Shown: positions 1 to 64,000 of the stretch, one piece after another
Layout of the letters: the number at the start of each line of letters is the position of its first letter
Numbering within the stretch: position 1 is the stretch's first letter
NCBI GenBank assembly: GCA_907165135.1
Contig: OU015566.1
Location: 558,001 to 622,000, forward strand
Direction: 5' to 3'
DNA from: Oikopleura dioica
Lineage: Eukaryota > Animalia > Chordata
DNA: 64,000 bases
Position numbers and translations under genes: made by a program
The notes under the pieces: generated by a model
Databases searched by the model: none
Seen by the model: only the letters and a program-made list of their open reading frames with translations
Told to the model about the DNA's origin: nothing

Positions 1-165
1 ACAAAAACGGACAAAGACGGATTTTGTCCGGATCGTGACAAAAGTCCGGTCTAGGCTGTCCGTTTTTTCCTCAACCAAAAGACTAAAAGTCTAGTCTGTC
101 CGTACGGACAAGACCGGACAGACACGGATAAAATCCGTACACGGACATGTCCGTTTAGAACCCTG
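1..165. repeat. Right part of a palindromic MITE-like repeat built from CGGACA/TGTCCG motifs (truncated by window start)
   Basis: Dense interspersed cggaca and tgtccg words ending in tgtccgtttagaaccctg; no ORF. Confidence 0.5.
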
Positions 166-337
166 CTTACGATGACTTTTTCCTGATTTTTCATGAATTA
201 TTGACACAGTAAGATCCTTCTGTTTTATAAATCAGAAGATTTTTTAATTTTTTAATGATTCGAACAAGGTTGGGTTAATCTGACCCGAGCCTTCGTGTTT
301 CACAGGTTAGGGTAAGGGTGGTAAGGTTTACGGGGAC

Positions 338-485
338 GTGTCTGGACCCGACAAAAAATTTCGACAAATTTTGCGTGGAAATTTTCAACCAATCAGAAGC
401 CTGGATTTAGCTCACCGGCCAAACAGCAGCCGAGTAGCCGCCCACGCGAAATTTGTCGAAATTTTTTTGTCGGTTCCAAAAGCCA
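338..485 (+). mobile_element. MITE family 1 (about 150 bp, long TIRs, internal CCAAT pair), diverged copy A
   Basis: gtgtctggacccgacaaaaaatttcgacaaattttgcgtgg ... cacgcgaaatttgtcgaaatttttttgtcggttcc; the same layout recurs at 33625, 36775, 39492 and 63842. Confidence 0.85.
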
Positions 486-679
486 TCCCAGGTTAACCTG
501 TATCGACGCTATGAATCATATCATCTTTCAAGAATACTATTCGTAAATTTTTCTGAAATCCCTATTCTCCCCCGAATAAAAACACCAAATGTGTCATAAA
601 AAAAATCTTTAAAGGATTACGCAATTGGAATTGCCTTTCAAAAAATGGCCTCTATCATTTTCCGTGCTGATAATTGCGG

Positions 680-850
680 CTAGTCGTCAATTCCTTGTCG
701 GGCTAAAAATTCCTCGCACGTCAAGTCCGACCGCATTTTGAGTCTCTCGTCCATCGCTTTTGGTGGTTTCGTTTTCATAACATACGAGTCCCAAAAATTA
801 TAATTTTCAAACTCGAAGCATCTCCACTCGCATTTCGATGTTTTTCTAAA
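680..850 (-). CDS. Probable terminal exon of an unidentified gene (KTSKCEWRCFEF...TCEEFLARQGIDD*)
   Basis: Open frame preceded by a pyrimidine-rich acceptor (tctcttctttag), with protein-like composition. Upstream exons could not be joined. Confidence 0.35.
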   Translation of the reverse strand, partial: FRKTSKCEWRCFEFENYNFWDSYVMKTKPPKAMDERLKMRSDLTCEEFLARQGIDD

Positions 851-3150
851 GAAGAGAGAAGATGTTTTCAAAACCAGGAGGATCAGCGCAAAATTGACGG
901 TTGAGGGAAATTTTCAAAGTTTTTTTTATCTAAAAAAGCTGCATTTTGCAAAAATTTGGAGAGAAAAAATGAAAAGAAGAAAAAATTAAAATGAAGAAAT
1001 TAAGGTACTCCACCCCTTAATTTTTTTCTAGCCGCGTGCGGTTCAATTTTGTGAAAAAAAGCCGCAGAATAATTTATTTTAATTCTTAGTTCGGATGATA
1101 TTCGAGAAAAAGCACTAGAAGAGAACTCGTACGGTAGTTCTGGGGCAGAAAATTTTCTAGGGCCAGATTATCTCTAAACAAAGTGGTGTCCGCTTGAAAA
1201 GGTCAAAACACGTGTGCCCCTAATGAGCTCAAGAAAAGGGACGGGAAGTGGAAAAAGAGACACTTTTTTGAGCATTTATTGACAAGATAGAAACAAAAAA
1301 TGAAATAAAATTTGATGGAGCTGATCAAGTAAATAGAATAATCGAAAAAATAATTGTTTATTCAAATTTTTTACAAATCAAGCAAAGTCTTAAAAATCAG
1401 CTGTTTTTTATTTGAGAAGAATCGATGAAAGTTCAAACCACTCATATATGATCCTTATCATTCGAAAAAAACGTTGATAAGTATGCAAAGTTTGTTGCCG
1501 TCTGATTATCTTTTCTGGGTAAAATCAGCTTTCGCGGCTAATCCATTTTGGAATACAAACGCGCTCAAACAAAGAACGGTCCACTAAAAACGGTCACGTC
1601 TAGATCAGCGGGGGTTGACGTGTTATCATTGGAAATATTTTGACCATCAACAGTGGAGCATCCCGCATGTGGCCTGCTCCACAGAGTGTTACTACCCGCT
1701 ACGTGCAAAGCCACTAGAAACACTTTATTCTTTAAAATTAAAGCGATGACGCATTTTTTATAGAAAAAATTGAGTTGAATAAGAGAAAATGATTATTCAG
1801 AGACAATTGGTCATTGTCAGAAAATATCTGCCTTTCAGAAGGTTTGTTTTCGACGATTTTTCATCCAGATTATCTTTGTGACGCCCTTATTTATAAAAAA
1901 AAATATAATGAGGTTTTTTATGCATAAATTAAGGGTGTCAAAATATCATTTTTTGGCGAAAATGACTCGAAAATCGATTTTTGAATCAAAATTTTGATTT
2001 TTATTTTGACATAAAATACGATTATTTATTTTTTTTTCAAAAATTGTTTGTTTCAAAATTTCATAATTTTTCAGTTCGAAAAAAAATTCTGAAAAGCTTG
2101 CAAATCGGTTTAGCGCGTAAATTGTGACAGTGAAACTTGCCCGCGGCAGCGGCAGTTCTAAATGCTCCCTTTTCGGCTTCTCCGACGATCGTTTTGTTTA
2201 TGCAAGATGTCCTTAATTTTGAGATAGCGTCGGAAACCAAAGCAAAAACTAAAACAAGCGCTGCTGTTCTTGAATCTTGAGCTTGAGAGGCAAACTTTGT
2301 AATGGCGCTGAAGAGGGCCATCCGCGCGGCGATCAGGCAACTTATCAAAATAAACGATTTTTAACAGAAAGAACCCAGTTTTTTTCATCGAGAGTTTTTA
2401 GTAAAATAAATTGTATTTAGATGTTTCCTATCGAATTTTCTCTTGTCCAGTCCCTATTTTCTTTCGATAAAAAATTTCTTCATTGATAATTTAATCTTCG
2501 AAAATAAGTCTTAGCTAAAAAGAGACGCCTGAAATATTGACTTATCATTCAAGAGCTCAAGAGTCTCTTTTATGATAATGCTTTTTGTCGAGTTAACAGA
2601 AAATATTTTTGACATTTTGCAAACGAGTCAATTTTCAGAAATTGATCTTATTAACCTTGATCACGTAATTTTCTCAAAATAACCGATCGATTCAATTCCC
2701 CGAGATCAAGTCAATTTCACCCAATTTCCAATTTTCTCGCAATATGACAGATGTTTGGTACGTTAGAACACGTCCCGTCACGTGCCAGATTTTATAAATC
2801 CTTGAAACACGAAAATTGCATGTTCCGCGAGGATTTTTTAAATGCCGGAGAAAAGCCACGAAGAAAGCTTTGTTACAAGAATTAATCCGAGAAGGATTAT
2901 CATTAAAATTTTCGCCGAGGACATGTTCCAACTCGTAAGCGTCTCTTTTCGTAAATTATGAGAAAATTTTGATTAAAAATTGGTTCGAATTCTAGACCAA
3001 TCATAGTTCTTCATTCGGGGACTTGACCAATCAGATTTCAGGAAAAAAAAATCGAAAAAAAATTTTAGTGAGATTCTTTCAAAAAATCCTCGCTAAAAAG
3101 GTCGAATCCCTCCTTATTAAAGTCTTACTGTAACTCAAACTTTATTTTAG

Positions 3151-6100
3151 GTTACTAGCGCGGCGGCGAGTAATACTGATGCTGCTCTTCCTCGGTGCCA
3201 TCGTCCTAACCTACACAGATTCCGTCCGCCTTCTGCGAGAACAAGAAGAATCGAATCGCGCGAAAAGAGACCTAGAAAAGCACCCTTTATCGAAAGCTGC
3301 CAGTCCTCAGAGCAATGTCCTTTCGATGGATCACAAAGTGCCTCTTACGGAATGCGCTTACAATTCGCCAAAACTCATTGGCCCGCTGAAAACAGATCCG
3401 AAGTACATTCCGGAATGGGATGAAATTGAAGTTGGCGAGACAAAGAATGGAGGTTGTTGGCAACCGAGCGATTGCGCGCAGAGACAGAATGTGGCGATTA
3501 TCATTCCGTATAAAAATAGAGAGGAGCATCTGCGCGCCCTGCTGAATACATTGCATCCAATTCTTCAAAGACAAAACACCGCATACTGCATTTATGTGGG
3601 CGAGCAGCATGACGATGGCAGATTTAATAAAGGTTTGTTTATTTTTATCATAGCAATCGGTATTTTGGTAGAGATTAACGAGCGAAAAGGAACATCCAGT
3701 AGCTCTTCAGTCCCTTGAATCCTTCGTGAAATGTGGTTGTTGTTGTTCCTGACGAATTTGAAGTCGTTGTCTTAGTCGTTGTTGTTGTTGAACGTGTAGT
3801 GGTTTTTTTAGTGGTTGTTGTCGATGTCAATGATAATGTGGATGTTGTTGTTTTTGTTGTTTGCGTAGACATTGTTGTTGATGATTTTGAGGGTGCTGGC
3901 GTATTGGAAATAGAACTTGTCATCTGATAAGTCGACAGATTTGTCATGTCAGTCGTCAGGGATGATTCTGCCGTTGTTAGATTGTCAACACTCGGATCGA
4001 GATCTTCATTTTTTCCAAGGCAAAGAGGAATCGTGATTCCAAGAATTGTTACTATCACTGCAGAAACTTCATTTCACACCGAAATTGTTATTCAAATATA
4101 ATTCTTAAATACCTAGCGCGAATCCAACAATAATCCTTTTTCGTTTTCTCCAACCTCTTTTGTAAATGTTTGCAATATTATATTCTTCGAGAAAGAATAT
4201 TTATAAGTTTAATTAATGCTGAGTGAATATTCGTCTATAAACATTTTCTTGACACACTCACAAAAAATCCGTTTTCCTCGTCTTTTGTCATGGTATCGAA
4301 ACTGATGCGAAAAATTTTTGTCTTCGAATTTTATAGTTATTTTTAAGCCATCTGTCAAGATCTGCGTTATTTTTCACACGAGCGTTGAGATAAATTTATG
4401 ATGACATTCGAATTGCACTCGACACATTTTTAATCCCATCTTCGGCCATAAAACTGCCAAAAAGCCGCAATTTTTCGCCTACCATGGATGAGTCTAGGAA
4501 TTTTTTCAATTCTGATCGACATTTTTAGGAGCTGTGATGAACTCTGCCTTCAAAGAAGTTCTCAAAGAACATGCCTACGATTGCGTTATCTTCCACGACG
4601 TCGACATGCTCCCCGAAGACGACCGAAACATTTACCAGTGCGAATCGAATCCCGTCCATCTTTCTCCCCTCATCGACAAGTTCGATTACAAACCTTATGG
4701 AACCGATTTCGGAGGAATCACCATGTTGCGGCCGGAGCATTTTATCGCGGCAAATGGAATGAGCAATCTTTTCTGGGGCTGGGGACGAGAAGACGATGAC
4801 ATGCAATTTCGAGTTGGCAGATCTCCCTTCAATGGTAAATTTTTTCAATGCCAATGTTTTTCTCATTATTTTTCTAGTGACAAAACCGGTTAATTACGAG
4901 CAGGCCCGTTACAAAATGATCCCTCATCAGCACGCCTGGATCTTCAGAAATTTCAAAATCCGCGACTCAACAACAGATGTCCGCTTTTTGCCTCCAGAGT
5001 ACTTAGGACCGGATTGACGAGACTAATCAATACTTCTATCAACTTGTGGAATATTGAATTCTTGAATCAAAAATAGAATAAAAAAATCAATCCTCAAAAG
5101 TCAAATACAAAGAGCGCTCAACAGTAGAAGGCCTTACCAGTGTCAACTACAAAAACCTCGGAACCGACCGAAAATCGCTCTTTACTCATCTCGACCTTGA
5201 ATTGCGAGAACTCGTTGTTGATTCCCTCAAAACCGAATTCATCAGCTCTGGATCAAGCCAAACTCTGATCGACACGACGAAAAAGGAGTGCAGCTATATA
5301 AAGATGGAAAACACTAGAGTCTGCGAGGAGTATGGACATACGATGGTGCTGAAGTACTTGAGAAAATTGCTGCTGAGTTATGATGACGCGGTGAAAAAGT
5401 GTGATGAACTAGGGTAGGAACTTTAACAATAACTTGAAAGATTGATCTCTGTTTTAGCTACATGTGCACTGGATTCGCAGAAGACTCTCTCGGAAAATAC
5501 CGTCTTAGGGAGGTCACACAGCTTTTGTCAAGCGATAATACTCCTCAGGTAAGTGACTTTTCTAGCAACGAATAATTACTCGAAACTTCAGGATTGCAAC
5601 ACGAAGGGAAAGCACATCTTCCACAAATCCTGCCCAGGAGACCAATCATTTATCCAGGTTTCTCAAGATTTGACGATTCCAATTTCTGATCAGCTGACAC
5701 CGCCAAATTATGCTTTCACACATCGACTACAAGAATGAGTTTCACAAATCCTAATTCTAGACCAAAAACATTCATTCTATAACTCTTGAAAAGTCACCCC
5801 AAAAGTCGCTTCCGACCACGATGTGATTTTCCGCCAAGCTCTTCTTTTCGAAGGCTCTCAAATCGGCCCGATTTTCACCGAAAATTTGGGGAAGATTTCG
5901 AAAGCAGATTTCGAAGTTAAAATCAATTTTTCGCTGCCCATGCCTCTTCCTGGTTATTACACAAGTGTTGCCAAATTGACAAACAAATTGGGGGAGCCGC
6001 TTTATGAGTGGAAATGGGCCGTCAGAATGACAACTGGTAAGGATTTTTCTTTTTTCTAAAATTCTCATTTTTCTTCAAGGAAACAACGAGCAAGACATTT

Positions 6101-6180
6101 ATCTGCGAAAAACACCCATTGAAAAGGTGTTTCCCACTCTTGGCTGGGAAATTCCAACCTACCAAGAGTTTGTTCAGAAT
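3151..6180 (+). CDS. B4GALT: Beta-1,4-galactosyltransferase (GT7) with a long C-terminal extension; multi-exon
   Basis: Type II anchor (LLARRRVILMLLFLGAIVLTY), VAIIIPYKNREEHL, FNK|GAVMN, CVIFHDVDMLP (DxD), FGG, NGMSNLFWGWGREDDDM, YKMIPH, EGLTSVNY. Introns 3633-4528, 4835-4877 and 5007-5100; the 3' end is approximate. Confidence 0.92.
3675..4072 (-). CDS. Small secreted Ser/Thr-rich mucin-like protein nested antisense in B4GALT intron 1
   Basis: 127-aa ORF with a hydrophobic N-terminus (VIVTILGITIPLCLG) and a long Thr/Ser tract. An upstream ATG (4072) is one base out of frame. Confidence 0.6.
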
Positions 6181-6694
6181 TTCAAAGACCTAAAATCTTC
6201 AAAGTAAAAGCCCAAATATCGAATGTACAAATATCACTTCTGTATCTTGCACTTCTGTACAAATTTCCGACAGTTTCAATGAAAAATAAAAAGTTCATTG
6301 GAGAAATAAATAAAAACCAAAATATATGGATAAACTCTTAAAAACAATGAGAATGAAAAATCTTAGGCTTAAGAAAACGTCTTGTCGATTTATCAAAATT
6401 AATTAAATCTTATCAGAGTTTGTAAAAAATGTAAGAGACCTTCTCAGTCAGAGACAGGAACGTTTTGCTGCTGTGTATGACCTTTTCAACTTTGATTTTT
6501 TAAATTTCATTTGAGTTCTATTCTTTTGTACTTCTCAAATGATGCGTTGAGGGGTAAGAGCTTCGAGTTCTTCTTCTGATCGCATTATTTGATTTCGCCA
6601 TTCGCAAGATGGCCTTTCCAAACGAAACCACCCGCTACCCTATCTATGTGAATTTAACATCTGTCGCTGATTTTTCATATGCAATTTATAGCAT

Positions 6695-9613
6695 TTGCTA
6701 CCCATTTTTTTAATGAATTTCTCGAATTCGAACAGTCTTTTTTCAACAGATTTTTTAATGCACCCTTTGAGGCTCAATGAGACCTGCACGGATTTAGAAC
6801 TTGGCGAGATTTGCACAAGCCATTGCGCGGATGAGATTTCCAAATGTATGGCAGAATGTCCCCCGGGCGATGTTTCTTGCGAAAATATTTGCATAAGAGA
6901 TGGGTTTACGTGCGTTGATGGGTGTCCTTGCAATATTGATTGTCCCACAGGATGTCAGGATTGCCCTGCTTTTGTTTGCTCAGCTTGTTTTTCACCTGAA
7001 AACAATGAAGATCATGTCAACTGTATCGAATTTTTCGGAAACGAGCTGAGTAAATGTACAAAAAATTGCGAAAACGAGCTTTTTCGTTCTCTTTGTCAGG
7101 ACCAATGTGATCAAGAGTATTTTATCAATATTGAAACCTGCCCTTGCGAGCCCGGTTGCCCAGACGGATGCCCATGTCCAAATTACGAATGTGAAGAATC
7201 GAGCCTTGAGAAACACGGAGCTGTTTTGGTCCTTAAGAGATTCAGAATTCCAAGAAAACCTGTTCTTGTGAATTTCGAAAGCTTTACAACAGATTTATCT
7301 GTAATATTTAATTTATTGATTTTGGGTAAAAAGGAATTTTAAGGTATCTTGGTACAACAACGGTCCAGAAAATCACCAATACTACCCTTTAGATGGATGC
7401 TCAGTTTTATACAAGGATAAGAATTATCTGTTTGGAGGCTACACTGCTAATATAAATGGCACCTTGATAAGTTACGGGCCACATATTCTTGATGGCTGTG
7501 ATATTGTAAAGGCTGAAGGTGTTTCTTTTTATCACGATTGTGATTTAGGCAGGGATGAGAGAATGAACGTGTCAGGCGATTCCGTTTGAAATCGTTTTTT
7601 TTTCTCTTCTAAGAGCTGCGCTCGAAATTCTTTCAATTCATATATTTATATTTACCTCACAAAATTTCGAATTTTTAATCTTAGAAATACATTTAAGATA
7701 ATGAAGTCGATTGCCTTTTGATAAGGAGATTTTTAAAAAATTAAGAATAGGAAATCTTTCATTGTCAATAAGTCTTCGACCATTTTATTGGTACGGCTTT
7801 ATTTTCATATTTACTTCGGGCGAAAAATGAAACAAAATACTTGGTGCTTTAGCTACCATTTAAATAGATAAAAAAGGCATTTTTTTCTTCTTTATAGCGG
7901 ATGAAGCGAAAGACAATCAAAATAACGATTTTCAAATTATATCTTGACAGCTCTCATTTGGGTTGCTGATATAAAAGGACATAAAAAATTATCTCAGAAA
8001 AATAACCGATTGCATGATTGAAGAAATGCTATTCTCTTACCCCTTGTTAGGCTCAGTGGGATATCTACCAACAGTTGATGATAAAGAGGCTTATATAATG
8101 CTCTATGACGGTGAAATGAACAATGTCCAAGCGTAATACTTCTAAAAATTTATCAAAATTAAAATATTAAGATATGATGGACACGCAATTCTTGAGGCTG
8201 AATTTTGGGCGCCAAACAAATATCATTCGAATACAGGAGGTCATATCCCTATTTACAAAGAGAAACCTATACTTATTGGGGGAATGTCGGAAAATTCTGT
8301 CGAGACTTTCAGGTGAATTTATTATCGGCACATCTGTAATGTTCCCGATTTTTTTTTTTTAATTTTCCATATTAATTTAGTTTCAGCAACTAACTTTAAC
8401 AAATTTAAAAAGTTTTCTACCACAAATCGGATTTCAAAAAGACAATCTTAACAAACAAGCGGACATAACAAACAAAACGGACGAAAGAAATACGGAAAAT
8501 TTCAGTAATTTAGAGCATTTAATGAATATTTACATAAAATCACGTGCGGAGCGTATGTTGAGTGGCGGGCGGCTTCGTTTTCAAAGGCCATTTTGTAAAC
8601 GGCGTTCACAAATTACGAGCGGCGTTCGCAAAATCGAAAGTTTTTTGGCCGAAAATCGTTCACAATTTTTTTTCAAAATGTGTCCCAGCGGTAGAAAAAA
8701 CTACTCCTGCCACGCCAATGAGTTCCCTACAAGAAAATGCGCAAAGCGCACACTCACGGCAAGATGATTTTTCATTGCGAACGGCGTTCGCAAAATTACG
8801 AATTATGTCGCAAATTGCGAACATAGCCGCCCTACACCCCGTATGTTTTCTTATTGATTTTTGTGGTTCGCGCCTGATTTGATAGATAAAATAATTTTCA
8901 AAAGAAAATTTCGGGTTTTGGAAGAATTTTCCGCCGTTTGAAATGTGCATTAATTTGTAATGTACGCTTGTCTGTAATGTCCGTCTATTTGATATGTCAA
9001 TTTTTGCATAAATTGCGCGGAGGGCTTCCTAATTTTTTATTTTATATCAAAAGCAGTAACGTTCTAGGAACAGAAAAATTGTCCTGACTAATCACTGACT
9101 AGTAGTCAGTCAGACGAGTTTGACGAATTAAGGTGCAACCATTTTTTAAGCTTGAAAAATGAATGGACTGAACACGAAGATCTAGTATTTCCCGATGGAG
9201 ATATTGAATCGTACACCACAGTCTGGGGAGACTTTGGTGTGGTCGTTTTTCCTGGAAAATCAAGGTAAGAATACGATATCTATTGAACCCTGTTTTTTTT
9301 AGATCTAACGAAAAAATATGGCGACTTTTTGATGATAAATGGACGAATATTGGAATAGTTGCTGGTGAAAAAACAAGAAGAGCTGCTAGATCAGTTCTTT
9401 TTCCAAATAATGAGGTTGAGAAATATTCGTTTATTTTATAAAATTGCGTAGGTTATGATGATCGGCGGTTACGATAACCAACAATTCATCAAATATGCCT
9501 TCAACGATGATTTTACTTCTATAAAAGGAGAAATTTTAGAAGACCTTCCTTTTCTTGCAGAATACGATTTCCCTTATGCGATCTACGTTGAAAATAATTT
9601 CTGCACAATCTGA
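6695..9613 (+). CDS. Secreted Cys-rich (CPC..CP.GCPCP.YEC repeats) plus Kelch beta-propeller protein; multi-exon
   Basis: Two Cys-rich repeats in ORF 6695-7342. Downstream exons read GCSVLYKDKNYLFGG and VMMIGGYDN...YAIYVENNFCTI*, i.e. GG-containing Kelch blades. The start is uncertain. Confidence 0.75.
8440..9000. repeat. Intronic inverted-repeat (MITE-like) element with internal cggcgttcgcaaaat repeats
   Basis: gggcggct (about 8567) and agccgccc (about 8825) are inverted; cggcgttc(a/g)caaa occurs three times; the outer ggacat/atgtcc arms are also inverted. Confidence 0.5.
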
Positions 9614-9888
9614 GGCAAACATAATAAATATTGTTAGTTTATCATCAAAAGTGTGATGATAGTTTAGCAGCTGCTCATTTAATTTTTTATATTTTTCGAA
9701 AGAAAAAAAAATTAAATTAGGTTTTTCGTTCATAAAATTTCGAAGCTGACAATGTGAATCATATTGTTCACACAGTGCAGGGAGTTTTATTTATTTCGTC
9801 AAGGGAATGCCAAAAAAAATTTAATCTGATTTATTGACATATTTACAAATCGAAGTACATTTTTGGTGGAGAAGTATTTAAAAGTTTT

Positions 9889-12800
9889 TCACAGTGATAT
9901 GGTTTCATTGCAGCGGTAATTCAAATTGCTCCAAATCACATTTTCTTGGCTAAAATCAAGCACGCCCAATCGCCCGCCTTGAAGAGTCTTGTCGATCACG
10001 TGACCGGAGTCGATGATTTTATTTTCTCCTTGGAAAATTTGCACTTGAATGAGCCCAACACTCGGGCGATGACGCAGCACCCAGCGATAAGCGGTGAAAT
10101 CAGTCCAGCCGATCTTGTTCTCATCTTCCCAGAGAACTTTCACTTGCCCGGGAGTGTCTGATCCGTGCCAGAGAGCATTACGAAGCAAAGGACCGGGACC
10201 AGTTGCGGAATCGATGAGCTTGATCTGAAGACCAGTTGGAGCCACAGAGCGAAAGGGAGAAGGCCACCAGTAGGTTTGCTCGACCTGTTTCCACATCACA
10301 CTGTAGAAACGGGAAGAGCTTTGGAAGCTGAAAACAAAGCCGACGAAATCATCATCGGTGTCAGTGTTGATGTAGACGGTGCCACTGTAGTCAACGCCTG
10401 TAAAAATTTACGATAAAAAATCTTTTATTTTTTTTTTATAAAATCATACCTTGAACATTATGATTTCCAATCGCTAAACCAGGATCAGCATTGACCGACT
10501 GTATCAACTCTCTTCCTTCATTCAGCACAATCCAGTACGGATCAAGTTGGCTGGAACCTTCTGGGTCGAGTAAGATAGTTTCGTAGCCGGTAAATGAAGG
10601 AGAAGAAATGAGCGCATCCATTGGACAAATATCAAATTCATCAGGAGTTCCGTCGCCGTCAGAATCTGGTCCGCAGCCGAGTTGTTCAGGATTGTAGACT
10701 CTCGGGCAGTCGTCGACGTCGTCAGGGATTCCATCATCATCATCGTCGTCGTCGCAGATGTCGCCTACGCCGTCGAGGTCGAAATCAGATTGGTCAGCAT
10801 TCGCCGCTTCCGGGCAGTTGTCTCTTTCATCTGGAATTCCATCGCCGTCTGTGTCGACAACGACGCAGGAGTCATCTTGAGAGGGATTGTAGATCGTCGG
10901 GCAATTGTCGCAGTCATCTCCAACTCCATCATCATCGTCATCAAGCTGGTTTGGATTCGGAAGTCGGGGGCAGTTGTCGATGACATTGGTGATTCCGTCG
11001 TTGTCGATGTCATCATCGCAGGCGTCGCCAATTCCGTCGCCGTCGCTGTCTTCTTGGCCGGAGTTTGGAATGGTCGGACAGTTGTCTGCGCGACAGGTTG
11101 TGTCTCGGCAATTCAAGACTAAAATATAGAATGAGCGTTTGAAGAATTTTTCAATTTCTTACCTTCATCAGGGAATCCATCCAAATCAGAGTCTTTTCCA
11201 CAATTTTCTTTGCCATTTCCAGCGAAGCCAGTTGCGCAGACACAGTTGTGCGACCACGTGTCCTCGGCGAACTCGCAAATTGCATTCTTCGCACATCCAT
11301 TACAGTAACTAAAGCAGCCCACTGTCTGATTTCCAGTAAAACCGAGCATGCATTCGCCACATTTAAAACCGCCAGCGTAATTGAGACACTCCGAGTTTTC
11401 TACGCATCTGCCTTTTTTATGGTCTTTTTGAGAAATAAAAGAAGTAAAAGCTCTAGAATTTGGACCATTCCTTGTTCGCATTCGTCAACGTCGAAGCAGT
11501 CGATTCCATCGCCTTCGAATCCTTCAGGACATTCATCACAAGTTCCATTTGTGCAGCCGCTCCAGCAGATATCACATTGATCCTAGACTCATTCCAATTT
11601 TATCTTTCTTCCATTTTTACCTCTAAGTACTCGTATTCGTATGACTCATCCTCATCGTAGTAATAATCATCATAATCTACCTCATCTTCTGTACAATTGT
11701 GTCCATCGCCAAAGTAACCAGTCGGGCAGTTGCCACAAAAAGCTCCAGAAACCAGATCAGTACAGCTGACTCCCGGAAAGCATGGCAGAGAAATGGGTTA
11801 GAAAATTATCAAAAACATTTCTTTAAAAGTAAGACCCGTTTCTCATCGCTGCAGTAGATTCTAGAGTCGATGCAGTTCAGACCATCGCCTTGGAAATATT
11901 CAGGACAGAGAACGCATCGGGCCCCGCTTTTTCGGTTTCAGAAAATAGTTCTTTGAAATCAAGGAAGAAAATATTCGATTCAAAAACCGATCCTTTCGTC
12001 CTCCTCGCAAGCATCATGGCAAAATAACTCCGCACAGGTGGCCTTCATCATCTCTTTCTCTTCAATCTCTTGACACGTGACTCCATCACCAGTAAATCCT
12101 TCAGGACAAGGCGCGCACTTTCCACCATCAAGACTTTCAACACATTCGCCAAAACACTCCAATTGGGCGCAAGCGAGTCTAATTTTTCGTTATTTCAAAT
12201 TTCCAACATCTTATTCTGTACCCTGTTACGTAATGTGTGAATGACCCTTTGGGAGATATTTTCGTTATTTGAAATAAAATCCTGTTGCGAGTAACTGTGC
12301 AATTGAATCCGTCGCCTTCGAAGCCTTCTGGGCAGGGATCGCACTCGCCACCGGTCTCCGTATCGTTGCAGCTTGAGAAACAGTCTTTGTCTCGGTCAAT
12401 TAAGGAAATAAAAATGAATTGTTATTGTTCATTCCCTCCGTAAAAAAAAATAAAATAGAGCACTCTTGTATTTTCATCTTTTTGACCAATTCCTAAATCT
12501 TCGCAAAAGACCCTGGTATCCTCACAATCGACCCCATCGCCAACGAAAAACTCCGGGCACTGATCGCAAACACCCCCACTGGGCGTTTCTTCACAATCCC
12601 CAAAGCAGTCCATTTCCTCGCAATGAATTCGCTCATCTTCGCAAATCGTTCCATTCCCAGCGAAAAATTGAGGGCACGGCTCACAAACGCCTCCAGCAGG
12701 AGTTTCCGAGCAATCGCCAAAACAAGTCAAATCAGGGCAATGAGTTCGGATATCTGTACAAATTGTTCCATCGCCAATGTAATAATCAGGACAGGGAGCG

Positions 12801-15800
12801 CATTTGCCGCCATATTCACTATCAACGCAGTCAGAAAAACAGCTCATTTCCGAACAAAAAACTCTCGAATCCAAGCAGTCGAAACCATCCCCAACGAAGA
12901 ATTTTGGACAAGGCGCGCAAGAAAGACCATCTTCGGTTTCAACACAAGTCGAGTTGAAACAGCCCAAATCTTCGCATTCTGGCTCTTCAAGGTGAACGGC
13001 GCAGTAGGTTCCATTTCCATCCATTCCTTCAGGACAAGGATCACATTCGCCGCCGAATTCGCTTTCTGTACAAGTCGAGTAGCATTCGAGCTGATCGCAG
13101 TGAACTCTAGAATGAGGGTCTCTATTAAAAAATGGCTGATTCTAGAAAAAAATTGTAAAGGAATAAAATTTTCACAAAAAAAATGCAAAATATGTTGAAA
13201 ATCTTGGAGACCCAAACTGTAATCGATGCAATAAGTTCCATTGCCTTCAAAATAAACAGGACAAGGATCGCAAACGCCGCCATGTTCCATTTCCGTGCAG
13301 CCGCCAAAGCAAATCAATTCATCGCAATGAGTTCTACTATCTTCACACGTCGTTCCGTTTCCGCTGAAGTATTTGGGGCACGGATCGCATTGGCCGCCAG
13401 TTATGAAATCGGTGCAAGTGTCGTAGCAGTCCATTTCGGCGCAGAAAACCCGCGTATCTGTGCAATTGATCCCGTCGCCTTGGAAGAATCGAGGGCATTT
13501 TCCGCAGCGAGGGCCGCGCGGAGTATCGCGACATACTACTGAGTCGAAACAGGTGGAATCGGTGCATTTTATCGTTGTGCAGTCAAATCCATCGCCTTAC
13601 ATTTGAATTTATTAAAACCAAAATTTTTAAATAAAAATGATGTTTTTGATAAAATTAAAAAAATATTGTGAAAAGGAGATTTACCTTCAAAACCATCAGG
13701 ACATGAGCCACACTCGATCGCTCCATCAGGTCCGAGATCCGTGCACTTGACTCCCGGCCAGCACGGATTCGGCTCGCAACCAATTCGACTACAGTCAATC
13801 CCATCGCCAGTGAAACCTTCAGGACAATCTCCGCACATGTAGCCAGATTTGACTTCAAGAAGTTTCAAGTCATAACCCGCATATTCTTCGTATTGCCCGA
13901 AGTCTTCGAAAATCCTCATTGCACGAGTAAGATTGGCTGAAATATCGAAGCATTCGACATCTGGAAAACAGGGTCTATCCTCGCACGTGATAAATCGGCA
14001 ATTGACTCCATCTCCAGTCATGAATTCCGGACAATCTCCACAAACTACTTCTCCTTCCTTTCCATAAAGACAGTCCACTCCTGGATAGCAAGGATCATCG
14101 TCGCAGAGAATCATTTCACAGCTCCTTCCATCTCCTTTGTACCCTTCTGGGCAAGGTCCACAATTGATTTTTTTCTCATCAATTTGTGAGCATTCAACCA
14201 AGTGGTGGCAAAGTCCCATTTCACAAGTCTCAATTATTTCTTGGCAGTCTTGGCCGTTCCCAACGAACCCTTTTGGGCAATCTCCGCATCGAACGCCAAG
14301 CGGATCGTTTTCCAAACACTCCACTCCGGCAAAACATCGTAAATCCTCGCAAGTAACCGGGCGGCAGTCGAGTCCATCACCAATCATTTCTACAGGGCAC
14401 ACTCCGCAAGTTACAGTGCTTCCTTCTTCTGAGCATTTCACGCCAGGGTAGCATGGATTTTCAGCGCAGACTAGGGGCTCGCAGACTTTTCCATCCCCTT
14501 TGAACGCTTTTGGACAGTCGCCACAGGAGTACCCATCTCTAGAATCGTGACAAACTACGCCTGGAAAGCACGGCTGATCAGAGCAAGTGATGGGCAGGCA
14601 GGTCTTTCCGTCTCCTTTCATATTTATCGGACAATCGCCGCAGACTGGCCCCTTTTTCGAATTTTCGCACGTGACTCCCTGATAACAGGTCTTTTTCGAG
14701 CACAGTTCTTCTTCCATTTCGTCGGTGTAGTCTTCCAACACAACCGTTCTCATCTCGCTAAATCGCTCTCGATTTCTAGAAGCTCTGCTTGAAATAAATT
14801 CTGGGTCCTTTTCGCAACGAGTTCCATCTTCGTCATCGATGCAGATTTCGCTCTTTTTGCACGGATTTTCTTCTTCGCAAGTATCCGGAGTGCACCTGCC
14901 TCCTTTGTTCTTCTTTCCGAATCTACATGGAACAACGATGTCTTCTTCGATCATTATTTCGTCGCATTTTTCGCCGCAACCGTAATCGTCCGAGGCGTAT
15001 TCTTCCTTGATACACGTGATTCCATTTCCAACGTATCCATAAGGACAGGCGCCGCACTCGAACCCAGGATCGCGATAGGAGTTGATGCAGGAACTTCCTT
15101 GAAAACAAGGCGATGTTGAGCAACTGGTGTGGTGGACAGTTATTTGGCTCTGTTGCAGCGTTGCCATTGGCCCGTTGAAATTCTGCTGGGTCTGATCGAA
15201 GTTTTGGTTATTGTAGCCATATTGGATATTTGGCGGATTGGTGGGCGTCTGCGCGGGGAAATTCTGCGGCGGAATTGGATTATTCCAAGTCATTTGAGCA
15301 GGAGGGTTTCGGCCAGCAGGGGCGAGGCGCAAATTCCTTGGATTTTGAAAAACTCCTGGCTTGATTTCTGGCTGCTGGAGGCTGGTGCTGCTCGCGCCTA
15401 TGACAGGAGACTGGTAGTTTCCCGTGGGAAAGAGATTGTGAGACGTTGGAGGCCGGAGTTTGGACTCAGGAAAGTCGACGAAATCGGGCTCTTCGAAAGC
15501 TTTTTCTTGCCCGCCGTTTCCTTCTCTCGTGAAAGGAGGTGGAGTTATTGCGCGCTGAGTTGGTTCAACTGGTGGATCTGGGAGAAATTCAGAACCGTAG
15601 GTTTCAGGTTCAGTTTCGTACTCGTACTCTTCGTAATCGTACTCATCTTCATCGTAGTACTCGTACTCGGGCGTTGTCGTGGTCGTTGTTGATTTTGTTG
15701 TTGGAGGGCGAGTGGTTGTTTTTCGACGTCGTTTTTGTTTACGAGTTGTTGGATTCGGGACGGTTGTTGGGATCTGGGTCGTTGTTCTTGTGGTCGTGGT

Positions 15801-17434
15801 TGATGTTGTTTGAGCCGGTGGTGCATCAAGATGGTCGATGTTCGGAACGGTGAAGTTGAAGTTTTCAACTCCTGTTTCAGGATTCGACAGGTCGCAGTTC
15901 CATTTTGAATCTGGCCTACAAGTGCATCTCAAAACCGATCCATCGTCAGCAGTAACAACAGAACTCTCTCCTGGTCGATAATTGAACGATTCTTTTGAAC
16001 AAAGCGAGTAGCAGTTCACTTCTCCGCGATCATCGCATCTGCACTGCTGATTATTCCCGACATTTACGGTATCTTGGTGCCGGACGATTTTTCCCTTGAT
16101 GATGCAGCCAGCGTTCTTCTTCATTTTACAGTCGACGCTTGTTTGGCCATTCGAGTCTAGTAGACAGATACAGTCTTTTTTGTTGGCAGTCCATGTTTCG
16201 CCAACTTCTTTGATTTTTTCGGATTTTCGGTCGATGCAAAATGGTCGCCGCTCTTTTGACTTGTTTCTGATGAAGCACTCGGTCCGGAGCTTTCCGTTGA
16301 GATTTTTGCACGCGCATTGGTAGTCCTTGTTTTCCCGCTAGAATAATTGTTAGAATGAATTTGAAAAAATACTTGTTTACCTTGGATTGCCAAGTTTCAC
16401 TGGGCAAAAACGGAACTCCCGGCATGGTACCATCATAACAAGTCCTAATCTTCCCCTTCGGCGATTGAAATCCCGCTTCGCTCGGTGTCCTCGCTCCTGC
16501 TGGGCGCTGATTATGACTATCACACCTCCAAGTCGCCTCATTTCGCACCAGAACGCACTGGCACTTGAGCATGTTTCCATTTCCCATGTTTCTGACAGCA
16601 ACTTGGCCGGGTTGATAAACGACTCCATTTTCGACGCAACCGGATGGCGGAGGCTGCTGGCAGGTCATCTGATTTGCTGCTGGGCAATTGCAGTTTGAAG
16701 TTCCGGGATTTTGGGGGAAATACGCGCCTTGGGGTGGTCGCTGAGCCATTTGGGGGTTTCCGCAAGGCGAATTCGAGAAGCCTCCGTTTGGAGAATAAGC
16801 AGGTTGAGGAGGGGCGTAATTCTGCTGACAAGGAATTTGTTGAGAGCAGCCGACGCAAGTGAAACATGTGTACATTCTGCCATTTGTTTGCCACTGTCGC
16901 TGGACTACTCGAGGGTCGAAGGCGGAAGGAACTTGCGGAGGTATCGGCTGTTGAAGATTTTGAGTCGGCTGATCGTTTTGGTAAGGAAATTGATTTTGGG
17001 TGGAAGGGAAATTTTGATATTGCGTGTTTTGCTGAGTGTATGCGGCGGAGTTCTTGTTTTGGATAGAATTTTGGATACGAAAATTGAGTCAAAAGAGACC
17101 TGAAATGGAAAAATTAATCAGCTGAATAAAATTTTTATCGAAAAATTCCAATACTTTTTTATCTTTCATGATTTAAGTCTATCCGTGCCTTATTTTTTTT
17201 CTTGTTCGATCCGCCCATATTCAGAGAAAAATCAACCTGATGCGCCATCGTCGGAAAAACCGATCTTTCCCTCTTTTGCTTGGCCAATTTTCTCTCCAGC
17301 TTTATCGCTTTTCTTATCGCTCGGTCGTATCTTATCGTGAGTTTTTGCTGAAGTCTCATATTTTTTTCGTGTAGTTCTTTATTCGTCAATTTCGAATTCG
17401 CCAGCGACAGTATTAAAAACTGCCTCAAAATCAT
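9889..17434 (-). CDS. THBS: Large thrombospondin (COMP/TSP-type C-terminus): signal peptide, basic and Q/P-rich region, 5 Fn1-like modules, T/P-rich stalk, more than 20 EGF-like repeats, type-3 repeats, L-lectin-like C-terminal domain
   Basis: C-terminal domain aligns by eye to COMP (WKQVEQTYW, LRNALWH, GGRLGV.FSQENVIWSNL.YRCN), with DxDxDGxxDxCDNCP type-3 repeats and CGxCPxGxxGDGxxC EGF repeats. Signal peptide MILRQFLILSLANS at 17434; its junction to the 17.1-kb exon is unresolved. Confidence 0.93.
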
Positions 17435-17954
17435 TTTATCTATTTTTTCTTGTTTTCAACCCTCTTCGTCTTGGGCTGAGAATATGAATATCCCGCTGCG
17501 AGGAGAATTAAAGGCGGATTTTTTTGGTTCTGTTGACTTAGGAAATTACAGGCGGTGGCGCTGAGTGGAGGCGATAAGGGGTTATGGGGGCATATTAACA
17601 GGTATGCGCGGAAAGAACAAGGATGGAAAATGTGTGAGACGGGGAAAGATGAAGGGAGTGGTAAATTCATCTTTTGGGGCGGGAGCTTGTTTGACCCCTT
17701 GTTTTGAGGGCATCTTGGGCTCATTATTTATCATGAATTTAAAAGTTTGAATTTAAAAAAAGTTAAAATCTTTCCAATACGTATTCTACGGAAATCTTCA
17801 TATTTGCACTTGCTCGCCACGCTGCCCTTTACTCTTTTATACGTACCAACTTTGACAAATTTGGTTTTCAACAAATATAAAATGGAACTATCGCGGAGTT
17901 TTCACTTTCGGCATTCACTCGAGACGTCTGCACCGTCTTTTGAGGAATTAAGAG

Positions 17955-20900
17955 ATGAAACTTTCGCCGGCGATTTTCGCAGCGCTCGAAGTCGCAAGTG
18001 CTCAGCGGGATCCTTGGAGGCTTCCAACGTAAGAGATTACATAAGAGATGTATTTCTAGAGCTAAATTTTCGGCTGACTGTTAGGAAAATATTAAATTTT
18101 AGAAAAAAATCTTTTGGTTTTTTTGCCTAAAAATCTCTAGAACCCTTGACCCGCTGCACTACAACATCCGAATCAAAGCCTACCTCGACCCAGAAGACCA
18201 AGGAGAAGACAATGACACGATCAACTTTCCAGCCAATACCCAGCAGCATTTCGACGCTTCTGCCAGGATCAAGATGAACTGCACCGAGCCAACTAGCGAA
18301 ATTATTCTCAATAGCTTGTATCTCGATTTTGACGCGGGTCAAACTTCGCTCAAACGAGGAAATGCTGACGTCAAAATTAATTCCGTCGTTTTTGATAATG
18401 ATCTCGAGCAAGTGACGATTTCGCTTGATGAGGAAATCAAGGAAGAGTACCAGAATCAGAATAATTTCAAAAAATTAAAAATTAAAAAAAAACTATAATT
18501 TCCACTAAATTCTATTTTGAGCTCTAAAAGATCAACGAAGAAATCGACCTATCAATCGATTACCGAGGATATCTCCAGCCCAACAACTTCGGTTTCTACA
18601 TCAGCTACTACGAAAACGAAGGAGTCCGCAACTACGTCGCTTCTTCTCAAATGCAAGGCCCATACGCTCGTCGAGTTTTTCCCGGCTTCGACGAGCCCGG
18701 TTTCAAAGCTGAATACTCAGTAACGATGGAATACCAGCAGAAAATGCCCTGGTCGAATCTGGACTACTATCCTCTTTCGAATATGCCATACAAAGGGCAG
18801 GCAGCGTGCAACGGAAATTGGTGTACTCAGGAGTTCGAGAAAACAGTGAAAATGTCAAGTTATCTGACTGCGTTTGCGATTGTTGACTTTGGCTCGGTGA
18901 ATACGGAAACCTCTGTCGAAAAGACTCCAGGCGCCGGGTGAAATTTCACAATGTTTGACCTTTTTTGGCTATAAAAAGCAATCTTCCTACAAAAAATTTT
19001 GACATGATCTTTTGACAACGTCATTTTGAATTTTACCCAAAAATAGCAAATCTATATGCTCGCCAACAGCTTATCGGCGAAAAAGACCAGCTGATGTCCG
19101 CCACTGGAACTGACAACCCAATGTGGTTCCCAGCAATTTCCACCGAACGCGTTACTGACCAATTCGGCAGCGTCCTCCGAAGCTACAAAGACATGGGCGT
19201 CGAAAAAGCTGATCAAATCGCCCTGCCCGATTTCAACGCCGGCGCCATGGAAAACTGGGGATTGGTGACTTACAGAGAGCAAAGCTTGCTCTACGACATG
19301 AATCGAGATCGATTCGACAGAAAGTTCTACGTCGCGAATGTTGTTAGCCACGAGATGGCGCACATGTGGTTTGGCGATTTTGTCACTTGCCAGTTTTGGG
19401 ACGAGCTCTGGCTGAATGAGGCTTTTGCTACTTTCATTTCTTATGTCGGGCTTGAGGAGAATAGGGATTCAAACAACTCAGTGAGGGAGAGCCTGAAATG
19501 GAATGATGATTCTAGCGTGGGAACATGGGATTTGAGGTGATTTTGAATATCTGGGTGAAAATAAAGGACGAGTTTTTTCTTCGTTATTTTCGTTTTTAGG
19601 GTCTTCGAAAAAAACTGCATATAAAAATTTTCCCCTTCATTATGGTTTTTTCAGCCGAAGTTTTATCGCAAATCGCTATCCAGCTGCCCTCCAGCACGAT
19701 CAAACCACTTCTTCGAACCCAATCGTCAACATCGAAAACAACAACGGCAAGGTCGAAGGTCATCCCCAAGCCGGTTCCTCCAACATCATTTATTCCAAAG
19801 GAGGAATTATTCTGAAGAACATTCGCTGCTTCCTCGGCGATGAAGTTTTCTTCGGCGGCCTTCAGGATTATCTCGAAAAGTTCAAATACAGCAATCCTGA
19901 TTCTTACGATTTGACTCAGGCCTGGGAAGACAAGCGAAAATCTGTCGGAAAAGACACCGAGTCGGAAAAGTATGACGAGTCGATTTGCGATGGAATCGGA
20001 TTCAATCAGAAATCAGGCGTTTTGATGAGCGGCAAAACGGTCGGAGAGCATTGGGATCCTTGGCTGCGGCAAATGGGCTACCCGTTCCTGACCGTGAGCT
20101 ATTCTGATGACTCATCAAAAGCAGGAATCAACGTCGAGCAAAAGCGATTCCTCAACAACCCTGACGATGACGCTTCCAATCCGCCATCGAAGCTTAACTA
20201 CAAATGGCCGATTCCTCTCCAAACTGCGTTCAAAACGAACGGAGCGATAAAATACATGGCTACTTGGATCGAAAACGGCTCGATCGACTTTGCTGAAACC
20301 AGCGACATCGATTTTGCGATCGTCAACGCCGACTACGTCTCGTTTTTTAGAACAAAATATGATGGGCAAATCCTCGAAGATCTGCTCAATGTTCTCTCCG
20401 TTGATCATACCGAGGTCCCATCTTTCTCCCGCGCTAATTTTGTCGCTGACTATTTCGCCTTCGCCGAGAATAAGCCACTCACCGGAGTTGACATTACTGA
20501 CACTTTTGAGTACACAAGCTTCATGGCAGAAGAAACTGACTTTGTAGTCTGGAAGATGTTTGATCGAGCAATGTCGAGTGTCAGAGGCATTTTGAAATAT
20601 ACTGATAGCAAGGAAGAGTTTCCTCGATTGAATTTGAAAATTTGAAAAAATGATCAATTTGGTAAGAAAGAGGTTAAAACTCAAACAAGGACGTTCTGGA
20701 TGGCTACCTTAGCTCATTGGTTCAAAAATACTACGACAACTTTGGCTACAGCGTTGACTTGTCGAAGATTGTTGACATGGATCGGGAGGCGATGAATTTG
20801 GCTCTGCTCATGTCCTGCCAATATGGGTAGAATCTGCTTTTCTGATCAAAAAATATTTTTTCAGGAACGCTGATTGCTTGGCCAACTCAAAGTCGTTGAT

Positions 20901-21631
20901 TGAAAAATACGACGGAAGTCTTCAAAATGAGCCTGATCGAGATCAAAAGCTCACTGCTTATTGCTATGGAATCCAAGGTTAAATCTCTTCTCATCTTCTT
21001 ATTGTAACTGAATTTCTAGAATCCGGCCAGGGAGAATGGGACAAGCTCTGGGCAAGCTACGCAACCGAGCAGAATGCGAATGAGCTGTACTCAATTCGAT
21101 ACGGTCTTGCCTGCTCCAAGGACCCCGCTACGATCAAAAACTGGCTGCAGCTTATCAAAGGCGATGATATCCGAACTCAAGACAAGCATACTGCCATCAA
21201 TCAAGTTTCAGGAACAGAAGTCGGAAGAGACCTCGTCTGGGAGTTTATTGAAGAAGAATGGCAATGGATCAAGGTAGGCTCTATCAACCTTCTTTTCTTA
21301 TCGCTTCTTTCAGGACAAAACTCTCCAAGAATCCTGGACTCGCGCTTCTTCCATCATTTCTACTTGCACGAGCACTTTTTCCACCGCCGAGCTGAAACAA
21401 AAAGTCGCTGCTTTTCGAAGCGCAAAATCAGCTGACATCAAACAAATGGGGCTTGAAGGCACATTCGATAATGTCATGACTACAATCGACAAGAACATCA
21501 AGTGGCGAGAAGAGAACGAGCAGAACATTGTCAACTGGATCAACGAGAATGGAAATGCTGGTGGAGATAGCGGAGATGCGGCTGCTATGGCTGCTTCTGT
21601 CTTTTTTGTTCTCGCTTCGATTTTGCTTTAG
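17955..21631 (+). CDS. ANPEP: M1 aminopeptidase N-like metallopeptidase with cleavable signal peptide and GPI-type C-terminus
   Basis: [24 protein letters not shown]|[10 protein letters not shown]; [11 protein letters not shown]; GAMENWGL; HEMAHMWFG-x-WLNEAFA (HExxH-18x-E); C-terminus [27 protein letters not shown]. Confidence 0.95.
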
Positions 21632-21837
21632 AGAAATAAAAATTGAGAAGCATATATTTTTATCCTCGTGATAATTTTAGCTCATCAGATTCTCCTTCAA
21701 ATTTCGCATGATTGTGTGTTCTTATTTTTGGGCAGATCAATTTATTTGCATTTCTATTTGTTTGGTCGCTGCGTTCTACAAATGTAGCTTTTTTACTCTT
21801 GCCGGCCAGAAGGAGAGAAAAAGTAAAGATAAAAATA

Positions 21838-22679
21838 ATGAAGCTTCTTTTTTTGTTCGTCGGGCTGAGCATGGCCGGAACAAAATGCTCCGGAGACATG
21901 TGCTGGGCTCAAGAGATGAGAGGACCAAGGTAAAACCTGTCAAAGTTTTTATTAAAAAATACATAATATAAGACCCCGACGAACTGAGAAAAGCGACGAA
22001 TGCTCAATTGATGCGCACAAAACCAATCCCGAAAGCTGGAACATGAACTGCCCTGACAGCTGCGAAATCATGCAATTTCTCGAAGTCGTCGAGCGAAAAA
22101 TCAACGAGGAGTGGGCTCAAGTCAAGAGCAAGTAAGGAAATTTCAAGAGAAAATGAATCTTAATTTTTCAGCTTTGAGGTCAATTACGGAAAAGCTGGAA
22201 TGGACGGAAGCAGACGAGAAATTCTCGAAATTCTCTTGATCAAGCTCAACAAGATTAAGAACTCCTCAATGTTACGGATTTTCAGAAATATTCATAAAAA
22301 AACTTTGAGCTTTTTCTTTAAAAAAGAATTTAATTGAGCAAAATTGAGACAATTTATGACAGAAAATATTTGAATTTAAAATCCGCTGAAAGTCCGAAGC
22401 TGAAAAATTCAAGGCCTACATGAAGCTCTACAACGATGCCAACGTTCCGCGAATCATTCTCGAGCAGGAGAAAATCACTGCGAATCTTGAAGAGCGACGA
22501 GCAAATCTTCACTCTGAGCTTATCTGTAGGCTCCTTTTTTTATCTTTACGTTTGAATCATTTTTAGCTCTGAAAATCGAATTGAACAACAACATCGCCTT
22601 CTGCCTGCTCAACTTCAAGGAATATGGAGAGCACATTTGCGACGTCAGATCTTACCAATACGGACAAGGAGAAATCTAG
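21838..22679 (+). CDS. Small secreted fibrinogen Aalpha-like coiled-coil chain (about 190 aa, no FReD); 5 exons
   Basis: Exons 21838-21929, 21973-22131, 22172-about 22255, about 22393-22525, 22567-22679, with GT-AG introns of 43, 40 and 41 nt (the exon 3/4 junction is uncertain). Protein: signal peptide, ...EMR-GPR..., WNMNCPDSC, heptad coiled coil, LKIELNNNIAFC. Confidence 0.8.
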
Positions 22680-22828
22680 AGATGTTTTCTGAAAGAATAA
22701 ACTTTGATTGTCGATTCGAATAAATTTAATGAAAATAACCCATATAATTGGAGAAAATAGATTTTTAAGAAATTTAACTGTCAAAAGAAAGAAAGTAAAA
22801 AAATCTGGGATCTTTATAAAGCGGGTTT

Positions 22829-22961
22829 TCAGCATAAAGTCAATGAAGAATCTTCGTTTGAGATTACAGAGACTTACCAATAGTCCAGCAAGGCGGACAA
22901 AAGCACACTCCGCCGCGGCAAGTATGCGAGCATCCACCGTTATTGCCATCGTAACAGCTTG
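22829..22961 (-). pseudogene. Orphan EGF-like exon (SCYDGNNGGCSHTCRGGVCFCPPCWTI) plus a short DSSLTLC* exon; relic of an EGF-ZP gene
   Basis: Phase 1-1 exon 22878-22961 with cttag acceptor and gtaagt donor, homologous to exon 57759-57845. The next exon matches DSSNRTC but stops immediately. Confidence 0.6.
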
Positions 22962-24082
22962 CTAAGACGGCACTTACTTGAAGAAGGAGTCTTTTAGTGT
23001 TGAAATTCTTGTTTTTTTTTACAAATGTTGTACGCTAATCGATGCTAAAACCTCAGCATCCGTGTTTTCTACCTTTTAAGATAAATCGGCACCCGAGAAT
23101 TTTCCAAATTTATTTTATCGTTAAAAATTTGTATTTTCAACTTTTTCTAAAAAAACTCTTCATGAATCACTACTGAATTCTTTTTTTCTCATGACCTTCT
23201 AGGGCAAAATCTGCTGCGTCAGCATTAAAAAAGTGAAGAGGTTGTGGTGCAGCTAGGGACGATATGAAAGTACCATCACGAAAAAGCCTCAGGTCAGAAT
23301 TTAACTAATTTTGTCAGGTTCTGTTAAACACGCTTATAGAATTGTAACAAAAACTTTTTGTGAAAATTTACCGAAACTTTATTCTGAAGAATTTGAGGTT
23401 TCTTGCGCACGCTCTGCTTTAAGCTTTTTATCTTTTCCTAAATTCTATGTTTTGGTCACAGCCGGAAGATAAGACTCTAGTAAGTAGAGTCTAGTTTCTA
23501 TGTTTCGGGCGGTTTCGTAAAAAGAAGGTGCATGGGATAAGCCTGTCTACCGAAAACTCGTCTTGGTGAAAACCAAGTCCTGTTTCTCGTGAAATTTAGC
23601 TGAACCAAAAAGACAGGATCTACGCTCCAAGAAAAAATTGGCTAAAGAAAGTGGAGAGAGACGGTCGAAGATTTAAAGATTTCCAGGAGTGTACGGTTGC
23701 TAAATCCAGTACTTAGAAGCTGTTGGTTTCAATGTTTCATCGTGAAAGATGTTCATTTTATTTCTGAGGAGTTGATTCACAAAAAAGCGCATATTAAAGA
23801 TAAACGAATGGTTTATAAAAAATATACACAATATATAATGAATTATTGAAAATTATATAAAAAATTTGTAAAAAAAGGAGACGAATATAAAATTCTTTTT
23901 AAATTCTAAAAAAAATATGAAAAAAATTGTCTTACGAGTTTTGTCATCTGTAAAATATGCCGTGATAAGGTGACCCTTGTACGATTTCTCGCGAAAAAAA
24001 AAGAAATGCAGCTCTAGCGCCGCGAGCGCCGTCTGTTCTCCATATAAGCTTCAGCCTGCCAAGTCTGGCTAGCATTTTCAGA

Positions 24083-27000
24083 ATGAAATTGTCTGCTGCT
24101 CTTGTTTCCGCCGTGAGTAAAAGAAGAAAGAGATAAAAATGTGATAAATTATATACAAATTAAGGTAGCCGCGAGAAAATGGAATCCCTTTGGCAACAAG
24201 CAAAAGCTCTTGTCTGTCCCAAAATCTGCTCAGGCTCATCGTGATGCTCATGGTGACCAGGGCGAATATGGCGATCTTGTCGTTCAGCCATGGCAAGTGG
24301 ACATCCTTGTCAAGCACGGCTACGATGCGGACAAGCTCAACGTCGACGAAACTGCGGGAAACGACCCTCCGAACGGGCGAGGACTAGTCACGTGGGCGAG
24401 AAAATGGAACGTCGTGGATTCGGATGGAAAATTCGTCGTCCCCTACGCAATCCAAAATACTGTTCCTTCCGAGCACTGGCAAACGATTCATGATGAGCTT
24501 GCGGACTTCACCCTCGCAATGGGCTGCCTCAAATTCGTCTTTGATCCAGATTTCACCTATGATAATGGTGTTCACATTGCCGGCGAGTCATCGAACGGCA
24601 GCGGCTGCTGGTCTTTTGTCGGTCAATGCACCGGTTGCTCAAATGGTGTGAGTGGAATTCACTCCGGCTGGCAAGCTCTTCGACTTCCAAACTGGTGCAT
24701 TGGGGCTGGAGGCATTCATCACGAGTTTTTGCACGCGATTGGATATCTCCACGAACAGGATCGACCAGACTGGGCTGACTATATCACCGGCGGCGATGTC
24801 GGAGATATCTCCAACGACGTCTGGTTCGAGACTGGGCATCCCTTCGAGCCATCTTCAAACGTCATGTATAGTGGATTCACGCTCGTCAACGGCCGCAGCT
24901 ACAATCCTCACCCCCTTCTCACCACAACCGATGCCGAGCAAGGATATCTCCTCTACTGCGAGGGAAAAGAACAAACCCACCCGCTGGAGCCAAGATCGAT
25001 GTGTCTCGAACCAGATGTCGTTGACGTTTTAAGACCTGTCTTCCAGCACAAATTCTGCGACGGCTTCAAAGACTGCCTCAACGGAGAAGACGAAGACGGC
25101 CGTCTTGCGACTTGCGCTGAGGGTGAAAAAACCGCGCTTGGTTGCTGCAAAAATCTTAACATGGACTTCTTCGGACTTGGCACTTGTGTTGCCGGTGGCT
25201 CAATCGTCAACGGGAAAGACGTCTACACTTGTGACCATCCATATATAATAAAATGGCAATGGAGCTCGTCAGGTGGATGTAGGGTCCGGCACGATTAGGA
25301 CAGAAAAATTATTTTTCAGAAATCTTCAACTGTGGCTAAAATGAGGTTTCGGAACTCATTTCCGGCCTTTGATTCTCCCCAAAACTCCTCTTTTCATCCC
25401 TTTTTAGGCTTTCAAAAATTTCTTTACTTGAGAGGCTGCTGCGCTCTGATTGGTTCGCACAAGTCAGAATTTCTTCTAGACTCGAGATTCTTCTTTTTCA
25501 AAATAAATGTGCGGACTTCAGCCAATCAGCGCGCGTTAAACATTTTAATTCTAATCGTTATAAACTTTAAAAGTAATTCACAAGAAAAGTCCAGTGAGTT
25601 AGAATAAGTTTCAAAAGCAAATATTATTATTTTTTATTTCTCTATCTAAAATGACTAGGCCTGGAATTGTGAGCGACCTAGAACGCAAAATAACCGAGAG
25701 AAATCGGCGATTTTGATTTTCAGTCGGGATTCTGATTGCACCATTTTATTTGGCGTATTCAAAAACCCTAGAAACATTTCGATTTTTAGGGGGCTCATAC
25801 TTTTTTGGCCTTTCAAAAACTTGGGTCCTCCGATCGTGTCGGACCCTAGGTGGATGGACTGGTTGCGCAAACGACTCGTGCAGCAGCAGATATACGAGGA
25901 CTGGAAACGGAATAGCGGATGTGCCATGCTTTGGCGACGCTGGAGAATTTTCCTCTGATTTTCAATGGGACGGCAACGCTGTCAGTAGTCTCGGTTGTCA
26001 GTCTGGCGATGGACCTGCTACTCCTACTCCCTGCGCTGATCACAATTGCGATGATAATCAACGATGCGTCAACAACGATGATCTTTCTGGATACACCTGT
26101 GAGTGCCGAGATCCAGTTAACAAACCCTGTGCGACAACAACCACCACTTCTACCACCACAACGACCACAACAACTACGACTACAACAACAACGACTTCCA
26201 CAACAACGACGACGACGACAACAACAACTGAACCACCAACTTGTCCTCCGACAACTGGATGTGATCCAGCCTGCGAAACTGGTTAGATAATGTCTTATAT
26301 AAAAAATACTAATCTTCATGAGACAGAAATTAAATCTCATTGTAGGATTCACTTGTTTAAATGGAGAATGCATCGATGAAGATGAGTGTTCCACTGGCAA
26401 TCATAACTGCCACTCCTATGAAAACTGCGCAAATCTACCGAACGGAAGAGGGTACAAATGCGAGCCAGGGAATCAAGAGTGCCAAATGCATCACAAATTT
26501 GCTGAGTGGAAAGGAGTAAGTCATATTCTTATATTTTCTCTTTACTAACTGTTTCTTTTCTCAGCGCCAAAACGTCAAATACATCTACAAGGGAGAAGAC
26601 TCCGTCATGCTCCAAGTCAAATTTCGATCTAAAAACAGATTCGTCAATCCCCGATCCGAGCTCTACAAGGGTTTCGTTTTTTGGACCAAAGACGTTTGCG
26701 GAATGGACTTCATGAAAAAACTTCGAAGCGGCGAAGTTCGAATCGACCTTGTCGACACAACCGATGTTTATCGACTCGGTGATGTCTACTTCCGAGATGC
26801 TGCGAAGTACACTCACGCTGGCTTTGAGTTCGAGTTGACTCAACTGGTCGATAAGGACACCCCTTGGGCTTTCAAGGGCGGCGTTGCTACTAAAAATATG
26901 GGATCTGACGATGTCCAGGTTATTCTCACCGGTAAGGACGAAAAAAGCGAAGCAAATATTGAATATTTATTTTCAAGGGCTCAAGGATGTCCAGTGGATC

Positions 27001-27144
27001 GACGCTAAGGGCCGAGACTGGTGCCTATTGACAGCTGCTAATGCGATCGTTCCTCTTGAAAACAGCGATTTCCCAGACTACCATATCATGTGTCTTGCTG
27101 AAGCAAAGACTTTCTGGAAGTCTCCTTCGGATCCGAATGCATAA
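24083..27144 (+). CDS. Astacin-family zinc metalloprotease with LDLa-like module, EGF, Thr stalk, calcium-binding EGF and an unrecognised C-terminal domain
   Basis: Signal MKLSAALVSA|VAA; HEFLHAIGYLHEQDRPD (HExxHxxGxxHExxRxD); GCWSFVG; FCDGFKDCLNGEDE; Thr run at about 26130-26230; DEDECSTGNHNC. Confidence 0.9.
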
Positions 27145-27269
27145 AACAGACCTCGTTAATCGAATAAAACAGTTTTAAGAAACTCCAACTCATTTTTGAT
27201 GGTTTGTCAATTCTAAGTCATTTTATATTTCCAAAATAGTTTTGAGAAAAACGGTTCTCTTCGTTGTCT

Positions 27270-28922
27270 TCAGTCGTCGAAGGGGTTTGCATATCTGTTC
27301 ATGCTCGTACTGTCATCGCTTGTGACGTCAGAGATTGAGAAAGAGACGTTCTTTTCGCTGACTTTTCTCCTAAAATATTCTTGTTAGGACTTTTTTATTC
27401 GGAAACTATGAATTTCGTCATTTTTTTCCTACTGCGCTTTCCGCAATAAAAATGATACTAGCTACTCAGGGTGGGAAGATATCGCCGCTTGAGAAATGTC
27501 AAATTTCAAAGATCAGATTTAAGAGTACCTGTTCTGGAAAATGTACATTCCGATAGTGATGGCTAGCCAAACAAAGATTGAGGCTCCGATGAGTCCTCCT
27601 CCTAGAGCTGGGGAAATTCCATCGTCTGGGCACTCAGCGCCAAGCACTTTTTCAGTTCAAAATATTTCAAAAAATTACAGCGGAAATTATGGACTAATTG
27701 ATTGAATTCAAATTTTGTTGGCTCTTTATCAATTTGCTTTTTGAAATGTTTGTTCAAAAGACTCGACTCGGAACTGCCGAAAAAACGCAAACACTTCACA
27801 TTTTATCGGGCGCTAGCACCAGTTTCCTGTTTGTTAGGGATTAGATTTGAGACAATATCAACTTCCTGAGAAAACCAAACATTTGTTCGATGAAATTTGC
27901 ATTTACGAAAAACGCTCATTTTGAACTGTTCCTGTGAAGAAAACGAGCACCATGACGAGTTCGAAGATAATGATGCTGGAAGTGATGATGATCGTTTTCG
28001 AAAGAGTCCAGTATTTGAAAATGAAAACGCAGGCGGCAATGATGTAAAACGCACTAGAAAATGTTTTCTGTCTTTTGGAATTCTTTTTAACCTGAGGACA
28101 GAAACAACGGTGATTGTGACAATTCCAGTCGTAGATTCGACGAATGAATTGACACATTTTTTCGAAGCAGTTGTTGTTACAGAGACTGTAGGAGCTACTG
28201 TGTTCTTCTCGTCAATAACAGTCACTTCTTCCAATTTGAGTTTGTCCTTGATGTCAGAAGGAATACTCGGGTCTTTTTGAGCTGCTTCAAAATTTTGGTT
28301 AAGAACTTCTTCAACTTCTCTTTCGGTCTCCTTTTCAGTTCTGACTTGAATCTGGATAAGATCGTCCTGATTTTTACGGCTACCACAGTTGCTCTCTGAA
28401 TAATCGCAAGGAAAGGTGACATGACAGTCAATAAAGTTTATGCAGGCTGTCTTTTCGAATTGATCTTGAAGACGAATGTTGAAGTCGATGTCCGTAGAGT
28501 CATACACTTATTATTGAATTCGTATAAATTTTATCTCAATTTTTGAAATACAAGGTTAAATTATGAGTCTAATCAATACTTGAAATCCATTCCTAAATCT
28601 TTCGATGTTATCAGATATGAATTTAAATCACTCGGTTTTAGAGTTGGTGCGATAGTTTCTTCTTCTTGCGAAGAAGTTGTCGGTTTGTTCGACGGCGACA
28701 CAGTGGATTCGACAGTCGATGACGTCATTGTAACAGTGGTTGTTTTCGTTGTAGCTGAAGTCGTTTTCCAGATGCATAGAGTTCCTGTAGTGCAAGTTCC
28801 ACTTTGAGTTCAAAATCTTCATCATCAGTCAATAAAATACCATTATCTTCTAAATCTCTTTGTCCAACTGAAAGTTTTAGCAAAATTGTGAAAATAAAAA
28901 ATCGACAGCTGAAGAATTTCAT
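27270..28922 (-). CDS. Type I membrane mucin/SEA-like protein
   Basis: Signal MKFFSCRFFIFTILLKLSVG; Thr-rich segments; a SEA-like beta/alpha segment (YDSTDIDFNIRLQDQFEK...LKLEEVTV); TM GGLIGASIFVWLAITIGMYI at about 27545-27600; the tail ends RYANPFDD*. Confidence 0.6.
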
Positions 28923-30122
28923 ACTTGCGAAAATGAAATTCACTTGGGAAATTTGTGCGCGCGTAAGATAAACACTGACATCTTAACAACTTCTGCTCAA
29001 ATAAAGATAGGGTTCCGCATGTTCTACAATCCATTTCCTTTTCAATGAAGATTTTTACAAGGCAGCGAAAACGAATATGAAATGTCAACGATCTTTGCAG
29101 GGAAACTGTAGGAAGACCCTTTTTATCGAGATTCTCTTCTATGATTTCAATAAATTTTTTACTCAAAACTGCGAAAATAAAATTTGACGAAATTAAAGAT
29201 AAAATCTCTCATTTGATAATTTTTCAACGTGGCGCAAGAACAAGAAAAATACCACGCCCTGGAAATTGCGACTTCCAAAATGAGGCTTACCAAAAATATT
29301 TTGAGTTACGCAACTGCGCTCAGAATATAATCGGGGTTCTAATAAGCTTCTCATCAGATAATCCGCCTTTTTGACAGCTACGGGGATCAGTTCTCCCGAG
29401 CAAATATTGCACCTGCTCGAGGTTTTCTCTTAGATTTTTAAAAGAAAAACTCTTTTCACTCCTGAATCTGACTCTTTTCAAATCGAAGAGACTAAAATTA
29501 ATTGATTAAAAAATTTTTGGGATTTTTTTTAATTTTGGAAAATTCAAAAAATTAAAAACTTTCAACTAAAAATGAAAAGAATGATCATAGAGTCGATTTT
29601 TCAAAAAACAGCGTCTCAATATTTTAGCTGGAGATCTTCTGTTACAGCGATCAACACACGCATCTGAATATTTAGAACGAAACATGCGGCGCGGTCAACG
29701 CGTTTTCGCCAAACATGTTCCCACGTTTTTGCCATTTCCGGCTTTCGAAAAAAGATTTTTTCCTTTTTTTTTATCGTTTTTCAAAGTTTACTTACCAAGT
29801 TCATTTTTTGGCTTGATTGTTCTAAAGGCAGCTGCAAAGTGAAAGTAAATAACGCTATTTGTTCGCTGGACAGAAGTCGGTTTTAAAGGGATCAGCGAAG
29901 AGAGCTCGAATTGATTTTTAGTGAGATTAGCGGGACGGCAAGACGCACGAACTGACATGATGACCTAATCGAATTTCCAGCGATAAATGAATAGTTTGAA
30001 AATAAAGGAAGTAAAACTAAGCTGGTCGTGTCGGTTTTTTTTCTGCCAAAAATAAGGGTATTTCCCTACTGAAATTCAAAGTTAACAAAAAAGGGATAGC
30101 ATGCATTTATTCTCTTCAAATT

Positions 30123-30558
30123 CTAGCGATTACAGATGGCTCGACACAAGCATTCACAAATTCTTTCGCAGATTCTTTCGCAAATTTTGTCCAAAATGGC
30201 TTCTGCGCATTTTGTCACGCAGACCAAGCAGCAGCAGTTGCTTAAAAAAATGATACGTGCTATATTCTCAATTCACTAACCAGCAAATACAGCACTTATT
30301 CGCCGGTGTTTCTTGTCTAAATTCTTCAATTTCTTGTGCAGTTTTTTGAATGTCATTTTCCACAGCTGTTATTTCGCTTTCAATTGCCCTCACTCCTGGC
30401 AAGACCGGGACATGAGGCTCTGGAGTCGGGCTGTAAAGGACGTACAAATTTGAGGTGTCGATTTGGACCGGCTCTGCTGTCCAAGATTCGGGCGGTTGGG
30501 TTATCACCACAGCTTCTGTATTCTCTTGATGAGCAACGGGCTCAATTTTGTTCGGCAT
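30123..30558 (-). CDS. Small protein with Pro/Glu-rich N-terminus, short coiled coil and Cys-rich C-terminus (CYSTM-like); 2 exons
   Basis: A 40-nt GT-AG intron (30241-30280) joins NKCCIC to CNCCCLVCVTKCAEAILDKICERICERICECLCRAICNR*. Confidence 0.7.
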
Positions 30559-31753
30559 AACTTTTGATAATTAGGAGGAGTGAGAGTAGATAAGAGCATG
30601 AAACAGCATTTACTCAGTAATAAAATCGAATTCGATTTTCCTTGTTACCGTAGTGACAATTTGAGTTTATGGAAATTCGCAAAACCGAATAAAATTGTAG
30701 GAAAAATAAAGTTTCTACTGATCAAACAAAATTTCGGCTCAAATTTATATCTTATTTTGGGCTGAGGAGTTTGAGATAAACAAGCGGACAGTTGATCGTC
30801 TCTTTTGATATTTGTACTCCTCAAAAGAGACGATTATTTGTGAGATGACGTCTCTTTTGAGAATGTTAATTTATCTTGCATGTTAATTCCCAATTTTGCG
30901 TCTTATTATTTTTTCCTAAGCGAACTTATTCGTCCCCTTGTTTCCAATAAAAGGTCTAAATCTATGCAGATCGGATGATATTTACCAATCAGCGTAACCC
31001 CCTCGGCCCGTGGCTTTTATTGACAAAAACAGCGAGATCAGTCTTGAAATACGTTTACAAAACGACTTTGGCGACTGAAACAAGGTGTACAATGAGCAAG
31101 CAAACGGAAGTATCTTTAACTGCATCTTTCCATAAGCGGGGGTCGATTTTTCCCGCTAAAGACGGCGAGTCAGAGCGACATGTGTAAAAAAAATGTTAGA
31201 AGTTTGGCGGCGAAGTAACGAAAGATCGAAAGATCTAAGTGAATTTGCTCATCCCCAGATATCACCGGCGAAATGTCAGCAGAAACATTTTGGGCACACG
31301 TTTTTACCTGTTTTTTTCCTTCCTTGCAAATGTTTTCACGTCACAGCGAAAAGTAAAAAGATGCAAAAAATGACTCTTCTTATTAAAAAAATCTTCTTGT
31401 TTTTTGGATGAACAGTAATTGAGCCACGTATTGAGCATTTTAAAATTTGTCGTAATTATCAAAAGGTTTTTGAGTTATCTTATCGAAGCTATTTTCAAAT
31501 CATGGGAACATATGCTTTTTGATAGCTCAAGCGAAAAAATTTTATCTGGATTTAGAATGCTTTTCTTCTCGTAAACCGATTTCTGACGCAATTTCTTCTC
31601 AGTCTTTTACTGTAGATTCGCGACAGCGTTGAAAGTTAATACACCAGGAAGATTGTCGATTCTTAAGAAGTTCCGATCGCATTAATTCCGGATTCTCAGA
31701 TTTTCAGAAAGATTCTTGTTATTTTTTCGAAAAAAATGGGGTGCAGCATCAAA

Positions 31754-31816
31754 AACCGACAAAAAAAATGGTCGACAAATTTTGCGTGGGCGGCTTCTTG
31801 ACCGCTGATTGGCCGG
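31754..31816 (-). mobile_element. MITE family 1, partial copy B
   Basis: aaccgacaaaaaaaatggtcgacaaattttgcgtgggcggct...ctgattggccgg matches one arm of the family. Confidence 0.7.
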
Positions 31817-32448
31817 TAAGAAAACTCTTTAGTAAGATTTCAAGACGCCTGCCCTTTTTCTTTGCCTAAAATGACCTCGAATTTAGTCTTTGAACCAATG
31901 TTATAAAAAAGCTAGAAAGACAGAGAAAGAGAGCCGGTCTTAAAATGTTTAGAGAAGTGGCTTAAACCCGGAGTATCACGTTGAACATTCTACACCGGTA
32001 GAGATAACTTTGAGAAATGATTTGAACACACGAACACCTTGAAACTACTCCGGTTTCAGCTGTGAGCTAATTTCCGTTTTTTCTCACGCCACTTTTTTCA
32101 AGATCTAAAAAACAAAAATTAAAAAGCTGTTTTTCGAGCGCTTGAGATAATCAAGTCCCTGTTCCAGCGACTTTCAAATCAAGCTGAAATTGAACGAAAA
32201 AAAACGAAAAAAGAGCCTTTGTCCGAAAAATAAAGATCAAAAAGAAAATCCTCGCTGGACCGGAGAAAATCCAGTTCTCCGTTAATTTCGCTACGAAAAA
32301 GCCTCGAAAATCGCCTTCGCGCATAATCATTTGTTATCTCAGATCTGTCTCTTGAAAAGAAGGTCAACACGTGACAGGAAACAGGGAAAGGCTACGTGAT
32401 GTAATAGTTTTGACTTTTTCGGACTTTTTGATAAAGATCTTTTTTTAA

Positions 32449-32782
32449 GGCCCCCCGTCAGTTTTTTCCTTCGAAAAATGGAAATTTTCAAAAACACCAT
32501 ATTTTTGGTTGTAAATGCGTCCTCAGGTTAAACTTGCTTTAAAAACATGGTACGAGGAATTTTTGACCGAGAAAAATAAATATTTTTGCCAAAATTAGCG
32601 CAAATTCGTCAATTTTCGGCGAAAAGTCCAATTTTCTAATTCGATTTTGGGGTCGTTAGAATCGAGATAGACCCCCAAAAAATGGAGCCTCAAAATCGTT
32701 TTTTGACCCGTAGAATCCATTTCCGGGGTCAAATTTTATAATTCCGAAATTTTATTTTTTGAAAAAAGCTCACGGGGGGTCC
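32449..32782 (+). mobile_element. MITE family 2 (about 334 bp, GG..CC termini, TTAA TSD; Kolobok-like), copy 1
   Basis: ttaa|ggccccccgtca ... cacggggggtcc|ttaa; the internal gagatagacccccaaaaaatg..cc..aaaatcgttttttgacccgtagaatc is shared with 46578-46910. Confidence 0.85.
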
Positions 32783-33624
32783 TTAAATAACCGCCAAAAA
32801 CAACTTCTTTCAGAAAGCTTGACCGAAAAATCTTCCGTCAAAATTCTTCAAAATCACAATGACATCACTTTCTCGCCACCTTCTCGGCGGAGAAAAAATC
32901 CGGTCACGTGGTCAGCGCCTGGCCGGAGATTGAATACCGCGGTAGGCCGAGGAAGGCGAGTTTCTAACTGGCTTTTGCGCATTTTTTGTCCATAAGTTAT
33001 GGACCATAACAAAAAGACTCGAAAATGTGAAAAGGGCCCGGTAAAAAGTGGATTTGCGTCTTGATCCCTTCTTTGGACAAGTGCGAAGCCCAAAATAACA
33101 CCTGCGAGCTCTGTAATGCCAAACAAGTACAAGCGTCTTAGTTCGCGTAATTTCTTCACAAGCGAATTCGCCATCACTTTGCCACAATAAATCGTTACAT
33201 AATCGCGATAAATCGCAGCTGCCCGAAATCGAAGAAAAAATAAACCGGTTGGTCAGAAACTCAAACGGGCTCAAAAACAAGCTGCATGTTCAAAGAAACA
33301 TTTTCCCGGTCTCTATCTTATCGCATAAGCCGCAGAGATGAGCTCGCCAATATAAATTTGCATATTTTCTGATATAAGCAAAAACCCGTTTTCTCTTGGG
33401 AAAAGGATACTTTCCCACAAGTCCATTCCTCGATTTTTGAAACATTCCTATGTAAATTGAAATCTCTATGAAAATATCTTTTTTGGCCAGCAGGCTTGAA
33501 ACATTTCTGGAAACGTTTGTTTAATTTTGAGCTGATTTTTTAAGGGGACTACCACAAGAACTTTATTTTCAAATCAAGGCTTTTGGATTATTTGAGCATT
33601 TTTTTGGAATTTGCGAGGGGGGGG

Positions 33625-33773
33625 GGTGTCTGGAACCGACAAAAAAAATTCGACAAATTTTGCGTGGAAATTTTCAACCAATCAGAAGCCTGGAGTCGGC
33701 TGAGCGGCCAATCAGCAGCCGAGTAGACGCCTACGCAAAATTTGTCGAATATTTTTTGTCGGTTCCAGACACC
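33625..33773 (+). mobile_element. MITE family 1, copy C
   Basis: Near-perfect TIRs ggtgtctggaaccgacaaaaaaa / ttttttgtcggttccagacacc; CCAAT at 33678 and 33708. Confidence 0.92.
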
Positions 33774-35310
33774 ATCCCGAATTTTCGATACTATAAATGT
33801 AAATTTTAAAATCAAACTAAGTTAAAATAAATCTTTTGGACAAATTAAAGATATAGAAGAAACGTTTTTCTGAATATGAATGTCTCTTTTGATAATATGA
33901 TGGAATAAAATGGGTCTTCAAAGCAAAATTTGATTATAAATGTTTATGATATTTCATCCAGTATTCGCTATCAAGTCTCAAAAATATCTTGTTCACTAGA
34001 AGGTCAGCGATAAAATTCTCAAAAAGTTTCCTTATCAGTAAAAGAAAGCTATTTTTAGAAAGACTCCACTTGTCTCCAATCGCGAACAAGAATGTCTCAA
34101 TTAAGACAATTTCGTTGAACCTAATAAATCACCTGTATTTAGTCACAATAAATGCTCCAATTTATAATCAAAAGCTCCATTTTCTTGATTTCTCAGTGCG
34201 CGAGCTCGCTTGCGCCACCTTTTTCGCGCGCGCGCTCGCGATATTTTTGCAGAGACTCCGAGTTTTGCTCTGAAATTGAAGAAAATAACTTGCTTTGTAA
34301 AATAAATTTAAAAAAAAAACGGAAAATAAAAAAACTTCAAAATAATAAATTATAAAGCGAAATAAAATAACAGACTTCAAAGAAGAAAAAGAGAGAGCAA
34401 GCAGAAAGAAGAAGGTACGAAAATAATCTTGAGAGAAATATTTTCAGAGACAAAGAAGGCCGAAGAAGAATTGAACAAGAAAAAAACTGTGAGCATGAAT
34501 ACACAGGTAATCTTTATTTACGATTTTTCAGAAATTTTCATAATTTTGAGACAAAATCGATTTTCTCACAGTTTTTTTCAAATTCGACCATTTGTAGCGA
34601 AAATTAAAAATTTTAAAATATAAATTGAAATTTTCTGATTTTCTGATTTCTCGAAAATCCAGTTCTGCATCGTTGAGAGTGCGCCATTTATTAATAAGAA
34701 AGTAGGCTTGTAGTCCAGTTAATCAATTATTAATTCATGTCAACTGTCGTAAGCAAAAATAAACTTCATCTCTGTATATGTCCAAATTTTCGAGCCTATT
34801 TTTACAAACCTCAACCATGAAATTACCTAAAACCCCGGCTTAAAATCAGCTTCTCAAGATCGCCCTTCGAGCAAAAGGGATTATTTTTTGGAGAAAGCTG
34901 GATCATAAATTAATTCAAATTATACACATAGCGGCTTTGGCGCGGTCATCTCCCTTTTCGCGCTTCGAAAATTCGCGGATTGAACTATCGTGGCCTTTTT
35001 GATCCGCGAAAAATCGCCATCTCCGAGTTTCGAAGTGAAAGTTTTTGAATTTGAAATATTTGGGCTCAGAAGCGAGAAATTCGTAAACATCAAAAGTGCA
35101 CTTTAAAATTTTAGAGTTGCGCTTGCAATTTTCTTCATTTTATTTTAAATTTTTATTTGAGAAAAATTGAGGAAAATATTGGAATTTGAAAGACAGATAG
35201 AGCGCCCGTTCTTAGAAGGAAAAGATTTATCAATTGTTTTGGATGAGAATAAACATTTTGGATTTTTGATTTTTCAGCGGCGCCAATTTTCGAGGTTTTT
35301 GGCGATTTAA

Positions 35311-35704
35311 GGGGGTAGAACTAGGTTTTCCGAAAATAAGTGATTTTTGAGAGCCCCTTTAAATAAGAAAAACCTATTTTTACAAAGGTTAACGAAATTT
35401 CCTTTGAGATGTTGCTAGAAAAAGCATTCAACTATCAAAAAATGAAATTTTAAAAATCGGCTAATCACGTGACTCGAGAAATTTGAGGACGCAAATAGGC
35501 TAAAATGGCGATTTTCGATGAGATAGTTTGGTGTTTCGCTCTCTACCGCCAAAATTTGTTGACGAAAAATTTTTTTAAGAAAAATGTTGTTAGATCTAAG
35601 TTTGCTCTATCTTCAGCTGAAGAGATAATTTGAATATCTTAGCTTGCCTGGCTTTGAGCGCCGGTCTAGAATTGGCTATTTTCGAAAATCCTAGTTCTAC
35701 CCCC
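35311..35704. mobile_element. MITE family 3 (394 bp, TTAA TSD; Kolobok-like)
   Basis: ttaa|gggggtagaactagg.ttt.cgaaaata ... tattttcgaaaatcctagttctaccccc|ttaa. Confidence 0.85.
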
Positions 35705-36026
35705 TTAAGTCGAAAGTCTTCGGCCAAATTTTATTCTTTCAAAATTACTTGTCAATATAGTCCCTGAAATTCTTTACAGAAAAGTATCAATTTTTTCTCA
35801 GAAAAAAAAAATTCCAGATTGAAAAAAATGAGAGTTATTTATGGTGCCCATTTTTTACAAAAAAAAGCTATTTTGCTCTCTCAGACGTGATTTTCAAGCC
35901 GCAAAATGGCCGCTTAGTCCCCACGGCAGCGGAACATCCCTTTTGTATTTTTACCTAAGAATTCATAGAATTTCCATTTTTCCCTCTTTTGTTGGAATAA
36001 TTCGGCAGAATCAAAAATAGAGAATG

Positions 36027-36690
36027 ATCAGGGTTTTGATTGGCCGGTAGGCTAAACACAGCAATCTTATTGGTTATCCATAAATGTCCGAATTATGGGA
36101 AGACGAATCAGCTTGCTCTATTTTGCCTACCGGCCAATGGAAACCCAGATCCATAAAATCACATTCTTTTCTCAATTCTGCCCTTATTTATTACTTCTTA
36201 CATTGAGTCGGAAAGAAAGAAGGGCCGGATTCTTTCGTTCACGTTTGAAGGAATAAATTTCCGCCGTGGAGCATAAATATACAGAAGCCATTTCCTTCCA
36301 GTATTCTATTACGATCCCTTTTAAATCCCTCTGTAATATTTTGAGTCAAAGCGGGCAATGAATATTTTCAAAGCGGTCGCACTCTGTTTCTAATAGAAAG
36401 AAAACTTGTTCCATTGACATTTATAGGCGCCTTATTGGATTCCCCTTCAATTTGTTTTTTAGATAAGAAGATCGCGCTGGAAAATGCAGCTTTTTACAGG
36501 AAAGGGTTCGAAATTATCAAGAAATTTTCAAGGTTAGGGTTAGAATTAGGGTTAGGGTTAGAGTAACCCAGAATTTTTCTTGGTTTATGCATCTTTTATG
36601 AGGACTTAACCAAAAAGTGGAAGTGTTTTTAAAGTTGACCAATAAGATTGCTGTATTTGGCCTACCGGCCAATTAGAGTCCTGATCCAGA
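36027..36690. repeat. Inverted-repeat pair (about 50 bp arms with CCAAT motifs) enclosing degenerate TTAGGG repeats
   Basis: gatcagggttttgattggccggtaggctaaacacagcaatcttattgg is close to the reverse complement of ccaataagattgctgtatttggcctaccggccaattagagtcctgatc; five TTAGRR units at 36534-36563. Confidence 0.65.
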
Positions 36691-36774
36691 AAATCACTTC
36701 CATTTTTTGGTTCTGCCCAGAATAAGGGCATCTTGAGGAAAACTGTCCAATATTATGAGGCTCCAAACTAGAGG

Positions 36775-36922
36775 GGTGTCACGAATCGACATAAAAATCT
36801 CGAAAAATCTTGTGTAAGTGGCTAATCGGCTGCTGATTGGCCGGTTCGCCGAATCCAGGCTGCCGATTGGCTAGAAATTTCAACGTAAAATTTGTCGAAA
36901 TTTTTTTCAGTTCCTGACAAAC
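36775..36922 (-). mobile_element. MITE family 1, diverged copy D
   Basis: ggtgtcacgaatcgacataaaaa ... cggctgctgattggccgg ... tttgtcgaaatttttttcagttcctgaca. Confidence 0.75.
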
Positions 36923-37029
36923 CCCCCCCCCAACTTGGCCACTGATTGGCCTTACCTCAAAATGACGAAAACTGATTGGTTAAAATTTTCATAAATTAAA
37001 AAAATCAGCTGAAGAACCCAAAAAGTCCT

Positions 37030-39086
37030 GACAGCCGTCTCCGCCAGCACATTAGGTAAGTGGACACCCCTAATCTTCCGCTCCCCATTTTGTTATCAAT
37101 CCCACTTGTCAAACTTTTCCATTTCCACCACGTTCGTAAAAAACGTTACATCACCATCTGCGAGAAGAAACTGCGAGAAGGCTTTTTAGAAACATCTCTT
37201 TTCAGAATTGGAGTGTTTGGAGGAAGCGCGATTCTGCGCCCGCGTCCAAGATTCCAGAGATTTGATCCTTCCGGATTGCATGAGCCGAGAAGGCGATACA
37301 ATCTGCATCAAAGAGGGAGAGCACAATAATTGTGGAAGTCTGCTCAAAACGGTAGGATAAAAAAATTTTAAAATAAGAAAAAAAAAAAAAATGGAAAAAA
37401 AAAGAAAAAAAAAATTGAAAAAAAAAATCAAAAAAATTAAAAAAAAAACGTTGAAAAAGATTTAAAAAAAAATCTTTTATGGAATTTTTTTTCAAAATAA
37501 TATTTTCATTCAAAATTCTAGGACGACGCAAATCATCTTTATCAAAACGAATTATCAGATCTGGAAGGAAACAGCGTCACGTGGAAATGTGCCTATTTCA
37601 CCCCGCCTACGTAAGTCCATTTTTTTTCCTTACAAATGAAATTCTTTCCCGAAGCGTGGTCAATTACAATGCGCCAGTTGGAAATGGGAATTTCCTGATG
37701 GCCTTCCAGCTCTTTTCCGATGCCGAGTACAAAAGGCCACTTAGACAGAGGTCGCCGCATTTGCCCATGGATGGCCTTATCAGGAAAGTGGGCTCACGTG
37801 ATAACATCAAGCAAATAATTAGTTTTTTCTTCCAATTCGATCTCTAAAAAAATCTTTATTGTTTTTCTAATCCCTTCGCTAAGCAATTATTCACCCGCTG
37901 AGCCCGTTATTCTAGAGCCCGAGTGTCCCTGTTAGATCACCAAAATCTCGGCCGCGCCACCGTCCAGCTCCTCCAATGCATGGCCACGCCGACCCCAGAT
38001 CCTTCCGGCCCGGTTGGACTCATGCTCATCGATGACTTGTTTGTTCACAAACTATTTTTCTTCCCTAAATCAGTTTTTCTAGCTGTCCATTGGAAAGTGG
38101 CGCACAAGTGAATTTGATCCATTCTGGAGTTGCGCCCTTTGGAACTTTTGAGGCAAATGTGTTTAAATTTGCTGAATCATCTGAAGCTAGAGTTTTTCAA
38201 GAAAAAAAACGATTTTCGATCAAAAAGCCGTTCGCGGCTTTTTTATTAATGGACACGAGGAAGCCGCATACAGCTTTTGAGCCGAAAATATAAAAGCCGC
38301 ATGCGGCTTTTTGAGCTGAGAATTATTTGATTTTTAATGAGTCATTAATAATGATGAGTCATTATGAGTCATTTTTAATTCATCATCATATATAAGTCAT
38401 AAATTCTGGATCATAATTAATTACAAAAAAACAATGAGTCAGAAACAATGAATCACAAATTATGATAATTTATGAGTCATTATATAGGTTTTTTATTTTT
38501 GGCTCGTAAGCCGCAAGCGGCTCTCTCGACTCTCTATTAAGAAAAACGCAAGCGGCTTTGTTCATTATTTTTTTTTATTTATTACAAAATAAAACTCTCA
38601 AAAGTGTTCCTCCACTGCCGCGTCCGAATCTGTTTCAACCCAGCAACCGGCGAAAATAGCTGTTCAATCAACCCGGCAGATTGCCCTTTTGAAAAAAGCA
38701 GAACTCGTCGCGAAGGCGTTTTGGATGAACCAACAACGATGATCAGCATTGGGCCAATTGACGTGTCGGATGCGCTCTTGATTGATGGCACCGTCGAGGA
38801 GATAATTCACGAAATTGAGGGCGAAATTGGGGAGCAAGACGAAAGGATTAAAATCCATCGTAAGATTTATTCAATTTTTCAATCGTTTAACTTTTCAGCT
38901 ACTGTTCTGTGGAGCCTTGTTTCTGCCCTGATCGTTATCTTCATCGCCATCATCGCTCTCTTCTTCGCCGTTCTCCGCTGGATGCGACAAAATCCCACGG
39001 ACAAGTACTCGATCAATGGAAGCTCTGTGATGCTACAGAACTCTCCTCGTGGATCAATGACTTCTGTGGAAACAGTGAGCGCCTGA
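37030..39086 (+). CDS. Membrane-anchored ZP-domain protein; multi-exon, 5' end incomplete
   Basis: ZP-N (NCGSLL..LYQNEL..WKCAY) and ZP-C (FLMAFQLFSD; LLQCMATPTPDP; FEANVFKF; VFLHCRVRIC), furin site RTRR, EHP ISIGPIDV, TM ATVLWSLVSALIVIFIAIIALFFAVL. Confidence 0.85.
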
Positions 39087-39491
39087 AACTTGCAGCGGGA
39101 AAATATCTTCTTCAAATTCTTGTAAATAATTAACTGTACATAAGAAAACACTGCTAGTAGCTTGTTCAATGTAGAAAAAATAACTCTTAAAGGTCCGATC
39201 TCAAATTGCCCTTAAAACTTTAAAAAATTGATCGAAATGGAAGAAATTCGAGTCGACAAAAAATTCGATCTTTGACACTAAATTTTTGGTTTAAATTTTG
39301 ACCAATCAATATAAAGAATTCAGCCTAGACGCCAATCAGGTTTCAGAAACACTTTGAATATCATGATCTTTGTTCTGATTGGCCTAGAGCACGAAATCGA
39401 CTATCTTCGATCTAGTTTTTGATTTTTTATCGATAATCTTGGATATTTTCTCGACAAACTCGGAAAAAAACTTCGATCAAAAATAAGGGGT

Positions 39492-39641
39492 GGTGTCTTG
39501 AACCGACAAAAAAAAAATCGACAAATTTTGCGTGGGCGGCTTTTCGGCTGCTGATTGGCCGGTTTGCCAAATGCAGGCTTCTGATTGGTTGAAAATTTCC
39601 ACGCAAAATTTGTCGAAATTTTTTTGTCGGTTCCAGACACC
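39492..39641 (-). mobile_element. MITE family 1, copy E
   Basis: ggtgtcttgaaccgacaaaaaaaaatcgac ... ttttttgtcggttccagacacc; ATTGG twice. Confidence 0.92.
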
Positions 39642-40216
39642 CTCCCAAAAATAACTGGTTCAAACTGAAAATCTCATTAGCTCAAGCTCAAAATCGCATC
39701 ATGAGGTAAAAAATTTTAAATTTGAAATATCAATTCAGCAAATTTAAACTCAAGAACCAGGACTTTTAAAAATAAAACTGTTAAAAAGGCTTCTGCCAAT
39801 TTTTGCCAAATAAACTCTGAAACAACTTTCTCTTCCTTGTTTTCAAACTAAAATTGCACAAAAAAAATGTCTAAAAGGGGAGAAAGCGAAGAATGTTTAT
39901 TTTGAGGAATTAATTTTGATGAGCTTCAGGCTTGCCCAAAATCACTTGGATCGTTTTGACGATAAACGTACGCTCTCGAGCAGCTTATCTAACGTGTTTG
40001 ACATCAATACTTTCCAGCCGTATTCTAGAAGATAGCACATCAGGAGAAAAAATGCGGCAGATTTCGACTCTTAGACTATCAAGTTAAAAAAAGCCGCGCG
40101 AATCTAGATTTTTCTATTCGAAAAAGCCGCATGCGGCTTCTCGATTTTCTACAAGATTCGTGGCAAAATAAAGTGGAAGCGAATGAAAATCGAGCTTTCC
40201 CAGTTTATTGAATTCT

Positions 40217-41017
40217 TTAATAAAGGTCTTCTGCATCAAAGCTTGACTCGTACCCAGCTTTGACTTTTAAAGAAAAGCCGGAGTCCTCCACACTGTGATC
40301 GGATTCGAAATGAACGTCGACGTAGGAAGAAGAGAAGGAGACAGTCATTCCCTTAAAAATTATCGAAAAAGCCACTTTTGCACAAAATACCGTTTGAATT
40401 CCACTGAAAGCATATTCTTCTGCGGAGGAATCGCGGAAGACGAGGTTGTCAAATCCATGTTCGACCTCGAATTTTGTGAATTCAAAGGTCAGGCCGTCGG
40501 AGTTAGTCGAAAATCTGGTTGTACACTCCAAAAAGGGGTCGTAATTGTTCGGGTAATTTGGAGATCTATAGGTTTTTTTCTATCTATTCGCCTTACTTAG
40601 AATAGGCTTACTGGAGGAAAGCATGAGCAGAAACAGAATAATTATGATTTCCGTCGCAAATTCCAACAGTCTCCAAATCGATCAACCCTTCATTCGAAAA
40701 AGATGTCGCAAAATTGAATGAACTTGGCTGAAGAGTGTTTTCTTCAGGCGAAACAGTGGTATCATAATCGCAGGGAAGATTGCTGTCTCCATCACAGGCA
40801 CCAGCACTGAAAACTTTTCCTTTTCAAAATTTTTCTTTCAGATTTACCCGCTGCTTGTGTCCGAATTTAAGAAAATTACAGCCAAGATGAAGATAGCGCC
40901 AACGATAAAATAGCCAATATTATTTTTCGATTTTTCTTCAGAAGAATCTTTGGAGGGGACAGCTTTTGGTAAAGGACGATCATGCTGATCTCCAAGGATT
41001 TTCGACGAAGAGGGCAT
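40217..41017 (-). CDS. Type II membrane protein with a single C-terminal CUB domain
   Basis: MPSSSKILGDQHDRP... TM NIGYFIVGAIFILAVIFL; spliced CDGNHNYSVSAHAFLQ|SPNYPNNYDPFLECTTRF...FEVEHGFDNL...VHFESDHSVEDSGFSL (CUB consensus). Confidence 0.8.
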
Positions 41018-42755
41018 TTGCTAAACTGAAATAAGTTTTCAGGAAAAATTCTTTCGGGAAGACAATCTAGAAAGATTTTCGGGTCAACAAGGGAGGCTGC
41101 GAGTCGTAAAAAAGCTAAAATTTTGACTAAAATTTTTGTCAAAATAATTTTGGCCTAAAAAACTTAACATTTTTTCTAAGTATAATTCGCTGCTTATTCC
41201 ATTACATATGCAAATAATAGGGCGAAATCATCGAATGGGAAAAGGGTTAATATGTGAGGCGGGATGAGTGGCGGATTTATGCGTTGTGCTTCGTCAAATC
41301 GAACGCAACGGATCAGCCGATCCTAGGACGATCGAAGCGCCACTGTCTTTTTCAGAAGCAGCCAAATACAAATACACTTTTCTATATTTTTTTCGAAAGG
41401 AAAGCGAATTTTCTTTCAGAGAAACAAAAATTAATAATTCAGAAAAAAAAAATCACAAAAAAAAGATAATCTTTATAATTTTTCTTGAAAAAAATTGCAT
41501 TTTTTAAAATTTTTATGATCAAAAAAACCCTTTCGGAATTAATCCAAAAAATAGAAAAGAGAGATGGGTGTCAAGCCAATCTGCTCAAAACCTGCGAAAA
41601 CAAGGGTCAGAAACAATCAGCGCGACAAAAGCAAGCTGATGATTTTTTGATGCTTGTAAGCGACCCGTAACGTTCATTATCCTAAAATGGTTGGCCTGCC
41701 AACATCTCATCACTCCCTTTCTCCACACCGAATCGACTTGCGTTACAGCTTTGTTCAGAAAAAGAGAGAACGAGATAAGCTACAGTTACATTTTCAAAGT
41801 CATCTGGGATCAGATTCCAGGAATTTGTGAAGTAGAGAAACAAGAGTCCTCGTTGATGGATGATTTCGAAGTGTTGAAAAATTTTTATCGTCTCTTCTGA
41901 GACTTTGCCAAATGCCACCCCCGCTCATCTGTCAGTACTTCATAAAATCATCGCGCAATTGAAGAGGGAGTCCCTTAATTTTTCAGAGAAAAAATCTGCA
42001 AAACGTCATTTTTTAACAGAGATAAAAATAACTGTTCTTTTCAAAATCCATTATTTTTAAAAAAATAAATTTATAAAAATATATTTTTTTAATATAAAAA
42101 ATTTTTAATTAAATAATTTTTCAATTTTATAATATAATACTAAAAAATTAAAAGTTAAATAAAAAATTTAAAAATAAAAAAATTAACAAAAGTCAATTCT
42201 TAAAAATATTAAAAAAATTCTGAAAAAACTTGCGGATCCTAAGCGGTCAAGAATTAGCTCATCATAAAGCACGATCAATGATCAGAGGCAAGGATCATCA
42301 AGGCAGGCTTATCCCTCAAATCCTGACACTTTCAATCCCAATTTTTAGCACTTTTTGCATTTTGGAATTGAGAAAAATAATTAAGAATGAAATCGAAATC
42401 GAGAGCGAGCAATTTTGCCAGAGACAAAAGAAAGAGAGAATTGAAGACGAGAATTAGGTGGATTTGTGCTGCAGGTTGCGTTTTATTTTTTACAGGTAAT
42501 TGAGTATATTTTCGAAAGATCTTGAATTGTCCGTTTTGTCCGAATGTTTTATACAGTATTTCGAGTTATCTTTTTAATAAGAACCCCGGCACCAAAAAGC
42601 TAGCAAATAAGTTATGGTGTCTAAAAATATTTTCCAGTTTTTGCCGTTTTTGGAGGCCGAAATTCCGGAAACCTGGAATCAAGGAAGAGAAGACAAGCGC
42701 CGGAAACTTCGAATGTCACGTGGTCAGACGAAAGTAATCATCCCGTAGTTTTTAA

Positions 42756-45153
42756 ATGAAAAGAAATCCAATTTTAGAGGGAGATCCATGTCCCAGTTTC
42801 AACGACACGGCTGGCTGTATATTCGCATTTGTCGAGGATTATAAAGATGATCTCGGCTTTCTCTCCGACACTTGCGCCCGGGTCATCAGAGAAGGGAGGA
42901 TCGATCTTAATGAAACTGCCGACGAAATTGAAAGTAAAAACTCTCCATATCTTCCCCTTTCCAAGAGTATTTTAGTTTGTTCGTATGAAAAATCAACGAT
43001 TCCAGGTCTTTGGCTCGCTTTTTACTGCATCGCTATTCTTTGGCTTTTCGTCGCAGTGGCGATTATCTGCGATGACTTCTTTGTCCCGTCTCTAGAAGCG
43101 ATTTCGGAGAAGCTCGATCTTTCGGAAGATGTGGCGGGAGCGACCTTCATGGCTGCGGGAAGTTCAGCGCCGGAATTATTCACTTCTTTGCTTGGTGTCA
43201 CAAAAGTAAGAAAAGCCCCTCTTTTCCGGATCGAAAATGAATTTCAGGAGACAGACGTCGGCGTTGGCACCATCGTCGGATCAGCTGTTTTCAATTTGCT
43301 CGTGATCGTCGCTCTCAGCGCTGCCCTGGCTGGAAAGAGCCTCAATTTGGATTGGCGCCCTCTTGCTAGAGATGCGACTTATTACGCGATCTCCATCGGC
43401 TTTCTGGTCGGATTCGCTTGGGATGGATACATCACTTGGTGGGAAGCGCTGATTTTGACGGCGCTCTATGTGATTTATGTGGTCATTATGGCGTTTAATC
43501 CACAGTTGATGACGTTTTTGCTCAAGAAAATGGTCAAAAATTATTTCAAGAAATTAATTCGATGGAAATTTTTAACCTCAAAAAGATCGAAAGCGCTTTT
43601 CGCCGAAAAACAGAGCCAGCAGATGTTCTCCCCGAAAAACGCCGCTCTAGTCTCGTTGGATCCCAATTTCGACACACTCGACCTGGTGAAATGACCGGAG
43701 CTGTCGTAAGTTTTTATTTTCAGTGTCGTTTTTATTTCTTTAAAAGTCGGGAACACCAAAGCCAGTTAAAAAATCAGCGCAAGAATGCGACGACTCGGTA
43801 TTGAAAAATTGAATTAGAATAGTAAATATACTTTTTGACTAATTCTCACAAGAAAAGAAGCAGTTTTTTCTTACTAACTATTGAATTCTAGAGCCAGCGG
43901 CGGAACACATCAATCATTCGAAATCAAAGCATCGTGTCGAAAGGCAAAATCGAACCTGACGAAAGACATCAAGAATTAGACGAAGAGAATCTTCCAACCA
44001 GGTACAAAGCCAAATCACGTGACCCCCCTAACGCTCTTCTCAGCGGGCGAGACAGTGGAATAGACGACGCGGAAACTGTCATCGAGCGAAATCCCGAAGC
44101 TCGAAATTCCCAAGATGAAGTTCTCAAAGAAGACGACGAAGAGGAAGAAGAATTGTGCCATCTTTGCCCTTGTTGGAGTTTTTGCCCCGGAGTACCGCAT
44201 ATTCCACCGAAACTCGAGGAAAAAACGCCGATTGGAATTTTGAAGTTCATCGGCTCAATTGTTTGTCCATTTCCTTCTGTTTAAGTTTTGACGGCTATTT
44301 CTAGATATTGTTCATCATGTCATTTCCCTTCTACGTTTTCTACACTTTTACGATTCCAAGATGCGACACCGATGAAAATCGCAAATGGTATCTTCTCTCT
44401 GTAAGTCTCCTTTTTTTTATGAACGATGACTGTAATGATTGTAACTGCAGTTCATCATGTGCATCGCCTGGATTGTTGCGCTGACTTATGGAATGGTGAC
44501 GGTCGTCGAGCACGCCGGCTGCATTCTCGGAATTGGTCATTTTACAATGGGACTTGTCATCATTGGTAAAAAATAGGGATAGCAAACTTAACTCATTCCT
44601 AAAAAGCGGTTGGTACGAGTCTACCAGACGCTCTGTCTTCCATCCTCGTCGCTAGAGATGGTTTTGGCGACATGGCAGTCAGGTGGAAAAATATCATAGA
44701 AAGAGGTGAATCGTTTTTTTCTAGCAACGCTATTGGCTCAAATGTCTTCGACATTGACCTTGGAATCGGCGCTCCATTTTTCATTTTCGCTTTGGTCCGC
44801 GATAAACCCGTTTCGCTGCTGAAACCGGAAGAATGGGTAGACAAAGAATCAGTTTTAAAATAGGCTTAAATTATTCAAGTGCGAATTTAACAGCTTCACG
44901 GGAAAGAAAATCATGCCCCATTCGAAATTTGGCCTGGTGCTTTTAGGAATTTTGACAATTGCCATCATCATTTTCGCTGCTCTCAGATTCAAGTAAGATT
45001 GAGGATTTCTTTCTTCCTTGATTTCATCTCACCTTCAGGTTGGATAAAAGAGTGGGCGTTGCACTGTTGCTGCTTTATGCCTGTTTTCTTGCCTATGCTT
45101 TTACGCAGGAAATTTTATGCCACAGGTTTGGTTTCTTCGCTGAAACGGGTTAA
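42756..45153 (+). CDS. SLC24A: K+-dependent Na+/Ca2+ exchanger (NCKX, SLC24 family); multi-exon
   Basis: Alpha-1 repeat [42 protein letters not shown]; alpha-2 repeat [34 protein letters not shown]. Ends are approximate. Confidence 0.95.
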
Positions 45154-46035
45154 TTTTGTTTTTTCAGTCTTTCCTGCTAAGAAAAATAAAATTAAAAAAG
45201 AAGCTTTCAAACTGCCATATTTATAAATATACTCTTTCATACATTTTTGTTTTTTTTTATTTTAAACTTCGAGAAAAGAAAGATATGATTTTGCTGGATG
45301 TCGAAGTGATTTCGTGTAAATTCGTGTTTTGACAACGTCAAAGACGGCTTCGACAATGAGAAGAAATAGGAAGATCCCGGCGATTATTCCGACTTTGAGG
45401 AGTTTTCCAATAAGAACAGACTATAGGAGAGAAAATTCTCGAGAAACTCTTTCAAAAAGCACGTCAATTTCCAAGTGAATAGAGCCGAGATTTCCGTTCG
45501 TTACTTGGCTATTTACATGCTGATGAAAAATAACGCTTATTTTGTGATCGTTCTTCATTTTTCTCTTTAAAAAAGCGAGACTTACATGATAATGATTGAG
45601 GTTCATCGAGCCGGCTGGAGTCTCCGTGGTTTCGCTAAAAAAGCAAAATGCGGCTTGACACATCAAATTCAATTACGGATTTCTCTAGGCTGCCACTCAT
45701 TGGTTTTGTGCATAATTCCGTAGTTCGGCATTTTTCGAGGTCGTCGAGAAAATTCTTTTTCGCTTTTTTCCAAATTCTGATTGCATTTTCGGGTTTCGTG
45801 TTTAAAATGAAGCATTTTGAGTTTCTTGCTTTTTCCCGAGATTTCTCTGTGAGATGAACTTATCGGAGCGTCCAAACAGGAGCAAAATTTCAAATTTCTA
45901 TTCTCGAGACGTCGTGATTCCATCGGAACTGATTTTCAGCAAAAATTGAGATCCATCCAGCAATATGCAGAAACCCTTGTCAATTTCTTGTCAGAATAAA
46001 ACCGGAATTGAAATTGCCGGGGGCGTTTAAGTGTA

Positions 46036-46060
46036 GTTAAGTTAAGTTAAGTTAAGTTAG
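46036..46060 (+). repeat. (GTTAA)n pentanucleotide microsatellite
   Basis: gttaagttaagttaagttaagttag. Confidence 0.8.
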
Positions 46061-46577
46061 GTGTGTAAGTCTTCCAACGCACCAGCAAAGCACTGCAGCG
46101 TTCTCCCGCTGGTCAACTAAATCAAGATAAAGAGAAAAAAGAAGACCGATGAGGAGACTTTTCAGGAATTTGTTGAAGTAATCGTCGCTAACTTAGTACA
46201 GTAAGAAAAGAAAAACCATTTCGAATGGAGGTTAGAAAGTTTTTGATTGATTTTTCGATCGGGGGCGCTCGGTAAGAATACCAATTTTTTCTATTGAAAC
46301 AGTTTTTTCCTAAATAAAAAGGTAAATCACATGTAGATAAAAATCAGGCGCGGGGCGCATTCTCCAAATTTTCCGAATTGTTCAGTCATCAATAACCGAA
46401 ATTGGTATTTGAATACAAATTGGTATTTCTAGCTGAGACTTCTTACACTCATTATGCGTTGACCCTTGCCATGACTCTGAGCATCGAAAAAGTGTAGTGA
46501 GTCTAGTAACCGTTCTCTGGACCATATTAAAAATTCTGAATTTGAGGAGAGAACTTATCATGCCAGGCCGGCATTAA

Positions 46578-46910
46578 GGACCCCCGTCAACACATTTCCT
46601 CAAAAATCTAAAATTTCAAAACAGCCATATTTTGGCTTCTTAGTGTGCCTGGAAATTTAATGCATCACGAAAACTTGTCCTGAGCAATTTTTGACCAATA
46701 AAAATCTTAAATTTTAGCAAAATTTGGACTTTTTTGTCAATTTTTATTAAAAAGGCAAATTTTCAAAGGCGATTTTGAGGGAGTTAGAGTCGAGATAGAC
46801 CCCCAAAAAATGCAGCCTTAAAATCGTTTTTTGACCCGTAGAATCTATTTCCGGGGTAAAATTATGAAATTCCGATTTTAGATTTTTCGAAAATTGTTGA
46901 CGGGGGGTCC
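46578..46910 (+). mobile_element. MITE family 2, copy 2
   Basis: ttaa|ggacccccgtcaa ... ttgacggggggtcc|ataa (one-base TSD mismatch); 333 bp, homologous to 32449-32782. Confidence 0.85.
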
Positions 46911-48052
46911 ATAAATATTTATTATGATTAGAACTAGAGACGTACGGAATAAGTATTGCAATTTTATGCTCAACAAGTGTTTTTAATACAGTTTATTCTC
47001 AATCATTAGACCCGAAAATTCGGAAATCGGCACTTGAATTTTTTATCGATTTTCAAGTCCCATCTTTCGAAATGGCTCGTGACCAGGTGCGTTGAAAAGC
47101 TGAGCGTCTGAGTTTTTAAAGATTAAAAAATTTAGATTTTTAGAAATTAGATTTTAGAAATTAGATTTTCCCTGCCTCATCGCCGCAAGAGGCGCTCAAA
47201 AATCGTATGAAATCCTGGATTAGAGGCACAAACAATATTTCAACTAACAAAGTTATCTTTTATCAGCAACTTTGGTATCGGCTTCCTGCTACGATGGTCA
47301 GAACGGTGGATGCTCACATTACTGTACTGGCGATGGATAGGCTACCCGCATCAAAAATTTTTTGCAGGTTCTTTGGATAAGTGCGAGAATTATTTTTTCC
47401 TTTTTTCTTAAGGTTGTGACTAGAGCAGGGTTCGAAATCCGCGGAAAACCCCTGCTCTCTGTTCACTCTAGAGTGTTCACTCGTGTTCAAGATCAAACTC
47501 TGTCCGAAATCGAAAAAAAAATCTTTTTCGCGAATTTTTAAAATCAAACTAAATTTATTTGAAGTTAATGAGCACAATTTATTTTCAAAAGAGACGTTTT
47601 ACGTAGTAAGAGGATAAAAATCGTCTCTTCCGATAAATCATAGATTTAAATGAATTCTCGTCATATTTTTTTGCAAAAATACATTCTAGAACGAAGTTGA
47701 TGCTTTTTCACTACAATTTTCTGCTGAGTTTTAGAGTCGATAATAACAAATTTGGCTCTAAAATTCGAAAAGCTGCGAATGAGCGCGAGCGAGCGATTGA
47801 ACGCTCATGCTCGCTCACAAAAAAAATCAAAAGGGTCTACTCGCGCTCACTCAGTTATGTTAAAAATATGAGGGCCTCTGCCCGCGCTTACTCGCTCACG
47901 AGAGTTTTTACCACTATTGAAACACTGCGTCAACGCCAAGGCAGCTGCACGTGACTGCCAACCCTTTAAAAATGTAGCTGCCACTTCCAAGTGGTGTCGA
48001 ACTCTGGTCCAAAGAACCTGGAAAAAATGATGCGGGAAGCCTTGCGGTTGAG

Positions 48053-51000
48053 TATGCTCGTGTCCTGATTGTTGGGTTCTTGGTGAGATTCCATTCTTCC
48101 CACTAGCGATTAAACAAGCCCTATAATTAAGATAGTTCCAATAAAACATGCACCATCTCGCCTGGAAAGGCAAACATCACGTGTTCTGCAGAAGGCTTTT
48201 CGATTTCAATGGATGAATGTCTCGTTTCCGGCGTTGATACAGCGGCTATTCATCTCAACGATATGAACTGTTTCGCTGTCCAAAACGAAACGAATTTCAT
48301 AATTGAAAGCTCTTGGGCCAACGGCTGCGGCGCTGTGTCTTCGTTCGAAGACGACGTGTTTGTTTTTTCCAATACTCTTCATTTTGGAAGAGTAATTTCA
48401 AATGGAATCGTTATTGGTCGAAGTGCTGCCATAGCTTTCAGCTGTAAATTTAACAGCATTGCCTCCGTCGTCAGCAGCTACAAATCAAACAACGCTCCAT
48501 CCTCAGTGACATTCAGTGCTGGCGATGATAACTATAATGTGATTGATCTTGCGACAACATTTAATTTCTATAAGACAGCAGCTTATCAAGAAACTGTCGA
48601 TTATAATACCCATCAAACTGCTGTTGGAAACACTCTCTATGCACAGGACTGAGGTGTCTTTTTCAGTGCGAATAGTTTATAGGCGATTTAAAATTTCTGC
48701 TTCCAAAAATTTATACCGATATTAGAGTTGAAGACATCTCAAGTCAGATAAGTTCCTCCGCAATGATTCCTGACACCTCGATCATCGTTAAAAATTGTTC
48801 TGTGTCAGATGATGCCATTGCTAGCTCAAGTGTCTCTTTGGTCGAAAACAGTTGCCCGATCGAGAGCGTTCTAGATGTCACCTTGAAGGAATCGAATGAT
48901 TCCGCTGCTCGAATCGAATACAAAAGTTTTATTTTTCCAGAAAGCGCTGATTCTGCCAGTATGACAATTACTTGCGATGTATGTTCAAAATTATATTATA
49001 TTATATAATATTATTTTTTAAGGTCCAGTTTTGCAATTCAAACGACTTTGATTGCTTGGGTGGATGCAACGGACCGGTAGATTTTTTAATATTTCAGGAT
49101 TATTATTTTTGTTGTAAGCGTGATACGAATATGGTTATTTTGCTACCACAAATGGCTGATTCTTATCGTATATCCGGCGATGGAAAAACAAAAACATCTG
49201 TAACCATTGACGCACCAACTGATAATTATGCGTTTAAACGCATGCACGCTATAATTAAGGGAGATCTTTATATTTTCGGGGGACCTCTTTCTACCGGTAG
49301 TTATCGCAAGGTAAATTTAATTTGTCCTCAAGATATGGCATGGCTTTTTAAGATTGCTAGGATGGACGGATGTTCTATCACAGAGACAATTTTTGAAACG
49401 TTGAATGGTTATACTTACCGATCTGCGAGTTTAGCGATCGATAACGGAGAAAAAGGTAAGGAATACACATACTCTACTACTTATGTTTAGCATTAATATG
49501 TTTCCCGGTCGGGAATGTCAATGGACAAGAATGCGAGATTTTCGATACAACAAGTTCAACAGCTACTCATTCCTCGCAATATGCTCATTGGGACGGTCGT
49601 CTTGCATTTTATAAAGGAAAACCTCTTAGCGTCAGCGGCAGGGAAACATTGAATGGAAAAACCACTTATTTGAAGATCGAGACGTTTTCAGAATTGAGCG
49701 GATGGGAAACTCTTTCAGTGAATTCACCGAGGTAAAATGCAGAGTAACTGAATAGCGCCGCCTTGCGCCGCCCAGTGCCGCTCGATACTGCTGTTATCGA
49801 AGATTTTCGGCGTTTCAATTAATTTTTTTTTGTTTTCTCATCAAAACTCTTGTTCTCATTCAAATAGTCTCACCATCAGAAAATAGAAAACTAATCTCTT
49901 AGACGCGTATTATTTTAGGTTGGGAACAAATAAATTTCGACTGGAAAAAGATCAAGGGGAGGTTAAGGGCGCAAATTGATCCTAAGATAAAATAAAAATT
50001 TCGCACCGCATTAGATTTTCAATTTCGGTACCAAACTTCTGGTATTTAAATATGGTACCAATTTTTGTCGTCGTATCGCTACCAAAAAAGTTGCCAGAAA
50101 ATTTCATGAAGACTAGTACTGTAGTGCTTATTCTATGCAGTATGACTTTTGCACTATTTAACAATAGTAAGCGAGCTTGCCCTTGGCGTGCTAAGTGCGC
50201 ACGTGACTAAGGAGGAGCAAGCGAGCGCACGTGACGCAGCGCGCAGAAAACCAAAAATTTCGTTTTCAACGAAATCGCTGAATAATAACCGCGCTCGTGG
50301 AAATACGCCGATTCCGTCGTTGCACTCCCAGAGATAAATTTGAGTGTCAATAAACAACGAGATAAAAACTTTTGTTTCCTTTTTCTCTGTCACTTGCAAA
50401 ATAGAAGCAAGCAGTACAAATTGGTGACTGATACAAACGGCGAGAATTTACAGCAAAACTACTGTAAATTACGATTCCCCGAGCACGATCGAAGAGAGCT
50501 GCTAAAAACGATTTTCCTGACTATTCAAAGGACAGCTATAAGGTCCTTTATAAATTATATCCAGGGTAAACCTAAGCAAGCGGAGTTTAACCATAAGTTG
50601 AACCACCGACAGGTGAACCTTTAGGATTGATTTTCGCACATAAAATCGGACCTTCTGAGCGCTTCAACAATGAGTAATACTTATTTCAAACTTGTTGTCG
50701 ATCTGAGCAGAACGGAGCTCATGAAAATTTACGATTCACTGGATGGGCGAATCTTCCCAACCCCTATTCCGATAAGTGATAAAGCTTCCGTCGCTGCGAA
50801 TATCCTTAATTTAACGAGTCTGTCCTTGCTCGCGGAAAGAAATACTTTTCCAAGAAAAACGCCAAAGGTACTGTTCAATATCTACCCACCTTTGCCGCGG
50901 ATCACCCAAATGAAGCAGATTGGGTTGAACAAAAATATGCGAAACGCCACCACCGACTGGACCTCGAGCGAATTAAGACATCGAAAGCAGCAAAAGATAT

Positions 51001-54000
51001 TGATTCACTGATGGGAAACCTACCCGCCATGGATAGCGAGATCGAAGACGAGCTAGATCTGTCCGATGAGGAATCTGAGAACGAGGCTGATGTGACTGTT
51101 ATTCCAGAAACACAGAACTCGGAGAATGGCCTGAATATCAAGAAGGAAAAAACAGAGTCTAAGCCACGTGTTAAAAAACCGAAGCCAACAGCGAAGTCAG
51201 CTCCTACAATGTTGAAGAAAGTGTCAACTCCATCAACGTTGAAAGTAAAGCCGCCGAAATTTGATGAAACCATACCAATCTCTTCCTGGCTTAAAAATCT
51301 CGATATTTACGCCCGCTGCTCCAGATTGAAAGACAACGAGGTAATAACAGTGGCACTTACGACACTTCTGAACGAGTCAGAAGGCAGTCATATCATCGAG
51401 AGCCTGGAAGAAGAGGACCTTAACGATTGGAGAGAATTCAAACTGCGACTAACAGCGATGCTTGGTAAAACCGCCGACTATTACAAAAATGAGTTCAAAA
51501 CCTACAACCGCGGATCCGACAGCTTCGGAATGTGTCTTAGCAAATTGATCAGTCTTTACAAACAGGGATACGGTCTGAAAAATCTTGGAGAAAACGACGA
51601 CTTTTGATCATAGAGCGATTTGCTGAAGCTCAGGATCAGAAAATCCGCGAACTGCTTATGCGAGAGAAATCAGCGTTAACGATTGAGAATATTGCAACAA
51701 GAGCCAATGAGATCGAAAATGCTATCCCAAAACGCGATATCAACTTCAGTATCAAAACTGAAGAAAGAAACGAGATGTTCCGAGAGTTTGTGAACCAAAT
51801 TAAAGAAATGATTCGTGCAAATCGAAGTGATGAGAGAAGAATCACTGAAAAAATCAACCCGTAAAAACTGGAAGGATACTGCATCAACTTCATCAACAAT
51901 CGCAATTGCAGATTTAAAGATGACTGCAAATATCTTCACTCCGAAAATGCGCCTAGAAGAGTTATTGACTACGTTTCTCAACTGAAGAAGACGCAGTTGT
52001 AAAAATGTACTCAAACTCTTCTGTGATCGTATAAATCGATCACAGACAGAAAATGAGTTTATCAAATAAAACGAGAAAAACAAATTCAAAAAAAAAGGAG
52101 AAGAGAAGAGATAAATAAATCGTCGAGTTACCCTATGAGAGGGACAACCAATTTTTTCGAATCGTCATTCTGCAGCCATCTCAAAAGCTGTAAGAAAACC
52201 ATTTCGAAACAATTACGAGCATCCAAAAAGAGCAATCAAAACGATAACTAAGAGGGAGAAGTTATTCCACCGAGAAATTTATACGAAAACTAAAAGAATG
52301 TAAAACGAGACCTTCTCGAGTCCTTACAGCTTAAAAATAGCTGACTGTATGCTGGAAGACCATCACCACCCGAGAGAGAATGAGATCGAGCGAGAACCGT
52401 GCCATGGACCTCGTATAATCCATGTTATCAAATGGCGTGTTAGTTTCAACGCAGAGGGAACCTGCTTATCAAACCCAGCCTTGGCCCGCACAGCTACCCT
52501 GATGGCTACTGGACTTCTGGACCTCTATTTATATGTGACATTTGTGCCCACCGCGCGCACCTGGGCTCGAATCTCTCCATATGATATGTTTAATGACGAA
52601 AGTAGAAGCAAAAATCGCCTGCTTCGCGTACAGCTTAGTTTATCAAAAACAAAATAATCAAATTCAAATATCAAGAGCCAACACAATTTAACGCGGTCTG
52701 TGGAGAACTGATGACAAAAACGATCCGTTGAAAAATGTGTGCAAAAGTCATAAATTTAGAAGGGAAGGATTTGTAGTGCATATTCTATGCAGTATGACTT
52801 TTGCACTATTTAAGAATAGTAAGCGAGCTTGCCCTTGGCGTGCTAAGTGCGCACGTGACTGAGGAGGAGCAAGCGAGCGCAAGTGACGCAGCGCGCAGAA
52901 ACCAAAAATTTCGTTTTCAACGAAATTGCTGAAAAATAACTGCGCTCGTGGAAATCCGCCAATTCCGTCGTTTGCAACGGAATTCTTGGAAAATAACGAA
53001 AATCACGGAAATCAACCAAATTGACGGGATAAGAATATAAACTGTTCACTGTTCACACTTTTTCACTCACTACTCACTACACAACTTCACTAACACTCCC
53101 AGAGATAAATTTGAGTGTCAATAAACAACGAGATAAAAACTTTTGTTTCCTTTTTCTCTGTCACTTGCAAAATAGAAGCAAGCAGTACAGTACCAAAAAC
53201 AAACTAGAGAAAGTTCTTATTTTCATTTGACAGCGCTCTGAAATCACGGCTTATGGTCGATTTTGAGCAATTTTGAGGAAAATCAACGTCCGGTTATTCG
53301 GGTCGGTAGTAACGAAGTACTGATATTTTGGTACTAGTTTTCATGAAATTTTCTGGCGATCTATTTGGTACTAGTTTGGTACCAATACGACGACAAAAAT
53401 TGGTACCGAATTTTAATACCGGAAGATTGGTACCGATATTCAAAAATGCGGTGGGAAATTTTAATTTTTTCTGAGGATCAATTTGCGTCCTTAACCTCCC
53501 CTTGATTTTGTTCCGGTCGAAAGTTATAAGTTCCCAACCTAAAAAAACGCGTCTTAGATAGTCAGTAGCGGGAGATCAAATTATCTTCAGATTTAGGAAT
53601 TAAATCAACAATCTATTAAGCACGCGACGGGCCAGAGTCCCTTACGCGCGCATCTTCTGGTCCAGAACTCATTAGATTTCCGGTACCGAATTCTTGTTCT
53701 TGTTCCGAACACTTTGTTTGGTCATGATTTGTCAGAAGAGACCCGGTTTGTACCAGACCGGGCGGCGCTATTCAGTACCCCCCAAAAATGGGTTTCTCTC
53801 TTAGATCAAAATTCTCTGTATAAATTTTATTTTTTTGAAGACAAGATTTTCGGATATGTTTCGAAATTGAACTCTCGATAACAACTAAACAGACTTCACA
53901 GACAAGTCGAAATGGTATTTTTCGAGTTTATATTCATTATTTTAAAAGAGACCTTTCGAATACTTTTTTAGGGATTTGATAGCTCCAAGTTTGATTGGAC

Positions 54001-54429
54001 TGGAAAATGGGGCCTTGTTTATGGCTGGTGGATACGATCTGACTTTAATCGCAATCTCTAATGATATATGGATACTAAAAGATGAAGTTTGGACTCTCTC
54101 TTCATCTGCCTTGAAAAATGTAAAAATATTCTCCATCTATTCTTCATTATTTATATTTGTCTATTCTACATTTTTATATTTGTATTAAGCGAATGCGTTT
54201 CGGCTCAGCACTGAAAATTGGCAATTTCATATATCTCGCATATGGAGATGACGAAACAAATCTAATTTCAGTCGAAAGACTCGTGGTTATAAACGATGAA
54301 GTATTTTTGGATAGAATCATCGGAAGTCAAGCAACAAGCACAACTGATTTTCCATTCTACCCAATTATGTTTGAAGTTACTACTGACAATTATTTTTGCG
54401 ATCAGCAAAATTTACCTCCAATATCCTGA
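48053..54429 (+). CDS. ZP-domain plus Kelch beta-propeller gene; 5' end degenerate or unidentified; large TE-filled intron 49732-53971
   Basis: CSCPDCWVL|DSSNKTC..GCGAVSS..FSNTL..FSCKF (ZP-N); NCSVSDD..CPI..YKSFIFP..CDV (ZP-C); then LYIFGG, LFMAGGY and C-terminal YPIMFEVTTDNYFC. The phase-2 junction PR|DLIAP spans the TE intron. Confidence 0.75.
50120..50418 (+). repeat. 5' LTR (299 bp)
   Basis: Direct repeat of 52772-53189, lacking about 119 bp. Confidence 0.93.
50670..52002 (+). pseudogene. Disrupted gag-like ORF with a C-terminal CCCH zinc finger
   Basis: Frames join through two single-T losses (about 50812 and about 51604) and one in-frame TAA (51862). Includes PPKFDE..SWLKNLDIY..(capsid-like helical region) and CINFINNRNCRFKDDCKYLH (C-x8-C-x5-C-x3-H). 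Confidence 0.75.
52772..53189 (+). repeat. 3' LTR (418 bp)
   Basis: tgtagtgcatattctatgcag ... gaagcaagcagtaca. Confidence 0.93.
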
Positions 54430-54639
54430 GCACAACTTCCCATATTTTCTTTTATAGTCCAAAATAAACAAATACTTCGCCTTATTTATCTTCATTTATA
54501 CCTATATGGTATCTTATCGTTTTCAAGCCGATGTTCGGATTTATCTTGATAATTGCAGACCTCTTTTTGTTATGAGGCATGCACTATTTGGCATGGTTCC
54601 TTTATATACAGTTAACAATGGAATTTTTGGACATTTTTT

Positions 54640-55000
54640 GTCCCAAGATTTTCGCAAAAATGTCCAAAAATTTGATGCATGCTGTCAAAAAAATGACCCA
54701 TCCAAATCGCTTAAAAAATTTTTTTTGAGGAAAATCTCCATCATCCTCTGTTTCATGCTTCTTCTAAAGACAAAAAATTTTCGAGGGGTATGAGATCAAC
54801 CTTAAATCTCATCATTATCAAAGAAAAAGTAAGATTTTCGATATGAAAAAACGCCATATCTGACAAAAACGGAAAATTAAAAATTTTGGCGCAGAAAATG
54901 TCCAAAAATTTGATTCAGGCACTTTTGAAAAGTGTCCCAGAAAAACCCTTAAAATTGCAAAAATGTCCAAAAATTTGATGTCCAAAAATTCCATAAAAAA
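54640..55000. repeat. Dispersed aaaatgtccaaaaatttgat repeats (repeat-element interior)
   Basis: The motif occurs at about 54657, 54896 and 54960 (twice). Confidence 0.55.
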
Positions 55001-55885
55001 CTGTAATAACTCTCTCTTTCTCGCAAGAACATTTTTTTGGAAAGTTTCAAACAGCCCTATTTTGGCTACTTAGTGTGCCTCAAATTTCAATTCATCATTT
55101 TATTTTGTTTGGAGCACTTTTATTCAGTGTGAATATATTAAATTTATTGCAGAGTTTTTTACGACATGAGCCATCTAAAATAACGATCTAAAATATTTCG
55201 GCGATATATTTCAAAATTGAATTTTGCGTAAGATTGAAAAGGAAAACATGATACAGAAGCATGAAAAAGCAAAAAAAATATGATAATTGAATTTTGATCA
55301 TTTTACGTTTAGAACCTTTTAAACATTTTTGTTTTATAATGGTTTTGCAACCTATGCAAATAAGTGAACACAAGGGAAATATACGGACAACTGAGCGAAG
55401 TTGGCTGTGTATAAAAAATATTAAAGTTTTTGAGCTTTTATTTATCTTATCTCAATAGGCGTAAAAAAAAGAATGGTTGGTAGGGTTAACAGTGACTCTT
55501 TATATAGATTTTAGGTTCCATGTAATCTTCTAGTTGACAGGTAGAGAAGAGTATTATGCCGGTGGCGGAACGTAGTTGGTTGGTGACGGAGCGTGTCATA
55601 AAACCTGAGTTAGGGCATTTTTATTAAATAATCTTAAATAATCTAAAAATATTCTTTCAAATTTTATGACAAATTAAAGTTTTAAACGTTTTTCTCAAGC
55701 AAAATTGACAAAAACGAATAAATTAAAAAATGGGTTAAAATGTTGAGGGTGTTCTTGGGTTAAGCGAGGGCCGCTTTGATAAACATGATCAGTACCCCCC
55801 AGGCTATCACCCAAAAAATTTGAGCGTGTGCGGCAGTCGTCACGTGACAGCGCCTGACCCTAATGTATACCATTACTAGGGATTC

Positions 55886-58800
55886 TCACGGGAAAACTGC
55901 GCGCCGATTTACGGAGAAAATAAAAGTTGAAATGGATAAGTCACTAACCGGGCATACACTCGAGGCTCGACCCCCGCAGTCTGTATCGTTAACGTCACAG
56001 AATCGCACCTTGAAAATAATATTTTTAATATTTGAATTTCTAATGTGCTCTAAAAAATTCATGCTTATTTGCATTATTAATTTTAGTGTTGAAAATGATT
56101 GAAGCAATTTTAAAGCAAAAAGATTTCTTGAATTAATTGACTGACATTTTCTGATTTTTTAATCAACACAGCTCGTACCGCTTTTTCAAAAATCTGAAGT
56201 TCTTATACTCATTCAGAACTTTATTTATAAATTTCGTGTAATTATATTTGCACTGTTTTCAAGTGAGCAAGAAAGAACAGAAAAACTTTGAGTTTTTAGA
56301 AAAAAAAAATTTGGTTACAAAATATTAGAAGAAAAAGGGGAAGAATTCAACGACAAAAGGGGAGATTTGAAAGAGCGGCAAAAGTTCGGTTGGCATGGTC
56401 CCAATAAAATACTTACATCACAAGAAATTGTCATACTGGCGGAATCAGAGCTTTCTGGGAAGAGGAAACTTTTGTAATTGAAGAACACAGACGTCTCATT
56501 TGAATCTCCCCACTTAAAGTTCAGGATGCTACCAACGGGGCAATGGTTTTCAAGCAAGGCAACACTGGAATTTGCAATGGCATCATCGGAAATAGAGCAA
56601 TTTTGGACGACAAATTTTGTGTCAGGGATCATATCTGGAGCGCTGATCTGACGAGTGTTTTTTAATTTGTACATGAAAGCTACATTTTACATGTAGAAGT
56701 TATTTCACCAATATAAATTTCGGACTACAGTGGTATGACCGCACCCCTACGATTTTTAAAAATTACACAGTAAATTTCAAAAACTCTATTTATTGTATTT
56801 TTCCCTAATAGAAAATGGCGTGAAAATTTAATTACTGGAAACAGAAATCGAATATCATATCTGAATCAAAAGATATGAATTTTGAAAGGCGAAAAATAGG
56901 GGTGCGGAAACCGCTCATACCACTGTAGGGAAAAACAAAAAAGCGGTGAAACCTGATTTGATGGAAAAAATCCGAATTTACGGGTGAATAAGAAAGGTTG
57001 AAATAACTCATCAGAAAAAAATATGGTCAGGAAAAATTTGCGAAAAATGGTTATTTTTAAGAATTTAAAAGAATCTCGGGTCGAAGATGAACAAGTGGAT
57101 CCTTTTTCTTATACAACAATCATTTTATAAATAAGATTTCATCTGAAAGAATTTGACCAAGAAAATTTGAGATATGAATTTAAATTAAACAACACTGGTC
57201 TGAGCATACAAAGTATTTCCAACAGCAGTTTGATGATTTGAGTAATTAACAGGCTTCGAATATTCCCCTGACTCATAAAAGTTCAAATACACATCAAAGT
57301 CGAGAACATCGTTATTGTCAATTCCTGCATTAAAAGAAACTGACGAAACTTCATTGTTTGAATTATAGTTGCCTATTGAAGAGGCGTGACTGTTGAATTT
57401 ACAACTGAAATCGACGGCAGCGCCTCGGCCAACAACAACGCTATTTATAATACTTCTTCCAATGTTAAGAGTATTTGAAAACGTGAAAATTTCGTTTTCA
57501 AGGGACTGGGTTGCGCCACATCCGCCAACAGATGAGCTCACAATTTTCCAACTCGTTTCGTTTCCGTCAAAAGCAGTGCAATGAGGGTCATTGAGATGGA
57601 TGTCCATAGCATTTACGCCGGGTGTAACACACTTGTCGATTAAAATAGAAGTGCCTGTCGGTGTACACGTGATTTCCGCTTTTCCACCCTCGATGATACA
57701 TGTTCTATTTGAGGAATCTTCAAACATTATAATTTGAGGCGAAAAAGAATAATATTACCAAGAGTCCAACAGGCTGGACATGAACAAACGCCGTCGCCAC
57801 TGCAATAATGAGAGCATCCTCCATTTAAACCATTATAACAGCTTCCTAAAATCTCTGATATAAATACAAGGAGTCTTTAGAAATTGATTTTTTTAAATTA
57901 TTCACGGGAAGTCATAATCAGACGAGTCTGACTGCATTTTTAATTTTAAAACTCTACTTAGCTTATTTAAAAAATAATTAATATCCGTTAAATTAATTTT
58001 GATAAAGAGGTAATAAAAATAAATAAATAGCTGATAACCATCGCAGGTGAACGATCCCAGAGAATTCTTGCACGTCTCGGTTTGATCATCGCAAGTGTGT
58101 AAGCCATCGACACACTCGTTTACGTCCACACAAACGTTATTTTCATCATGAGCGTAACCAACGGAGCAATCGCAGTTGAAGGATCCAGGAATATTTACGC
58201 AAGTTTCGCTTGATTCGTCACAATTATGCGTGTCATTAGAGCACTCATCGATATCCGTACAAACGTCGCTTTCGTTCCGGAAATAGCCAGAAGAACATTC
58301 GCATGTATAAAGTCCAATCTCGTTCAGGCAATTTTCTGTTGTTTCACTACAATTATGAGTCCCGATCGCGCATTCATTAATGTCCACACATAAGTCATTT
58401 TCATTTTTTTCGTAACGGACAGAGCAATCACAAGTAAATGAGCCTTGAGTATTTGAGCAAGTTTCGCTCGGAACAGCACAGTCGTGGGTTTCATTAATGC
58501 ATTCATTCATATCCTTGCAAGTTCCGTCATTGTCAAAATCGAAGCCTTTAGAGCATTCACAAACGAAGGAACCATCAATATTTACGCATGTTTCTGATAT
58601 TTGTTCGCAATTGTGTGCCTCAGTAGAGCATTCATCAATATCCTCACAAATTTTTTGATTATTAAAAGCATAACCAACACTGCAGTGACAACTAAACGAG
58701 CCTTCATGGTTTTCGCAATCTTCATTGACATCACATGGGGACGAGGCGCATTCGTCTATGTCTTGACAATTGCCGGCTGTACCAGAAAAGCCTTCTTGAC

Positions 58801-61800
58801 AACTGCAACTAAATGATCCAAAACTGTTTGTACAATTTTCCTTTGTTGAATCACATAGATGCGTTCCAAGCGCGCATTCATTTTCGTCTAAACATGTGAT
58901 CCCATATTTGTAGAATCCTTCCTTGCAATTGCATTCATAGCTTCCAACAGTATTTGCACATTTTTCTGTTGAAGCGCTACAAGTGTGCGCGCCATTTTCA
59001 CATTCATTTATGTGGGGGATCTTCACCAATTGGCAATTAGTTCCAGCACTTAAAGCAGTCATACAAATCGGATGATATTCTTGCTTTGATTGTTCTGGCG
59101 TTGGGGACCATGTACAGGTTATCCATCGAGTTTTTGTTCCAGTTTTTGAAGTACAACTCATTCCTTTTGGTCCAGATAGATTATATCCATTTGAAGACAG
59201 GATTGGTAGAGTTGGCAGATTGGTTGAAACTATTCTCCATTTTTTTTCGATTTCTAATCCTTCTGTGTATCCAGTTGTTTCGACAACTCCATGCTCAGGA
59301 TAAATTGAGCCTGAGGTACTGTGATAATACATGTGGCAAGCATCAAATGCAATATCCATAGAAACTCTGTACGCTGTGAACTGAAGAGGCACTGAATGCC
59401 TTAAAACATTTACTAAAATAGAAACGCTCTTGATTTGCCTTACAGAATATTTCCATTCTCATCAAAATCTTCTATTTGAATTGATATCGGGATTTTGCTG
59501 GTCAACCGAGAACTATAATCATAAGCTCGTCTGTAAGAAATAATACAATTTTCTTCGTCGAGTTCAAATGCAGGATATCTTGACGAAGTGAAGTAGAAAT
59601 CAACTCCAACTTCATCTTTTGAGGACCAACGACATTTAATTAAATTTCCTTCCGGGTCAAAAGCCGCAATCCTGAAAGTTTGGACTTCTGGGCACTCGTT
59701 AAAAGAATTGCAACTCCCAAAAGCACCTCCCGAACATGTGTTCTTGTAGATGTACCAAACTGGTGGTGGAACAAATTGCGGTGAGCTGTTATGAGCATTT
59801 TCGACGACGGCTTGATAATGAAACTGTCGAACAAGAGTCCAGCATCCGCCATTATTTAAAAGAACGCATTTAAAGATCCCCAAAGATTTAAAAAATCCGA
59901 AATTTTGACCTCGTATTCGGATTGCTCATGCCAAAAAACTCTTTTTTTACTAGCTCAAAAAAAAAGTAGATAAAAGTCAAAGTTGGCGAAACCGTATGGG
60001 ACTTTTTTAGATTTGACCTTAAACTAGAGTTGAAAATTTTTTCAGAAAAAATGATTAAGGGATTCTGCCTATAGAGAAGTCAGCTTAAAGTCATGTTCGT
60101 GAAAATTACCATTTTGCGTCATTTTTGAACGCGATTTTTTTAATGAAAATATTTTTATTTTTTAAAACTAAGATGATAAAAACTTCCATCGCTGTTCTAG
60201 GGTTGAATTGAAGAGATTAAATTTTTTTGCAAAAATTGCTTATTTAATAACTTCAATCGAAAATTGGGTTTCAAATTGTCAAAAAAAATGAAATTTTAAA
60301 TTGCACTTACTCGAAATACGGTTAGATAAGTGAGTCACTGTAATGAATAAAAATACTCAGCGAGTCGTAAGCTTTCTAAAAATATTAAAATACCGCGATT
60401 GGCATTCCTGACTGACTGATTTTCCAGTCAGTCTAATTCACGTTTCAAATCTCCATGCTGAAGACAAAGAGAATTTGTAACGTGCGCTGATTGGACGAGT
60501 GGTTTGACTGGATTTTCATATAGAGGAGACCAGAGTCAAATTGCATATGTGAGACTTTAAAAATTTAATTTCACGAATTTCCATTGAAATGCCAATTTTC
60601 AATCCCGTTTTTCACCAATTTTTGTTGACATTGAGAAAAAAAAGCTAGAGACCTTTTTTGATGCTCTTGATGTGGGCTTTCTAAAAATGGAAAGAAAATT
60701 TTAAAACTCGAATTTTCGCCAAACCGCCCCATACCTCCTTAATAATAACTTTTTGATGCCATTTTGGCCCTTTTTTGACCTCAAATCGCTCTCTTGCGCC
60801 GAAATATGGCTTTAAATTGTAGTGCGGTTATCATATTCTTGTTTGGTGCATTCTAAGTTTTCAATAGACCCCTTATTTGTCCACTTTTGATGGCATTGAA
60901 AAGTCGAAAAAATTTGAGATTTTTACGCTAAGTACAATGTACATGCATTTTTGCGGTGTTCAAGTGCCAAAATTTCGGGCAGCCTTGATTGTAATGGGGT
61001 ACCATTATCTATCAAAATGATCCTCAGAAAACGAGGAATCTAAATATGGCATAAAGAAACCCGTTATAAAGATTAAAAAAAACAAGAAAATTTAAACGGC
61101 GTAAACGGCTAAATAAAGGATAAAATTGTTCTACCGAAAGACAAAGAGAAATTTCGCATAATCTCGGGATCCTTGGATAAAACTCTAAATTCCGCCGTTT
61201 TTGGTGCAATTATGGGCCTGAAAGCGGCGATAATTTTAGTTCTTTTTGTATTTTCGACCGATTTTTGTCACCACCGCACACCTATTTGGACGAGCACTTA
61301 TCAGATTTATTCATGAAGAAATTTTACCTCTTCTTCAATTATTCTTTAAAATATGAGGGACTTGGACAAAATTTCACATGAATGCGATGAGACGACGTAT
61401 CCATGCGATGGGGAAAAATAACAATTTTAGACGCGAATATGGGCATAAATTATGCCGCATAATTAATGCCGTTTGTAAATGGCGGATTGTTGAACTCTGG
61501 TTCCAGTGAGCTCATTCCCACGTAAATCAAAAAAGTCATTCAAAGACTCAGCCGTCGATTCTGTTGTTATTCGAACAACATCCGATACATCAAGTTGATA
61601 TGTATAGCTTCCGAAGCAGTTTTCCACTAAATAGTACGTTAACAATTATGATGGACATCCATTTTTTATATTCCGAACCATAAATTCGACTAAAATATCT
61701 TTCAATCGGATTTAAAATTTTGGATTTTGGGGTTATATTTTCAAAAACTTTTTTCAACTCTCGATTTCAAATAGCGGATAGCGGGCATGCCAAGACAATA

Positions 61801-62612
61801 TTTATATCTCTGTTTTTCATGTTATATCTATTGCTGTTAAGGCTTTCAAAAATGTATCTTCTTCCTGCCACGTGAGCTACACGAAAATCGAAAAAATGAA
61901 TTCAAAAACTCGACCAAAACCAAACCGTGGTGGGGGTCCTTAGACATGGTTGTAGAGAGGAAGGCGATTTAGGGGAAATAAGATATGATGCGTAGGTTTT
62001 GAAACCTGTGTAGAAAATCTGAGTCACGGTCTATAAAAAGTCGCATATTGTCAATCTATTTATATATTCGCGGCTTAAATTTAAAAATTAAATTAAAGAC
62101 TTTAAGGACTTTGACTCAGGTTTTCCACGCAGCTCGGCATCCTGAGTCAGGTTCGGAAGAGGCTCTTCCGAAGAGGTAAAATGAAAGGTCACTCGGCCAA
62201 TCTTTTTATCCTTTGTTTTAGCTCCAAGTAGTAGTATGAAGAAAATAATGTTAGAAATGTTATTTTATATAATTAATTAATAGATTAATTACTTACATCT
62301 CCATATTTGAGGATTTGTACCGCCACCAGTTTGACGTGATGTAGCGTAATAATGTCTGTTAAAGTTTTTAATGAGAACTTTATCTCCTGCTTCTGAATAG
62401 CCAACCACGTGGTCATATTTTTGATCCTGGTATTCGATCAAAAGTTGATTCACTATATTACTATTCGTGCACTCATCGTGCAGCTTATAACCATGGTAGC
62501 GAATCACTAGTAATTTATTCGGATCATCTGTTGTTCGATATTGAAGACTGTTCGCTCGGAAATGATCGGCGTTTATAGCCCCAAAAAAGGACAAAAAAAT
62601 GAAGTATCTTTT
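55886..62612 (-). CDS. Secreted mosaic protein: signal peptide + HFR-type N-terminal and cadherin-like domain + about 9 calcium-binding EGF repeats + EGF + ZP domain
   Basis: MKRYFIFLSFFGAINA-DHFRANSLQY; NSSPQFVPPP..AFDPEGNLIKCRW..IQIEDFD..SSVPLQF; repeated DINEC..HNC..C.NT.GSF.C.C; SCYNGLNGGC exon; ZP-N and ZP-C exons (57185-57727, 56315-56674); last exon VRFCDVNDTDC. Exon joining is partly inferred. Confidence 0.8.
56728..56925. mobile_element. Tc1/mariner-type MITE (198 bp, TA TSD) in a ZP gene intron
   Basis: ta|cagtggtatga..gcacccct ... aggggtgc..tcataccactg|ta. Confidence 0.85.
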
Positions 62613-63841
62613 CATTCTCGAGTATGTCATGACTGAATCCTCTGCACATCGTTTTTATACCGGCTTGAGGATTATAAGCGCCTTATCAGGTTTCACGTTA
62701 AAATAGAGCCTCACTGAGGGTCCTTTTTTTTAGAAATAAGAAAACCTGACAAGCCCGGATGAAATCGAAAAATGAAGAATTTGAAGCGCGGAATCAAATT
62801 GATCGTTTAAACAAACTGCGATTGCTTTTTATGAAAAAAAGGAAGCGTTCGAACCTTATGCTCGGTGATGCGCTGAAAATTTAATCACAATCTGCATTGG
62901 ATTAAAAGACTTAGGGCAGAAAGGCATAATTGAGTTTCACGTAAAGACAGTGCCCTTCGAATTCACGTTTTCTGTAAAAAAATGAAATTAGCTTGAATGT
63001 TGAGTAGTGTCCGAGATTTCAGGAATCCCCCCCTGATCCAAAAACTTTTTTGAAAATTGTTTTTTCTTCATTCTTGAATACTTATTCAGTCCAAAAATCA
63101 AGGTGCTCAGGGTGATCGATAGAAACCTTAGATACACCCTTAAGGGGTAGTATCAATTTTCTTATGGAGTTTTTATTGCCTGTAAGACATTAACTTTGCC
63201 GTTTATTGGATTTTACGCAAATGAGGATACCCTTAATCACTTTTTATAATTTTGAGCTAAGATAAGCTCGTTAAGTTGAGCATCGCAAAATTTTCTTCTA
63301 AGCTAGCTAAGCTGTGAACTGACACTCCCAGAAAAATTGCTAAGCTAGCTTAGCGAAGCTGAGTTTTTTTTTGGCCTCAGCAAAGCTATTTTTATCTATA
63401 CAAGCTTGTTTCTGCCAGATTTTCAGTTAAAACTGCTGAAGAATTTCTTCGTAATATTTTCATTTTATTTCACGGAGTAAATTTACGAAATCAGTGAATA
63501 TACATTTTGCTCCGCCCTGCTCTCGAGCGTCAACAGCGACACAAGTGCTCGAAGCTTTATTGGAATTTATTATGGGTTGAAAATTTGATGATTCCAGACA
63601 ATTTTTATTTTCTTTGAATAAAAAAGATGATTTTTTGACTATTTTCAGTACAACCATCTCTGCGTCTCCTATTTTTTCAGGTAAATCTTGAGCTAATCTT
63701 TATAAAAAACCCTTCTCGTTGAAAATTCCTTTCTATTTTAACGCCAAAATGCATATCGACCAATTTTTGATAACGATTTGATAATTTTAATGACAGCAAA
63801 AGCTTTTCTGTAACAGACAACAGTTGTCTTTAATTTGGGGA

Positions 63842-63990
63842 GGTGTCTGGAACCGACAAAAAAACTTCAACAAATTTTGCGTGGAAATTTTCAACCAATC
63901 AGAAGCCTGGATTCGGCAAACCGGGGAATCAGCAACCGAGTTGCCGCCCACGCAAAATTTGTCGAAATTTTTTTGTCCGTTCCAGACACC
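63842..63990 (+). mobile_element. MITE family 1, copy F
   Basis: ggtgtctggaaccgacaaaaaaa ... ttttttgtccgttccagacacc. Confidence 0.92.
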
Positions 63991-64000
63991 ATCCCGTTAA

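Follow-up and report, generated by a model that had tools for sequence, protein, structure and literature searches.

Fibronectin type I (Fn1) modules are regarded as chordate-specific (PMC3308698), and their known hosts are fibronectin, a small number of vertebrate proteases and a tunicate fibronectin-like protein (PMC3308698, PMC4422808). The last of these, which is the only known tunicate host other than the gene considered here, has been described for Ciona and Oikopleura dioica (PMC4422808). Thrombospondins of type B are without a VWC domain (PMC3308698), while the mega-thrombospondins, which have no coiled coil, carry leucine-rich repeats over ~1,000 residues, cadherin domains and, beyond the TSP_C domain, a second domain of ConA-like type (PMC6526912). 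Thrombospondins are variable at their N-termini, and the literature that we found, which covers the evolution of the family in part, does not list Fn1 among the domains at this end. Within the same partial coverage, no description of Fn1 modules in a thrombospondin was found, in agreement with the earlier note on this locus, which had suggested an undescribed thrombospondin architecture.

The window, that is, the whole 64-kb stretch of O. dioica DNA analysed, contains a minus-strand gene at ~9892-17434 that encodes the sole thrombospondin found, as a search of the 64-Mb larvacean genome returned one TSP_C locus and match. From N- to C-terminus, a signal-like start and a short basic helix precede a Pro/Gln-rich stretch that carries a Cys cluster. 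Next come five modules (M1 to M5) that are very probably of Fn1 type, then a spacer that is mucin-like and then acidic and Tyr-rich, and EGF-like repeats, of which there are at least 21 (at least 21-22 when counted over the whole gene), followed by the thrombospondin C-terminus. The features are, in that direction:

17219..17434, minus strand: exon 1, at least to 17219, with the signal-like start and basic helix (open reading frame)
16381..17052, minus strand: exon 2, with the Pro/Gln-rich stretch, Cys cluster, pseudo-module, M1 and first half of M2 (colinear with the L023 reading frame)
16828..16866, minus strand: Cys cluster, CxxCxxC plus one more Cys, conserved in contigs L023, L024 and L026
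16660..16764, minus strand: Pro/Gln-rich stretch with C..CxC..C spacing (regular-expression match)
16522-16638, minus strand: M1 (39 aa), probable Fn1 type; Pfam fn1 17.0-17.4 bits, below the 27-bit cut-off; member of profile A2
16381-16440, minus strand: first half of M2, at the end of exon 2
16338-16380, minus strand: intron inside M2, 43 nt, GT..AG, phase 0; absent from related contigs
16275-16337, minus strand: second half of M2, at the start of exon 3
16128-16238, minus strand: M3 (37 aa), probable Fn1 type; Pfam fn1 14 bits; modelled with five strands
16011-16106, minus strand: M4 (32 aa), the shortest and most divergent; Pfam VWC 18.6 bits, profile positions 1-31 only
15894-16001, minus strand: M5 (36 aa), probable Fn1 type; aligned to fibronectin module 11 by the orthologue profile
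15672-15824, then 15594-15671, minus strand: Thr/Pro-rich mucin-like spacer, then acidic Tyr-rich stretch (translation)
13685..15122, minus strand: EGF-like repeats of the thrombospondin type 2 kind, sharing exon 3 (16337-13685) with the second half of M2 to M5 (one open frame)
11170..13594, minus strand: further EGF-like-repeat exons (repeat motifs, Pfam, colinearity with the L023 contig)
10436..11116, minus strand: thrombospondin type 3 calcium-binding repeats (Pfam TSP_3 125.5 bits, five stretches)
9892..10404, minus strand: TSP_C, the C-terminal lectin-like domain, with a stop codon directly after it (Pfam TSP_C 192.7 bits)

The C-terminal half of the protein is canonical. EGF-like repeats, type 3 repeats and one TSP_C domain follow each other consecutively and are colinear with an orthologous contig, the donor of exon 3 is read at 13684, and the closest solved chain to the TSP_C domain in the PDB is that of COMP (E 3.8e-70). 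It is the N-terminal part that is unusual. A mega-thrombospondin was considered and rejected, as the frame stops right after TSP_C and Pfam finds no leucine-rich repeats or cadherin domains in the N-terminal exons. Acidic Tyr-rich stretches comparable to that at 15594-15671 of the window were also seen in P0002 and P0003.

The five modules, which the earlier note had placed at 15890-16640, all exist in the form given there and lie at 15894-16638 of the minus strand, and each has four Cys in the arrangement C..CxC..C within 32-41 aa. The splice inside M2, previously put at 16342-16381, needs correction to an intron of 43 nt (GT..AG) at 16338-16380. This splice is confirmed because three related contigs encode M2 unbroken with identical junction residues (L024:1250-1372, L023:5256-5381 and L026:1362-1487), and the naturally uninterrupted open reading frames of these contigs were used as the intact M2 and five-module array in searches and fold predictions. 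The regular expression C-x(17-30)-CxC-x(5-13)-C has five matches in the six frames of the window, all of them in this gene, and a mean of 0.43 matches (maximum 2) was obtained for the same C..CxC..C expression in 30 shuffles of the window. The matches are M1, M3, M4, M5 and the Pro/Gln-rich stretch at 16660-16764, the split M2 being missed by the expression. That stretch was rejected as a sixth module, with module-profile scores of ~0-3 bits. Among 17 aligned modules from five sources, which are 32-42 residues long, the four Cys are invariant in all 17, and the inter-module stretches of 3-36 residues are Cys-free. Other positions are more variable: the Trp of Gly-Glu/Asp-x-Trp is found in M2 and M3 and is missing in M1, M4 and M5, the Tyr or Phe position is filled in M1 and M5, which also have the aromatic residue before the last Cys, and M4 is without most such positions. 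In three more distant orthologues (L023, L026 and L027), M5 ends with the fibronectin-like G-E-W-x-C.

We conclude with good confidence that these are divergent Fn1-type modules that form part of the thrombospondin; they are termed divergent because they score below the Pfam fn1 cut-off. The curated cut-offs of Pfam are 27 bits for fn1 (PF00039) and 27.6 bits for VWC (PF00093). None of the modules reaches the former, the best one in the window scoring 17.4 bits, and fn1 matches 5 of the 17 modules, with a best E of 3.7e-4. None reaches the latter, VWC matching one of the 17, and in the window M4 alone. Searched as whole proteins against Pfam, the orthologues give no fn1 or VWC match at E <=1. 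When the 17 modules were combined into profile A2 and searched against 177,635 PDB sequences, the significant matches were fibronectin Fn1 chains only (E 1e-14 to 3e-6); the remaining matches were a tenth fibronectin chain (E 0.27) and two unrelated chains (E 2.5), and up to E 10 neither a VWC nor a pacifastin chain was matched. A control profile built from the true Fn1 modules of the fibronectin-like gene in the same genome retrieves the same set of PDB matches as A2. The behavior of a second control, built from the N-terminal halves of VWC domains of the same genome, is different: it retrieves VWF, NELL2, mucins, collagen IIA, chordin and pacifastins (49 sequences at E <=1, mostly VWC-type domains plus pacifastins), and fibronectin only at E 0.22. 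In the comparison of fn1, VWC and pacifastin proposed in the earlier note, no module is above the fn1 or VWC cut-off and the 17-module profile leads to fibronectin and to neither of the other two families, and the Fn1 assignment made there is upheld by the agreement of A2 with the true-Fn1 control, as well as by the fold searches below.

Other searches returned little. A phmmer search of PDB sequences with the array as a single sequence found nothing, the module region gave no homologue at E <=0.01 in a word-based search within its length limits, and the M2 and M3 profile gave only marginal matches to fibronectin (E 0.03-0.18). Searched on its own genome, the module profile returned only the gene's own modules, which, coming from a word-based first look, is weak evidence of absence elsewhere.

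The predicted fold is also that of Fn1. An AlphaFold model of M3-M5 has a pLDDT of 84 and five strands per module, arranged as a two-stranded and a three-stranded sheet in the manner of Fn1, and Foldseek places fibronectin Fn1 arrays at the top of the matches for this model (E 1e-6 to 1e-3). By VIA-align, the Fn1 matches are the 2F1-3F1 pair (Z 5.9), the FXII FnI module (Z 5.7; rmsd 1.2-1.4 A, 38-39 residues) and the tPA finger (Z 5.1), with NELL2 and VWF C domains at Z 5.0-5.4 and pacifastin at Z 2.8. The modelled M3 superimposes on FXII and fibronectin Fn1 modules with an rmsd of 1.2-1.6 A over 38-39 residues, and the ranking obtained with a model of all five modules is unchanged from that with M3-M5. 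The AlphaFold and Foldseek check of the tandem array that had been suggested previously ranks Fn1 structures first or close to first.

An alternative is that the modules are VWC domains cut to their N-terminal subdomain, which would have arisen in place from the VWC of a type A thrombospondin, been duplicated and converged on the Fn1 Cys pattern. M4 is the module that comes closest to this description: its match to Pfam VWC is accompanied by one to a frog CCN/kielin-like VWC protein (E 4e-8), a profile made from M4 alone retrieves nothing relevant from the PDB, and on its sequence M4 is ambiguous between Fn1 and a VWC half, leaning towards VWC. For the whole set, hhalign ties the module profile between the Fn1 modules and the VWC halves of the same genome (93.8 and 94.2%, scores 30.4 and 30.1), the similar Z of NELL2 and VWF C domains points the same way, and the nearest named clusters in the ESM Atlas are VWC proteins, a weak indication with scores of 0.75-0.80 that are often reached by chance. 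The array also sits where TSP-1 and TSP-2 have their VWC domain, after the coiled coil. Against such an origin are the profile searches, in which the modules and the VWC-half control share essentially no matches, and the absence from the modules of the VWC hallmarks, as there is no Cys three residues before the CxC (no CxxCxC), no CC motif and no second subdomain after them. Moreover, the TSP_C domain is closest to that of COMP, a type B member, and type B members have no VWC (PMC3308698). Taken together, we consider a truncated VWC to be unlikely and prefer the divergent Fn1 reading.

Upstream of the modules, exon 1 encodes a short hydrophobic signal-like start and then a basic amphipathic helix of ~45 residues that may form a short coiled coil; the signal for one is weak (Pfam E 0.004; 46% hydrophobic residues at the a/d heptad positions). 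Exon 1 is 70% identical to and colinear with residues 29-85 of the L023 reading frame, and L024 and L026 share its conserved start. No in-frame GT precedes the stop in exon 1, and the junction of exons 1 and 2 is without a canonical donor. The acceptor of exon 2 appears to lie at 17053/17052, the frame of this exon being bounded upstream by a stop at 17089-17091; the obvious acceptor at 17101/17100 was rejected because it leads into that stop in the coding frame. The Cys cluster at 16828..16866 is a candidate for inter-chain disulfides. The earlier note, which reported neither a LamG domain nor an oligomerising CxxC coiled coil, had overlooked this upstream exon with its conserved basic helix and the CxxCxxC cluster, and its second statement has to be qualified accordingly: because both elements are present, an oligomerising N-terminus is possible.

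The missing canonical donor could also be taken to mean that the exons with the modules are not joined to the thrombospondin and are part of another gene, or of a region that is decaying or not translated. We regard this as very improbable. The second half of M2, M3 to M5 and the first EGF-like repeats, which are of the thrombospondin type, lie in a single stop-free exon. In L023, one reading frame of 1573 aa that is colinear with the window takes in, without a break, the helix, the Cys cluster, M1-M5, the spacer and the majority of the EGF-like repeats; farther downstream, this strand also encodes type 3 repeats and TSP_C. The next gene upstream in the window is on the opposite strand. L024 is a contig of a close relative, and L023 and L026 are from more distant larvaceans; all 20 module Cys are kept in each of the three related contigs with a complete array, and the comparison with the close relative gives pN of 0.074-0.079 and pS of 0.62-0.75. 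Several larvacean lineages have kept the set of five modules, on which purifying selection is strong, and the joining of the modules to the thrombospondin, as stated in the earlier note, is borne out. A third possibility, that the modules are pacifastin-like protease-inhibitor units, with which they share a small disulfide-rich beta fold, is effectively refuted by their four rather than six Cys, by the lack of any match with the module profile although the VWC control does find pacifastins, and by a Z of 2.8 that is far below those of the Fn1 matches.

The Fn1 modules of fibronectin and tPA bind extended segments of their partners (collagen, fibrin and fibronectin itself), which add a beta strand to the sheet of the module. 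By analogy with these modules, we propose that the five-module array may be the multivalent binding arm of a matrix protein, and put the chance of such a ligand-binding role at about even. Binding would be still more multivalent if the N-terminal helix and the Cys cluster make an oligomer. Od-thrombospondin 3 of O. dioica is notochord-specific (PMC3034685), and the gene described here is probably the one that encodes it; if so, the arm may tie the thrombospondin into the matrix of the notochord sheath. A bolder proposal, which we offer as a rather doubtful speculation, is that a larvacean thrombospondin received a fibronectin-like arm of five Fn1 modules and, with an oligomerising N-terminus, uses strand addition to bind collagen or fibrin(ogen)-like chains and organises the fibrils of the notochord sheath, as Fn1 arrays of fibronectin do in vertebrates. 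If this were true, Fn1 modules would have been shuffled between matrix genes, together with this function, before true fibronectin arose.

With the modules read as Fn1, the thrombospondin would be a second, independent Fn1 host in an invertebrate chordate and would help to trace the course and timing of Fn1 shuffling and the relation of these modules to the N-terminal half of VWC. Since the curated cut-offs of Pfam miss these modules, they would be expected to lack annotation in larvacean gene sets. The gain in practice is modest, as this is one lineage-specific architecture whose function is proposed by analogy.

Among the known systems, the mega-thrombospondins resemble this gene in being large and in having many EGF-like repeats, but their leucine-rich repeats, cadherin domains and second ConA-like domain are not seen here (PMC6526912). 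The VWC domains of type A thrombospondins, chordin, CCN and NELL proteins have an N-terminal subdomain with the same fold as the modules; however, a VWC domain has ten Cys, including those of the CxxCxC and CC motifs, and a second subdomain, which these modules do not possess. With the type B thrombospondins (TSP-3, TSP-4 and TSP-5/COMP), the gene shares COMP as its best PDB match, the absence of TSR repeats and of VWC and, possibly, a helix at the N-terminus with Cys close by. There are about four EGF-like repeats in type B thrombospondins, whereas this gene has at least 21 and adds the five Fn1-type modules, the mucin-like spacer and the acidic Tyr-rich spacer. The tunicate fibronectin-like protein is encoded in the same genome by a separate gene on another contig (G000:C5 ~8.517-8.521 Mb; fn1 42 and 32 bits), and Fn2, Ig and Fn3 modules are present in it as well. 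Matched against the Fn1 modules of this protein, those of the thrombospondin reach 13-19 bits per domain, and are therefore not a recent copy of them. In comparison with the Fn1 modules of known proteins, those of the thrombospondin fall below the Pfam cut-off, lack the Trp in M1, M4 and M5 and include one, M4, of only 32 residues; their host also differs from fibronectin and the proteases in being a thrombospondin in which no Fn2 or Fn3 modules accompany them. Despite these differences, their profile matches modules of human fibronectin significantly, and they have in common with fibronectin Fn1 and with the fingers of tPA, factor XII and HGFA the four Cys of C..CxC..C within ~40 residues and a predicted five strands, two plus three, and with fibronectin in particular the tandem arrays with short linkers and, in M5 of the three distant orthologues, the G-E-W-x-C end found in several fibronectin modules.

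The minus strand of the window encodes all five four-cysteine modules quoted in the earlier note (M1-M5), which, by translation, are arranged as follows in a gene of the eukaryotic type with very small introns:

16522-16638, minus strand, module M1
16381-16440 and 16275-16337, minus strand, module M2, split by an intron
16338-16380, minus strand, intron within M2 (43 nt, GT..AG, phase 0)
16128-16238, minus strand, module M3
16011-16106, minus strand, module M4
15894-16001, minus strand, module M5

The C..CxC..C spacing of these modules occurs five times in the six frames of the window, each time inside the thrombospondin gene, while 0.43 occurrences are expected from shuffled sequences. The M2 intron had been placed at 16342-16381, which is slightly off. 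In L024, a contig from a close larvacean relative that carries the orthologous gene, M2 is uninterrupted and exactly matches the spliced M2 of the earlier note. The 43-nt intron is also missing in the more distant contigs L023 and L026, so that, on this comparison, it is a lineage-specific gain or loss.

The modules are part of a thrombospondin. The second half of M2, M3-M5, a spacer of mucin-like and acidic character and roughly the first eight EGF-like repeats are all encoded by the stop-free exon 16337-13685. The EGF-like repeats follow the type 2 pattern of thrombospondins (CxxCP....G[DN]G..C) and continue across several small exons, with at least 21 found in 11170-15122 (minus strand), compared with three or four in vertebrate thrombospondins. 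Downstream of the modules on the same strand, Pfam models identify five thrombospondin type 3 repeats (125 bits) and a thrombospondin C-terminal domain (TSP_C; 193 bits), whose closest solved relative is COMP (E 3.8e-70); a TSP_C search of the whole genome (64.3 Mb in 19 contigs) matched only this locus. In L023, which is colinear with the window over its whole length, a single 1573-residue ORF comprises an N-terminal helix, a cysteine cluster, M1-M5, the spacer and EGF-like repeats, and is followed on the same strand by the type 3 repeats and TSP_C. At 15594-15671 (minus strand), after the Thr/Pro-rich mucin-like spacer, lies an acidic, Tyr/Glu/Asp-rich stretch that looks like a tyrosine-sulfation region; similar stretches are found in the orthologues.

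When the module region was compared by HMMER with 1.84 billion representative proteins, only ten reached the threshold of E 0.001, of which six are orthologues from marine metagenome contigs, one is a frog CCN/kielin-like protein with von Willebrand factor type C (VWC) repeats and three are weak, unrelated repeat proteins. The L024 modules are 87-90% identical to those of the window; between the window and this close relative, 7-8% of non-synonymous sites differ and synonymous sites are near saturation (62-75%). All module cysteines are kept in every orthologue holding them, and in each complete orthologue the number of recognised modules is exactly five. At the level of sequence, the module architecture is kept across several larvacean lineages.

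The earlier note had likened the modules to the fibronectin type I (Fn1) family. The curated Pfam models do not settle the matter: M1 (17 bits) and M3 (14 bits) match fn1, M4 matches the first 31 positions of VWC (18.6 bits) and M5 matches neither, with all scores under the cut-off. When modules from five sources are taken together, 17 in all, fn1 is matched by five of them and VWC by one. As these models were indecisive, the 17 modules were aligned and the resulting profile (A2) was run, together with two control profiles, against all PDB chain sequences. A2 retrieved nine fibronectin Fn1 fragments at E 1e-14 to 3e-6, including the eleventh module alone (30.8 bits) and the seventh module (27.3 bits), then a tenth fibronectin chain at E 0.27 and two unrelated chains at E 2.5; neither VWC nor pacifastin appeared up to E 10. 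A control built on four true Fn1 modules, taken from the fibronectin-like gene of the same genome (fn1 42 and 32 bits), retrieved the same fibronectin set. In contrast, a control of eight VWC N-terminal halves from this genome retrieved VWF, NELL2, mucins, collagen IIA, chordin and pacifastins, with fibronectin only at E 0.22. As judged by these profiles, the PDB test cleanly separates Fn1 from VWC and places the thrombospondin modules on the Fn1 side.

The predicted fold points the same way. Intact M2 and the full array were taken from the naturally uninterrupted ORFs of related contigs rather than from window exons. A single-sequence AlphaFold model of M3-M5 (pLDDT 84) has five strands in each module, and its best Foldseek matches are fibronectin Fn1 arrays; the results are alike for a five-module model of the L024 array (pLDDT 70). 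A second, independent aligner puts Fn1 structures at or near the top, namely the fibronectin 2F1-3F1 pair (Z 5.9), factor XII FnI (Z 5.7, with 38-39 residues superposed at rmsd 1.2-1.4 A) and the finger of tPA (Z 5.1), with NELL2 VWC (Z 5.4) and VWF C4 (Z 5.0) close behind the best Fn1 matches. Derivation from truncated VWC is a minor rival to this reading. The modules score equally against the Fn1 modules and the VWC halves of the genome in profile-profile comparison, as fits the long-standing view that Fn1 shares its fold, and probably its origin, with the first subdomain of VWC. M4 is an outlier, short and without the aromatic positions; it matches the frog CCN/kielin-like VWC repeat (E 4e-8), and a profile of M4 only found nothing relevant in the PDB. 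The nearest ESM Atlas clusters are VWC, at scores often reached by chance. Given these observations, we describe the modules as divergent Fn1-type, an identity supported by the A2 matches, the contrasting controls and the fold searches, and the interpretation of the earlier note is thereby upheld. Pacifastin, at Z 2.8, is far below the Fn1 matches.

The N-terminus leaves no space for a laminin-G-like domain, which the earlier note had not seen either; the oligomerising coiled coil, likewise not seen there, has a candidate in the following features:

17159-17434, minus strand, ORF containing exon 1 (conserved part 17219-17434), encoding a basic helix (about 45 residues) behind a short hydrophobic start
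17053-17218, minus strand, putative intron 1 (acceptor 17053/17052)
16828-16866, minus strand, conserved cysteine cluster (CxxCxxC and one more Cys) after a Pro/Gln-rich stretch

The ORF is exon 1 of the thrombospondin gene. It is 70% identical to the beginning of the L023 ORF, in which this part runs on unbroken into the rest; the start is kept in L024 and L026 too. Its product may be a signal peptide and a short coiled coil. No in-frame GT donor follows the last conserved codon of exon 1, and a non-canonical donor, such as GC, is therefore likely. The classical-looking acceptor 17101/17100 was ruled out, since the frame then runs into a stop. The cysteine cluster, preceded by a conserved Gln/Arg/Trp motif and near-identical in four larvacean sequences, may make inter-chain disulfides. 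The arrangement is similar to the oligomerising helix and cysteines of other thrombospondins; because the heptad signal of the helix is weak, it is left as a candidate oligomerising N-terminus. The next upstream gene (18270-21650, plus strand) runs in the opposite direction and encodes a zinc motif of the M1-aminopeptidase type (HExxH, then WFG).

Strand addition is the way in which the Fn1 modules of fibronectin and tPA engage their ligands, extended peptide stretches from collagen, fibrin, fibronectin or bacterial adhesins. By analogy, the five modules near the N-terminus would be a putative binding part, set apart by the glycosylated and acidic spacer from the long rod of EGF-like repeats and from the C-terminal domain that binds calcium, and the whole layout would yield a matrix cross-linker. 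Only one TSP_C locus was found in the genome, and the gene is probably Od-thrombospondin 3, which is reported to be notochord-specific in Oikopleura dioica (PMC3034685).

Fn1 is described as chordate-specific, and the thrombospondins as combining a fixed C-terminal part and variable N-terminal domains (Hynes, PMC3308698). An Oikopleura fibronectin-like protein with Fn1 modules has been described (Adams and colleagues, PMC4422808); the fibronectin-like gene of this genome (G000:C5:8516780-8521540; L004, L008 and L010), with three Fn1, two Fn2, three more Fn1 and then Ig-like and Fn3-like sequence, agrees with that description. A 5529-aa open frame elsewhere in the genome (G000:C2:12011240-12023371), with many VWC matches, probably encodes a giant secreted protein rich in VWC. 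The earlier note had proposed an undescribed thrombospondin architecture, and in our text searches, which covered the relevant literature incompletely, no account of a thrombospondin with Fn1 modules came up. Unlike the mega-, sushi- and poriferan-TSPs, none of which has Fn1 (Shoemark and colleagues, PMC6526912), the thrombospondin of the window carries five Fn1-type modules, a combination that is a new domain architecture in a known family.

Follow-up and report, generated by a model that had tools for sequence, protein, structure and literature searches.

A probable fibrinogen A-alpha relative with a conserved R-G-P-R-P motif in the larvacean Oikopleura dioica

We analysed a 64,000-nucleotide stretch of the Oikopleura dioica genome (contig OU015566.1, positions 558,001 to 622,000 of the forward strand; hereafter the window). 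A five-exon gene was found at 21838-22679 on the + strand of the window; it encodes a product of 198 aa, the protein spelled out in a first-pass annotation made from the letters alone. All features below are on the + strand. The evidence for splicing came from contigs of an environmental oligo-dT metatranscriptome (run X1), which covered all four exon joints. Exon 1 (21838..21929) contains the start codon, a predicted signal peptide (~aa 1-14), and a short Cys-containing peptide that precedes the motif (aa 15-28); its 3′ end encodes Arg28-Gly-Pro and the first two bases of Arg31. The R-G-P-R-P motif, as read from the sequence (aa 28-32; 21919-21929 and 21973-21976), is interrupted by intron 1 (21930..21972; 43 nt, GT..AG). 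X1 contigs spanned 21818-21929 and continued into exon 2, and X1 contig ends at 21929 and 21970 each entered the opposite exon. These cDNA-type contigs confirmed that exon 1 joins exon 2 as the annotation had predicted.

Exon 2 (21973..22131) encodes a tether, the knot residue Cys41 (22001-22003), the ring motif W-N-M-N-C-P-D-S-C (22037-22063), and the start of the rod. Intron 2 (22132..22171) has 40 nt and GT..AG ends; its joint (22131 to 22172) was found in an X1 contig whose shorter side was 93 letters. The rod continues through exon 3 (22172..22270; ..RREILEILLIKLNKIKNSS..) and exon 4 (22392..22525), the latter covered by X1 contigs over 22392-22525. After intron 4 (22526..22566; 41 nt, GT..AG; joint 22525 to 22567), exon 5 (22567..22679) encodes the end of the rod, the sequence F-C-L-L-N-F with Cys174 (22602-22604), Cys186 (22638-22640), and the stop codon. 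An AATAAA sequence at 22696..22701 is the likely poly(A) signal, and an X1 contig extends to 22734.

Intron 3 (22271..22391, 121 nt) is non-canonical: it reads GT..AA, or TT..AG with a one-base shift. A search of this intron for an in-frame canonical GT..AG pair found none, and the joint 22270 to 22392 was present in an X1 contig with two ambiguous letters. This ruled out a canonical splice between exons 3 and 4. The join reads ..KIKNSSMSEAEKF.. in the protein. P0028, an independent full-length orthologue with 82% identity, has the same protein join, and the Norway orthologue has a junction of the same kind. The exon 3/4 join, considered uncertain in the annotation, is settled by the X1 contig.

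Public models of this gene are cut off by non-canonical introns; P0046, P0002, and P0011 are truncated (84, 118, and 139 aa) because intron 3 is non-canonical. P0046, an O. dioica Okinawa model (chr1.g61), is identical to the window gene over exons 1-2, which bears out the annotation's attribution of this DNA to a larvacean. In the organism-labelled RNA runs of 2026 (X13-X15), hardly any reads fell on the gene, and their likeness to it was only 90-95%. These reads probably come from another O. dioica lineage; the near-silence of the three runs therefore says little about expression. The locus is a genuine, expressed O. dioica gene. An annotation artefact or decaying pseudogene, to which the truncated models, the lack of a canonical in-frame pair in intron 3, and the scarcity of labelled-run reads might be ascribed, is extremely improbable in view of in-frame spliced transcripts across all joints in environmental oligo-dT RNA, a full-length orthologous transcript product (P0028), an intact frame with strong conservation against the family HMM, and the divergence of the labelled-run reads, which makes their silence uninformative.

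The product is secreted (as predicted from its signal peptide), Cys-knotted, and all-helical, and has neither a fibrinogen-related domain (FReD) nor an alphaC region. Its seven Cys residues are at positions 17, 22, 41, 57, 61, 174, and 186. Gly-Pro-Arg occupies residues 29-31, with Arg28 before it and Pro32 after it; Arg-Gly-Pro-Arg, the sequence by which knob A is recognized, is therefore present at residues 28-31, N-terminal to the knot. The knot residue Cys41 is followed by W53-N-M-N-C57-P-D-S-C61, which holds the first C-x3-C disulfide ring. From Cys61 to Cys174 there are 112 residues between the rings; this exact value replaces the 106-112 aa of the annotation. Ring 2 is not C-x3-C: the family has C-K/L-x-S/N-F, vs C-K/R-G-S-C in alpha chains. 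The earlier statement that the second ring has only one Cys holds insofar as Phe occupies the position of the second ring-2 Cys, but a second C-terminal Cys does exist (Cys186), and the resulting C-terminal C-x11-C spacing is invariant in the family. The chain ends 12 residues past Cys186 and has no FReD (PF00147), as had been noted; Pfam found no FReD in any family member.

Structure-based searches were less informative. The AF2 model of an orthologue monomer had helices from ring 1 to ring 2, at low confidence (pLDDT 58, pTM 0.34); it showed no confident compact monomer fold, which fits a chain that would need partners. Foldseek comparison of this model with PDB gave nothing significant, and the appearance of fibrinogen alpha at ranks 6 and 18, with E>1, is meaningless. 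ESM Atlas look-alikes of the family member P0015 were uninformative (best score 0.68).

About 50 small proteins, found in O. dioica and in marine metatranscriptomes, make up the family of the window protein. Motif and spacing counts given here refer to 47 collected family sequences, and the comparison of motif flanks to 21 non-redundant motif-bearing sequences. Each lineage has two paralogue types, one with R-G-P-R-P and one without it; the window contains no second family copy. The motif-less O. dioica paralogue, P0058/P0057 (Okinawa model PAR.g9937), carries the UniRef name "Fibrinopeptide A", and Fib_alpha was its top Pfam match. It resembles the window protein in family membership, in similar exon-scale size (170-172 aa), and in its C-terminal C-x11-C, and its C-terminal part is 67% identical to that of the window protein; it differs in the lack of both R-G-P-R-P and the Trp before the ring, in a shorter N-terminus, and in its location on a different chromosome. 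Literature searches for larvacean fibrinogen found nothing, and the family is previously undescribed in the literature searched. A house-proteome paper mentioned no fibrinogen-like or coiled-coil protein; family peptides were absent from its supplements, which may not list sequences.

Profile searches related the family to fibrinogen. For exon 2 alone, Fib_alpha (PF08702; profile length 143, gathering score 29.9 bits) was the only Pfam match (E 0.0023, 18.6 bits). P0046, which corresponds to exons 1-2, scored 17.5 bits against Fib_alpha, and the match of the orthologue P0028 covered positions 9-132 of 143 with 24.9 bits (E 2.5e-5); the Fib_alpha scores for the window gene were taken from exon 2, P0046, and P0028, and all three are below the gathering score. 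P0025, P0026, and P0027 exceeded the gathering score, with 32.0, 36.1, and 32.9 bits over positions 10-134 of 143. Fib_alpha was matched by 25 of 26 family members (E<=0.01; best E 8.9e-9). With O. dioica sequences left out of the family HMM, the spliced window protein reached 136.8 bits (E 7e-42), and 200 shuffles scored <=3.2 bits. The window protein is thus a member of Fib_alpha by transitivity, through relatives above the threshold. When family profiles were searched against PDB, fibrinogen alpha came first, followed by gamma and beta; fibrinogen chains made up 11 of the top 12 matches, with a best E of 8.9e-5. The fibrinogen-type coiled coil proposed in the annotation was therefore recovered by both kinds of search.

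The alignments placed the same landmarks in register. Exon 2 was aligned by phmmer against PDB to WNYKCPSGC of fibrinogen alpha, and the family motif WxxxCPxxC was aligned with this sequence as well. The alignment to the bovine alpha chain (1deq_A) ran from the knot through ring 2 and placed the family sequence FCKVSF on SCKGSC. In nearly all full-length members the inter-ring distance is 110-113 residues (spacing 111-114, from the second ring-1 Cys to the next Cys); the window spacing is 113. The corresponding vertebrate values for the inter-ring rod are 111-112.

Vertebrate A-alpha (PDB 3GHG_A, 3H32_A, 1DEQ_A, and 1M1J_A; Pfam PF08702) has an N-terminal half of the same layout: it is secreted, and the chain opens with a short peptide whose last residue is Arg; next come Gly-Pro-Arg, a linker, a knot Cys (human Cys28 ~ Cys41), a ring 1 of the form W-x3-C-P-x2-C (human W41-N-Y-K-C45-P-S-G-C49), and 111-112 residues of helical rod between the rings. 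The first ring-2 Cys is at the same place (CK.S), with Cys174 as its counterpart in the window protein, and the alpha-type chain likewise has no FReD. The differences are also considerable. Overall identity is very low, and profile E values are only 1e-4 to 1e-5. In the larvacean chain the second ring-2 Cys is replaced by Phe, with a conserved Cys 12 residues further; human Cys36 has no counterpart; the alphaC region and the fourth, back-folding helix are absent; the peptide ahead of the motif is shorter and has Cys in it; and the motif is invariably RGPRP, with Asp or Arg as the next residue. We consider the chain to be, very probably, a divergent homologue of the fibrinogen N-terminal disulfide knot and coiled-coil rod, closest to A-alpha.

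It is very unlikely that the likeness to fibrinogen reflects something other than homology, namely an unrelated, lineage-specific secreted coiled coil (e.g., a house protein) with a chance CPxxC. The window protein, its orthologue, and most members do fall below the Pfam gathering score, coiled coils do draw spurious low-complexity matches (the designed helical protein 8fjg_A was among the PDB matches), and neither ESM Atlas nor Foldseek yielded anything specific; however, three members exceed the Pfam threshold, and Fib_alpha is the match common to 25 of 26. Fibrinogen chains occupied nearly all top ranks in three separate PDB profile searches, and it was Cys and Trp positions rather than heptads that drove the matches. 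The two rings are both aligned, and the inter-ring length agrees within 1-2 residues. Angiopoietins, ficolins, and tenascins combine an N-terminal coiled coil with a FReD and have no paired disulfide rings ~112 residues apart. They are similar to the present chain as secreted, coiled-coil oligomers of matrix or recognition type, but the FReD found in them is absent from the window protein.

R-G-P-R-P was found in 24 of the 47 family sequences, distributed over all four deep clades. Motif-bearing members always have exactly RGPRP; the remaining members lack the motif or have it in decayed form (GSRPD, FGPRPG). Knob A consists of GPR, and the peptide ordinarily used to mimic it is GPRP (PMC7186824, PMC3501649). 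The order of elements is collinear with human A-alpha: short peptide, R-GPR, linker, Cys, W-x3-CPxxC. The annotation's expectation that RGPR would be conserved was borne out: further O. dioica lineages and highly divergent members alike keep the motif as R-G-P-R-P. Its argument from offsets identical to those of human A-alpha was not. The values themselves are correct for the window protein (Gly to Trp, 24; Gly to first ring Cys, 28), but the latter offset changes to 29-31 in further O. dioica lineages and to 38-77 elsewhere in the family; the identity with human is therefore coincidental.

The surroundings of the motif are less uniform. It lies ~7 residues past the predicted signal-peptide cut in most members and 14 residues past it in the window protein. 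Among the 21 non-redundant sequences the flanks vary, and the tether, often Pro/Thr-rich, ranges in length from 28 to 77 residues. Constraint extends past GPR to Pro at +4 and to Asp or Arg at +5 (Asp in most clades, Arg in O. dioica and clade I). In most members a Cys is located 3-6 residues before Arg (usually 4). The peptide before Arg is short, and its Cys may be disulfide-bonded; this could hinder release of the peptide and speaks against a knob.

In fibrin polymerisation, GPR and GHR knobs exposed by thrombin dock in FReD holes, and this process is regarded as a vertebrate invention. We propose, tentatively and as something short of probable, that the larvacean protein is a fibrinogen-like secreted chain with a protease-exposed GPRP knob that docks in a FReD pocket. 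The partners of the chain would be the motif-less paralogue and perhaps chains that bear a FReD; together they would form a parallel, disulfide-clamped, multi-chain rod, which would carry R-G-P-R-P near its N-terminus on a tether of variable length. An extracellular protease would cut the Arg/Gly bond; the freed Gly-Pro-Arg-Pro end would then dock in the pocket of a FReD protein and link molecules into a polymer or matrix. Such a step would be of the knob-hole type known from fibrin, but thrombin would have no part in it. Knob function of RGPRP as such, judged from the sequence, is plausible rather than probable. A PROSITE-type pattern scan found no FReD in the window or the fetched loci, and a profile search started from a longer sequence recovered only the motif-less O. 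dioica paralogue and no relative with a FReD. The metagenome contigs scanned for a FReD partner were only 1-2 kb long and contained no neighbouring genes.

There is a real possibility that the protein is a matrix component with a fibrinogen-type coiled coil and that its RGPRP, a conserved short linear motif, does something other than act as a knob and resembles knob A by convergence. The motif could be a docking site, left uncleaved, for another component of the matrix or the house; it could direct processing or sorting; or it could be cut at a different point, for instance ahead of the Asp found directly after it in most clades. BMP1/meprin-type astacins cut before Asp. Astacin genes adjoin both Okinawa paralogues, and cleavage before Asp is common for astacins (PMC3186203); however, O. 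dioica and clade I have Arg at +5, which means that cleavage before Asp cannot be general. The constraint at +4 and +5, beyond GPR itself, suggests recognition of a longer, possibly uncleaved motif, and the Cys shortly before Arg and a pre-motif peptide of only ~7 residues in most members also favour a role other than a knob. On the other hand, chance would hardly produce a five-residue identity with R-GPR(P) at the corresponding place of a homologous chain; by our own rough estimate, RGPR would occur within ~60 residues with a chance of ~5e-4. In addition, the Arg before Gly is invariant, as for a P1 residue.

The three-chain fibrinogen-like protein of the ascidian Ciona also bears on this alternative. 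In the passage of PMC8037105 that cites Doolittle 2012, it is reported as a full-length fibrinogen molecule without thrombin cleavage sites, which favours a role other than a knob. Going by this description, it resembles the larvacean chain in coming from a tunicate, in its fibrinogen coiled-coil architecture, and in belonging to an animal without thrombin-based blood clotting; the larvacean chain differs in having R-GPRP and no FReD. If the Ciona protein is as described, homology of the larvacean motif with vertebrate knob A requires a loss in ascidians; otherwise, the similarity is convergent.

The knob reading has a wider form, which we consider rather unlikely: that knob-hole polymerisation predates vertebrates or evolved twice, and that larvaceans run a protease-triggered, fibrin-like assembly in which an exposed GPRP docks in FReD pockets of a partner after cleavage by a non-thrombin protease of trypsin-like or neighbouring astacin type. 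If true, the polymer could serve in wound sealing or in the rapid assembly of an extracellular meshwork such as the house. A fibrinogen alpha-like chain from the other main tunicate branch has R-GPRP at the homologous place, and the motif is retained across a deep, abundant family with a motif-less paralogue in each lineage. How fibrin-type assembly arose can now be put to the test outside vertebrates: did the knob come before thrombin, and which protease and hole served it?

With regard to the protease, furin-type cleavage (R-x-x-R, then Pro) was judged unlikely because Pro follows the site and the dibasic residues are not conserved. A conserved fibrin-matrix gene cluster was set aside, since the Norway orthologue has no astacin neighbour such as those of the two Okinawa paralogues; this absence also counts against the proposed knob mechanism. 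The candidates are a trypsin-like enzyme, which would have Arg at P1, and an astacin. At P2′ astacins favour Pro, and at P1′ a small residue, e.g., Gly (PMC3186203), and an astacin gene at about 24141-27144 of the window is located 1.5 kb downstream of the present gene.

The fibrinogen alpha-like gene consists of five short exons (window 21838-22679, + strand) separated by introns of 40-121 nt. Four sequencing runs were mapped to window 21300-23100. Contigs from one of these, an oligo-dT marine metatranscriptome, contained two GT..AG joints (22131 to 22172 and 22525 to 22567) and a joint from 22270 to 22392 that skips 121 nt and leaves two letters ambiguous. Of the loose contig ends, those at 21929 continued precisely into exon 2 and those at 21970 into exon 1. 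All four joints are therefore present in RNA-derived contigs. These contigs confirmed the exon 1/2 splicing predicted in the first-pass annotation and resolved the exon 3/4 join, for which it had asked for a check; the same exon 3/4 join was found in P0028, an orthologue of full length in a catalogue of marine transcripts (82% identity over 195 residues). The contigs reached 22734, and AATAAA lies 17 nt past the stop codon (+ strand). The three organism-labelled runs had almost no reads on the gene, and the few present were only 90-95% alike; these runs are therefore probably from another lineage and uninformative on expression.

No canonical in-frame solution was found for intron 3 (window 22271-22391), whose borders read GT..AA, or TT..AG with a one-base shift. 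The intron of the Norway orthologue (L014:10748-10845) is likewise non-canonical (GT..CA or TT..AG); intron 3 is thus non-canonical in two O. dioica lineages. Exon 3 of the Norway gene is also split by an insert of ~220 nt (L014:10495-10727) with terminal inverted repeats of 15 nt (93% complementary), and the 7-nt direct repeat CATCAAG borders it on both sides. This MITE-like element is missing from the window gene and must be spliced out as an additional non-canonical intron. Every public model of the gene is cut short: the models have 84, 118 and 139 aa, the spliced product 198 aa. The Okinawa model OKI2018_I69.chr1.g61 (P0046) is identical to exons 1-2 and ends after exon 2, at 84 aa; the Norway orthologue is represented by two truncated "unnamed/uncharacterized" products, CBY06838.1 and CBY38945.1 (P0011 and P0002).

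The product begins with a predicted signal peptide of ~14 aa, followed by a 14-aa peptide with two Cys, the motif region Arg28-Gly-Pro-Arg-Pro-Arg-Arg and, behind a short linker, the knot Cys (Cys41). Ring 1 (W53-N-M-N-C57-P-D-S-C61) is followed by a rod without Cys up to Cys174; the second C-terminal Cys is Cys186, and the stop codon follows 12 residues on. A phmmer search of 1.84 billion representatives with exon 2 as query, a search with a single protein and two with profiles together recovered ~50 proteins of 170-260 aa. Apart from the O. dioica entries, nearly all come from marine metatranscriptomes or metagenomes. The gene on L002, a 3.1-kb metagenome contig, is likewise compact and multi-exon, with tiny introns, which suggests that the unnamed members come from other larvacean-like tunicates. 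Against a family HMM from which O. dioica sequences had been left out, the window protein reached 136.8 bits (E 7e-42); 200 shuffles gave 3.2 bits at most. In the tree of the family, the O. dioica branch is long.

Pfam and PDB were searched with exon pieces, P0046 and P0028. Fib_alpha was the sole Pfam match of exon 2 alone (E 0.0023) and the common match of 25 of 26 family members (best E 8.9e-9). The Fib_alpha relationship proposed in the first-pass annotation held across the family, three members exceeding the gathering score (profile positions 10-134 of 143), but P0028 fell under the cut-off of 29.9 (24.9 bits, positions 9-132). With family profiles, the top PDB matches were fibrinogen alpha chains (human, bovine and chicken; best E 8.9e-5), followed by gamma and beta; the single intruder in the first dozen was a designed helical protein. 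The alignments were anchored by Cys and Trp positions, not by heptads. The family knot Cys matched Cys28 of human alpha, and family S-W-R-T-N-C-P-S-G-C matched a human stretch of ten residues; human ring-1 numbering was confirmed by the PDB alignments. In an end-to-end alignment with bovine alpha, family F-C-K-V-S-F fell on S-C-K-G-S-C, so the first ring-2 Cys is conserved whereas the second is replaced by Phe. The family has an extra invariant Cys 12 residues downstream of the first ring-2 Cys. Counted from the second Cys of ring 1, the following Cys came at a spacing of 111-114 in nearly all full-length members (113 in the window protein). In human fibrinogen chains this Cys-to-Cys spacing is 112-113 by the established ring-2 numbering. 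The order of elements in human A-alpha is also that of the family: signal peptide, short peptide, R|GPR, linker, Cys, W-x3-CPxxC and rod. We conclude that the family is in all probability homologous to the fibrinogen knot and rod, closest to alpha, with a modified ring 2 and without FReD or alphaC. An AF2 model of the orthologue, with the family alignment as input, was helical between the two rings, apart from three short breaks; its tertiary arrangement was not confident (pLDDT 58, pTM 0.34), and a Foldseek search with it gave no significant match. This outcome may hint at a chain that needs partners.

Exact RGPRP was present in 24 of the 47 family sequences collected. Its carriers fall into every one of the four deep clades, mixed with members that lack the motif and separated by path lengths of >4 changes per site, which bears out the conservation of RGPR expected earlier. 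We compared 21 non-redundant motif-bearing sequences; because they were selected for RGPRP, its invariance among them alone proves nothing. In these sequences, the preceding residues were variable (..AAS, ..DGA, ..IEG, ..QEM) and the following residue was Asp or Arg. The informative point is the all-or-none distribution: no near-variants were found in the family, only absence or decayed forms (GSRPD, FGPRPG, without Arg). In most members ~7 residues separate the motif from the predicted cut of the signal peptide, against 11-14 in O. dioica; a Cys usually stands 4 residues ahead of the motif's Arg. The distance from the motif Gly to the first ring Cys was 28-77 residues, the tether often being Pro/Thr-rich. 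The "identical offsets" of 24 and 28 noted earlier are true of the window protein but are not kept even among lineages within O. dioica.

A second O. dioica gene lacks RGPRP (P0057, PAR.g9937, in Okinawa; P0058 in Norway, automatically named "Fibrinopeptide A" by UniRef), and this pairing recurs in other lineages. In the C-terminal part, the two types within one lineage had 64-88% identity (P0012/P0015, P0016/P0017, P0025/P0026 and P0057/window protein), vs 21-72% for same-type chains across lineages. Such likeness points to concerted evolution (gene conversion) or repeated duplication. On either account, each lineage has kept a motif-bearing and a motif-less chain, as would be expected if the two act together. 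A 927-nt transcript contig (SRR27980856; L001:1-788) contains the end of an unrelated ORF, 33 nt, and then the complete motif-less P0016; this transcript could be polycistronic (an operon).

These findings demonstrate that the window gene is real and expressed and encodes a secreted homologue of the knot and rod of fibrinogen, that RGPRP is deeply conserved at the place of knob A, and that the motif-less paralogue is partner-like. The sequence of knob A is GPR, and GPRP serves as the standard mimic of this knob (PMC7186824, PMC3501649). We infer that the chains would form a multi-chain rod clamped by disulfides, that a trypsin-like or astacin-type protease would cut after Arg, and that the new GPRP end would dock into a FReD pocket. 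Under the main rival reading, the structural assignment stands but RGPRP would have another role, uncleaved or differently cleaved. An Arg|Gly-Pro bond fits the preference of astacins, which as a family favour Pro at P2' combined with Gly or another small residue at P1' (PMC3186203). The ascidian protein is reported to be a full-length fibrinogen molecule that lacks thrombin sites (PMC8037105). Our literature search found no account of larvacean fibrinogen-like chains, and neither the conserved RGPRP nor the family nor the pattern of two paralogues was found described in literature and database searches; database annotation records Fib_alpha likeness for the motif-less paralogue only.

An astacin-EGF metalloprotease gene (window 24141-27144) begins 1.5 kb past the fibrinogen alpha-like gene, and another (L012:5864-8854) adjoins the motif-less Okinawa paralogue. 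The two Okinawa astacins are collinear (about 40% identity, tblastx E 5e-47), and gene order differs between the two places. No astacin adjoins the Norway orthologue; the linkage is therefore suggestive, not conserved. Upstream lies an M1 aminopeptidase gene (Peptidase_M1, ERAP1_C; window about 17700-21631, + strand) whose product has a hydrophobic tail at its C-terminus; its end is 206 bp from the fibrinogen alpha-like gene. In Norway the aminopeptidase gene is still adjacent (L014:11227-20594, - strand) but inverted with respect to the orthologue. A thrombospondin gene (TSP_3 repeats, TSP_C; window 9889-16900, - strand) has a long N-terminal part whose two large ORFs (851 and 249 aa) had no Pfam match. 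Window 6941-7200 (+ strand) contains, in another reading frame, a Cys-rich repeat with CPTGC and CPDGC motifs; it belongs to another gene, unrelated to the family.
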